Below, one piece after another: positions 1-64,000 of a stretch of 64,000 nucleotides of DNA. Location of the stretch: contig OX597822.1 in NCBI GenBank assembly GCA_951406725.2, forward strand, positions 9,424,001 through 9,488,000, in the 5' to 3' direction. Position numbers and translations under genes: made by a program. Source of the DNA: Octopus vulgaris. Its lineage: Eukaryota. Below the pieces are notes generated by a model, which ran no database searches, had not been told where the DNA came from, and saw only the letters and a list, made by a program, of their open reading frames with translations. How positions within the stretch are numbered: position 1 is the stretch's first letter; the number at the start of each line of letters is the position of its first letter.

Positions 1-38
1 AAGGCTCCTTCATTGGAATTTCAACATGAACAACAGGG

Positions 39-142
39 TATGTATGCATGTATGTACGTACGTACGTATGTATGTATGTATGTATGTATGTATGTATGTA
101 TGTATGTATGTATGGATGGATGGATGGATGGATGGATGGATG

Positions 143-204
<62 letters not shown>

Positions 205-231
205 CGGATAAATAGATAGACGGATAGATAT

Positions 232-309
<78 letters not shown>

Positions 310-340
310 GGATAAATAGATAGATAGATAGATAGATATA
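39..340. repeat. Compound microsatellite (TATG)n/(GATG)n/(GATA)n
   Basis: Directly visible tetranucleotide arrays. Confidence 0.95.
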
Positions 341-342
341 CT

Positions 343-569
343 GTCAAATATAGAGAGCGAATTTCAAATGTCAAGTCCCTTCATCAAATTAAATTACTTC
401 GCATCAATTCAAGTACAAATATTCAAACCACGAAAGCATATTATACGCTTCCATGATATTTGTATTGGTACTTGAAGTGATACAATAAATGAAGGAATCT
501 GCCGATGATGCGAAGTGATTTAATTTGATAAAGGAACTTGACCTTTGACATTCATTCTCCATTCTTGAC
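343..569. mobile_element. Imperfect long inverted repeat, MITE-like foldback element
   Basis: 351-405 (TAGAGAGCGAATTTCAAATGTCAAGTCCC...CTTCGCATC) is the approximate reverse complement of 508-561. The inner arms TTCAAGTAC...GTACTTGAA also pair. Confidence 0.6.
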
Positions 570-634
570 TATATTCTTATTGCACCTTAAGAGTGCTAAT
601 GAGTTACGCACGATTAAAGGATATCCTCTGGATA

Positions 635-1285
<651 letters not shown>

Positions 1286-1287
<2 letters not shown>

Positions 1288-1842
1288 TATGTTTGACTTT
1301 TGCTTTACATTTGCCCAAGCTGGCTTCAAGTCTCACCCAGAGACCTCAAGAGACAACAAGTTTGTTGGGGTTTGTGTTCCCACCAGTTATTATCATGGGG
1401 CAAATCCAGGTTTTTGCAAATTACCCAGTGAATATATTGTGCAGCTCTGTCATGCCTGTTGAGATACTCTGTAGGCGCAAGAAGACTGCACTTGGAGACA
1501 ACATGATCAATGGTTTCATTTTGTTGTTGACATACACGACATGTTGGGCTACTACCGTTCTTTATGTTGGCCTGGTAATTTCTTGTAGGTAGGCATTGAT
1601 CTTGAGCTGCTACGATAAACCCTTCTGTTTCAGATTTTAAGCCAGAGGCCATTAGCCATTGATGGGACAGGGCTTTGTCAACATCTGCATTATTCACTCT
1701 CTTTGGGTAATTGCCATTGAGAGGTTTTTCTTGCCATTTATCATTCAGAATATCTAAGGCAGCAGTTTTAGCACGGGTTTTCATGCGCTTAGCTTTTTCT
1801 GTGCTTGTTTCTTGTGTGTCTAATTCCGGAATTTGTTGTATT
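1286..1842 (-). mobile_element. R4/Dong-like RLE non-LTR retrotransposon 3' fragment, internally deleted, in a (TAA)n array
   Basis: ORF 1326..1784: GLKSETEGFIVAAQDQ...CRVCQQQNETIDHVVSKC...RHD...IHW (CCHC finger upstream of RLE). The 3' end runs into (AAT)n on the sense strand. Confidence 0.85.
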
Positions 1843-1853
1843 TATTATTAGTA

Positions 1854-2340
1854 ATGCCATCAAAGTGACACTGGGGTAAAATATACGAAGCCCAGTATAC
1901 CCATCATGACTACCCGTCTGATAAGGGTACACCAGGCACATGTATCACAACCATATGTGTGCGACATCGTGATCTCATATCAAGATAAACAGCGCATGAC
2001 CTTGCAGGTGGGGATCAGAGTTTTCTTCTGGTCGAATAACCCATCCCGCTCAAAAGGTCCCTGAATGAGGTCTGTTTAAAGATGATGAACGAAACACCCA
2101 TGTTTCCAAGGATGAATTATCCAAACCCCAAAGAATTCCTCACAACACATGGCTATGATGCTCCCCCACTACATCTGCCCGTGATCAGAGATGCACATGT
2201 CGTCAGCCACTAAGGGACATGCTCTACTGGTTACGGTCAAGCAACTGACAAGCAAATCTGTGATATTGAGCAGAATATTTGCTGTAGTTCATCTTTTATA
2301 CCAAGACAAAACAATGTACATGATGACACTTCCAATTAGT
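1854..2340 (-). mobile_element. (TAA)n-associated non-autonomous element (family D), copy 1
   Basis: Reverse complement of 46909-47443; flanked by TAA repeats. Confidence 0.85.
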
Positions 2341-2358
2341 TATTATTGTTGTTGTTAA

Positions 2359-2421
<63 letters not shown>

Positions 2422-2980
2422 CATTATTATTATTATTATTATTGTATGAGACGAGCCTCACAGTCTCCGACTATATAATCAATTTAGAGATTTGGTCAAC
2501 CTAGAGTTATACCTGAAGACACCTGCCCAATATGCCGTGCAATGGAACTCAACGCAAGATCACATTATTAGGAAACAAGCATCTTCGCCACAGCGGCATA
2601 TTGATGTGAGAGAAAATTAATCAGGAGACAAAAATATATTTTCTCCTTTATTTATATAAAGATATAAAAAGTCTGAATTTTTCTAAGAAAATAATAGAGC
2701 ACTGCTTCCCTTGTTTTTTGGGGGTTTTTTAAGGTTTCTTTTGCTTCTAGCTGTTAATATCTACAGAAAACAAAGGCAAAGGAAGTAGTGTTCTATCATT
2801 TCCTTAGGAAAAATCCAAGCTTTTTATATATCTTTGTAAAAATAAAGGAAATATTCATCCATCTTCTGATATTTTTTCTATCATTATTAATATCTTTCGC
2901 TCTACACCTCCAAGAACTTTTATGCACAAACACAACACGTAGACACATACAAACATGATTGTAAATAAGTATGCAAATAC

Positions 2981-3069
<89 letters not shown>

Positions 3070-3138
3070 CACTGGATAAATAAAACGAATGTTTTATACT
3101 GGTAAAGCACGGTCACTCCCACAGTGTTCGTTACGTAA

Positions 3139-3193
<55 letters not shown>

Positions 3194-3387
3194 TTAAAAT
3201 AACCACCTTGAGGGATACAAAATATCCAATGAATTACTGGTTTGTTACCTTGTATTTTGTTATGAATAGTAATAATCCTAAAATAATAGGTTTAAGTATA
3301 AATCTTCGTTTATAAATATACAAATTGAAATCCAGAAAATGGAGAAATAGCGTTAATATAATTTATTAACAGCAAAATTCCAATATG

Positions 3388-3474
3388 TTCACTTACAGCC
3401 GTTTCGATTTTGCCCAAAAGAATCTAATTCCAGTAATTAAAACATTTTATAAGACAAAATCTCGTCAGAGGAGT
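3388..3474 (-). ncRNA. Type I hammerhead-like motif in a (TA)n-flanked element (3193-3530)
   Basis: Minus strand reads CUGACGA-GAUUUUGUC...GGCAAAAUC-GAAAC-GGCU-GUA; 9-bp stem II, weak stem I. Confidence 0.7.
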
Positions 3475-3527
3475 AAAAAAGATAAATCGTTGGGTTATTA
3501 CATGTTATTCTTCCAAAACACCTCAAC

Positions 3528-3607
<80 letters not shown>

Positions 3608-3875
3608 AAGACAGACAGACAGACAGACAGAGAAAGAGGGATGGGAGAGAGAGAGAGGGGGAGAGGGATGGTAGATGATTAAACGAATTGTTTATACGTG
3701 GTAGCTTACTGTTAAAGCACGGTCACTTTCTCTGTGTTCGTTATGTATATGATTAATGAGGGACAGATGGAAGATACGAGAGTTTTCATTAATCACTACA
3801 ATTGTTTCGATACATCTAGCGTCGACCCATTACTGGTGTGATACTTAACTGGTTCATGAGCATATATTTAGGCTT

Positions 3876-4055
3876 CAAAATTTGGCACAAAGCCAGCAAT
3901 TTTGGGAGGTGTAAATCGATTACATCGACCCCAGTGCTCAACTAGTATTTATGTTATCGATCCCCGAAAGGATGAAGGGCAAAGTTGATCTCAGCTGAAA
4001 TTGAAGACGAACGAAATGCCGCAAAGCATGCCAACGATTCTGCCAGCTCGCTACC
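3876..4055 (-). mobile_element. tRNA-derived SINE family B (degenerate)
   Basis: ATCGACCCC...GAAAGGATGAA...CTGCCAGCTCGC, the reverse of copy 12912-13140. Confidence 0.75.
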
Positions 4056-4078
4056 TTATATATACAAATATATTAATA

Positions 4079-4392
4079 GGCGTAGGAGTGGCTTGCTTAC
4101 GAACCACATGGTTCCGGGTTCAGACCTACTGCGTGGTACCTTGGGCAAGTGTCTTCTGCTATAGCCTCGGGCCGACTAAAGCCTTGTGAGTGGATTTGGT
4201 TGACGGAAACTGAAAGAAGCCCGTCATATATATGTATATATATATGTGTGTGTGTGTATACGCTTGTGTGTCTATGTTTGTACCCCAACATCGCTTGACA
4301 ACCGATGCTGGTGTGTTACATCCCCGTAACTTAGCGGTTCGGCAAAAGAGACCGATAGAATAAATACTATGCTTACAAAAAATAAGTCTTGG
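4079..4392 (+). mobile_element. tRNA-derived SINE family A (CORE-like ACCTTGGGCAAGT motif)
   Basis: GGAGTGGCT...GGTTCAG head, CORE-like motif, internal (TA/TG) tract; many copies in the window. Confidence 0.85.
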
Positions 4393-4396
4393 AGTC

Positions 4397-4588
4397 TTGG
4401 ACTGCGGCCATGCTGGAGCACCGCCTTTTTAGTCGAGCAAATCGACCCCGGGACTTATTCTTTGTAAGACCAGTACTTATTCTATCGGTCTCTTTTTGCC
4501 GAACCGCTAAGTGACGGGGACATAAACACACCAGCATCGGTTGTCAAGCAATGCTAAGGGGACAAACACAGAGACACAAAGACACACA

Positions 4589-4640
<52 letters not shown>

Positions 4641-4811
4641 TATATACGACGGGCTTCTTTTAGTTTCCGTCTACCAAATCCACACACATGGCTTTGGTCG
4701 GCCCGGAACTATAGTAAAAAACACTTGCCCAAGGTGCCATGCAGTGGGACTGAACCCGGAACCATGTGGTTGGTAAAGAAGCTACTTACCACACAGCCAC
4801 TCCTGCGCCTA
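4397..4811 (-). mobile_element. SINE family A, tail-to-tail with the previous copy
   Basis: Reverse complement of 61720-62120. Confidence 0.9.
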
Positions 4812-5183
4812 TATAATATAATATTTATGTGAATGCTTATATGTATATACACGTATGTATGCAGGTATTTATGTATACATGTGTATGCGTGCACGCACGT
4901 ATGTGTGTATGTGTGTGTCTATGAACACTTCATTTTTTTTTATCTGAGATACTACATGAAACTAGTTCAATGCAAAAAGTGCAAATAACGGCAGGTGTGT
5001 CCAACTCACTGATTCACCAGAACCAAACTCGGAATAAGGGCCATGGAAGTGAAATGAAATAAACTTGCAATCACACAATTGGCGGTTTTCCAGCATGGCC
5101 ACAGCCCCTGGAGGATACATGGAGATGTAAACAATGTATGCACATACATACACCCACACACACACACATATATACATACATAT

Positions 5184-5232
<49 letters not shown>

Positions 5233-5249
5233 CATATATATATAAAGAC

Positions 5250-5341
<92 letters not shown>

Positions 5342-5650
5342 TCACATATGCATAATTGCGTGTGCGCGTGCGCGTGTATGGTGTCTGCGCGTGAGTGTAT
5401 TTGACAATATCTGTGCATAATCTTCAAAGGCAAAGAATTTATATATAATCAATATAAGAAAAAATTATATTTGAAAATGGCACTGGAGAGAAATATCTAT
5501 AAACTTGTAGAATGCTTTTTTTAGCTTTTTCTTTTTCATTTTTATTTTTCATTTTTTTAAAGATTTTTTTTTTTTTTACGTTATTGTTTTTTGGGAAAAG
5601 TTCCAGCTTGGAATTTCTTTTGTAATCAACGGAAAGGTGTTGTAGAGAGG

Positions 5651-5688
<38 letters not shown>

Positions 5689-5704
5689 AAGAAAGAAAGA
5701 ATGA

Positions 5705-5763
<59 letters not shown>

Positions 5764-6170
5764 GAGGAAAGAAAGAAAGTGGCAAAGTAAATGAGAGAAA
5801 TTAAGAAAGGAATACAGAGACAACGAAATGGGGAGAGAGAGAGAGAGAGAGTAAAGAGAAAAAGAGAGAGAAACTATACAGGCAAGAGAAAAGGTACATG
5901 ACGAAGCAAGACAAATATGAGGGAGAGAGAGATATATATTGATAAAGACAGAGAGATATATTGATAGAGAGATAGCGGGACAATTGATAAGGAGACTGGG
6001 ATATATTGATAGATTGAGGAAGAGAATGAGAGAGAGAGAGAGGAGGAGGGGGAGGAGGAGGAGGAGAGAAACAAAATAATAAGTTTTGGAGAAAGCCAAG
6101 ATATTCAAAGACTTTTTTTATACATTCTTCTATGAAATAGTTTTCAAACTGACAGTTGTCTTTGGACGTT

Positions 6171-6184
6171 GTTGCTATGGTAAC
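6171..6184. promoter_or_regulatory. RFX X-box (GTTGCTATGGTAAC)
   Basis: Matches the palindromic X-box consensus GTTNCYATGGNAAC; lies in non-repetitive sequence. Confidence 0.5.
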
Positions 6185-6662
6185 GGTTCTCCGTGAAGGC
6201 TACTAACCATTCTTTAAATGTAATCTTGTTTCAGCACACAAGCCGATGGTTTTACAATAGAAATTTCAAGCTCTTGTGGTTTCCTTTGCCGAATAGTTAA
6301 ATGTGGATCGTATTTCATCGGCGTCGGTGAGTTGCTCTTGTTTTACTTCAGTGTCTATCGTAACAGATTAAATTTTCCGAATACCTACATGTGTTGTATA
6401 CTCGAAATGAGACAACTTGGCGTAGCTGTTTGAGCGCAGGCGCTTCGGAGCAGCTGACTGGACGTTACAGTATGTTTTGGCAACAGTACCTTTTGGCACT
6501 GGAAGCAAATATATATATGCACATGCGCAATAATATACACATACAGATAAAAAAAAGTGAGAGGGAGAGTGAAGAAGAGAGAAAGAGAATGAGAGGAGAA
6601 GAGAGACACGTTACAGTTTATTAATTGAACTAGAATGACATAAACACTTTTCCTCTCCTCAG

Positions 6663-6862
6663 ACACATGAAGAGAAATGTGCAGAAACGGATAAGCATTT
6701 GTGCAGGTCGTTCCGCAAAATATTGCAGATCCGTCTTTCTCGGACTACGAGAGACAACCGGACCAAACTGAACAGACCAGCTGTTAAGAAACTCGCGAAA
6801 TCATTCGAAGCCACTACATGTCTGTTAACACTATCAGAGGCGTAGCCGGGTCCTAAAGTTAG
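6663..6862 (+). other. Candidate non-coding or 5'UTR exon
   Basis: Polypyrimidine acceptor TTTTCCTCTCCTCAG and donor AG|GTGAGA; all three frames contain stops. Confidence 0.3.
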
Positions 6863-6923
6863 GTGAGAGAGCACAAAATAGGAAGTGCCGTAATAATACG
6901 TACCAAACAATTTTTAACTCATA

Positions 6924-7223
6924 TCTTTATATATAAAACTAAAGTTGTGTGTGTGTCTGTCTACTCCGATTTAGATTCCTAACTACTTCCACATTTTGCT
7001 GTGCAGTTTAACCAAAAGCGGGTATCTTATAGTCGTGATTCATATCGAGCCCTTCTGGGTAATAGCACGCGTCTACGATGAGTCTACGATTTAAAAAAAA
7101 TTACCATCATTTTTCCGCATTTTTAATGATTTTTGCTCGGATTATATAAGGGAAGTAACTCTCTAAAAATGCTTATATAGTTATTTCCTTACAAACCCGA
7201 GCAGCGCCGGGCGATACTGCTAG
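6924..7223 (+). mobile_element. Non-autonomous Helitron-like element, copy 1
   Basis: A|TC 5' start, subterminal hairpin CCCGAGCAGCGCCGGG, CTAG|T 3' end; further copies at 48502 and 57827. Confidence 0.85.
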
Positions 7224-7299
7224 TCTCTTATAAAATAAATGCGGCCTTTTTAAAGCCTAGCCAGGCTCATGTTGCTTATTTTGAGTATATATATATATT

Positions 7300-7377
<78 letters not shown>

Positions 7378-7438
7378 AGGGGGTATACACACACAAGTAG
7401 TAATGGATCCTCGACGATGAGGAATGTTGCTTGATCAA

Positions 7439-7578
7439 CTGAATATCCCCGAGAACTACGTTAAGGGTACACGTGTCTGTGGAGTGCTCAGCCACTTACA
7501 CGTTAATTTCACGAGCAGGCTGTTCCGTTGATCGGATCAACTGGAACCCTCGTCGTCGTAACCGACGGAGTGCTTCCA
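7439..7578 (+). mobile_element. SINE family C 3' fragment
   Basis: Matches the 3' part of 62583-62939 (...GTAACCGACGGAGTGCTTCCA). Confidence 0.8.
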
Positions 7579-7796
7579 CTTAACCATTTGTCCGTTCTGC
7601 GAATACAGATAATAATAATAATAATAATAATATATTAAATGGTCACGATGTGGTGAGTTTTGATAAATGCTGATTAACTATAAAACATTTACGTCCCTTA
7701 TATTTAGTGGAACTACAGTAAAAGTAAGGGGCGACTAAGAAATTGCAGGTAAATCTTTGTATTTTGGTCTTATGTCTGCGTATATTTGTTTGTGTG

Positions 7797-8101
7797 GAGG
7801 CGCAATGGCCCAGTGGTAAAGGCAGCGGACTCGCGGTCGGAGGATTGCAGTTTCGATTCTCAGACCGAGTGTTGTGTGTGTTTTTTGAGCGAAAACACCT
7901 AAAGTTCCACGAGGCTCCGGCAGGGATGGGGGGGGAGGCGACCCCTGTTGTACTCTTTCGCCCCAACTTTCTCTCACTCTTTCTTCCTGTTTCTTGAGTA
8001 ACGCTGCGATGGACTGGCGTCCCGTCCAGCTGGGGAGAACACATACGCCATAGAAACCGGGAAACCGGGCCCATGAGCCTGGCTAAGCTTGAAAAGGGCG
8101 C
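7797..8101 (+). mobile_element. tRNA-derived SINE family C, variant with alternative 3' half
   Basis: A box TGGCCCAGTGG and B-box-like GTTTCGATTC; 3' half GCGATGGACTGGCGTCCCGTCCAG resembles the V-SINE domain. Confidence 0.8.
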
Positions 8102-8774
8102 AAGAAGAAGATATTTGTTTGGATGTGTGTGCATTTGTTTAGGTACGTGTCGTTGTGTGTGTGTGTGTGTGTGTATTTGTGTGTATGTGTGTGTGGTATT
8201 TATGTTGTTCAGAGTGATGATTGGTTAAAATTTTCTGATCTCTCTTGCGTGGTGGCTAATACGAAGGTAGGCGTTCAATTTGAAAGATGACTGGGGTGGG
8301 ATTGGGTCTAGTTTGTTGTTTGAAGTCAGGTTGCTAGGTTATAATTAGTAGATTAAAGTTATTGCATTGTTATTTCTGGTGAATGACTTTAAAAAAAGCG
8401 GAAAAAGTAATTTTTCTGACTGAAGATAACATAAGATTTTATGAATAATTCAATGCTGTACCAAATTATCTTCTTTGACAGAAATATTTTAGAATTTAAT
8501 TTTCTATATGTTAGTATACTAGTACGCAATGATGAAGAGACAGCATCCCTATTTGGATTGTATTTTTAATTGAAGAAAAACAGTTAAATGGCTTTTTCAC
8601 GAGATCGAAAACTGGAAGTACAGTAAACTTTGAAACGTTCTGAGTTTTTGTTAAAAACAATTTTGTCGTTATTTTTTCTTGTATTTTGAAATATATTTCA
8701 AAAGCCTTGATGGAGTGGGTGTTAATCTGATTACTGCCCTGAAAATTATACAGCTAATTTAGTATAAAATGGTT

Positions 8775-9668
8775 CCAAATTTTGGTACATGGTCAGCGAC
8801 TTTGGGGGAGTGGGTAAGACGATTACATCGATCCTTGTGTACAACTGGTACTTATTTTATCGACCCTGAAAGAAAGGAAGGCAAAGACGACTTCGGCGGA
8901 ATTTGAACTCTGAACGTAAAGACGGACGAAATACCTATTTCTTTACTACCCACAAGGGGCCAAACACAGAGGGGACTAACAAGGACAGACAAACGGATTA
9001 AGTCGATTATATCAACCCCAGTGCGTAACTGGTTCTTATTTAATCGACCTCGAAATGATGAAAAGCAAAGTCGATTCCGGCGGCATTTTGAACTAAGTAC
9101 ATGAAGACAGATGAAATACCTATTTCTTTACTACCCACAAGGGGCTAAACACAGAGAGGACAAACAAGGACAGACAAACGGATTAAGTTGATTATATCGA
9201 CCCCTGTACGTAACTGGTACTTATTTAGTCGACCCCGAAAGGATGAAAGGCAAAATCGACCTCGGTGGAATTTGAGCTCAGAACGTAGCGGCAGACGAAA
9301 TACCTATTTCTTTACTACCCACAAGGGGCTAAACACAGAGAGGACAAACAAGGACAAACAAACGGATTAAGTCGATTACATCGACCCTAGTGCGTAACTG
9401 GTACTTAATTTATCGACCCTGGAAGGATGAAAGGCAAAGTCGACCTCGGCGGAATTTGAACTCAGAACGTAACTTTTTCTACTATAGGCACAAGACCTGA
9501 TATTTTGGGGGAAGGGGTAAGTCGATCACATCGACCCCAGTACTCAACTGGTACTTAATTTATCGACCTCGAAAGGATGAAAGGCAAAGTCGACCTCAGC
9601 AGAATTTGAACTCAGAACGTAACGGCAGACGAATTACGGCGTGCTAACATTTCTGCCAGCTTGCCGTA
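8775..9668 (-). repeat. Tandem array of SINE family B-derived units (about 185 bp)
   Basis: Repeated GTCGATTATATCGACCCC...GAAAGGATGAAAGGCAAAGTCGAC...ACCCACAAGGGGCTAAACACAGAG, three full units plus partials. Confidence 0.9.
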
Positions 9669-9744
9669 AAAGGTGAAATAAAATGAAGGAAAACAGAAAC
9701 CACAACACAAGTGCTCTCTCGCACTCACGTTGCCACACGATCAC

Positions 9745-9890
9745 ATTCACTTACTCACACTTTCACTCATTCACTCACTCTCTTACTCACTCACTCACAC
9801 GTTCATTCATTCACTCACTCTCTTACTCACTCACTCACACGTTCATTCATTCACTCACTCTCTTACTCACTCATTCACTTACACGCATTC
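9745..9890. repeat. About 40-bp (CACT/CATT)-based minisatellite
   Basis: CTCACTCACTCACACGTTCATTCATTCACTCACTCTCTTA repeated. Confidence 0.85.
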
Positions 9891-10619
9891 CAGAGAATAC
9901 GCGTAAATGCAACAACGAAAGCTTGGAGAACTGGAATATCAAGGCCATGTCATTGGTGAAGGGGCTTATGGCGAGGAAAGGACTTTAGCAAACAAATTAA
10001 TTGATTGATTGAAGGATTAATCAAGTAATCGATTAGATAATTAGTTTATTGGTTAATTAGTTAACTAATTATGATAAAAAGAGGTGAAATGAAACCAGGG
10101 CGTATTTTGTTGTTTTTATTTTTGTTTTTTGCTTTTTCTTTTTGTTATTGTTTTCTGGGGGTTTTTTTTTGGCTTTTGTTTTTTGATTTTTTGGGCAAAA
10201 TAATTCTCCTAAAAAACAACAGGTAAATAATTTGTCTAATTTCGGCACAAGGTGGACATTTTGAGGAGCGGAAGTTAGATGATACCAAAGATTCCAGTAC
10301 TTGACAGAAACTTTATTTTATCGACCCAAGAAGATTGAAAGAACAAGTTGACCTTGGTAGGGTTTGAATGTAGAATGTACAGAGCCAGAAGAAATACCGT
10401 CAGGTACTTTTATCCGACGCTCTACCAATCCCTCGCTCTCTTTATTTCTAATGTAAGCCCAAGGTCACCAATTTTGAGAGGTGAAGAGATTGGTTGATTG
10501 TATTGACGGGTATTATATTTTATCAACCATCTAGTGATGAGCGGCAAAGCTGACCGTGGTTGAACGAATAACATTAAGGCATTTTTCCCAACTTTGCGTT
10601 TTTTATTTTGAGGTTGTCT

Positions 10620-11240
10620 TGTTCCAAAAGTCATTCACTCGCGGCTCGTCGAAGATGGAAACTGCACTAAGACTCCAAGATATGTTTAAGTGGTTGACTA
10701 AGCTGATTCAGCAATATTCGAGACATGAACTTATCATCTGATGATAATAAAGAAATTTCTTTGGAGATTCCATAAACCACATACTCATCCCATTTTATGG
10801 GAGTCGCAATATCGATGATTCGAAAGTCACTAGAAACAAATCGTTTTTCCCATACTCCTAGAATCAGTGAAAACTGATGAGCTTTCAAGGAACTTCCTCC
10901 TTCGTTTTATAATTATGCAACAACGGAATCATGATCAAGAGTATTGTTCCTTGCGATATGGAGTTGCTGATGTCCACAGCTGCTAAGAAAGGATGGACAT
11001 GATGATCATCAGAGGCAGTTGGTAGTCGGTTCAGTAGTTTGTTGAAGTGTTCAGTCCAACTGTTCGGAATAGTTTCGTCACCTATCAAAATACTGGTGCA
11101 TTAAGCTTTCATCGGGGCTGTTACAGTGTTTGATAGGTTCACAAGTGGCACGGATAACTAAGTAGAAGCCTCATACTTGACGTTGGTCAGCAGAGCTTTG
11201 GAGATCATTGACCTTCACTTGTAATCGTTTTCAGTTATAC
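10620..11240 (-). mobile_element. Decayed RTE-clade LINE fragment (region upstream of RT)
   Basis: WTEHFNKLLNR and W...SDF...ISLLSSDDKFMSRILLNQL resemble the RTE YRGISLLS..K..SRILLNRL region. Confidence 0.65.
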
Positions 11241-11377
11241 AGATTTGTATTTAAACTTCCGTTTTATGATATCGATAACCGTGTTTCTTGATTGTGGAAC
11301 ATATATACATACATACATATATATATATATAAGAGAAATATGTTTTAAAAAAATAGAAACTACACGTGGAAAAGATA

Positions 11378-11746
<369 letters not shown>

Positions 11747-12009
11747 ATACATAAACGTGTGTGTGTGTGTGTATGCACGTAGACAAACATGTATGTATGT
11801 TTGTATGTATTAGGGCAACGGCACCGAATGGTTGCTACAGCTTCAACCAACACTGCTTATACTACTCCAAAATTTCAAAACACTACGGCAACAACATACA
11901 CCATTTATAAAACATAGATTATACACCGCCAACGCAAAGGCCAACATCAACTATGGCCCAACTCCAACATATTCTGTCTATCCCACACTGTTAATATATT
12001 CTGCTTCTT

Positions 12010-12510
12010 AAGGCGGCGAGCTGGCAGAATCGTTACCACGCTGGGCAAAAGGCTTAGCGACATTTCATCCATCTTTACGTTCTGAGTTCAAATACCACCG
12101 AGGTTGACCTTGCCTTTCATCCTTTTGGGGTTGAGAAAATAAGTGCCAGATGAGCACTGGGATTGATACAATTGACTTACCCGCCACTTCACCAAAATTG
12201 TTGGTCTTCTGGCAAAATTTGAAACCAATATTACCGGAGATCAATTATTTTATTGTTGATATCCAGACAAAATTTGAAACCAGTTTAGATTAATAATGCG
12301 ACAAGCTAGAAGAACCGTTAGCACGCCGGGCAAAATTCTTTGCGGTATTTCGTTCATCTCTACGTTCTAAGTTCAAATTCCGTCGAAGTTGACTTTGCTT
12401 TTCATCCTTTCGGGGTTGATAAAATGAAATACTAGTTGAGCACTGGAATCGATGCAATCGTTTTACCCACTTCCTTGAAATTGCTGGCCTTGTGCCAAAA
12501 TTTGAAACCA
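12010..12510 (+). mobile_element. Two degenerate SINE family B copies
   Basis: GGCGGCGAGCTGGCAGAA head, GAGTTCAAAT B box, CTTTCATCCTTT.GGGGT.GA core. Confidence 0.8.
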
Positions 12511-12828
12511 GTATATGAGTATACTACTAACATCAGAACTATAATATACGCTGAAACTCCAGTCGACAATTTTCGGTGGGAAATGGCAGTGAATCTAGCA
12601 GAACGCTGCCAGAATGCTACAATTCACGAAGTGCAGCCTTCTAGACTCATATATGTGAGTGTGTGAGCGTGTGTTTGTATTATCTGTAAGTGCTATACAT
12701 ATATCCAATTGATCTAATTTGAAATTCCAAAGTAAAATGATGAATTACCCATTATTTTGTAAATTGGTGCGCTAAAAGATGTAAATGGCAATATCAATGG
12801 CGTCAGAATCAGTTGGTGTCACTGACTA

Positions 12829-12867
<39 letters not shown>

Positions 12868-12911
12868 ACGTGCTTATATGTATGTGTGTATATATATGTG
12901 TGTGTGTTATA

Positions 12912-13140
12912 AGGGCGGCGAGCTGGCAGAAACGTTAGCGTGCCGGGCAAAGTGCCTAGCCGTATTTCGTCTGTCGTTACATTCTGAGTTCAAATTCCGC
13001 CGAGGTCGACTTTGCTTTTCATCCTTTCGGGGTCGATAAATTAAGTACCAGTTTCGCACTGGGGTCGATGTAATCGACTTAATCCCTTTGTCTGTCTTTG
13101 TTTGTCCCCTCTGTGTGTAGCCCCTTGTGGGTAGTAAAAA
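12912..13140 (+). mobile_element. tRNA-derived SINE family B, full length
   Basis: GGCGGCGAGCTGGCAGAAACGTTAG...GAGTTCAAATTCC...TTTCATCCTTTCGGGGTCGATAAATTAAGTACCAG; close to 57058-57285. Confidence 0.9.
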
Positions 13141-13878
13141 AATATATATGTGTGTTTATGTATATTTATATATGTGTGTAAATGTGCGTGCGTGCATACA
13201 CGGGTTATATTTCATTATTTCATGTCATCAGGAAATTACGTGAGTCAAGAAACAGATAAATTGACATAAATGACGGCTCGCATTGATATCCCGAGAAAAA
13301 TAGAAAAGCATTTACGAACAATTGTAATAAAAAATATTTACTTTCTTACATCACCAGAATGTCACACCCTTCAGCAGGCGGTGGGAGAATCCAGTAATTT
13401 ACCCCTACATCGATATTTGATTGGTTCTTATTTCATAGAAACCAGATAAATAAAAAGGCAAAATGAAAACCGGACGAGGTTTGTATCCATAATATAAAAA
13501 GAAGCAATTTTAAGCAACTAAATAGTGATCCCTGATATAGGCACAGGGTCTCAGATTGTGAGAGATGACTCAGGGGATTGTACCGAGCCCAATTCTATGA
13601 GCGTTGGTCAAAAAAATCCCTTGCAATATTTGTTCTGATTTTGTGCACTCTCAGGGCAAAGTCTGCGAGGGTTCAATTCGTTTTTCATCCTTCCGGGATC
13701 GATAAAATAAAATACTAGCCAAGCATTGGGATGACTTTCTCTCGCAATTAGTTGTGCTAAGTGGTAAATGTAGAGAAGCACACACAATGTCTCTTCGCTC
13801 CAAGATAACTGCTTCCATATTATTCATACTAGTGAGACAAGTGGTTACCAAGAATCTGACAAAACATGGCATGCAATG

Positions 13879-13943
<65 letters not shown>

Positions 13944-14074
13944 CGCATGTGTCTCGAATGGGCTAGAGTATTTCTATTTTGGATGTATTTGGGGTACTTA
14001 ATTGTGCTCATGACTTAGTGTTTGCTTCCTCCATGGGTACGAGTAAGTATCTCATTTATTTCTTTTGCCACATG

Positions 14075-14132
14075 TATCATTGACGAAGAGAGGGTTGTTA
14101 TAAGCTAACCCTGAAATCGATCCGATATGGTA
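14075..14132 (+). ncRNA. Variant type I hammerhead-like motif in a (TA)n-flanked element (13940-14280)
   Basis: UAUCA-UUGACGA-(AGAG)-AGGGUUG...UAACCCU-GAAA-UCG-AUC-CGA-UA-UGGUA. All three stems pair; C3U change and a 4-nt insert. Confidence 0.6.
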
Positions 14133-14278
14133 ATAATGGAATTTTTTAGAAATTTCTGTCCACTTTTTTTCGAGTAGCGTGCGTATTGTGTGAAAAGAAT
14201 TTTATGGTTAACGGACAATATGTCCAATTTTTCGGCATATTTGGCATTAGAAATTTTTTCGTTTGCCCTTATTTATGA

Positions 14279-14320
<42 letters not shown>

Positions 14321-14373
14321 CATGTATGTATGTGTGTGTTTGTATGTATAAATATGTATGTATATATGTATAT

Positions 14374-14424
<51 letters not shown>

Positions 14425-15494
14425 AAATAAGCAACAAGAATATTCAGATGCAGTAGGATCGTTTCATGCGATTCCATTTAATTGAACAAGGCAATCCTTT
14501 CATTACCACCTGCAACACAGCAGTCTGTGTCGGATAGTATTTTTGTCTTGAACTGTTGTTGTTTCTCCACCATTCTTTTCACAACAGTGTCCAGCTGTCC
14601 CTGAAGACGCATGCGCTTCGCTTTCTGCCCTTCCTTCTACTCAATCAGTTTACCATCTTGGTTTTGTAATACTTTCATGGTTGTAGCCAGAGACACCTCT
14701 TCTTTCGCTGCTTGCCTCCTTGTACGTACTCTTTCAGAGTCCATAGCGAATAACTAGCTCACTGCAGCAATGAATATCTCACTTCTGACACTAGTTGTTA
14801 CGCCGCACGTGCGGCATCCTGAAACCACCTACAACACAACAGTCTGTGTCCGATAGCTCAGAAGACTGAGTAGGCGAAACTCAGCAAACCAACTTGCTTA
14901 GAGCAAAGAAGCAGTAGTCAAAGAAATGAGAAGTGTTGAAAATAGCAAACAAAACCGTTGAGTATAACCAACATAAAAGAAATTTACTTAAGAGGCCAAT
15001 AACATTTATGGAATAAATAAACAGTTCCTTAGAGAGTTTTTAGAGAGTTCTTACATTCGCCTTTGAAATGTGTAGAATACTTTTGGTGAGCTCTTCTTTT
15101 ATTCACTAATCTAATGATTTGTCTTCTATCGTTTTCCTTCAGTTTTTTTCTTTTGGTTTTCGACTGAATTCATGTTACTTCCGAATTCGCGGTACCATTC
15201 CGCCTTCTTTACGTTGGCAAGTTCACCCTACTTTCGCAGTCAGTTCGAAAGCCCACTGTTTGCATTAACTGCCGAAACCAGCTTCACACTCCACACCAAA
15301 TACTGTGTCAACTGTTCCATACGAAAATTTCCCGGCACCACCGACTGCATGGCACTGACTATTACATAAAACTGTTCAAATCGGCTTCCAGCACTTCACA
15401 CATCAACGTCGCACATCGTCTTCCAGTCCGAACTTCGAACCACCTATTCACATTGGCTTCCAGTGCGAATTAATTCGCCACGTGGGCAATAGTA

Positions 15495-16782
15495 TCAGGT
15501 GATCCCATAAGTTCTGTCCGATTTTACCTTTTTTAAAATTGAATGGAATTTAATAGTATTTTAGAATGTCTAATGGAATTAAAAATTATTTTTATGCATT
15601 TGGGTACATTTAAACTAATTAAATATTATTTTACAGAATAATATAATTAAAATTTCTTTGATTAAAACCCTTTCTAACATGGACGTATCCAAAGTGCATT
15701 TGAGGCACATAATGCTTTATGAGTACAAAAAAGGAGACACTGCAGCTGAGGGGACTCGAAACATACACTCAGTTTATGGGGAAGAATGCTTGAATGAAAG
15801 AACTTGCAGAAGATGGTTTGCAAAATTCAGAAGTGGAGATTTCAGCCTTGAAAATGAAGATCGAACAGGACGTCCAGTTGAGTTTGATGATAAGTTCCTT
15901 GAGGCATTACTTGAAGAAAATCCTGCATTATCAGTTGAAGAATTGGCAATAAAGCTTAGTTCAAACCACACAACTGTTCATCGTCATCTTCAACAACTTG
16001 AAAAGGTTTGTAAACTTAAAAAATAGGTGCCTCATGAATTGTCCGAAAGCAACCGCAAATCCTGAGGTGACATCTGCTCTTCTCTCCATTCCCGTGAACT
16101 CATTTCGCCCTTTTTGGATTGACTTGTGACAGGTGACGAAAAATGGATCGTCTATCGAAATGTTAAACGTCGTAAACAATGGCTCGGTAAGAAGGAAAAA
16201 GTTCAACCACAACCGAGAAGGGAACTTCATGGGAAAAAAGTTTCTTCTATCTATCTGGTCGGATTGCAAAGGAGTAGTTCACTTTGAATCGTTACTACCT
16301 AATGCAACAATCAAGGCTCAAGTCTACTGTCAGCAATTAGAGCGTTTGAATCAAGCTTTGAAGGAAGAAAGTCCCGCGTTAGTGAATCGAAAAGGAGTGA
16401 TATTTCATCAGGACAATGCGCGACTCCACACTGCAAAGATCACATCACAGAAGATCGAAAAGCTTGGTTGGGAAAAATTCCTCAGCTATCTTATTCTCCC
16501 GACCTTGCTCCTTCAGATTACCATTTGTTTCGTAGTTTACAGAATCATTTGGGGGACATAACTTTCGCAAGCCGGGAGGAGGTCAAAACTGACATTTCAG
16601 AGTTCTTCGCTTTGAAACCAAAAGAATTTTACATTGATGGGATTAAAAAGCTCGTAAATAGATGGAAGGAAGTCATAGATAATCAGGGAATGTATATTGA
16701 TGATTAAATTTCAATTAAATATAACAATTGATCACTTGTTTTCTTTATTCAAAATTCGGACAGAACTTATGGGATGACTTGA
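15495..16782 (+). mobile_element. Full-length mariner (DD34D) DNA transposon
   Basis: About 27-bp TIRs TCAGGTGATCCCATAAGTTCTGTCCGA / TCGGACAGAACTTATGGGATGACTTGA, with TA on both sides. Confidence 0.95.
15679..16707 (+). pseudogene. Mariner transposase with stops and frameshifts
   Basis: HTH region RRWFAKFRSGDFSL..EDRTGRP, (W>stop)VPHEL, VTGDEKW, HQDNAR, YSPDLAPSDY spread over ORFs 15658, 16133 and 16468. Confidence 0.95.
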
Positions 16783-17129
16783 TATTTATACTTCACCCAT
16801 AGTGTAAAAGCACGCCTACTTTTTAAACAGTCACGTGATCACAAAGATGTGGTTTTCGTCTTCGCTTGCAAAACCAGAGAGCGGTCTTCTAATTTGCGTC
16901 GTACGAAAGAGAAATTATCTGAATGTAATTTTTTCGTTCATAATATTTGTGTGTGCGTGTGTGTGTGTGTGCACGTGTACACATACATATGTGTGAATGT
17001 GTGTGCGCACGAGATTAGTGAGTGTGTGTGTGCGTATATACACATAATGTGTTATGTGCGCATGTATGTATGTATGCATCTATCTTTCTATGTTTTGTTC
17101 TGTTTTTAGTTATTCAAACTCCTCCTCTG

Positions 17130-17640
17130 AACAATGAGCTGGTTTCTATTAAAGATACAAAACTCTGTCATTAGAATTCAGATACAACAAAAAACAGTGT
17201 CACGTTTTAAACTTGGGAAAAATCTTCATACCTCTACGGCTCCACTTACAGATTGTATTTTTAATATGCAAATTAGTTGGTTAATTTCTTCTTCTGAAAA
17301 CACCTTGCTTATCCAGATTGTCTCTCAGGCATTTACTCATAAACTAAGTGCACCAATTATTGTCATAGATTGGAATTTATGATCGGGATACAGAAGTCGG
17401 AGGTTTCGAAGCAGTTGTCCATAGTTATCCTCTTTCTCTTTGATTTTCAAAGAGATATTCATATCAGCAAGACAGCTGACCCCTATAATGGGTCATGTCT
17501 TTTTTTCATGCCCCAAACAACAATATCTGGCTTGTTATGTTTACACTTGACATATGGGTTGATAGAAATGTTCCCCCAGTACTTCTTGTGCGGATGCTTG
17601 TGTCTGTATTCAATAAGAAGGGGATTTCAGGAAGTCTCTT
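17130..17640 (-). mobile_element. Decayed RLE-type non-LTR retrotransposon 3' end
   Basis: Manual minus-strand translation KHNKPDIVVW...IIGVSCLADMNISLKIKEKEDNYGQLL...IIGAL matches a PD-(D/E)xK restriction-like endonuclease. Confidence 0.7.
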
Positions 17641-17700
17641 TTTCGTATGTATGTATGTATGTATGTATGTATGTTTGTATGCATGTATTATGTATGTATG

Positions 17701-17734
<34 letters not shown>

Positions 17735-18600
17735 TGTATGTATGTATGTATGTATGTATGTATGTATGTATGTATGTTTGTATGCATGTATGTATGTATG
17801 TATGTATGTATGTATGTGTGAATGCATGCATGCATGCATGCATGTATGTATGTATGTATGTATGTATGTATGTATGTATGTATGTATGTATGTATGTATG
17901 TATGTATGTATGTATGTATGTAGCAGAGTGTCTAGGTCGGCCAGTAGAATCATTCGGTATTGTAGGTCTTTATATCCGGATAGTCAGACCAGTCTTCGAG
18001 GGTTGACTAGTGGTCGGTAGGGAATGACTCGTGAATTACCTCCAGGCCTTAGCTGCCATATGAGACCTCATCAGCGATGGGAAGACCAAATCTGATATGC
18101 TTCTTAGAATGAAATGGGTCTATGAAATAGTTTTACTCTGACACGAGTCGACTCTCACGTATATAACTGAAAAAGAAACCAGATCGCAAATCAGAGTTCT
18201 TCGCAGATCCAAAATCACGATGATCGCCAAGAGCAGTCAGCTTCTACCATTTGTAGTCTCTGTTCTACAAAAATGTATTCAGAGTAGGCCTATTTGACCA
18301 TGCCAGGAATGCTACTCTCACCCATCGCTCAGCTAATTTACTTCTCCCTCTTCATGCCAAGTAGTATTTGTAAACGCTGGCTAGAAAGAAAAGAAATGTG
18401 CGATTAGTACACTACCTCTTTCACTATACCCAAACGAAAAGTACCTGACATTTTTATTAATAGGAGAGTGTGGGACAATTTCTACGGCCGATTCGAGTGA
18501 TAGTCGGGTACTTACATCACGAGGAGACAAGTCTTCAACAGAAGTCCATAAGTCAGCGATAACATAAAACCGAACGAGTGGGTGCAGAACGCTTTCGTCT

Positions 18601-18666
<66 letters not shown>

Positions 18667-19249
18667 GTCTCTCTCTCTCTCTCCTATCACTGCATGCATT
18701 TGGGATCGACTTCATGATCCTATAGGTTATCTTAAAACTATATCACTCGCTCAGCGACTATTCAAGGATCCGAGGCCTAACGCCCTCCGAAACCGACTAC
18801 GGACATTTTCATTCCCACCCAGAGCTTCATGCAGAACATCATGTCTGCTACAAAATTCAAAGATTGATATCCTCGCCGATCACATTACTCAATTGTTAGA
18901 ACACTGCACGCATTTGAGAGGCTTCACTTCTGATACCAGTTTCCCGACTACTGTTAGTGCTTCACCCAGTGAAGACGAGCGAAAGAAACACGGTCACAGA
19001 TACTGCAAGCACAAGGCATACCAGTGCAGCGTCAGCCAAGGTATGTCGGAGCCTGAATGCAGATGCTGTTGGCAGCAAATAGACCATCTTACGAGTGTGG
19101 AATTTTCTAAATTACTTTGTTGATTTATAGGTTGGGAAAAGAGAAATTGTCTTGGACCCCTGGAATTACGCAACACTCACGCGCGCACATACACGCACAC
19201 ATACGTTTAAACATATACATATATACATACATAGAAACACACACATTGT

Positions 19250-19296
<47 letters not shown>

Positions 19297-19666
19297 AAAG
19301 ATACATGTGCATATAGACATCTGTGCACACATGCGTTTAAACATATACATATATACATACATATATATATACATATATATATATATACATACAGACATAT
19401 ATATATACATATATATAAAAGACACATGTGCATATAGACATCTGTACACATATGTATACAAGTATATACATAAATATGCATGATTATATACAAACAAACT
19501 TTTATGAACGGATATATCCGCATCCTTATACAATGATATACATACGCCCACATAGGCATTTGTGTGTATGCGCGGATGTACATGCGTATATGTGCGTATG
19601 TATTACATACACATGCGAACAAAAATTCATACATATACACTTACAAACGTTAATACAACTCTACAT

Positions 19667-19699
<33 letters not shown>

Positions 19700-20322
19700 C
19701 AAACGTACGTACATACATATATACATACATCCATACATACATCACACAATACCCAAATCATCTCTGTCTGTTCAACATATATTTGAGCTGCAGGCGAATC
19801 TAAGCAGTCATTGATCCGTGAATGAAAGGCAAGCAATGTGAAATGACAGAGAAAAAAATATATAGTAAATAGAAAATCGATAAGAATTGTCTCAGTAGGT
19901 GAGCTTACTGCCACCACAATTCCATCAACACAAACAATCACCACGACCACTACAACCTCCACCTCTAAATAACGACTAATGCTGCCATAACACTCTCGCC
20001 ACTCCTCAGCGTGGCACCGCTTTCGTCATATTCCGAAAGCACATGCTATTTTCTCATTAGATTTGCACGTTGGTGAAGCTGACCGCGCAAAAGAACTGTC
20101 AATAACAGTCGAAGAAAAATAAGAAGAATCAGAATTCTGCCAATTTTTTTTCCCCACCATTTACTACTCTTCTCCTCTTTCTCTTTCTCCTTCTTCTGAT
20201 CGTTTTCTATGAGTGCTGTGTCTGTGTGAGTGTATTGTTCGTATACGTACATGCAACAATAGGCTTTATATATAGATATATATATACTCATGTGTTTTCA
20301 TACAGACATACGTACGTAGGTA

Positions 20323-20358
<36 letters not shown>

Positions 20359-20753
20359 GTAGGAGGAAAAGAACAAATGCGCATACGTATGTAGACACAC
20401 ACATATATATGTCTTTGTATACACTTTTCACCGCATGTACGTATGTGTGTATGTACGTGCATATACATATATACATACATACATACGTACGTACGTACGT
20501 ACATACATACGTACGTCCATACATACATGCATGTATACATACATACATACATACATACATACATACATACATACATACGTACGTACATACATACATATAT
20601 ATATGCTCATGTACACGCGGTGCAGAGTATATACTAAGACAACAATACGCATGCTGGAGTACAAATACATTCAAACATTCACACATATAAAACTTCCAGT
20701 CTATCACACACACACACACACACAGAGGCAGACAGACTGACAGACAGACAGAC

Positions 20754-20835
<82 letters not shown>

Positions 20836-21164
20836 GTATACGACGGGCTTCTTTCAGTTTCCGTCAAGGAAATCCACGCACTAGGCTTTGGTAGGCAGGT
20901 GACTATAGTAGAAGACACCTACCCAAGGTGCCGATTCAGGTAAAAACCTTGTGACGTGCAATTCAGAGCTCTTACATCATTATTCGGCCACCACATATTA
21001 TCTTATATGCTTTAGGGGGTCTTCTAGAACTGGATACACAAGCAGAACTCCTCTTTGCATAGGGTTAATGCAAGAATAATATAACACTCGGATGGAGAAG
21101 ATCAGGCTTAATAGCAGACCACAACATTTGCTTCTACACCATACACCAACTTTAAGTCACTGAC

Positions 21165-21660
21165 GGAGCTTGCTTCCCAATCACATGGTTCCGGGTTCAG
21201 TACCACTGCGTGACTCCTTGGGTAACTATCTTCTACAATAGCCTCGGGCCGACCAAGGCCTTGTGAGTGAATTTGCTTGACGGAAACTGAAAGAAGTCGT
21301 ATATATATGTGTGTGTGTCTGTCTGTCTGTCTGTTTGTGTGCGCGCGCGTGTGTGCATGTATTTAAGTATCTGTGTTTGTCCCCCCGCCATCGCTTGACA
21401 ACCGATGTTGGTGTGTTTACGTCCCCGTATTCTAGAGGATCGGCAAAAAAGATCGATAGAATAAGTATACATACATATATATATATATATATATATGCGA
21501 CAGGCATCTTTCAGTTTTCGTCTACGAAATCCACTCACGAGGTTCTAGTCGGCTTGAGGCTATAGTAGAGGACACTTGCCCAAGGTATCACGCAATGGGA
21601 CTGAAACCGGATCCATGTGGTTGTGACGCAAGATTCCTATCACACAACCACGCCTGCCCC
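21165..21660. mobile_element. Two SINE family A copies in inverted orientation (21165-21466 +, 21497-21660 -)
   Basis: CACATGGTTCCGGGTTCAG...CTTGGG and its reverse complement. Confidence 0.8.
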
Positions 21661-22123
21661 TATATAATAATCATAAAGATTAACCATATACCATTATAAA
21701 TAATGTTATGTGAATATAAATTCAGCAACTCAAAGCTGGTGCATAGATATTGAAATCTATCAAAGCCGGATCCGGAAATCCTCCAGCCTCGTATTATATT
21801 ATTAGTTATATATATATATATGTATATATATATATACACGCACATCTTCTTCCATAGCTTTCAGTCGAGCCAAGACTTTCCGGTGAAGTTTATCTTACAG
21901 AAAATGTTTTCAAGCCCAAAGGATGGATTCAGCTTGCATTTCAAACGGCCTGCGTTGTCAGATTCTGTCATTTTGACATTGATTTTCACCGAGAACTGCC
22001 TTAATGGTTCGGGCGTCGGTGGAATATTCAGCTCTATACTCGTTATACGAAAGTGTGGAGCTCAAAGGGTGAACAGTTAGACTGCTCACCGTCGAAATCG
22101 ACGAAGTGTCATTTTGGTTATAA

Positions 22124-22198
<75 letters not shown>

Positions 22199-22261
22199 TT
22201 CAGGAATATTAAATTTCTAAATATCTCATAGAGATATGTACGGTGGTGGGGCGATAGAATA

Positions 22262-22376
22262 GTTGTATACTGTCAATTTAATGTGACAGTAGGGATTACA
22301 CCACCGCTGTTTAGCCCTAGGACTAAACAGCGGTAGTGTAATCCCCTACTGTCACGTTAAGTTGACAGTATACAAC
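22262..22376. repeat. Near-perfect zero-spacer palindrome (about 115 bp)
   Basis: GTTGTATACTGTCAA...GCTGTTTAG CCCTAGGA CTAAACAGC...TTGACAGTATACAAC. Confidence 0.95.
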
Positions 22377-22408
22377 CATTATATATATAGTTAGATATAT
22401 ATATATAT

Positions 22409-22484
<76 letters not shown>

Positions 22485-22519
22485 AACTTACTTGGAAATA
22501 TATGCGTGGCGTTCGATCA

Positions 22520-23155
22520 TATAATAATATAAATAATATATATATACACACATACATGCACAGGCCTACATATATATGTATGTATACATGCATATATGAG
22601 CAACAGTCTTAAAAAAACGTGAACAAAATGAGAAACGAGAACATAAAAAACGAATTTATTTTTAACAACGAAACGAAACAAATAGAGAAACGAGACGTGC
22701 AACATAAAGAACATTCCCTTCATCAGTTGTCCCCTATTTTATCTACTCCGCGTTTCGAAGGCAAGGACAAGACGCGACTTCATTAAAACAGTTCTTCCCG
22801 AAAAGCAAATTAAATAAAACTCGGGATTTTTTGCGGAGGGTAAAAGTGGGGACAAAAACAAGACAGTGAGAACAAAGCAGTAGAAACAAACGGCGAGGGC
22901 TTCGAAATGCGGAGTAGATAAAACAGGGGGCAACTGATGACGGGAATGTTCTGTATGGTGCCTGACACGTTTCTCTATTTGTTTCTTTCGTTGTTCGAAA
23001 AAATAAGTTCGTTTTCCATGCTTTTCTTTTTTATGTTCTCGTTTCTCATTTTGTTCACGTTTTTCTTACGCCCTGTACCTATATATGCATGTATCTATAC
23101 ATATATACGTTGGCATATGCATGTATGTGTGCATATATATATTATTTATATCATA
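22520..23155. repeat. About 250-bp inverted repeat pair, Penelope-like terminal repeat arrangement
   Basis: 22520-22760 is the approximate reverse complement of 22900-23155. Confidence 0.8.
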
Positions 23156-23157
23156 TA

Positions 23158-23249
<92 letters not shown>

Positions 23250-23392
23250 CATATATATATATTATATGCTCTCACCCCGTTCTTCTCCTCACCTTTCAGT
23301 CACTTTCACTCTCTTCATCAGCCGTTTATTTAGTATTTTCTCAGTCAGATGTCAATCGATATTCTTTTATTCATACTTCTTCATATCTGTGT

Positions 23393-23432
<40 letters not shown>

Positions 23433-23544
23433 TGCGTGTGTGTGTGTATATTCACAAATATATGTCTGTAAATATATGTGTATAACATCTGTATCTATAT
23501 TTATCTATCTATCTACACACACATATATATATATATATATACAT

Positions 23545-23595
<51 letters not shown>

Positions 23596-23791
23596 TATTT
23601 ATATGTAAATATATATATACTATATGCTTTATATATGCATATATACATTCATAGTTTTATATATAGATACACAAGCACAAATACATACATGAATGTATAT
23701 ATATATATATTCATATATATATATGCATATATATATGCATATATATATATATACATATATATGCATATATATGTGTGTGTGCATATAGATA

Positions 23792-23829
<38 letters not shown>

Positions 23830-23880
23830 TATTTATATTTAGATATACGTTTATATATGCATGCATATGCACACACACAT

Positions 23881-23912
<32 letters not shown>

Positions 23913-24506
23913 TAACATACACCTACATATGCAATACGCACACATGCACGTATTGTGCGCCTGTGTATGTGTGTGCATATGTCAATGTGTGCATATATAT
24001 TCCCCCCTCTCCTCCCCATTATTTTCATTATTTGATGCCTTTGTATCTCGCAAGTTCTACCCCCCAAGTAACCCATATGCTGTTATTTATTTTTCTTCTG
24101 ATTATTTGATTTTTTTTCCTTTACTATAAATATATGTGTATTTTTTTGTTGTTGTTGTTCTTGCCGTCTTTCTTAGCAATAAATCGTTTGTAATTTAGTT
24201 TTATTTATTCAGATTATTTATTTGTTTATTTATTGAGATTATTTATCAATAAGGAAGTTCTTTGATAGTCGTAAAACTTATTTAGAGCTTACAATCACTC
24301 AAGTGTCAGCCACACACATTGCCGTGATATCACCTACTGATACACACCAATTGCATACGTCATCTGCATATCTTGACACAAAACCCATTTCCTTATGTAC
24401 GCATACCTACCTATTGATATAATTTGTCTGCACTCTTGGACAGCAATTGTTGTTCTTGCTGTTTTTGCTACCACCATAATAATCATCATCATCATTGTTA
24501 TAATTA

Positions 24507-24537
<31 letters not shown>

Positions 24538-24642
24538 CATCATCATCATCATCATCATCATCCTCATTATTATTATTATTATTATTATTTTATTTTTATT
24601 GGTGTTGTTATTATCATCATCATCACCATCAATATCCCCATT

Positions 24643-24678
<36 letters not shown>

Positions 24679-24985
24679 GTCATCATCATGAACATATTTC
24701 TTTTATTTGGTGTTCGTTCAGTTTTTTTTCTTTTTGCCTTTAGTTCGTTGTTATTCTGTTGTTTTATTTATTTTCTTTTTCTTCTTTTTTCTTGCTTTTT
24801 TTTTTTTTAGCATACTGACGTCTCTCAAGATATTTCGCAGAAAATTAGATTATTGCCAAGTTTTACTGACTGAAAATGTTTCTTTTATGTGGATTTAGGA
24901 GGATTATCTTTGAAATTGGGGTTTCAGAGCGTGCATACATCTAACTCATGCCTGCCTGGGATACACAGACAGTCTGTACGTACGT

Positions 24986-25030
<45 letters not shown>

Positions 25031-25034
25031 CAAA

Positions 25035-25108
<74 letters not shown>

Positions 25109-25360
25109 CATACATACATTTATGCTTTCTTTATTTGTGAACTTATCCACCAATGCAGTGTTGAACACTCATTCCAACGTTCTACTTTTACACACACGCA
25201 CACACACATATATCTATATACGTATATATATTTATATATATATATGCAAATATATTTATATATATACATATATGCACATATACACACACACACACACATA
25301 TATATACATACACACATATATATACATACATACATACATACATACATACATACATACATA

Positions 25361-26090
25361 CAGGGTGCGTTAGATACTTGAGGACATACCTTTTTGGGGG
25401 TCATTGCTGCAGTTTTTGCTAACACTGTATAATCTTTGTTTCAGAAAATCATAATGGCAGACCCTCAGCTTACACACGAAATGAAGAGGCATGCTGTTAT
25501 TGTGCTTATAAAGGTTGAGCATCGCGATTTAGAAATATCTCGATTTTTAAAAGTTGCCACATCTTTTGTCTACAAATTTTGTAAGGAGTTTAGAGACTGA
25601 AGATGGAAATGCATCACCAGTATCAAAGCATAAAAGTATTCTAATCGCTCTGAAATCATCAGAACACCTGAATTTATCCAGCAAGTTCAACAGACCATTG
25701 ATTCCAATCCCAGAACATCCATGACATCAATTGCAAAAGATCTCCATGTGTCAGAAGGAACAGTCAGAAATGTTGTTCACGAAGACATCAGATGTGAATC
25801 TTATAGGGTGAGGAAAGGTCAATTTGTCAGAAAAAGAAAAGGAAATCACTACATCAGATCTAAAAGGTTCTTAAACAAAATGAAGAGTCTAGTAGAAGAT
25901 TTGATTTGGTTTTTCCCAAAGGAAAAAACTTCGATTAATATCAAAACGTTAACAGAAGAAACGATAGATGGTTATGTGCAAACCCTTCTGAAGTTCCAAG
26001 TGTTATGCATACAAAATTTCCTGCAACCGTCATGGTTTTAGGGGTTGTCAGCGATGAAGGACATGTGATGTCTCCTTACCTCTTTCCACA
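25361..26090 (+). mobile_element. Tc1/mariner superfamily (DD37D/maT-like) transposon 5' fragment
   Basis: TA|CAGGGTG start; MADPQLTHEMKRHAVIV...IRTPEFIQQVQQTIDSNPRTSMTSIAKDLHVSEGTVRNVVHED...KFPATVMVLGVVSDEG with frameshifts. Confidence 0.8.
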
Positions 26091-26395
26091 CAAAATGCCT
26101 GAATTTTACGGTATCTCGAAGGAAGAACCGTATCCTATATGAATTAACTTTAAGACAATACGAATCAAATACGATGGTAATTGAAGAGTAGTTGGAAGAC
26201 AAGTATGAGGCGCTCATAATGGCAGATGATTATTAAAGACAGTCGTTCGTGGTCTTTTAGTAGCTGAAGAACCACAGCGCCAAAACGCCAAAGAATCTGG
26301 CATCCTTCACAACTCTGCTAAAACTAAAAATGATCAAGGACAATCTTAGAGTACCCATTCCTATTAGGTGTACCAATCTCGCATCTTAATACGTT

Positions 26396-26798
26396 ACTCT
26401 TTTACTTGTTTAAGTCATTTGACTGCAGCCATGCTAGAGCGCCGCCTTTAGTCGATCAAATCGACCCCGGGACTTATTCTTTGTAAGCCCAGTACTTATT
26501 CTATCGGTCTCTTTTGCCGAACCGCTAAGTAACGGGGACATAAACACACCAGCATCGGTTGTCAAGCAATGCTAGGGGAACAAACACAGACACACAAACA
26601 CACACACTTATATATATATATATATACATATATACGACGGGCTTCTTTCAGTTTCCGTCTATCAAATCCACTCACAAGGCTTTGCTCGGCCCGAGGCTAT
26701 AGTAGAAGACACTTACCCAAGGTGCCACGCAGTGGGACTGAACCCGGAACCATGTGGTTGGTAAACAAGCTACTTACCACACAGCCACTCCTGTGCCT
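26396..26798 (-). mobile_element. SINE family A, full length
   Basis: Reverse complement of 61720-62120. Confidence 0.9.
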
Positions 26799-27299
26799 AA
26801 CATTACATTATGTTCCACACCACCCCTCTTGTTTTTTCCGTATTTGTGCGTTTGCACACGCTTTATAACTCCTTTCGAATGACACGTTCTGCATTTAATG
26901 TATAGACCCTTGAGGCCAATAAATTATTGTTGTTGTTGTTGTTTCGTTATTTCTATTGTCTCTTTGTTTTAATGACGGTATTGTTTCGTCTGTGTAGTTT
27001 CAGTAATAGTTGTAGAAGATGTTTGGAAAGATGATGACTTTTTCCTATATCGAATATATGTTAAAGAGAAACAAGCGAAAGAAGTACGAAGTACAGGATG
27101 GAGGGAGAGAGAGAGAGAGAGGAAGGAAGTGTTTAAAGACGGTTGTCAGAAACAATCTCATGAAAAGCCTGACATGAGATAAAAATATGGAAACATATTA
27201 GAGATGTAATTAGCTTTTTCTGTTCTTGGTCAAAAAAAGAAGTTAATCTATCATAACTAATAAAGAACAAGTTATCTTATCACGGTTGAATGAAAGAGA

Positions 27300-27353
<54 letters not shown>

Positions 27354-27575
27354 AGGAAAGAAAGAAAGAAAGAAAGAAAGAAAGAAGGAAAAAAACAAAG
27401 ACAGGCAGACAGAAAGAAAGAAAGAGAGGAGGAGGGGGAGGATAAGAAAAGGAGGAGGGGAGATGAAGAGCAGATGATAATGATGATGATGACGACGACG
27501 TCGAAGAAGAAGAAGAAGAAGAAGAAGAAGAAGAAGAAGAAGAAGAAGAAGAAGAAGAAGAAGAAGAAGAAGAAG

Positions 27576-27607
<32 letters not shown>

Positions 27608-28109
27608 TTTTGACAACACTTGTGGTCAGCAAAGTTTTAGCTATATTGTTTTTGTTGGTGAGATGACAGCTTTGGAACCGTACTAGCGAAAGAAAAGAGA
27701 GAATAATGAAAAAGATAAAATAATCAGCAAAAACAACGACAAAAAGTAACAAAATAAACAACAGAACAACAAAATGGAAGCAAATGCAAAGACAAAAAAA
27801 TACATATTCTGTTCTTTTGCTCAAAACAAAACTATATGTCTTCAGAATATCAGCCTATTTCCATAGCAGATCTAGAATAACTTCTGCTCAAATATTTATC
27901 GTATTTTCCAGAATACGAGTCGAAATTTTCGGGCCAACATTTACAGCCGAAAAATGGTTGGCCGACTTATTCTCCAAGAGGACTAAAAATTCCATGTAAA
28001 ATGCAGCAAGATTTAGAAAAATAGTGACGGTGTTTGAATGTATATACTACATATTTTATACTACATTTTACGGAGAATACTGTTTATGTATCTAGTTAGA
28101 AATATTGCT

Positions 28110-28310
28110 TTCAAGTTTTGGCTCCAGACCAGCAAGTTCGGAGGAGGGAATAAATCTATAAAATCGGCTCCAGTACTTAACTGGTACTTATTTTATCGAT
28201 CTCGAAAGAATGAAAGGCAGAGTCGGCCTCTGCGGAATTTTAACTCTGAACGTAAAGACGAAATTCTAAGCATTTCGTTCGGCGCGTTAAGGGTTCTGCC
28301 AGCTCGCCGC
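28110..28310 (-). mobile_element. SINE family B (degenerate)
   Basis: CTGGTACTTATTTTATCGA...GAATGAAAGGC...CTGCCAGCTCGCC. Confidence 0.7.
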
Positions 28311-28769
28311 TTTAACTTGCTAGAAATATTAGCTTTACAAATATTAGTTTATCTGCCCTAAGTTTTCTTCAAACTATAACGAAAGGGTTGTATTTTGGTC
28401 CATATAATATAAAGATCATCATTACCTCGAATAATAATTGACAATCTAGCTACGTGAGAAATTTGAGACTGTCTAAAATATTATTTTCACATGAGCGATC
28501 TGTCGCTGTCCAAAATGATATTTTCACATTTATTTCAATGACATTTTAGTGCAGCCAACCTACTTCGATCGCTTTGTCCCGCCTTGTCTATTTTGGATGG
28601 ATTAAACATGAATCCATTGTTTATCTCTCCTCCACGTGGATATAGATTTGATATAATGTCTCTGAAAACTGTATCGGCGGGAAATAATTGCTAACTCCTG
28701 ATACGATTAATTAAGCTGAGCATGTTTAAGATTAGAGGATGGACAAAATGTCACTCCTGCTGCTGCTGC

Positions 28770-28802
<33 letters not shown>

Positions 28803-29166
28803 GGTGGTGGTGGTGGTGGTGGTGGTGGTGGTGGTGGTGCGTGGAGGGGGTGATGGTGATGATGATGATAGTGATGATGACGACGATGACGATGATGACG
28901 TTGTTGCAGCTGATTGATGTCAATGATGTTATGGTTGTTTGTGTTGTTATATTTGTTGTTGTAAATGACATTATTTTGTTGTTGTTGTTCCCGTTTAGCT
29001 GCAGTTCAATCCTGATGAGGCAAATACATTTTCACTGGCTTCAGATCCGGTCGTGACGATTCCGTTTTACCAAGTTTGTCGAGGACTATATTATTTAATG
29101 TGGTCCTAATTGCCCTTATTCCATTTTAATAACGTTAGGTGCAATTTGCTGAATGCTTGGTAACTA

Positions 29167-29731
29167 TTGGGTTGTCCGGAAAGTTCGTGCAGATTTATAG
29201 TAGCTTACATTTCGACTTATTTTAGAACATGGTTGAGTCCATAAAATAGGATTTGACTACACCCCATTTAGAGCATAGTTTAAGCTATCTTTTCGTGAAA
29301 GAATGTTTATGTTCCTATAATCTGTGTTAATTCTGTAACCCTTTAAAATGGAAGATAAGAAAGTTCATTTTCACCACTTGATGATTTGGGAACCACACAA
29401 AAATTGCTGCAGCTCGGCTGGGATGTGTTTCTCCACCCTCCATATTCACCAGATATTGCTCCTTCGGATAACCACTTATTCAGATCTCTGCAGAATAGTC
29501 TTAATGGTAAATATTTCAATTCCTGGGATGACGTAAAAAGATACCTTGATGAATTCTTTGCCATGAAACTACGTCAATTCTGGGAAGATGGTATTTTCAA
29601 GTTAAAGGAAAGATGTAGACGCATCGTGCAACAAAATGGTTCATATTTGGTTGATTAAAAATGCAATGGCAAGTATTTATTGAACTTTTTCTTTCCGTTA
29701 AAAATCGGCACGAACTTTCCGGACAACTCAA
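29167..29731 (+). mobile_element. Internally deleted mariner (non-autonomous), copy 1
   Basis: TIRs TTGGGTTGTCCGGAAAGTTCGTGC / GCACGAACTTTCCGGACAACTCAA with TA flanks; MEDKKVHFHHLM fused to QKLLQLGWDV..HPPYSPDIAPSD. Confidence 0.9.
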
Positions 29732-31559
29732 TATTTCTGGCCGACTAAAACATCTCGGAACTTCTGTATTTATCTCTTATGTGGAGGATGTGGGATGATT
29801 TAAGTTAAAATGGAAGGAACCCATAGTATGCGCAGCATTGCTTCATGGAATTGCTGAGATCAATGCAGCTGATATTTTTCTTCAACACCTAGAAGTTGGC
29901 ATGAGAAAGGAATTTTCGGTTGTTATTATAAGGAAGGAAGAAATGGAGATGTGCTTGGTGTGTGACCTGAGGATGGACACAATGTTGTGATAAGATGAGG
30001 AGATACGAAAACATTCATGCCATGAGACCAGCCAGACTTGAGGAGCAGAGAACAATAGAGAGGTAATAAAAAAAGACAGACAGCAGGCATGCGTGAACAC
30101 TAGATGTTTAACTGCATGGTGCATATTGCTTATAAAAAAAATTCAAATTTCAATTATCTATTATCGTTTAAATTTCACTTCTTCATTTCTATTTTTTATC
30201 TGCTTGTCCTTTCTCTTATCATTTTTTCCCCCTTTCATCAATTCTTCTTTTTTTTCTTTCTGTTCTTTGCTAATTTTCTCCCATTTTTTCTATATTATTT
30301 TCCATCAGTTTTTCCACATTCATTTTTAACAGTTTTACAGTTTTCTCTTTCCCAAGCTTCCTCACTTCACCCATTAACAGTTTTCTTTTCATACACATTT
30401 TTTTCCATAACTTCCTTAACGGTTTTTCTTTTCCTATTGGTTACCAATTTTCTTTCTCAATTCAGTGAAGTTAGTTATCACTGTTATATTTTCTCGGTCA
30501 GTTTGCCGTGATGTATGTTCCCATGTAATACTAAGAAACTTTTCTCTTTTATTATCATTATTAATCTGTGTAGGTGTGTGTATGTGTGTGCATTCGTGAG
30601 TGTGTGTGGGTGTAAGTATTTTACTATAAATCATGTTAATTTCCTGTAAATTTTTCGCCAAAAGATTTCTATTTGCTTTACGATCTGACATTATTATTTT
30701 CCGTTTGTATATTCCTCCGTAGAAATTTTTTATCACCCAGAAATGTTTTATATCCCGTGTTATTTTTCTATTTTCTATATTTCTTAATTTCTTATATCTT
30801 CTTAGTTTTCAGAAGTTCGCACCCTATTAACTGTATGAGAATCTTTTCTTTCTTTTTTTAAATCTTATATCTTCTTATACTATAAGATTTTTCTCCGTAT
30901 TAAGCTATATTGATTTATCCAGCACAACAGACAAAACTTTCACTTCTATTTAATGTTTCGTTTTTCGTTTTATCTATGCTGCGTCGTTTTTTTATTATTC
31001 ATCCAATGTCGTTTCGGTTATCATTACTACATATCTAACATTATGGAATCATAGACTCTTCAACAGTATTTCTCACACAACTTTTCTCTGGTTCTTATTG
31101 CTGTTGGTATTAACCCCAAATTACCCACGAGCCAACAGACCAATGATTTAAGGTGTGGCTTTCCTGCCATTTTTCCCAGACCTTACGTATCTAGGACTAC
31201 ATTTTCCAATGTGTCCATTTAAAAAAAAATTTAAACAGAAGTTTGTCATTTCGTTATCATTCGTTTCATTTTCATTTCACACTTAACACAGTTTCTTTGA
31301 TATATAATGTATGTGTGTGTGCGTAGAGAAGCACAGAGTGAGATAATATGTATATCATGTATATCAGATGATCCTAATATAACGCAACCAGGGGATCCTT
31401 TTTGGTATAAATCACAAGTTAAAAAGGAAGGAGGAAGGCCAACAAACACTTGGTGGCAATTTTGCTAGTGAGAGAAAATCCTAATGGAAGTGGGCAACTG
31501 GTGGAGAAGGTCCAGGATGAGGATGAGGGGTGAACGAAAGTTGATGATTTATGCCCCAG

Positions 31560-31735
31560 GGAGTGAGTGAGTGAGTGAGGGAATGAGGGAAAGAGTGAGT
31601 GAGTGGGTGAATGAGTGGTGAGTGAGTGAATGAGTGAGTGAGGGAGGGAGGGAAGGAGGGAAGGAGGGAGAGAGTGAGTGAGTGGGTGAATGAGTGGTGA
31701 GTGAGTGAGTGAGTGAGGGGGAGGGAAGGGGGAGT
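31560..31735. repeat. G-rich (GAGT/GAGG) compound repeat
   Basis: Unit GAGTGAGTGGGTGAATGAGTGGTGAGT, also found at 36983-37470. Confidence 0.85.
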
Positions 31736-31909
31736 AACTTCCTCAAATCACAACTTATCATCTTAATAAAAGTGTGGATGCACTGGACAATGTAGTCTTA
31801 GATGCATTATGGTCGAAAATGACAGGATGGTCACGACTGAAGCACCTATTAGTCGTCGTCTGCTCGATCACTATTAGCTTAAACAACAACTACAACAGCA
31901 ACAACAAGT

Positions 31910-32092
31910 GGAAGCGCAATGGCCCAGTGGTTAGGGCAGCGGACTCGCGGTTGTAAGAACACGGTTTCGATTCCCAGGCCAGGCATTGTGAGTGTTTATT
32001 GAGCAAAAACACCTAAGCTCCACGAGGCTCCGGCGGGGTGGGGGTGAATCCCTCTGTACTCTTTCACCACAACTTCCTCTCACTTTTTCTTC
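31910..32092 (+). mobile_element. SINE family C 5' part
   Basis: GCGCAATGGCCCAGTGGTTAGGGCAGCGGACTCGCGG head. Confidence 0.85.
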
Positions 32093-32687
32093 ATACTTAT
32101 GCCAGAAAGCAGAGGGACCATGGTGTAATCCACTATGGTGTGGCAAACCTTCAGATCCTAGTCTAGATTGCGAATCCTCTGTACCCCAGGATGGTTCAGA
32201 AATGGTAACCAAATTTCCCTCATTCTGCATTGTACTATTATAAAAACAATGATGGATACATTGGGTAATATCATGCCAAATACAATATGACTTCGATCAC
32301 AGATCTATTTGATCAGAGCAGCAACAACTACAATAATAACATCAACAAGAAGAATGTTGAAAGCGATAACAAACAAAGAAAGAAACGAAAACAAAGAAAT
32401 TGTATGAGAAATATTGATGAAGGATCAATATTTGATTGCATAATGTTAGATGTGTAACAGCGATAACTCAAACGAAATTTGATGACCAATAAAAATGTAT
32501 CAACACTGATAAAATGAAAAGCAAAACAATAAATGCAAGAGAAAGTTCTGTCTATAATGTGGGGTAATAACAATACAGATTAACATAGAGTATATTTCCC
32601 CTCTTTTTCGTATTTCTATCTCACAATAACAAAAATTATATATATATAGATATATGTCTGTGTGGGAGAGAATATATGTGTTCATGC

Positions 32688-32736
<49 letters not shown>

Positions 32737-32902
32737 CTTGTATATTTATAATGAATATAAATTCATACATACATATATGCATACATAAAAAATTCCATGA
32801 TTACAGAGTCACGGGTGGAGTAAAAAGAAAACAAACGAAACTAACTAATGTGGAATAGTATGTCAGAACAGATAAAAATGTATGTACGCGCAGGTGTGTG
32901 TG

Positions 32903-33286
32903 GATGGAAGCACTCCGTCGGTTACGACGACAAGGGTTCCGGTTGATCCGAATCAACGGAACAGCCTGCTCGTGAAATTAACATGTAAGTGGCTGAGTAC
33001 TCCACAGACACGTGTACCCTTAACGTAGTTCTCGGGGATATTCAGCGTGACACAGAGAGTGACAAGGCCGGCCCCTTGAAATACGGGTACAACAGAAACA
33101 GGAAGTAAGAGTGAGAGAAAGTTGTGGTGAAAGAGTACAGCAGGGATCACCACCATCCCCTGCCGGAGCCTCGTGGAGCTTTAAGTGTTTTCGCTCAATA
33201 AACACTCACAACGCCTGGTCTGGGAATCGAAACTGCGATCCTATGACCGCGAGTCCGTTGCCCTAACCACTGGGCCATTGCGCCTC
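32903..33286 (-). mobile_element. SINE family C, full length
   Basis: Reverse complement of 62583-62939. Confidence 0.9.
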
Positions 33287-33725
33287 CTTGCTGGTGTGTG
33301 TACATATATACATATATATATGTATCTATCTATCTGTTTATCTATCCATCCATTCATCTATCTATCTATCCATCTGTCTGTGCATCTGCCGATGTGTTCG
33401 AGGTAAAACATTCTCAAAAGTCTCTCGTCTAAACATTCCGAATAAAAATTCTGGATCGAACTGGAAACCACATCTTTGAGAAGCAAACAGTTTAAGTAAG
33501 TGATCGTATTTGCATCCAGAAATTCTCTTGAAGCATATAAATATCAACAGCAAATCAGAATCGTACGTATGTACGTGTGTATATGTGTGCGTGCGTATGT
33601 GTACATATATATATATATATATAGTTAATCAAAACATGAAAACACAAAGAGAAAACACAACAACGTGAGGACGTGGAACAAGTATAGTGTTATTGGACGA
33701 TCAGGAAAGGAAAGAAAGAAGGAGG

Positions 33726-33760
33726 ATTTAACGTTTCCAGCGGAGCACTTCGTCTGAAAC
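33726..33760 (-). ncRNA. Degenerate minimal Penelope-type hammerhead in a (TA)n-flanked element (33620-33840)
   Basis: GUUU-CAGACGA-A-GUGC-UCC-GCUG-GAAAC-GUU-AAAU; core U4A change and stem II mismatches. Confidence 0.5.
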
Positions 33761-33836
33761 ATAGGAAAAGGAAAGATCCAAGGAAGGGAAGACGGAGGGA
33801 AAAATCACCAACGATACACACACGGTCACATATTGA

Positions 33837-33870
<34 letters not shown>

Positions 33871-33874
<4 letters not shown>

Positions 33875-34255
33875 TTTCACTTGATCACCTTGACCGACCA
33901 GTCCATCAGGCGTCCATTTGACACCGCTGGTCACAGCACGCTGTCCACTCCTCTCTGGATCGCGCCTTTATCATCCACGTTATCCCAATCGTCCTCCTGA
34001 AATCGTAACTCCACCGTCGTGGAGGTCTTCCGGGTGGTCTTTTCCGCTCGCGCGGGTACCACTCGACAACTGCGTGCGTCCACCGATTATCGGTGAACCG
34101 GGCGACGTGTCCAGCCCATCTAAACTTGCTGCGTGTATACTCTGCGATGACATCTCTCACGCCGGACTTCTTTCTGATGATCTCGCTACTGATGTGCTCT
34201 CTCAACAAGATACCAAGCATTGACCTTTCCATGGCTCTTTGAGCTGTTACCAGTC
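33871..34255 (-). mobile_element. RTE-clade LINE 3' fragment
   Basis: QRAMERSMLG...KFRWAGHVAR...W.PR..KRPPGRPPRRW, with a short tandem 3' tail (AAGTGA). Confidence 0.9.
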
Positions 34256-35851
34256 TTATATATGAATGTATGTATATATGTGTATAGGTATTTATATGTA
34301 TATGTATATGTGTGAGTAGGTATTTATGATCTGTGCATATGAATCTTCGAATAGAAAACGTAGTCGTATGAAGGATATAAGAAATAATAATAATATTAAT
34401 ACAATTAGCATATGACTAAGGTAATTATATAATGAAAAGACCTAAAGTATGAGATATATAGATGTAAAATTAAATATAAGAATCTCTGAGAGTTTTTAGG
34501 GTGCAAAGTATTAAAGAATGAGATCGTATAACCGACAATATATTTTACAGTTTCTAGTGCACCTGATGTCTGCTGGCGAAAACTTATGGAAAATTAAGAA
34601 GGTTTACAATATATAAGAACACAAGTTAACAAAGAAGATAAAAATCAATAAACTCGTTGATACAGGAGAATGGAAAAGGAGAAAGTGATATATAATAAAA
34701 TTGAAACTACTGGCAAATAATGAATGTAGACAACTGATAAGGGATGAATTTGAAAAACTGATAAAAAGGGAAAAGAAAAATTTTATGAAGAATGGAAAAA
34801 GCAAGAAGATAAAGCGATGTAGAATGGACATGGAAAAAGCAAGAAGATAAAGCGATGTAGAATGGACATGAAAAAAGAAAAAATGCAGAAGCAAAAATCT
34901 ACAAGGAATGGAGAAGTGGAAACTGATAAAGAATAGATGTAGAAAACTGGCAAAGAACACGTCTGAAAAACTGATAAAAACGGAAAAAGAAAATCTGATA
35001 AAAAATGCGAAAAGTGGAAAATTCTAATAAACAACAGATAGAAAAGATGAAACTTATAAGGATGAAATGAAAAATGATATCAAAAGAAGAAATGAAAAAT
35101 TGATGCGGAATGTATATAAATATACTGACAAAGAATGCAAAAGAAAAAAAATTGATAACGAATTTAAATGATAAAACAGCTAAAAAACTGAAATGAAAAC
35201 TGAAAAGAATGATAAAAAAGAAGTCTGGTTTTTTTTTTCCTTTTTTCTTTTAGTTTCAGCTCAGAGCTGCGGCCATGCTGATGCACCGCCGTTAAAAAAT
35301 GTTTAATGAATAAAGAATACGGAATTAAAACTGATGTAAAATTCAAAATTGCTATATGGTTATGTAATTTCGAATGAAGAATGATCATGGGAAAACAGGT
35401 AAAAATGGTAAGCAAAAGATTGATTTTAAAAATAGAAAAGTGAAGCAGACAAAGGATGTAAAAGGAAAAACCCATAAGAAATCGAAAAGAAAAGATTAAT
35501 AAAGTATTGATATGGAGAATTGATAACGGATGGATATAAAAAAAACTTGCAAAGAACGATATGGAAAACTGACAAAGGAGGGATATTTTTAAAAAATGAT
35601 AAATAATGAATTTATGTAGAAAAACTGATAAATGATACTTATGAAAATTAATAGACAATGCAGCTTTTACTTTTTAGCTCTTAAAGAGTGTCAATTGCAT
35701 TGATGTCAGTGGTCTCATGGGATAATACTGCGACTGGCATGGGCACTGACCATTCTTCCAAAGAAAACTATTTAAAATACGAGAAATATGCCAATTTTTA
35801 ATGATCTGACGTTACACCTGGAATATAAGATACACTCTTATTTTGGTACAC

Positions 35852-36083
35852 ATCAAGGGCAAAGCAAAGTCTCGGAGCGGTTGACGGAGACCTCTCTAGA
35901 GGAGGGAATGAAGGCGGCCGAAGAGACGGAGGACTCCTCAAAGAAGAGCCACAAGAGGAAGAAGGAGAGCAATAATGGGTGCTCACCAAAGGATCCTGGG
36001 GATGAAGGAGGGAGGCGAAATCTCCAGGTCACGGAGAAGACTCACCCTCCCTCAGTCGAGAAGAAAAAAAGAGGAAGAGGAGG
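35852..36083 (+). repeat. Isolated internal copy of the ORF1-only element (42162-42392)
   Basis: Near-identical CAAGGGCAAAGCAAAGT...GAGGAAGAGGAGG. Confidence 0.9.
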
Positions 36084-36927
36084 ACGATCAGACTCGTTGA
36101 GTTTGCCGATGTGTTAGAGGTACAACATTCTAAAAAGTCTCTCGTCTAAACATTCCGAATAGAAATCCTGGATCGAACTGGAAACCACATCTTTGAGAAG
36201 CAAACAGTTTAAGTAAGTGATCGTATTTGCATCCAGAAATTCTCTTGAAGCATATAAATATCAACAGCAAACTAGAATCGATACAATCAGCTTTATACCA
36301 AAATATTCGGGTTTGATGTGGGTAGCTAGATTAACCTTGGTACCTACAATTGCCCGTTCTGCTCAGATACATATGGAAATCGTTGCAGCAAAATTTAATG
36401 AGTAACCATATGTTTGCAAGTCCAACACCAAATACATACAATCATTTTATAAGGAATTTCACAAACCTGAAAGCTTCAGGGTAAAGCAGTTAACGATATC
36501 AGATAATTTTGAAGCAGATTTTAAATAATTAGTAACTGGCAACACAGTGGACTGATTAATCGATACAAGGTTATACACACAGAAAATCAGAAAACACTAT
36601 CCTCTGTGAACTTCGCCAATATTACAGTGTTACTAATTACCGTTTATCTTCTAAAAATAATGAGGTAATTCTTCCTCATTCTTGATTATTCATTTTGCCA
36701 ATGGCATGTTGAAAATTCCCCAACGACAGTTGCAAGGTTCGTCTATTAATTCATTTCATATATGTGTGTGTGTGTGTGTGTGTGTACACTCACACACACA
36801 CAAGTATTTACGTATTTGTAATGATACATATATTTACATATATACATGCATAAGCATATGCATACACATACGTACGCACTTATTTAAATTGATATATCTA
36901 TGTATATGCCTATGTATATATAAATAT

Positions 36928-37605
36928 GTAAAGCAGCAGAAAATTCAACAAATCCTGTTACTCTGAGTTTCCCGTTGCCGTTCATCGGACAGTTTTTGCT
37001 AGTGAGTGAGTGGGTGAATGAGTGGTGAGTGAGGGAGGGAGGGATGGAGGGAGAGAGTGAGTGAGTGAGTGGGTGAATGAGTGGTGAGTGAGTGAGGGAG
37101 GGAGGGAGGGAAGGACAGTTTTTGCTAGTGAGTGAGTGAGTGGGTGAATGAGTGGTGAGTGAGGGAGGGAGGGAGGGAGGGAAGGACAGTTTTTGCTAGT
37201 GAGTGAGTGAGTGGGTGAATGAGTGGTGAGTGAGTGAGGGAGGGAGGGAGGGAAGGAGGGAGAGAGTGAGTGAGTGGGTGAATGAGTGGTGAGTGAGGGA
37301 GTGAGGGAGGGAGGGAGGGAAAGACAGTTTTTGCTAGTGAGTGAGTGAGTGGGTGAATGAGTGGTGAGTGAGGGAGGGAGGGAAGGAGGGAGAGAGTGAG
37401 TGAGTGGGTGAATGAGTGGTGAGTGAGTGAGTGAGGGAGGGAGGGAGGGAAGGAGGGAGTGAGTGAGTGGAAACGGCAACGGGAAACTCAGAGTAACAGG
37501 TTTTGTTGAATTTTCTGCTGCTTTAAATAAAGCATATTACTCTACCACTGGTATTTGAGTACTCTTTTTTTCCACCTTGTTTCACATTTATGTGTTTACT
37601 CCGGT
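36928..37605. mobile_element. Inverted Penelope-like termini flanking a G-rich minisatellite; variant hammerhead at 36951-36996 (-)
   Basis: 36932-36981 is inverted at 37472-37523. Minus strand reads CUGU-CCGAUGA-ACG-GCAA-CGG-GAAACUC-A-GAGUA-ACAG. Confidence 0.65.
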
Positions 37606-37952
37606 ATATACATATATATATATACATATAAATACCTGAGAAATATTATGTGAACGCACGTCTCTTTTAGTAACACATATTTTCTTCCTTTTCTCCTCTC
37701 TCTCTCTCTCTTTCTCAACTTTTTCTATCCTTTTTTTTTTCTCTGTTTCTTAAAGACTATCACTCCAAACATCAGATTCTCATCTATTTTCTCTTTGGAA
37801 TATAAATCTTTCTCCACTTCTTGGTTTTTTAACTTTTTCGCTTTCTATTTCTACACTTTTGAGGTATGTACTATAGCCTTTCTAACTCGCATATTTTTTT
37901 CTGTTTCAGTTTCTTTGCTCCCTGCCTCAGATTTTACTCGTCTTATATATAT

Positions 37953-38069
37953 ACATATAAGAGGGATGACCACTAACTGGACATCTATTATGCTAGAAGT
38001 CAACCTTCTATAGAAGGTTGACTTCTAGCATAATGGATGTCCACTTAGTGGTCATCCCCTCTTATATGT
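37953..38069. repeat. Near-perfect zero-spacer palindrome (about 117 bp)
   Basis: ACATATAAGAGGGATGACCACTAA...AACCTTCTA|TAGAAGGTT...TTAGTGGTCATCCCCTCTTATATGT. Confidence 0.95.
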
Positions 38070-38190
38070 GTGTAATATAATTTTTCTGATTCTTCAGATT
38101 TTTCTATATGCTAGACCATTGGTTTTAAATTGATACTAACCAAATTAATATTCAATTTTTCACCCTTATTATTTAAAATACATACATACG

Positions 38191-38249
<59 letters not shown>

Positions 38250-38310
38250 CGTATTATGTTTAGAAAGCCATGCACGTTAGCTGAATTTCCCTCTCACATT
38301 TTGATATGCA

Positions 38311-38387
38311 TTAACTGAAGAAGATATTGTGTACTGGATGACATCCTTTTTTATTTATTGCCTAGTTAACTGGAACGTACGTATTAA
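38311..38387 (+). ncRNA. Degenerate type I hammerhead in a (TA)n-flanked 160-bp segment
   Basis: UUAA-CUGAAGA-AG...CU-GGAAC-GUAC-GUA-UUAA; GAAA changed to GGAA. Confidence 0.5.
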
Positions 38388-38404
38388 ATTCATTTAAAAT
38401 ATGC

Positions 38405-38444
<40 letters not shown>

Positions 38445-39865
38445 AACCTTTACATAAAGGAATAACGTGAAATACACGAAGGGACCTTTACATAAAGGAA
38501 TAACGTGAAATACACGAAGGGACGAACAAAAAAGCAAACGGGTCATTCAAAGCCTTCATTCTTCAGTCAGAAACTGATCCCACATCGCAGATTTCGGCTG
38601 TTTAATTCTGAGATCCGCTCTGAATCAGCCAGCCACAGAAGGAAATACATACATACATATGTATATATATATACATATATATATACATATGTATGTATGT
38701 GTGCATGTATGTATGTATATATGTATGTATGTGCATACTTACGTATTAAGGTCTAAATTTGCCAGAAGTCTCAGTCGAGGTGTACATATCAATAATATGC
38801 ATATTTTTCGAAGCAAAATTAAGTTCTTGGTTCTCACAAACATGTACATAAGTATATTTCCTTCATCAATATTCTGCAAAAAAAGAATGTATTAAATACA
38901 TATTCGATTCTACAGCATCATAACTAACGTAATGTTATATCCTGAAAATATGAGTGTGTGTTCTTTAATTTTAGTAGGCATTCTGTTTACCTTATATATA
39001 TAATGAATATACACAGGTATGCATATACACACAACCAATAACATATATTAGTAGGTAGAGAAATGGGAGAGACACATGGAGAGGTTTTATTTGGTTGTAA
39101 ACTTACTATTGTATTGCTGTTGTATTTCTGTGTTAAAACTGTAATTTTCAATAATTAATTCTCGATTCATGAAGCTATAATTATATATTTTTATATTGTA
39201 TATAATTTATTTGAAAAAGCAGACATAATACTTGAAGGCAAAACTTAAGCAATTATAAAACAAATATAAAAGTTTTGAAGTTATCTTGTCAATGAATTTT
39301 ATACTAACATACTTAATACACTAAATCAAAATAAATAATATTTTGGTAAGTTAAAATTACTTCGCTGGAACATGTCGGTAGTTGTGGTCGTAAGACCAAA
39401 GATTAGTGTCTCTTTCCCACTGCATTCTATTTGTAATTACTTACTGGTTGATTAACATTTACGTTTTTTACCCTGTCTTCTAGACCAAAGCTGAATTAAT
39501 CATTAAGTTAATGATTTTTTTCTCCTTAGTTAAATTAATTTTAATTAATTAAAACAATTTTCGTTGACTACATAGTGTATTTATGTCCCCGTCACTTAGC
39601 GGTTCGGCAAAAGAGACCGATAGAATAAGTACTGGGCTTACAAAGAATGTCCCGGGGTTGATTTGCTCGACTAAAGGCGGTGCTCCAGCATGGCCGCAGT
39701 CAAATGACTGAAACAAGTAAAAGAGTAAAAGAATAAAGAGTACATTAAATGTTAGTTTCGACCTATGAGTTTTTCGTTAAATTCACATATTTAATATATA
39801 TATTTTTTCAAATTTTGGAAGGTGGGGGGGTCGATTACGTTGACCCCAGTGCATAACTGGTTCTT

Positions 39866-40394
39866 ATTTACATTATTTACAGTCGACGGATATTTGTCCT
39901 CACCTTATTTGTTGTTACCACAACGTTACGGCTGATATACCATCCAGCCTTCTTCAGGTGTCTTGGAGAAATTTCGCACCTTGTTTGTTGTTACCACAAC
40001 GTTACGGCTGATATACCATCCAGCCTTCTTCAGGTGTCTTGGAGAAATTTCGAACCTGAGTTTTCTTTCCTAAGATAATTTAGGTTACGGGCATATGGTG
40101 TCGTGGTTAAGAGCGCGGGCTACTAACCCCAAGATTCCGAGTTCGATTCAAAGCAGTGACATGAACAACAATAATAATAATAAGAAGAAGAAGAAGAACA
40201 ATAACAACAACATCGAAAATTGCCTTAGGAATGAGAACCTAGGTTCGAAATTTCCCCCAAGACATCTGAAGAAGGCTGGAGGGTATATCAGCCAAAACGC
40301 TTTGTTAACAACAAACAAGATGAGGACAAATATCCATCGAATGTAAATAATGTGAATAACGTACATAGTTCCTCATCTCTTAAATATAGAACTG
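39866..40394 (+). mobile_element. tRNA-headed hammerhead SINE (family E) with upstream inverted 3' copy, nested in a family B SINE
   Basis: tRNA-like head 40089-40160 (TGGTGTCGTGG, GTTCGATTC), (AAC/AAT)n linker, HHR-like 40261-40306, inverted arm 39866-40081. Confidence 0.8.
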
Positions 40395-41031
40395 GTTCTT
40401 ATTTTATCGACCCTGAAAGGATGAAAGACAAAGTAGAACGCGGCGGAATTTGAACTCAGAACATACCGTTTCTACCAGCTGCACACCTTTAACTTTTACA
40501 ACATCATCTTAAACCAGAGCATTGCATGATATCATCAGGCCCCCAAAATATTTTTCGGTCCTAGCTGATTTCCAGAACTTTAGACGATGTTGGCTGACTT
40601 CTAGAACAATTCCACTGTATTGAACGTCACAACTTTAACTGTTATAAAAATAAAAAGGCGGGCTGACACAGGTGTTGCCCGTCGATCAAAAATGATTAGC
40701 GATATTTCTTCGACACTTATTCTGCTGCGGTCGACTTCATCCTTTCGGGGCTGATAAACTAAGTACCAGTGAGATACTGGGGTCGATGTCATCGACTAGT
40801 TCCCTCCCTACAAATTTCAGGCCTTGTGCCTTTAGTAGAAAGGATATTTCTTCGGCACATTGCATTCTGAGTTCAAATTCCACCGAGGTCAACTTTGCTT
40901 TCTTCATCCCCCAGAGATCGAAGTATCATTCAAGTACTGAGCTTGATATGATCTACTTGGCCCTCCCATTGCTTTGTGCCAATATTAAAAAAAGAAGCCT
41001 TAGAGGCTGTGTAGTAACTAGCTTGTTTACG

Positions 41032-43298
41032 CCATTGCGCATGTGCGAATTAGAGTTATGTTTGACACCGAAGATGTATGACGTAGTTTTGAAAGCCGTC
41101 TTAAATTAAAGACTTGAACACTCAGCCGTAAGGTAAGAATTTTGGGGGTCTAGTGAGGACCTGTTGTATGTCGCAAATTATTTTTACAAGCAAGAAGTCC
41201 TCATTAGACACTAGTCTGCCTGAGGCTGAGTGAAAATATTCACTTAATTGTGAAAATTATTGGTTCGGTGGGCGTATCCTGCCAAAATTTTTGTTTGAAA
41301 ATAGTGCTGTTCCTGTGAGAAGAAAATTGGAATGATTTTTTAACTGTTTTACAATTGTGTTAAATTTTGGCCTGGAGTACCAAGGGGCCTTTGCTGTGGT
41401 TTGAACTGTTGCCCTCTCTTCTTCTATCTTTGATTTAAAAAAAAAAAAACTTTATTGAACTGTTAATTTTTTCTCTCCTTCCTTTTGTTTGGACTTTTTT
41501 CCTCTTCCTTCTTTTTCTTTAATTATTTTATATTTTAACAACTGTATTTTTGGACACTTTAAAAAAACATGGCAAATAACAATGAAAAGTTGGTGGAGTG
41601 GGAAATTACACCACCCCAAAAATGTTTAAAAGAACTTGAAAGTAAGACGGTGGTTTTGAGGACCTACTCTAGGACCCTCGATGACATTGCCGTTTTCAGA
41701 AAGGATATAATCGAAAGAGAGCTGGCAGAATTTAAGCCAGCGATTAAGTTTATCACTCGTGGGGTCAAATACGCAACCGTGTGGTTGCTGTTTGACTTCT
41801 CAGAAGTGGCCTGTGAATTTGCAAGTCAGCCCCTGGAGGGTAATGAAATTTTGTTACTTCCCATTTATTGTGGGAAGAGTTTGACGAGGGCTTGGGTTTG
41901 CGGCTTGCCCCAGTGGATAGGAGATACTATCCGCCGGGATCGGGTGGCAGTAGCACCAAGCTCCTCAGCGTAAATATTTTGCCTGCGGCTGACTGGGATG
42001 GGTCAAAAGCTGTTTTGACCCTATGGACCCAGTCAGCCGAAAGTCTGGTATTTCCAGACGTTTTGAGAATGGCCGGGTCTAAGTATCCGGTGAGTCTTGA
42101 GGGAACCCCCCACCAAGTGTCATCGGTGCTTGAAGCTTGGCCATATAAAAAATAACTGTTCTCAAGGGCAAAGCAAAGTCCCGGAGCGGTTGATGGAGAC
42201 CTCTGTAGAGGAGGAAGTGAAGGCGGCCGAAGAGACGGAGGACTCCTCAAAGAAGAGCCACAAGAGGAAGAAGGAGAGCAATAATGGCTGCTCACCGAAG
42301 GATCCTGGGGTTGAAGGAGGGAGGCGAATCTCCAGGTCACGGAGAAGACTCACCCTCCCTCAGTCGAGAAGAAAAAATGAGGAAGAGGAGGAGAAACGGG
42401 ACATTGCCGGCAGTCGGAGACATGACACCGGAGTGTCACGGAGCCTCGTCGGTTGTGCCGCCAACGGTAAAATTGACCGACCCGGACCCGATGGACCTGA
42501 AACTGATGGTCTTCTTTTATAGAGGCGGAGAAGTGGAAAAGATAGTGAAAGAACACTACGAGGGAATACCTTTGGCCTTCACACAGGATCCCGAATGGCC
42601 TCTGCAGATAGCTGTGGAGGTCATAACGTTGCGCCTGTTTATGATGCTGAAGTGACTAAAAGAAGAATGTCGCCCGTGGCCGGGTGACGCCAAGTCGGAG
42701 CCCGCCTTGATTTTAAACGAAGCATGGGCTATGACGGAATACACGGACACAAGCGATTATGAGGTGGAAAATTGACAAGAGGTTGAAAAGCCTCAGTGTT
42801 ATAATGTGTAAGAGGCTCAGCGCCTCATTTGTAAATGGACTAGTGTTGATTGTATATTGAATATTTCATTGTATATTATTGCATGTTATTGACTATTAAG
42901 TCCAATAATTGTAAGAACTGTAGTAAGATGTTCAATACCTCGTTGAGGTGAAAAATTGACAAGAGGTTGAAAAGCCTCACAGTTATAAAGTGTAAGAAGA
43001 CCAGCGCCTTATTTGTAAATGGACTAGTGTTGAATGTATATTGAATATTTTTTGCATGTTAATATTTGTAATGGACTATTAAGCCCCAAAACTGTAAAAA
43101 CTGTCGTGAGAGGTTCAATACCTCACATTGTTTATTCTGTTAAAAAAAAAAAGAACAATGTTTTAGAGAAGAAAATCGGTGGGCGTTTTTGCCTTCTCTC
43201 ATCAATATCATCCTTATTTCATCATTCACCTCATCAATGTATATGTCCAGCCCGCAGCTACTCTTTGTAATGCCTTTATAGCAAATTTTTATGAATTA
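41032..43298 (+). mobile_element. ORF1-only L1/Tx1-like non-LTR element inserted in a SINE family A head
   Basis: Single gag-like ORF with CCHC knuckle and no RT/EN. The SINE head 40995-41031 resumes at 43299 with a degenerate 16-bp duplication. Confidence 0.75.
41569..42775 (+). pseudogene. Gag-like ORF1 protein (about 400 aa) with CX2CX4HX4C zinc knuckle, frameshifted
   Basis: Stitched ORFs 41569, 41868, 42097 and 42284; CHRCLKLGHIKNNC preceded by YPVSLEG, followed by a charged low-complexity tail. Confidence 0.75.
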
Positions 43299-43667
43299 AA
43301 GTAGCTTCCTAATGAACCACATGGTTTCGGGTTCAGTCCACTGCGTGGCACCTTGGGCAAGTGTCTTCTACTATAGCCTCGGGCCGACCAAAGCCTTGTG
43401 AGGGGATTTGGTAGACGGAAACTGAAAGAAGCCTGTCATGTATGTGTGTGTGTGTGTCTGTGTGTGTCTGTGTTTGTCCCCCCAACATCGCTTGACAACC
43501 GATGCTGGTGTGTTTATGTCCCCGTTACTTAGCGGTTCGGCAAAAGAGACCGATAGAATAAGTACTAGGCTTACAAAGAATAAGTCCCGGGGTTGATTTG
43601 CTCGACTAAAGGCGGTGCTCCAGCATGGCCACAGTCAAATGACTGAAACAAGTAAAAGAGTAAAAGA
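43299..43667 (+). mobile_element. SINE family A, 3' portion of the interrupted copy
   Basis: AACCACATGG...CACCTTGGGCAAGTG...TGACTGAAACAAGTAAAAGAG. Confidence 0.9.
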
Positions 43668-44509
43668 AAGTCAAGATAAACGGTGCGAAAAGAATGCAAA
43701 GAAAAATAGTTAAACGAAAAGAAATCTGAAGAATATAAAAAAAGTAAAGTTAGAAGCCAGACAGAGGTAGAAACTTTAAAAAAATAAATAAGTAGGGTTT
43801 CGTTCTATGTATACCACACGCAATTTCTAGCTATATAACAGGAATAATATTCGACTCGATATAAAATGAATAATTTATTTTTATCTGAACGAATCGCTAG
43901 CTTTTTGAATGTATGAATTTTCAATTGCTTTTCAGTTTACGTATAACTGATTTTTTTTTCCTTTCGTATCAACTATTGCTCACCTAGAATATGACATGAG
44001 TGTTTGCAGTTGGGCTACCAACTCAACAACAACAACCAGAACAACAAAAGCAACAATAACTATAACAATAATAATGATTTCAAATTTTTGCCACAAGGTC
44101 AGCTTGAGGGAGGGAAATTAAGTCCATTACAATGACCCCGGTTCGTAACTGGTACTTATTTTATTGACCCCGAAAGGATGAAAAACAAAGTCGACCCCGG
44201 CAAAATTTTAACTCAGAAGGATGCTAATGATTCCACCAGCTTGCCGCCTTAATAATAATACTAACAACAACAAGAGCACTCAGAGAGCGTAAACCTCCGC
44301 CAAGGGAACACCAACGTCCTCTCAACGATTAGCCAGAGATGAGTTTTAAAATGAAAATATTTGAAATAAACTCGACTACTCTCACAAAGTCGACCTCGGC
44401 GGAATTTGAACTCAGAACGTAGCGACGAGCAAAATACCGGTAAGCATTTTGCCCGGTGTGCTAACGATTCTGCCAGCTCGCGACATTAATAATAATAAGA
44501 AGAAGTAGA

Positions 44510-46325
44510 ACAACGCCCGGGTAGGAAAGATCAGCTGCTTTGATAATCTAATTATCAGGAACTGTAAGAGAATGAACACAAACCTGAACATGGCATGGAT
44601 TGACTATCGTAAAGTATACTATTTGGTACCAGGCTGCAGGATAACAAGAACAATGGAAATGTGTGGAGTAGCAGAAAACATGAGAAGACATATATAAAAT
44701 AATATGAAATGCTGGAGAACTGAACTGACAGCAGGAAATCAGGTATTAGGAGAGGGGAAAATCAAGAGAGGAATCTTCCAGGGGGACAGTGTATCCCCAC
44801 TGATCTTTGTACTGGGAATGATCCCCTTGAGTGAAATACTACAGAATACAAAGATGGGCTATGATCTGAGAAGAGGTAAGGGAAAACTGAACCACTTGCT
44901 ATTCATGGACGAGGTGAAGTTGTTCAGAAAAAGTGAGGCAGGAGTGGACAACGTAGTCCAGTCTGTGCGGATGTTCTCCAATGATATTAAGATGGAATTT
45001 GGACACTTAAAATGTGCTACGAGGATGAGACGACGAAGGCATATGGACGCCAAGTGGCGAAACGATGAAGGCAATTGAACCTCAACCCAGTTATAAATAC
45101 CTGAGAATACTTGAGGCAGATGGAAGTAAACACAGCGATGCGTAAGAAAGGACGAAGTAAAAGTATCTGCGGTGAATGCAAAGGATATTGGCTTCAAAGC
45201 TGAATGCCAGAAACATAATTTCGGCAATAAACTCAGTAGTTCGGTATGGCGCTGGAATCCTGAAGTGGACAGAGGAGGAGCTAAAGGAGTTGGAAAGGAA
45301 GACAAGAAAGCTCCTAACGAAGCATAGAGCCCATCACCCACGTGCAGATACTGATCGCTTATACATGAAGAAAACAAATCGAGGAAGGGAACCGATAAGT
45401 GTGAAAGACTGCGCACATATCGAACTCGGGAGCTTTATGAGATACTTCTTCCAAAGTAAGGAAACTTTGCTATTGTCAGTTGGAAACGGGGGAGAATTGA
45501 AAACAGAGAAGAAGAAAAAGGATAATCAAAGGAAGAAATACAAAAAGGACTTGAAGAAGTATTACGCAAAATGGAAGCAATATATTAGCGGCACGAGACC
45601 AAGCTTTAGCCACGAATTGGAGGATCAACCTCAGGAATAAGTAAGTGTCTCCGCTGTGCCACATCTGTAATAGAGTGGATGAAACCATTGTCCATATCAC
45701 GAACGAATGCCCTAGACTTGCCCAAAACCACTACAAGTTGTTGCGACACGATTAGGTAGTGAAAGCGCTACTCTAGAACCTGTGCAAAAAGTGGGGGCTA
45801 GAGAGAGGCAAGACGTGGTATGAGCACAAACCGCAGAGAGTGGTGGAGTTGGAGACTTTCAAAATCCTATGGAATTTCTTAATCCAAACAGATCGTATTC
45901 TAGAGTATAACAGAACGGACCTAGTGATGGTCGACAAGATGCACAACATGTGCTATGATGTTGCGTGCCCCTTTGATCCAGAAATAGTCAAGAAGGAAAG
46001 TGAAAAATAGATAAATGTTAAGTACGAAATAGCCCGGCTATGGAAAATGAAGAAGGTGAAGATAGTGCCAATTATTGCTGGGTCCTTGGAGACAGTATCA
46101 AAAGGCATCAAGAGGAATATAAAGGAAATTGGAATAGAGTGCCCAGTAGAACTGTTACAAGAGGTTTGCCTCTTTGGCATGTCTAGAATAATCAGGAAAG
46201 TATTAGATAGTTGAAAAGAACAAATAGCGGGGTACTGTAGGCTGCAGGCAGAAAGCTCTCTATGCATACAAGACTTCAGGAGTTCCAACAAAACCTGTGA
46301 TAAAAAGAAAGAAAGAAAGAAAGAA
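44510..46325 (+). mobile_element. R4/Dong-like RLE LINE, 5'-truncated and decayed (RT, CCHC, RLE)
   Basis: AWIDYRK, KRGIFQGDSVSPLIF, NHLLFMDEVKLF, CHICNRVDETIVHITNEC...RHD, ILWNFLIQTD...DVACPFD; preceded by (AAT)n. Confidence 0.9.
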
Positions 46326-46369
46326 AGAACGAAAGAAGAATGATAATAATTTGCAGAAAATAGTAATAG

Positions 46370-46700
46370 TGAATCATGGTTGTGGTTGCAAAAAAGAAAG
46401 GCTGAAAATGGAAAGAAAGTTTGTTAGCAACAGTACACAATCAAGTATTGGGGACTAATTGGATAAAAGCCAAGATAGATAAAAAGCAGATGGATTCCCA
46501 ATGTAGGTTATGTAAATCAAATGAGGAAAGTGTTACTCACATAATTAGTGAATGTAATATGCTGGCATAGAAAGAATAAAAGATAACACATAACAACCTG
46601 GGGAGAATAATCCATTGTGAGTTATGTAAAAAAAAACTAGGATGTGACCATGCTGGTGAGTGGTATGAACATGAACCTAGTAAAGTGCTGGAGAACGATT
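46370..46700 (+). mobile_element. Second R4/Dong-like fragment (CCHC region)
   Basis: CRLCKSNEESVTHIISEC...HNNLGRIIH...WYEHEPSKVLEND. Confidence 0.8.
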
Positions 46701-46851
46701 ACCACTCATGTAAATATATTTTTTTATACATAAGTTCTTTTGATTTTGTAAATGTGTTTATTTCAATGGCCTACCAATGAGTTTCTTTGCCCTAGTTGCC
46801 GGGATGACACTCGGCAAGAAATGAAAAAAAAAATTGCAAGAAGAATAAAAA

Positions 46852-46896
<45 letters not shown>

Positions 46897-46908
46897 TTAA
46901 TAATAATA

Positions 46909-47442
46909 CGTGGCTCTCATGGCTTCTGATCCTAACTGATTGGAAGTGTTATCATGTACATTGTTTTGTCTTGGTATAAAAGATGGACTACAGCAAATAT
47001 TCTGCTCAATATCACAGATTTGCTTGTCAGTTGTTGGACCTTAACCAGTTGAGCATGTCCCTTAGTGGCTGACGATATGTGCATCTCTGATCACGAGCAG
47101 AAGTAGTGGGGGAGTATCATAGCCATGTGTTGAGAGGGATTCTTTGGGGTTTGAATAATTTACCTTTGGAAACATGGGTGTTTCGTTCAACATCCTTAAA
47201 CAACCCTTATTCAGGGACCTTTTGAGCGGGATGGGCTACTCAACCTGAAGAAAATTCTAACTGTGCCCCACCTGCAAGGTCATGTGCTGTTTATCTTGAT
47301 ATGAGATCACCATGTCGCGCACATATGGTTGTGATGCATGTGCCTAGTGTACCCTTATCAGACGGGTAGTCATGATGGGTATACTGGGCTTCGTATATTT
47401 TACCCCAGTGTCACTTTGATGGCATGCACTGCTCTCTCACTC

Positions 47443-47443
<1 letters not shown>
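46909..47443 (+). mobile_element. (TAA)n-associated family D, copy 2 (most complete 3' end)
   Basis: Flanked by (AAT)n on both sides; ends CTCTCTCACTC-(AAT)n. Confidence 0.85.
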
Positions 47444-47495
<52 letters not shown>

Positions 47496-47858
47496 GCCCT
47501 GATGCAGTACCGGGCATGGCTCCATTGGCTTCTGATCTTAACTGTTTGCAAGTGTTATCATGTCTATGTTTAGTCTTAGTGTAAAAGATGGGCTACAACA
47601 AATATTCTGCTCAATACCACAGGTTTGCTAGTCAGTTGCTTGACCTTAACCAGTTGAGTATGTTCCTTAGTGACTGACAATATGTGCATCTTTGATCATG
47701 TGCAGGAGTAGTGGGGGAGCATCATAGCCATGTGTTGAGAGGAATTATTTGGGGTTTGAATAATTCACCTCGGGAAACACAGGTGTTTTGTTCATCATTA
47801 AACAACCCTTATTCAGAGACCTTTTGAGCGGGATGGGCTACTTGACCTAAAGAAATCT
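47496..47858 (+). mobile_element. Family D, copy 3 (5' portion)
   Basis: Direct repeat of 46909-47255 following (AAT)n. Confidence 0.85.
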
Positions 47859-47929
47859 CAATGATAATGATTCTTTGAAATTTTTACGCAAGGCCAACAA
47901 TTTTGAGGGCAGGAGATATTCTATCGATA

Positions 47930-48082
47930 TTATTTACATTATCGTTATTTACATTTGGCGGATATTTGTCCTCATCTTGTTTGTTGTTAACACAACGTTT
48001 CGGCTGATATACCATCCAGCCTTTATCAGGTGTCTTGGGGGAAATTTCGAACATGGGTTCTCATTCCTTAGGTATTTTTCGA

Positions 48083-48171
<89 letters not shown>

Positions 48172-48378
48172 TTACTGCTTGGAATCAAACTCAGAAACAT
48201 GGGGTTTGTAGCCCGCGCTCTTAACCACTACACCATATGCCCACGGACGTATAGCATAATAATAATGATATTAATAATAATATTAATAATCGTTGTGTTA
48301 GCAACAAACAAGATGAGGAGAAATATCAGTCAAATGTAAACAATGTACATAATTCCTCATCTCTTAAATATAGAACTG
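47930..48378 (-). mobile_element. tRNA-headed hammerhead SINE (family E), copy 2, nested in a family B SINE
   Basis: tRNA head 48243-48170 (-), HHR-like 47989-48034 (-), inverted 3' copy 48291-48378 (+). Confidence 0.8.
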
Positions 48379-48501
48379 TAGTCTATCGACATTGAAAGGG
48401 TGAAAGACGGCGTTGTCTTTGGCGGGATTTGCGCTCAGATCGTAAAATGAATGAAGAAATACGGCGTGACATTTTGTCCGACACGCTAAAGATTCATCTA
48501 T

Positions 48502-48899
48502 TCTTTATATATAAAAGAGAGGTTGTGTGCTGTCTGTCTCCTACGATTTAGATTCCTAACTACTCCCACATTTTGCGGTGCAGTTTAACCAAAACCGGGT
48601 ATCTTATAGTCGTGATTCATATCGAGCCCTTCTGGGTATTAGCGCGCGTCTACGATGAGTCTACGATTTTTAAAAGAATTTACCATAAATTTTTCCCATT
48701 TTTAATGCATTTTTGGCATATATAAGGGAAGTAACTCTCTAAAAATGTATTATTAAATCTCAGAACGTAAAAAGCTACAGTAACCCCCACCCCCTTTGTG
48801 GTTAGCCATATTGAGATGGCTATTATACTTTACATCTCTAAAAATGCTTATATAGTTATTTCCCTTACAAACCCGAGCAACGCCGGGCGATACTGCTAG
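48502..48899 (+). mobile_element. Non-autonomous Helitron-like element, copy 2
   Basis: TCTTTATATATAAA start; CCCGAGCAACGCCGGG hairpin and CTAG|T end. Confidence 0.85.
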
Positions 48900-49482
48900 T
48901 TCATAATAATTATTTCTAACATCAACATAAATCCTAAAATGCTGGAGGATGGCGTTTACATTAATACATTATATGGTTAGTCTACATCACTACGGTTTCC
49001 CGATTTCTCTGACGTAAACACACCTCCCTGGATGGGACGCTAGTCCGTCGCAGTAATATTAATTTTTATCAACTGGGTAAACTAGAGCAACATGAAATGA
49101 AGTGTTTTACTCACGAACAAACGTATCGCCCGTTCCAGGAATCGAAACAATGTCACAGTCATGAACACAACACTTTAACCACTAAGCCATGCGCTTCTAC
49201 GATTCATGACTTGACTGGTTACTTTATTTTATTGACTCCCTAACGGATTAAAGTGGACCTTGGCATGATTTGAGGTCAAACTACGCTTTTTGCCCTTTCG
49301 AGGTTGGTAAAAAAAAAGTAGCAGTCAACTACTGGAGTAAATGAAACGCCTCACCTAAATTTTTCAAACCTCTGCAGGAAACAACAATAAAAAACAAACA
49401 CCACCAGTACCAACAACAAAAGCAACAATAGGGATATAACAAAGGCTATAAAAACAGAATTCAAGAAAATAGATTTATAGAT

Positions 49483-49894
49483 TTCGGCAAAAGAGACCGA
49501 TAGAATAAGTACTAGGCTTACAAAGAATAAGTCCTGGGATCGATTTGCTCGACTAAAGGCGGTGCTCCAGCATGGTCGCAGTCAAATGACTCAAACAAGT
49601 AAGAGAGAAAGAGAGTTCTCGATAGCGAGGCAGTCCACCAAGAGAGATGATGATGATGATAATGATGACACTCTCTTTACTCTTTTACTTGTTTCAGTCA
49701 TTTGACTGCGGCCATGCTAGAGTACCGCCTTTAGTCCAGCAAATCGACCCCGGGACTTATTCTTTGTAAGCCCAGGACTTATTCTATCGGTCTCTTTTGC
49801 CGAATCGCTAAGTGACGGGGACATAAACACACCAGCATCAGTTATCAAGCAATGCTAGATGAAGAAACACAGATACACAAACATACACACACAA

Positions 49895-49953
<59 letters not shown>

Positions 49954-50088
49954 ACGGACTTCTTTGAGATTCCGTCTACCAAATCCACTCACAAGGCGTT
50001 TGTAGAGGACACCTGCCCAAGATGCCAGGCAGTGAGACTGAACCTGGAACCATGTGATTGATAAGCAATCTACTTATCTCCTGCGCCT
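49483..50088. mobile_element. SINE family A 3' fragment (+, 49483-49612) and near-full copy (-, 49670-50088)
   Basis: Family A tail motifs in both orientations. Confidence 0.85.
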
Positions 50089-50127
50089 GCTGCTGCTGAT
50101 GATGATAACAATATAATGCAACAACAG

Positions 50128-50608
50128 TCAGTGACTCTCATGGTTTCTGGTCTTAACTGACCGGAAGTGATGGGCTACAGCTAATATTCTGCTCAAATAC
50201 TACAGATTTGTTTATCAGTTGCTTGACCTTAACCAGTTGAGTATTCACTTAGAGTTTGACGATATGTGCATCTCTGATCCATAGTTGAAGTAGTGGGGAG
50301 GGAGCATCATAGCAATGCGTTGAGAGGGATTCTTTGGAGTTTGAATAATTCCCCTTTGTTTCGTACATCCTCCTTAAACAACCCTTTGGGTGAGATTGGT
50401 TACTCGACCAGAAGAAAATTCTAACTGAACCCCACCTGCAAGGTCAATCGCTGTTTATCTTGATATGAGATCACCATGTCATGCACACATGGTTGTGACG
50501 CATGTGGCTGGTGTACCCATATCAGACGGGTAGACATGATGGGTATACTGGGCTTCGTATATTTTTACCCCAGTGTTACTTTGACGGCATGCTCTGCTCT
50601 CTCACTCA
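50128..50608 (+). mobile_element. Family D, copy 4
   Basis: Colinear with 46909-47443; ends CTCTCTCACTC-(AAT)n. Confidence 0.85.
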
Positions 50609-50624
50609 ATAATAATAATAGTCA

Positions 50625-50840
50625 TTTCTACTATAGTCACAAGACCTGGATTTTCGGGGAAGGGGAACAGTCGATAATACATCGACCCCAGTGTTTCACT
50701 GGTACTTAATTTATCGACCCCGAGAGGATGAAAGGCAAAGTCGACCTTGGCGGAATTTGAACTCAGAACGTAGCGGCAGACGGAATACCGGTAAGCATTT
50801 CGCCCGGCGTGCTAACGTTTCTGCCAGCTCGCCGTCTTAA
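50625..50840 (-). mobile_element. SINE family B
   Basis: Reverse complement of the family B head and core. Confidence 0.85.
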
Positions 50841-51531
50841 TATTAGCAACAACAACAACAATAATAAAAATAATATTAATAATGATTATGAGGATAATAA
50901 TAATAATGATGAAACTTTTAGTAAAATCTAATTTTCGTAAAGTAATAAGAAAATATTTTGGTTCTGTTTCACTAAATAATTTTTGATAAAAATAAAAACG
51001 AAATTTCTCGTTTAAGTAATTTCAGCAGAGATTTTTTCTTGCTTAATTAATAATCAAGCAAGGAAATAAAACTAAAAAAAGAAAAACTAGTGGTTTATAA
51101 TTTATTAGCGGTTCTATATGTTAGCTGGGTGGATAGACAGGTAATGATGCATACGAATTATAAAATTTGCATAATTATCATATACTGTAAAAAGAAAAAA
51201 AACAGCATTTTAACCATTTCTAATACAACTTCACATTTTAGTTTAATATAACTGGCATATCTTGTTAATATTCGATAAAGAAGATGCCCGAAGAATGGTA
51301 ATTGGCAAGGTTCTTAAAAATACAATACACTTGGCACTGAAGAGTTAGTTTTCGGTCAGTTGATAACGGTCATAATTTAACTGATTAATTACAGTTGTTG
51401 ATATGATATGTTGAAAATTAGAAAAATAATAAACATAAAAAAATAATTGCCTATCTGTTTTTTTTCGTTATTTATGTCTTTTACTTATTTCAGTCATTAG
51501 ACTGCGGCCACGCTGAGGCACTGCCTTGAAG

Positions 51532-51581
<50 letters not shown>

Positions 51582-52341
51582 AAATTATGTAATCGTTTTT
51601 TATTTCGTATATTTTCATTTGTCTTGCTTTTTTTTACATTTTGTTTTTTTTTTACTGATATTTTTCTTGAGAACACATTCTTCGTGATAATGGCGATTTG
51701 ATGTCTATGTTTAGCATATTGGCTGTCCACTTTTAGTGGTCAGTCCTCTAAATTTTGTATGTGAAACAATTTTTAATCTTCGGATTTTTAAAAAAAATGT
51801 GCTAAGCCACTGGTTTTAATTGATTAATATCAATTTCTACCCTTATTTAATTTTATATATATGTATATAATATATATATATATATATATATGGTCATACT
51901 GCTGCTGCTAGGACTGCCACAACTTAACCGCTACAACCAATAAGCTGCTGCAACCCCAACCACCACCACGGTTACTACTACTAAAACCAACAATCACTAC
52001 TGCTGCTACCATTCCATTGGAACACAAGGAAACAAAAAAAACAAGCACGCGGTTCCTTTTGATACCAGCAAGAAACAATAATGAACTCCTTTACTACACT
52101 CAACTTGAAATTTATAGCTATTATACCTACTACCGACAAAACACCACCACATGGATTCTATTGAGACCAGTAAGAAACGATTATGAACTTTTCTATTACA
52201 CTTTTCTTTTTATAATATTTTTGATAAGGTTCGTTTTTTCAAGAACCGAAACATGTAAAATTCATAAGAAAATTAAAATTTATCTAATATAGTGGCGTTT
52301 TCAAACTTCTTTTTTACAAATATATACCCACTCGTATACGA

Positions 52342-52350
52342 TCTACTCCT

Positions 52351-52400
<50 letters not shown>

Positions 52401-52915
52401 TACCGTGCAGAAGTCTTCGGTCACTTTAAACAGTTGTGGATTTCAACTGATTGCCAACTTATAAGTGGATGTTTGGCATCGTATTTTTTACAAGCTAAGG
52501 GAATCCACACGAAATATTAATATTATACAGTAACTTCTTGAAATGAACATTAATGTTATAAATTTTCATAATAGACATTTTTCTGTTCTAAAATGTTGTT
52601 TCTTCATTAGATTAGGTGATGTGGCTGAAAACGTTGGCATGGTCATTTTTGGTGGTCATCTCGCATCCTTCCCTCACATTCAGAATCCTTACTACAAAAT
52701 ATAATGATTAAGTATGGAAATGAATCCAACAGGGCCAATGTTTCGTGTGTAAAAAAAACGCAATGCGAAACATCCTCTCATAAGTTGGCAATTAGTAGAA
52801 ATTTATATTATTCCATTAACTATATATCAGCTGTGCCCATTCTGCCCATAAGAAAGGAGCAAATAATACAATGTGGTTGTAGGTCATAACGACCGGGCAA
52901 CGCCGGATTGCATTG

Positions 52916-52919
<4 letters not shown>
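52342..52919 (+). mobile_element. Second Helitron-like family, possibly containing a Tc1-like MITE (52398-52645)
   Basis: A|TCTACT start; CCGGGCAACGCCGG hairpin and CTAG|T end; internal TA|CAGT... with a loose inverted end. Confidence 0.55.
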
Positions 52920-52960
<41 letters not shown>

Positions 52961-53067
52961 TTCTTGACTGAAGATTGAAGGCTTCAAATATCCAGTCCGT
53001 GTTTTTTGTATCGTCTTCTAAATGTTTTGCGTTCTTGTCCCAGTTTGTATTTTATATATATATATAT

Positions 53068-53447
53068 GCTCTTTTGCTTGTTTCAGTCATTTGACTGCGG
53101 CCATGCTGAAGCACCGCCTTTAGTCGAGCAAATCGACCCCGGGACTTATTCTTTGTAAGCCCAGTACTTATTCTATCGGTTTCTTTCTGCCGAACCGCTA
53201 AGTGACGGGGACGTAAACACACCAGCATCGGTTGTCAAGCAATGCTAGGGGGACAAACACACATACATATATATACATATACACGACAGGCTTCTTTCAG
53301 TTTCCGTCTACCAAATCCACTCACAAGGCATTGGTTTGCCCGGGGCTATAGCAGAAGACACTTGCCCAAGATGCCACGCAGTGGGACTGAACCCGGAACC
53401 ATGTGGCTGGTTAGCAAGCTACTTACCACACAGCCACTCCTGCGCCT
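53068..53447 (-). mobile_element. SINE family A, full length
   Basis: Reverse complement of 61720-62120. Confidence 0.9.
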
Positions 53448-53854
53448 ATATATATATATAGCGGCGTACGTACCTTCTCTCTTATATGTAAGTACACATT
53501 TCTCTGAACTTGGTACGACTCTACAACACTGCTTCTCTAGCGCCTCTCCTACACTTCTTTGCCTTTCTTACTTTGCACTTCACTTTGTCCCTGTCTCTTT
53601 TTCTCGCTCTCTCTCTTCTCCTCCTCCTCCTTAATTCCTTGTTTCTCTCTCTTCTCCCCCTCCTTAATTCCCCTGTCCCTCTTTTCCTCTCTCTTCTCTT
53701 CACACTTGACTGACTGCGCGACTACTGGCCTTTTGGATTTGGCAGCGGTCGTGGCAACATCAACATTTTTTTCTCTACCCCAAGGCACATTCCTAACACG
53801 CCAGTTGTGTTTAATTCATTTCAGTCGAAAGACGCCTGTTGTGATGTCCCGTTA

Positions 53855-53910
<56 letters not shown>

Positions 53911-54177
53911 TTTACGTATTATTTTTGTATTCATATTCGTGTAACATCGTTCGTTTTTCCGTCCTTGTTTTGTATACATTCGAAGCTTTCTTCCAAGGAA
54001 TTTAATGCGCTTAGCTTAGTGTTTCCTTGGGGCTGGCCAGATTGGAGCAATTTCAAGATTAATCAGCCGAAATTGCGAGGATGATCCGGTTCTTGACTGA
54101 AAATTGAAGGCTTCGAATGTCCTGTCCGTGTTTTTTGTAACGTCTTCTAAATGTTTTGCGTTCTTGTCCCAGTTAGA

Positions 54178-54252
<75 letters not shown>

Positions 54253-54254
<2 letters not shown>

Positions 54255-54775
54255 AATATATAAGGAATGCCCATAATAGGACATTCAACTCACTAGAAAA
54301 AGCAGCCAAACTCCAAACCACTAATAGTTGTAATTCTGAAATGGAAAGAAATAGAAACGTTTACCATTTCCCTCTCTGGACTATGCATAGTTTCGGCGAA
54401 CTTTAGTAAATAAATTAATTAGATTGAATTCATTTACAACTGGCGTGCCTCATCAGCAGAGAAGCCAAGGACTAAATATATATTCACGAGGCAATAATAA
54501 GCATGCCTAGAATCTATATGCCCTAAATTTTCAAAATCCACCACACTCGCGCGGTTATCTCAGCAGCAAATATAAACTGCCGATTTAATTTCAAAATTAG
54601 CCAAAAAATCATTAATCAATAAATTTAAGGGCAGCAAAAAATTCTAGAAAAATTCTCCGCTACCAGCAGTCAAGTGAGAAAGAAAAGATAGTCAATAGAC
54701 TATATAATATACATTCAAATATATAAGGAATACCCATAATAGGACATTCAACTCACTAGAAAGAGCAGCCAAACT
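54253..54775 (-). mobile_element. Direct-repeat-flanked non-coding hammerhead element (retrozyme/PLE-like)
   Basis: About 60-bp direct repeats at 54253-54312 and 54716-54775; internal canonical HHR. Confidence 0.8.
54371..54464 (-). ncRNA. Type I hammerhead ribozyme, canonical core
   Basis: CUUCUCUG-CUGAUGA-GGC...GCC-GAAA-CUAUGCAUAG-UC|CAGAGAGG; 8-bp stem I, palindromic stem III, GUC site. Confidence 0.88.
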
Positions 54776-54776
54776 A

Positions 54777-55210
54777 AAAGAAGGTTTATGTTCCTATAAT
54801 CTGTGTTAATTCTGTAACCCTTTAAAATGGAAGATAAGAAAGTTCATTTTCGCCACTTGATGATTTAGGAACCAGACAAAAATTGCTGCAGCTCGGCTGG
54901 GATGTGTTATTCCACCCTCCATATTCACCAGATATTGCTCCTTCGGATTTCCCATTATTCAGCACTCTGCAGAATAGTCTTAAGGGTAAAAATTTTAATT
55001 CCTTGGATGACGTAACAAGATAACTTGATGAATTCTTTGCCATGAAACCACCTCAATTCTAGGAAGATGGTATTTTCAAGTTAAAGGAAAGATGGAGACG
55101 CATTGTGCAACAAAATGGTTCATATTTGGTTGATTAAAAATGTAATGGCAAGTATTTATTGACCTTTTTCTTTCCTTTAAAAATCGGCACGAACTTTCCG
55201 GACTACCAAA
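54777..55210 (+). mobile_element. Internally deleted mariner, copy 2 (left end missing)
   Basis: Same deletion junction and right TIR as 29167-29731. Confidence 0.9.
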
Positions 55211-55215
55211 TATAT

Positions 55216-55273
<58 letters not shown>

Positions 55274-55473
55274 TGATTGATTTTTTTTTGTTTCAGCCAT
55301 TTGACTGCGGCCATGATGGAGCACCACTTTGAAGGTGTTTTTTTTTTATCGAACAAATCGAACAATAAGTTTACTATTTATTCTACCGGTCTCTTTTGCC
55401 AAACGGAAATATAAACACACCAACACCAGTTGTAAAGCGGTGATAGGGAGCGGGGACAAACACAGACACAAAG

Positions 55474-55517
<44 letters not shown>

Positions 55518-55524
<7 letters not shown>

Positions 55525-56190
55525 CCACTCTCTTATATTTATTTTGTAAAAATATTATAATATATTATAAAATATTATAATAATCCAGGTTTCTCGGAGC
55601 ACTAGGCCACTTGGTGTTGAATAGATATACTATTAAATTAGTATCTAATTCTCTCACCCTTATTAATTAATTATAATTATGCTGCATTTATTTCTAAATG
55701 CTGTATTTGTTTTCCGTGAAAGTTTGGCGCGCTGTTGGTTGGGGCATTTGAATTATAACGTCGGATGTAATCAATTGAACCACACGCGTATTTATCGTTA
55801 TGGTAAAATCTGGCGTGTGATTGAGTGGATTTCATCCAGATAGTTTTGGCTGACGAGCTACAAGTGGATTTTTTTGTAAGTAAAATTACATTTAATTCAT
55901 TAATAGCGAAACAATTGTCCCAAAATAATCTGTATTTTTGTTATTTTTTATTTGCCCTGTCCGTGTGAGCTAACAATCGTACTGACTTTCATGGGAAACA
56001 TGTATTTTTGTGGTTGAAACCTTTTGGATTAACTGGTGCTAGAGTGAGCCATATAGTGACCACTCTCTTATATTTATTTTGTAAAAATATTATAATAATC
56101 CAGGTTTCTCGGAGCACTAGGCCACTTGGTGTTGAATAGATATACTATTAAATTAGTATCTAATTCTCTCACCCTTATTAATTAATTATA
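55518..56190 (+). mobile_element. Direct-repeat-flanked non-coding hammerhead element (retrozyme/PLE-like) in (TA)n
   Basis: About 135-155-bp direct repeats at 55518-55674 and 56053-56190; internal canonical HHR. Confidence 0.85.
55839..55930 (+). ncRNA. Type I hammerhead ribozyme, canonical core
   Basis: GAUAGUUUUGG-CUGACGA-GCUA...UAGC-GAAA-CAAUUG-UC|CCAAAAUAAUC; 10 of 11 pairs in stem I; cleavage predicted after 55919. Confidence 0.9.
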
Positions 56191-57057
56191 TATATATATG
56201 ACGGGCTTCTTTCAGTTTCTGCCTGCCGAATCCACTCACAAGGCTTTGGTGGGCCTGAGGCTAAAGTAGAAGATACTTGCCCAATATACCACGCAGTGGG
56301 ACTGAACCCAAGACCATGTGGTGGTAAGAAAGCTTCTAACCACACACCCACGCTTGCGCGTATACACACTCACACACACACATATACATATATGTGTGTG
56401 TGTGTGTATACATGTATATAGTATGGTCTCGGATGTAGAGGTCAAACACAAAAACACGCACGCACATACATACATAGATACACACATACATACGTACAAA
56501 TATACGTGTGTGTGTGTGTGTGTGTGTTTTCTTCCTCTTCTTCATTTAGAGTAAATTTTGACCGGCCGCCTATTTGGTAACAAGATTGTGAAGAAAAGCA
56601 ACTTGTCTTAACCATCACTCTTTAACTCTTAAGAAGGTCTTTGTAGATCTTTAGTCTCAAATATCTTGATCATTTGTAGTGTGTGGATTAAGGATTTGCG
56701 TTATCTCCCCCACTATCCTAAGTTCAGTCATACTTTGCTCCAGACGGATTTGTATGTATGCTGTTGCTCCAGTGATAATGAGTATGAAGCTGAAAGTTTA
56801 TCATCGGAACTGGATTCGCAAACTCCTTATCAATGATCCATAGATGTCTTCTTCCTGTTGTATTTTTCTAACCAGACTGATGTCGAGAGGGCAACGGATT
56901 TCCACAACAGAACATTTTGTTTCTTTTGTGGTATCACACAATATCTAACTTGGTGGATGTTTTAATTTCTAAGTTCAATGTGTGTGTGTGTGTATGTATG
57001 TATGTATGCATGTGTATGTGTGCGTGTGCACTCATATATCTATGGGTGTGTTTTAAA

Positions 57058-57285
57058 AGGCGGCGAGCTGGCAGAAACGTTAGCACGCCGGGCGAAATGC
57101 GTAGCCGTATTTCGTCTGTCGTTACTTTCCGAGTTCAAATTCCGCCGAGGTCGACTTTGCCTTTCATCCTTTCAGGGTCGATAAATTAAGTACCAGTTAC
57201 GTACTGGGATCGATATAATCGACTTAATCCCTTCGTCTGTCCTTGTTTGTCCCTTCTGTGTTTAGCCCCTTGTGGGTAGTAAAGA
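57058..57285 (+). mobile_element. SINE family B, full length
   Basis: Close to 12912-13140. Confidence 0.9.
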
Positions 57286-57312
57286 AATATATGGGTGTGT
57301 TTTTTGCGTATT

Positions 57313-57656
57313 TGTCAACCAACACAGCTTGAAAACCAGTGATTTCTTTATTCCCTGTTGTATAGTGAAACTCATAGCCCCCACGCCCGGTAAAAAGTGG
57401 TAGTAACCAACCATTATAAATAGACCAGTAACCGGGGTCGTCAAGAGAGTGTCGAAGAATTGAGAGTCGACAGTTGTAGTCGGTGTCTTGTGCAGCTATC
57501 AGCGATAGTAAGACAGAAGTTAGTGTGTTACTATTCCGATACGAAGAGACACAACGGTGTCCAATAACCAGTAACTATTCTGGCTACTAGCACAAAACTG
57601 CAATTACAGTACAACGGCAGTCACACATCACAACAGTGGGAGGAAACTACTTGACA
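57313..57656. mobile_element. Possible solo LTR
   Basis: TGTCAA...TTGACA termini and internal TATAAATA; no clear TSD. Confidence 0.25.
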
Positions 57657-57826
57657 ACAGTCCCCACAACTTTGCAGTTCGGCAAAACAGAATGATAGGA
57701 TTTTTTTCCAGGTTTAAAATCCACTGGGGTCGATTTGTTCGACTAAACCCTTTCGTGCAATGCTCCTGCATGGCCGTAATCCAACTGACAGAAACAAGTA
57801 AAAGAAGGATGCATATATATATCATA

Positions 57827-58205
57827 TCTTTATATATAAAAGTAAGGTTGTGTGTCTGTCTCCTACGATTTAGATTCCTAACTACTCCCACATTTTGCGG
57901 TGCAGTTTAACCAAAACCGGGTATTTTATAGTCGTGATTCATATCGAGCCCTTCTGGGTATTAGCGCGCGTCTACGATGAGTCTACGATTTTAAAAATAA
58001 TTTACCATCATTTTTTTCCATTTTAATGCATTCTTTCGCTATTATATAAGGGAAGTAACTCTCTAAAAATGTCTACGATGAGTCAACGATTTAAAAAAAA
58101 TTTAGTATAATTTTTTTTTGTTGCTATTTTTTGGCTATAACTCTCTAAAAATGCTTTATAGTTATTTCCCTTACAAACCCGAGCAACGCCGGGCGATACT
58201 GCTAG
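57827..58205 (+). mobile_element. Non-autonomous Helitron-like element, copy 3 (internal duplication)
   Basis: A|TC start, hairpin and CTAG|T end; GTCTACGATGAGTC block duplicated. Confidence 0.85.
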
Positions 58206-59174
58206 TTATATATATAACAGGCATGCGCGCGCGCACTCACGCGATTATATAAATTAAGCTAAAAGGGCAATGATACTTTACTTAGTAATTTAAATCGACA
58301 AGCGCATAATTATTACAAGATCGGATTAGAAGATATTTGGGAGTTCACTCTTAATATAGGCATATAAAATAAATTGATTACAAAGAACTGGTTAAATTGA
58401 ATAAAAAGCAGGTTTTGATTAAGGAGTTTGCTTAAAATTTGATTAGTATATCTGAGAGTTGATTAAAATATATAGATGAAGGAAGCGTAGTTAAAAAGTA
58501 ATGAAGATTAATTTAAATCTATATAAATTGTTCAATATATAATCTGGAATAAGAAGACGGTAACATAAAAATACGTAAAATAGGCTGGGCTAAAACTTAA
58601 ATGATAATATTAAGCAATTATAATGTAGAAGGATATGGGTTTTGGAAGATGGGATAAGAAAATATTAATTTAAGAATTTAATCTAATATTGCGCATGAGA
58701 TAATTTGGTTACAAAAATTGATTAAATAATACTTGCAAAAAATATCGATTAAGGAATTTAAATTAAATTAATATATCCGATGTAGTGATTAGAAAGTATT
58801 GATTAAGGAGCATAAGGGAACGTGATAAAACACTATTGATTAATTTAAATTTACAAAGAATATTTACTTTACAGGGTTTATAATACAAGAACGTATAGAA
58901 GCAATTGTATTGATTCGGGAATCTGAGAGCTAAATATTTGTTAGACGGTGTATGACTTAATTCAATTCAAAAAAGATTGCGGGATTGGAAGGAAGACTCT
59001 AAGCTGGCATGAATAAAGATGTATTAGGAAAAATATTGAAAATCATCGCGTACACTATTTGTATTATCGATTTATATGTTATATAACTCTTCCTGATTGA
59101 AAATTTGTTCTGAATGAAACAGACAGCGAGCTGTTAGAGTTATTCGTGCGTGTGTGTATGTGTGTGTGTAATAT

Positions 59175-59429
59175 CTTTTATCTTTTACTTGTTTCACTCA
59201 TTGCTCTGTAGCCATGCATAGGGTACCGCCTTGGTGGATTTAGATGAAGAAATCCGACTCCGGTGCTTATTTTTAAGCCTGGTACTTATTCTATCGGTTT
59301 CTTTTTGCCGATCCGCTAAGTTTCGGGGACGTAAAGAAACCAAGGTCTGTTGTCAAGCAACGGGGGGCAAAGACAAATACAAAGACGCGCGCGCTCGCAC
59401 ACACACATACAAACACATACACTCACACA

Positions 59430-59468
<39 letters not shown>

Positions 59469-59515
59469 ACACATACACACACACACACATACACACACAT
59501 ACAAACACATACACT

Positions 59516-59550
<35 letters not shown>

Positions 59551-59705
59551 GACAGGCATATTTCATTTTCCATCTTCCAAATCCACTCAAAAGGCTTTGG
59601 TCGAAGCGGCGCAGAGGTTAAAGCAGAAGATACTTGCTCAAGGTGCCTGGCAGTGACACTGAACCTGCAACCATGTGGCTAAGAATCAAACTTCTTGCCA
59701 CATGG
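59175..59705 (-). mobile_element. SINE family A (diverged) with long (CA)n
   Basis: Family A tail and head motifs on the minus strand. Confidence 0.75.
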
Positions 59706-59725
59706 CACATGCATACATGTATATG

Positions 59726-60925
59726 CGAGGTGGCAACAAAAGGTTCCCGGGCAAGTTTTGTAGCACGGCAACACGGTTGTGCGTTCCGTGAGAGCTAGCA
59801 GTGACCTCCATGGGGCAGTGTGTCGAGTGACATCGCTAAGTTTACTTAGCAAGTTGTGGAATTTGTGTTTTTGTGATCACGTGTATGCTGTAGCCTTCTA
59901 TTTCGTCATGGACAGGGAGTTGGAACAAAAAGCCAACGTAAAATTTTGCGTTGAATTTGGGAAGTCTGCTGGAGACATTGAACATACTTCGTAAGTTTAC
60001 GGCTACGAGGCACTGGGTTGCACGCAATGTTTCGAATGGCACGGGCACTTCAAAAGCAAAAGAACGTCCCTGGAAGGCGATGAGCGATCCGGAAGACTTG
60101 CCACGAGCATCAACTCCGGAAATAGGAAGAAAATTCATCAGCTTGGGCATGAGAATCGTCGGAGGATAATCAACGACATTGCTAATGTTGGTCTGTCGTA
60201 TGGGTCCGTGCAGGTAATCCTAACGTCGGAATTGAACATGCGGCGTGTCTCTGCCAAGTTTATACCCAGCCTACTGACCACTGAGCAGAAAGAACATTGC
60301 GTCGAAATCTGTCAAGATCTCCGTCAACGTGCCGCTGGTGACCCGTCCTTCACATCGAGGTTCATCGCCGTTGATGGGGGCTTCAAAAGCGGAGGAACGT
60401 CACTGTGATTTTTTTCGAAATCCGCGGTATTGTGCATCGAGAATTGCCCCCACCCCATCACCCGGGCCAGACGGTCAATCGAGAGTTGTACTACAACGTT
60501 TTGAAACGTTAGAGGGAGGAATTCGGCGAAAGCGACCGGATCTGTGAAGCACAAAGAATTGGACTCTTCACAACGGCGATGCTCCCTGTCGCCGAGCTAA
60601 CCCTCACTCGTTAGCTTTTCACCAAAAACAACATGGTATCGCTTCTGCATCCACCCTATTCGCCAAATTGAGCACATGCAGACTTCAGTCTCTTCCCCAA
60701 TATGGAAATGCAGCCCAAATGTCGTTGTCGAGATGCAGAGCGAATCGCAGAAAGTCCTCGACTCGTTTACGCAAAACGACTTCAAGGCTGGATTCCAAAA
60801 GTGACAGGAACGCTAACACCGGTGTAGTGCTGCGCAAGGTGACTATTTCGAAGGGGATGATGTTAAAACTTTAAAAATAAATCATTTTTTTTATTAAACA
60901 TAACTTGTCTGGGAACCTTTTGATG
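59726..60925 (+). mobile_element. Decayed mariner (irritans-like) transposon; transposase pseudogene 59908-60874
   Basis: TIRs CAAAAGGTTCCCGGGCAAGTT / AACTTGTCTGGGAACCTTTTG; MDRELEQKANVKFCV.., LNMRRVSAKFIPSLLTTEQK, HPPYSP. Confidence 0.88.
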
Positions 60926-60942
60926 TATGTATATATGTATAA

Positions 60943-60975
<33 letters not shown>

Positions 60976-60979
<4 letters not shown>

Positions 60980-61156
60980 GTGGCTGTGTGGTTCTGGGTC
61001 CAGTCCCACTGCGTGGCACCTTGGGCAAGGGTCTTCTACTATAACCTCGGGTCAGCCAAAGCCTTGTGAGTGGATTTGGTAGACGGAAACTGAAAGAAGC
61101 CTGTCGTATATGTGTGTGTGTGTCTGTGTTTGTCCTTCCACCATTGCTTGACAACA
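60976..61156 (+). mobile_element. SINE family A, partial
   Basis: GGAGTGGCTGTGTGG...CACCTTGGGCAAG. Confidence 0.85.
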
Positions 61157-61227
61157 GAGTGTGATGATAGACGAAATGCTACTAAGCACTTTCTCCAATG
61201 TGGAAATGATTCAATCATCTTATCACC

Positions 61228-61279
<52 letters not shown>

Positions 61280-61719
61280 CAACAACAATAACAATAAATG
61301 GATAAATAGTTAAATAAGATGAATAAAAGAAATAATGAAGCAAAGCGAAAAGAAAAAGTCGAAGCGAGACACGACATATGTTGTTAGTGGTAAAGTATAC
61401 TGAAGCGTGTACTTGTAAGGTATGTAGCAACAGTTACTGTAGAATTGTAGTAGACTTGTACAATGTCGTTGGTTTAATGACATCGGGAAAACTGTAATAG
61501 CTTCCACGTGACTAGCAGTAAAAAAAAATGTTATGGAAAGATTCCAGAGAAAGTGTTCAAAGGAAACAGAATAGCCATTTTGAAGAGCAGTAAATACACA
61601 ATCATTGGCAAGGAATGGATGCAAAAACCTCTTGGATATAATAATTTATACATACATACATATATATATATAAATAGATAAATGGTAGAAAATGAAATGA
61701 AAGACATTCTGTATTTAAA

Positions 61720-62120
61720 AGGAGTGGCTGTGTGGTAAGTAGCTTGCTAACCAACCACATGGTTCCGGGTTCAGTCCCACTGCGTGACATCTTGGGCAAG
61801 TGTTTTCTGCTATAGCCCCGGGCCGACCAATGCCTTGTGAGTGGATTTGGTTGACGGAAACTGAAAGAAGCCTGTCGTATATATGTATATATATGTATAT
61901 GTATGTGTTTGTGTGTCTGTGTTTGTCCCCCTAGCATTGCTTGACAACCGATGCTGGTGTGTTTACGTCCCCGTCACTTAGCGGTTCGGCAAAAGTGACC
62001 GATAGAAAAAGTACTGGGCTTACAAAGAATAAGTCCCGGGGTCGATTTGCTCGACTAAAAGGCGGTGCTCCAGCATGGCCGCAGTCAAATGACTGAAACA
62101 AGCAAAAGAGAGTAAAAGAG
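61720..62120 (+). mobile_element. SINE family A, full-length reference copy
   Basis: A box TGGCTGTGTGG, B box GGTTCAGTCCC, CORE-like motif, tail TGACTGAAACAAG.AAAAGAG. Confidence 0.92.
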
Positions 62121-62582
62121 GGTCAGATTATAACGAAAAAATGTGCTAAACAGAATGTAGTATAAAAGGAAGAACATATAAAGATAATAAAGTGATCAAA
62201 TGGTGAAGACAGACCATTTTTCAAAAAAGCGCATAAAAACTAGATTCGATTGTGGAATGGGGCCAGGTGTTTTTTTCGCGAAAGACGGAGAGAAATTTAG
62301 GTCCTTCGCAGAAACAAAGAAACAGTTGATAAGTACTGAAATGGTTAGTCTTCACCATTTCATCACTTTGTTATCTCTAAATACTTAATTTCATTTTTCA
62401 TTCTCTTTCGCACTTTCTTCCTTGAAATCTCGCCATTGGGTTTAGCATTGTCTGTAATCATCGCTTTGGGTATGCATTCTTTCTCCGAACTAAGCGCAGA
62501 CGACAATCACACCTTTCTTACTCATGTCATTAGGGGTGTTGGTTTGTGTGTGTGTAAGTGGATGAGTGAGTATGCGCGCATC

Positions 62583-62939
62583 GAGGCGCAATGGCCCAGT
62601 GGTTAGGGCAGCGGACTCGCGGTTTCGATTCCCAGACCGGGCGTTGAGTGTTTATTGAGCGAAAACACCTAAAGCTCCACGAGGCTCCGGCAGGGATGGT
62701 GGTGATCCCTGCTGTACTCTTTCACCACAACTTTCTTCCTGTTTCTGTTGTACCTGTATTTCAAGGGGCCGGCCTTGTCACTCTCTGTGTCACGCTGAAT
62801 ATCTCCGAGAACTACGTTAAAGGTGCACGTGTCTGTGGAGTGCTCAGCCACTTACACGTTAATTTCACGAGCAGGCTGTTCCGTTGATTCGGATCAACCG
62901 GAACCCTCGTCATCGTAACCGACGGAGTGCTTCCATCCA
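62583..62939 (+). mobile_element. SINE family C, full length
   Basis: tRNA-like head GGCGCAATGGCCCAGTGGTTAGGGCAGCGGAC, GTTTCGATTCC. Confidence 0.9.
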
Positions 62940-63277
62940 TGCACGCGTAGATGTAAGCTGGCTTTCACGAGTGGTGACTATCTCGTCTTTTTGCGTAGTT
63001 AATACTACGTTACACCCGGTGCCTTCATTTTTATAAGAGAGTACGATAGGATTTTAATATGGCCGCTATTTCATGTAGATTGAGCGACCGAAATTTTATT
63101 GAACGTGCTTGTACGTGTGTGTGTGTGCGCATGAAATTTTGTTAAACGTTGATATATAATAGTGTTTGTCTAGATGCGTGTGTAGTTGCAACATAAACTT
63201 ATATTAATAACAGAAATGAATATTTTGTAAGTATAATGAAGATAGGAGTGGCTGTGTGGTAAGTAGCTTGCTAACCA

Positions 63278-64000
63278 GACATGCGCAGTTAGTCGGTTGC
63301 TTCCTGTTGAGCTAGAGTGGACGTGAGTCCAACTAAAGAAAAAGACCAAAAACGGAAAGTTGTCGAGGTAAGTGATTTTGTTTATTGTGAGTTGGGCATA
63401 ATTTATTGCGTGCCAATTATTATTTCAGTAGGTTGTGTCCAACTCTGAGACAATTTCGCCTGCGCTAGGCGGCTGCCGTTTTTGTGTTCATTGAAAAAAA
63501 AAAAAAAAGAAAAAACAGTGGAGGGGCGTATACTCAGGATTCAATACAGTTACTGTTAAAATTACCGTTGGCAGTAACCAGTGCTGTGTTTGAGTTTGCT
63601 GAATTTATTCCCTTGTCAGAGTACTTCGCAAGAAAAGTATAAAAATAAGCCACTATTGGATTACCTTTCGGACCCATTTTTGTGGAGGTTGTGTTGCAGT
63701 TGCGGCGTTCCAGGTTCAACCCAGGCCGGGAGTACCGCAGAATATTTTTGCTGTGTTTTTTCTGTTTATTAACTTTCTTTTGAACTTCATTTACCCCCCC
63801 TTTTGTTTTTTCTTTATTGCGACTTTCCGTTAATTTCTTCCCTTCTGTTGTGCTTTCTCCTTTTTGTTTTTTCAAAAATCTATCAAATTTATTTAGACTT
63901 TTGAACTTTTTTCTTCCTGCTTTTGAGTCTAATTTGAATATATTTTTTAAAAAACATGGCAATGAAAAATAACAAAGTTTTGGAGTGGGAAATCATACCA
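63278..64000 (+). mobile_element. Relative of the 41032 element (5' UTR and ORF1 start at 63957), inserted in a SINE A head (63244-63277); runs off the window
   Basis: AAAAAACATGGCAA context; MAMKNNKVLEWEIIP versus MANNNEKLVEWEITP. Confidence 0.75.

Follow-up and report, generated by a model that had tools for sequence, protein, structure and literature searches.

Results

The window, a stretch of 64,000 nucleotides of the Octopus vulgaris genome (GCA_951406725.2, contig OX597822.1, forward strand positions 9,424,001 to 9,488,000), contains at 55518-56190 a short hammerhead-bearing repeat, unit 2, whose parts and relatives are compiled in Table 1; monomer numbering starts with position 1 at 55518 throughout. 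The initial annotation had described unit 2 as a retrozyme-like unit with a period of 515-535 nt, in which direct repeats, the left one carrying a 20-nt internal duplication, flank a unique core within (TA)n. The TA tract is found on both flanks and the direct repeats are real: 55516-55562 and 56051-56097 match over 47 nt (100% identity, spacing 535), and 55569-55680 and 56084-56195 over 112 nt (98%, spacing 515). Both spacings were thus measured, but the monomer is 535 nt long and the shorter spacing goes back to a private deletion, since the right repeat of the window copy alone has lost 20 nt. Likewise, the duplication is present in the left repeat but is the norm of the family (57 of 58 read-through instances); because a sister family lacks it, it is a true duplication, ancestral and family-wide. 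What did not hold is the unique core between LTR-like repeats. The core has 1,240 candidate matches, of which the 40 scored are 99-100% identical, and the window copy consists of 1.30 units of a tandem monomer, whose relatives form arms of up to 12.7 units. Unit 2 is a partial tandem and not an LTR unit.

Two fixed ends delimit the tail of the monomer, end B at monomer 28, after CUCUUAUAUUUAUUUU, and end A at monomer 158, after CCCUUAUUAAUUAAUUAUA. The TA tract is already present in the empty copies of the host repeat that surrounds the element (nine seen), and since the junctions of the family lie inside (TA)n, target-site duplications are not readable there. No open reading frame of at least 150 amino acids overlaps the element, and 167 of the 435 unmasked columns of the family are G or C.

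Table 1. Features of unit 2 and of related elements in the window (positions of the window; a dot marks features given without a strand)
Feature	Position	Strand	Remarks
Single-arm insertion	55518..56190	+	1.30 units of 535-nt monomer, 5'-truncated; 3' end is fixed site A
One full monomer	55518..56052	+	predicted strongly self-paired circle
130-nt tail, end B to end A	55546..55675	+	contains 20-nt duplication and terminal hairpin
Right direct repeat	56051..56190	+	partial second unit, stops at site A, lacks 20-nt duplication
(TA)n target, left	55490..55517	.	ATAT common to tract and 5' junction of element
(TA)n target, right	56191..56199	.	tract part of host repeat, also in empty copies
Type I hammerhead	55837..55932	+	descriptor scan and fold
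Stem I	55837-55849/55920-55932	+	one A-A mismatch
CUGACGA	55850-55856	+	
Extended helix II domain	55857-55907	+	51 nt
GAAA	55908-55911	+	
Stem III, palindromic ACAAUUGU	55911-55918	+	predicted cut after C55919
17-bp predicted helix, 5' strand	55708..55724	+	pairs with 55984-56000; long rod, A>G changes cluster nearby
17-bp predicted helix, 3' strand	55984..56000	+	fold prediction
Unit 1	54250..54775	-	member of a distinct, older hammerhead family with a 463-nt monomer (1.16 units); two-end pattern as in unit 2; tail about 95-105 nt
Penelope-like 3' end	51900-52370	+	related to family with 781-aa protein; hammerhead of the minimal U3-A8 kind near 52221; runs into (TA)n at the long-type end
Sister-family element	37955..38180 (approx.)	.	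short two-armed insertion; ends homologous to B and A; tail about 110 nt
Old hammerhead element	about 3190-3530	-	another long-helix-II family; 56-nt domain II

The descriptor scan recovered the intact type I hammerhead that had been proposed for unit 2, with CUGACGA at 55850, GCUA/UAGC, GAAACAAUUGUC and a predicted cut after 55919, and elsewhere in the window it gave a single convincing hit, which lies in unit 1 (54456, minus strand). The region 55835-55935 folds with z = -5.9, none of 200 shuffled sequences being equally stable, and the supposed long loop II is predicted to be an extended helix of 4+8+5 bp. Rfam gave no hammerhead match for 55760-56000 at E <= 10, and over the window only microsatellite-driven miRNA-type matches among the 150 listed of 176. 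Rfam thus overlooks hammerheads with a long helix II in this genome, and counts of families of this type are probably too low. When folded as a circle the 535-nt monomer is predicted to reach -151 kcal/mol (z = -5.5, 40 shuffles) with 67% of it paired, and the antisense circle -109 kcal/mol (z = -4.2). The ribozyme of the monomer is predicted to prefer an inactive fold with mispaired core nucleotides (-28.3 kcal/mol) to the active one (-22.7 kcal/mol), a difference of 5.6 kcal/mol, whereas the palindrome of stem III could form a duplex of 8 bp. Both predictions fit the known double-hammerhead control.

The catalytic core is constant across insertions but for N7 and a U4>C change in three insertions. 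Variants found in at least three insertions break 5/37 predicted pairs (10.5 expected), as compared to 32/81 for singletons (p = 0.005). The earlier suggestion of selection on structure is supported by this sparing of predicted pairs by recurrent variants, and also by the sister family, whose stems I and II have changed and yet are paired (GAUCACA/UGUGAUU versus GUUUUGG/CCAAAAU of unit 2 in stem I, and GUUGC/GCAAC versus GCUA/UAGC in stem II).

Paralogues of unit 2 form a large family in the same genome. Exact-motif searches returned 410 matches for the 5' side of the hammerhead, 1,107 for a motif near end B and 2,742 for a 22-mer near end A, and none for the reversed-motif controls. Roughly a thousand TA microsatellites hold copies, which are spread over many contigs; the figure of about 1,100 insertions is an extrapolation from the first 100 of the 2,742 matches, which fall in 40 insertions. 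The family is real, young and abundant.

From 130 loci we assembled a set of 102 complete and distinct insertions, which is partly biased in that many loci were picked for an intact core. It comprises 55 head-to-head two-armed insertions, 46 single-arm insertions (one an internal fragment) and one nested insertion. Locus L187 has a short two-part family insertion nested within another family copy. Among the 158 3' ends tallied, 68 lie at monomer 158 and 48 at monomer 28, and 151/156 run into (TA)4 or longer. A distance of 130 nt separates the two sites. Every one of the 55 head-to-head insertions combines an A-type with a B-type end, AA and BB pairs being absent (53 of the pairs fall within set bins, which the other two narrowly miss with ends at 12 and 145). 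Short arms hidden in the flanks had complementary ends as well (5/5). The window copy would be an A-primed arm whose partner is absent. The 5' ends are uniformly distributed, with 7/156 near the ribozyme cut site versus 4.7 expected (p = 0.19); a pile-up at the cut site that was seen in the first loci was gone in the larger set. Arms longer than two units account for 30/156. At the B ends of L123, L160 and L184 a terminal TATTTT-like word is repeated before (TA)n, as if the reverse transcriptase had slipped and restarted.

The two arms of one insertion differ at 48 of 13,308 positions (0.36%) versus a mean of 1.9% between insertions (42 insertions with at least 100 shared columns, AT-rich columns masked), which points to a single template for both arms. 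Neither arm is nested in the other in 18/55 pairs, the 5' ends of the arms lie within 15 nt of each other in 5/55 (3.2 expected), and head-to-head junctions are palindromic no more often than chance. The non-nested arms and the lack of an excess of palindromic junctions argue against fold-back copying. In the long arrays of L155, L206 and L223, variants recur in some units and are absent in others. The changes of L155 at hammerhead positions 7-8 follow a two-unit rhythm, but a dimer circle, considered for the 1,070-nt periodicity of this locus, was discarded as the opposite arm lacks those variants.

The contigs that match the family in X1, X2, X6, X7, X11 and X12 were guessed to be RNA (0/22 runs are recorded as such), and those in X15 and X19 are of unassigned kind. 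On the hammerhead strand, A>G exceeds T>C changes in X2 (9:2), X7 (6:4), X6 (5:2) and X11 (7:2), the ratios being 0:1 in X1, 0:0 in X12, 2:2 in X15 and 2:1 in X19. Six of the sites (55973, 55981, 56004, 56018, 56019 and 56053) carry G in X2 and/or X7; at these sites G reaches at most 0.06% in X15 and is present in 0-1 of the 94-97 insertions of the genome that cover them. Four other A>G sites are also genomic polymorphisms. RNA editing of the transcripts of the family is likely from this pattern. Among recurrent genomic variants A>G affects 12/117 A columns versus 4/151 U columns for T>C (p = 0.017, direction unpolarised), an excess as expected if edits were retro-copied, with a bias of the reverse transcriptase as an alternative. 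A closed 565-nt contig in X1 (535+30) and joints in X11 and X12 that go back 535 nt fit a circle or a tandem equally well.

No open reading frame for a reverse transcriptase with GIY-YIG endonuclease occurs in the scanned copies of the unit 2 family, which is non-autonomous. The same genome contains at least three young families of Penelope-like elements with intact reading frames of 753, 775 and 781 amino acids for a reverse transcriptase with a C-terminal GIY-YIG domain; the linker, CxxxxCxxC, is that of Neptune/Nematis elements. Copies of these families terminate in (TA)n at one of two sites, whose spacing is about 48, 33 and 35 nt, respectively, and the two-armed copies read for the first two have complementary ends (7/7 and 6/6). 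Identical intact frames (781, 753 and 775 amino acids) in L065, L148, L259 and many other places suggest ongoing activity. The unit of the 781-aa family is 4.7 kb long, with further coding-like sequence upstream. Where readable, the hammerheads of the autonomous families are minimal U3-A8 variants, a type that has been described (PMC4209133).

The autonomous partner with shared termini that the first reading of the locus had called for was not found among the families compared. BLAST of the unit against the three young and several older families yielded only AT-rich matches or separate insertions, and at most a CCUUA-like word before several ends is common to unit 2 and the autonomous families. 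The search combined GIY-YIG family and protein searches and covered the best 150 of 6,136-18,706 candidate matches each; informative names were absent among the 120 listed of 653 homologues. None of 60 loci scanned for frames of at least 220 amino acids has a Penelope frame joined to the repeat, the frame of L191 ending about 3 kb off, and mapping of the 102 insertions met no case in which the repeat gives way to a body with a reading frame. Among the families examined, no match of the 3' end or pseudo-LTR to a named autonomous family was seen. Two candidate links were dropped: a 57-nt match of the end of unit 1 beside an old Penelope copy (L033), which occurs at one locus only and after an AT run, and a tail fragment beside a Penelope copy (L114), which is flanked by (TA)n and was treated as a separate insertion.

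Unit 1 belongs to a family with 85-96% identity and 1,985 candidates. In each of its 12 clear two-armed copies, a count that omits two ambiguous loci, one end and no more is long; the second lies at the short site in 8/12 and at different AT-rich places in 4/12. Between units 1 and 2, at 54800-55210, lies a fragment with an HPPYSPD-type motif that we take to be a mariner-like transposase, and the 5' end of unit 1 adjoins it. The sister family (2,780 candidates) can be aligned to unit 2 over the stretch that begins at the hammerhead and stops at end A, and comparison of the two shows that the tail of unit 2 was lengthened from about 110 to 130 nt with both ends unmoved. As for the further relics named in the initial annotation, that at 3388 has an intact core and a stem II of 10 bp, its stem I being broken; those at 14075, 33726 and 36951 failed a relaxed scan and resemble mutated cores by eye only; and that at 38311 has no GAAA box, the real relative being the adjoining sister-family element. 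The proposed radiation of microsatellite-dwelling ribozyme retroelements is supported, in that at least six further families of long-helix-II hammerheads were encountered. Domains II of 39-60 nt with differing stem III palindromes occur in L074 (3289), L170 (41), L206 (240), L076 (4967) and L038 (44). As such families were met by chance in flanks, the genome likely holds many retrozyme families. The window also contains, at 8815-9472, a 184-nt SINE-like repeat in 3.6 head-to-tail copies.

Discussion

We believe, with a probability of about 80%, that the unit 2 family is a non-coding hammerhead repeat, a non-LTR retrozyme, which is likely copied into (TA)n in trans by a Penelope-like reverse transcriptase-endonuclease; a single RNA would offer each of the two cut strands a separate site for priming. 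Tandem copies would be transcribed on the hammerhead strand, as suggested by clustered A>G changes in the putative RNA contigs. The multimers would then likely cleave themselves through double hammerheads formed via the palindrome of stem III, and the released monomer would be protected by the predicted trapping of its lone ribozyme in the inactive fold. A host ligase would likely close the monomers to circles, a step demonstrated for the retrozymes of mussel and axolotl. The pattern of the insertions, together with the biochemistry of a Penelope-like protein (PMC11167929), suggests that the Penelope protein cleaves (TA)n on both strands, one of which is then extended into cDNA from site A and the other from site B. 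The reverse transcriptase crosses the ribozyme cut site repeatedly, as the arrays of up to 12.7 units seen in the DNA show, and the two cDNAs would be joined head to head or one of them lost. As the cut site is crossed many times, cleaved linear monomers are not the main template.

Within the Penelope model we lean somewhat towards circles rather than multimers as the template. A circle would explain long arrays with shared variants, and the 565-nt contig in X1 is compatible with it, though equally with a tandem. Then again, variants present in only some units of long arrays are not explained by a monomer circle and possibly reflect multimer templates, later exchange or assembly error. The alternative in which the same twin priming uses the uncleaved linear multimer transcribed from genomic arrays, with the hammerhead as a passenger or regulator and no circles in mobilisation, has the steps of transcription, target cleavage and priming, and array synthesis and joining in common with the one we prefer. 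It is a tenable but less probable account. The uniform 5' ends, the mosaic variants within long arrays and the predicted inactive fold of the monomer agree with it, as does the finding that the Poseidon element PAc, the one Penelope tested in vitro, had no need of cleavage and used mainly uncleaved RNA as its template (PMC11167929), which also speaks against our preferred reading. Repeated 5' truncation should however shrink the arrays of such an element, and yet nearly a fifth of the arms exceed two units. Diagnostic variants shared throughout an insertion, by every unit and by either arm, the conserved core and the predicted folding of the whole monomer into a closed rod also count against it.

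Copying of a circle or multimer in trans has its own difficulties. No autonomous element with the same termini was found among the loci of the families examined, published non-autonomous Penelope elements generally resemble the 3' end of their partner (10.1101/2021.04.23.441226), the 130-nt tail exceeds the customary 30-40 nt three- to fourfold, and of nine frog retrozyme dimers tested only one cleaved (bioRxiv 10.64898/2026.07.22.740005). Could the repeat then be the pseudo-LTR of an autonomous Penelope family yet to be found, and its copies truncated or internally deleted products? Frog retrozymes match Penelope pseudo-LTRs in 24 of 57 families according to the same preprint, and our search covered three young families and the best-scoring candidates. 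We nonetheless regard this origin as improbable, given that neither the ORF-scanned loci nor the mapped insertions join the repeat to a Penelope frame or body and that the autonomous families read carry minimal hammerheads rather than the long-helix type. An origin of the inverted arms by fold-back self-priming or DNA rearrangement, with arrays growing as satellite DNA without an RNA step, is more doubtful still and in our view very unlikely. Self-priming has been proposed for palindromic Penelope junctions (PMC3846280) and the mosaic variants fit unequal exchange in long arrays; such growth may have contributed late to the longest of them. It does not readily accommodate arms that are not nested and whose 5' ends rarely coincide, ends that are complementary in every head-to-head pair, and copies dispersed over many contigs.

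Returning to mobilisation in trans, a bolder version can be formulated, which we consider possible but less likely than not: a circular hammerhead RNA would hijack a dimer of the Penelope reverse transcriptase-endonuclease through homology limited to a short CCUUAU/AU-rich cue, its two start sites, with 130 nt between them, would each serve one target strand only, copying would go on for up to 13 rounds, and A-to-I edits made by ADAR would be written into the germ line and steer the evolution of the element. On the selection of the start sites the families themselves are informative. The spacing varies (from 110 to 130 nt by duplication, and 33-48 nt in the autonomous families) and neither site has moved, so that the sites are likely specified by the sequence or structure around them and not by the distance between them.

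Comparison with known systems

The family was first put forward as a candidate for an undescribed system, which overstates the case, since animal non-LTR retrozymes and their proposed dependence on Penelope elements are in print (PMC7229834; bioRxiv 10.64898/2026.07.22.740005), and the Penelope pattern of tail and inverted arm is known too (10.1101/2021.04.23.441226; PMC11167929; PMC3846280). The name retrozyme-like applies in so far as this is a hammerhead tandem repeat of the animal non-LTR kind, but the LTR-like layout does not. We classify it as an animal non-LTR retrozyme and a non-autonomous Penelope-like element. A report of this family or of cephalopod retrozymes did not turn up in the literature covered, though Repbase, Dfam or subscription journals may hold the family; the main text of an octopus repeat annotation (PMC13282606) contains none of the words hammerhead, ribozyme and retrozyme. 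As far as the literature found goes, the family departs from the known kind by its long helix II, its long tail and a clear two-site footprint, and these features are new.

With the animal non-LTR retrozymes, as these reports describe them, unit 2 shares non-coding AT-rich tandems with one type I hammerhead per unit (the window copy has one full unit and other copies have many), a self-paired predicted circle, autonomous Penelope-like elements alongside and, as in coral, a 20-nt indel. Its unit of 535 nt lies above the 170-400 nt and outside the 150-450 nt given in PMC7229834 but within the 51-972 nt of the frog preprint (bioRxiv 10.64898/2026.07.22.740005). It differs from the published descriptions in its 51-nt helix II domain and in the predicted blocking of the monomer ribozyme, and further in that its ends map to two Penelope-type sites and that no sequence match to a pseudo-LTR was seen among the families examined. 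The plant LTR retrozymes are likewise hammerhead-bearing non-autonomous retroelements, with circular RNA in their case, but carry a type III hammerhead in true LTRs, PBS and PPT and a 4-bp target-site duplication, whereas unit 2 has a type I hammerhead in a partial tandem.

The likeness to endonuclease-containing Penelope-like elements of the Neptune/Nematis type extends to partial tandems, the head-to-head 5'-truncated inverted arm, a tail on one end only, the preference for (TA)n and the presence of a hammerhead (10.1101/2021.04.23.441226; PMC3846280). Craig et al. (10.1101/2021.04.23.441226) report partial tandems, an inverted 5'-truncated copy and a tail of 30-40 bp on one end. Different from these elements, unit 2 has no reading frame, a tail of 130 nt and a canonical C3-G8 core with long stems in place of a minimal hammerhead. 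MRC1 and other non-autonomous Chlamys elements, in the account of Craig et al., resemble the 3' end of their partner and belong to a clade mostly without hammerheads, unlike the family described here. Frangieh et al. 2024 (PMC11167929) showed for a Poseidon protein that each of the two target strands is cut and then extended, and that two internal starts delimit the tail. PAc, the Poseidon element of Anolis, thus shares with unit 2 two internal start sites, cutting and extension of both strands and an AT-rich target; in vitro, however, it is reported to show no strand preference between its sites, whereas the arms of unit 2 use one site each (55/55) and the sites are far apart.

Mobilisation of animal retrozymes by Penelope elements has so far been argued from co-occurrence and similarity to pseudo-LTRs. 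Here the insertions bear the Penelope footprint, with two start sites used one per arm and, as the near-identity of the arms suggests, one template. A short RNA and three intact candidate enzymes in one genome make twin priming, the use of circles and the role of the hammerhead testable with the existing in vitro assay.
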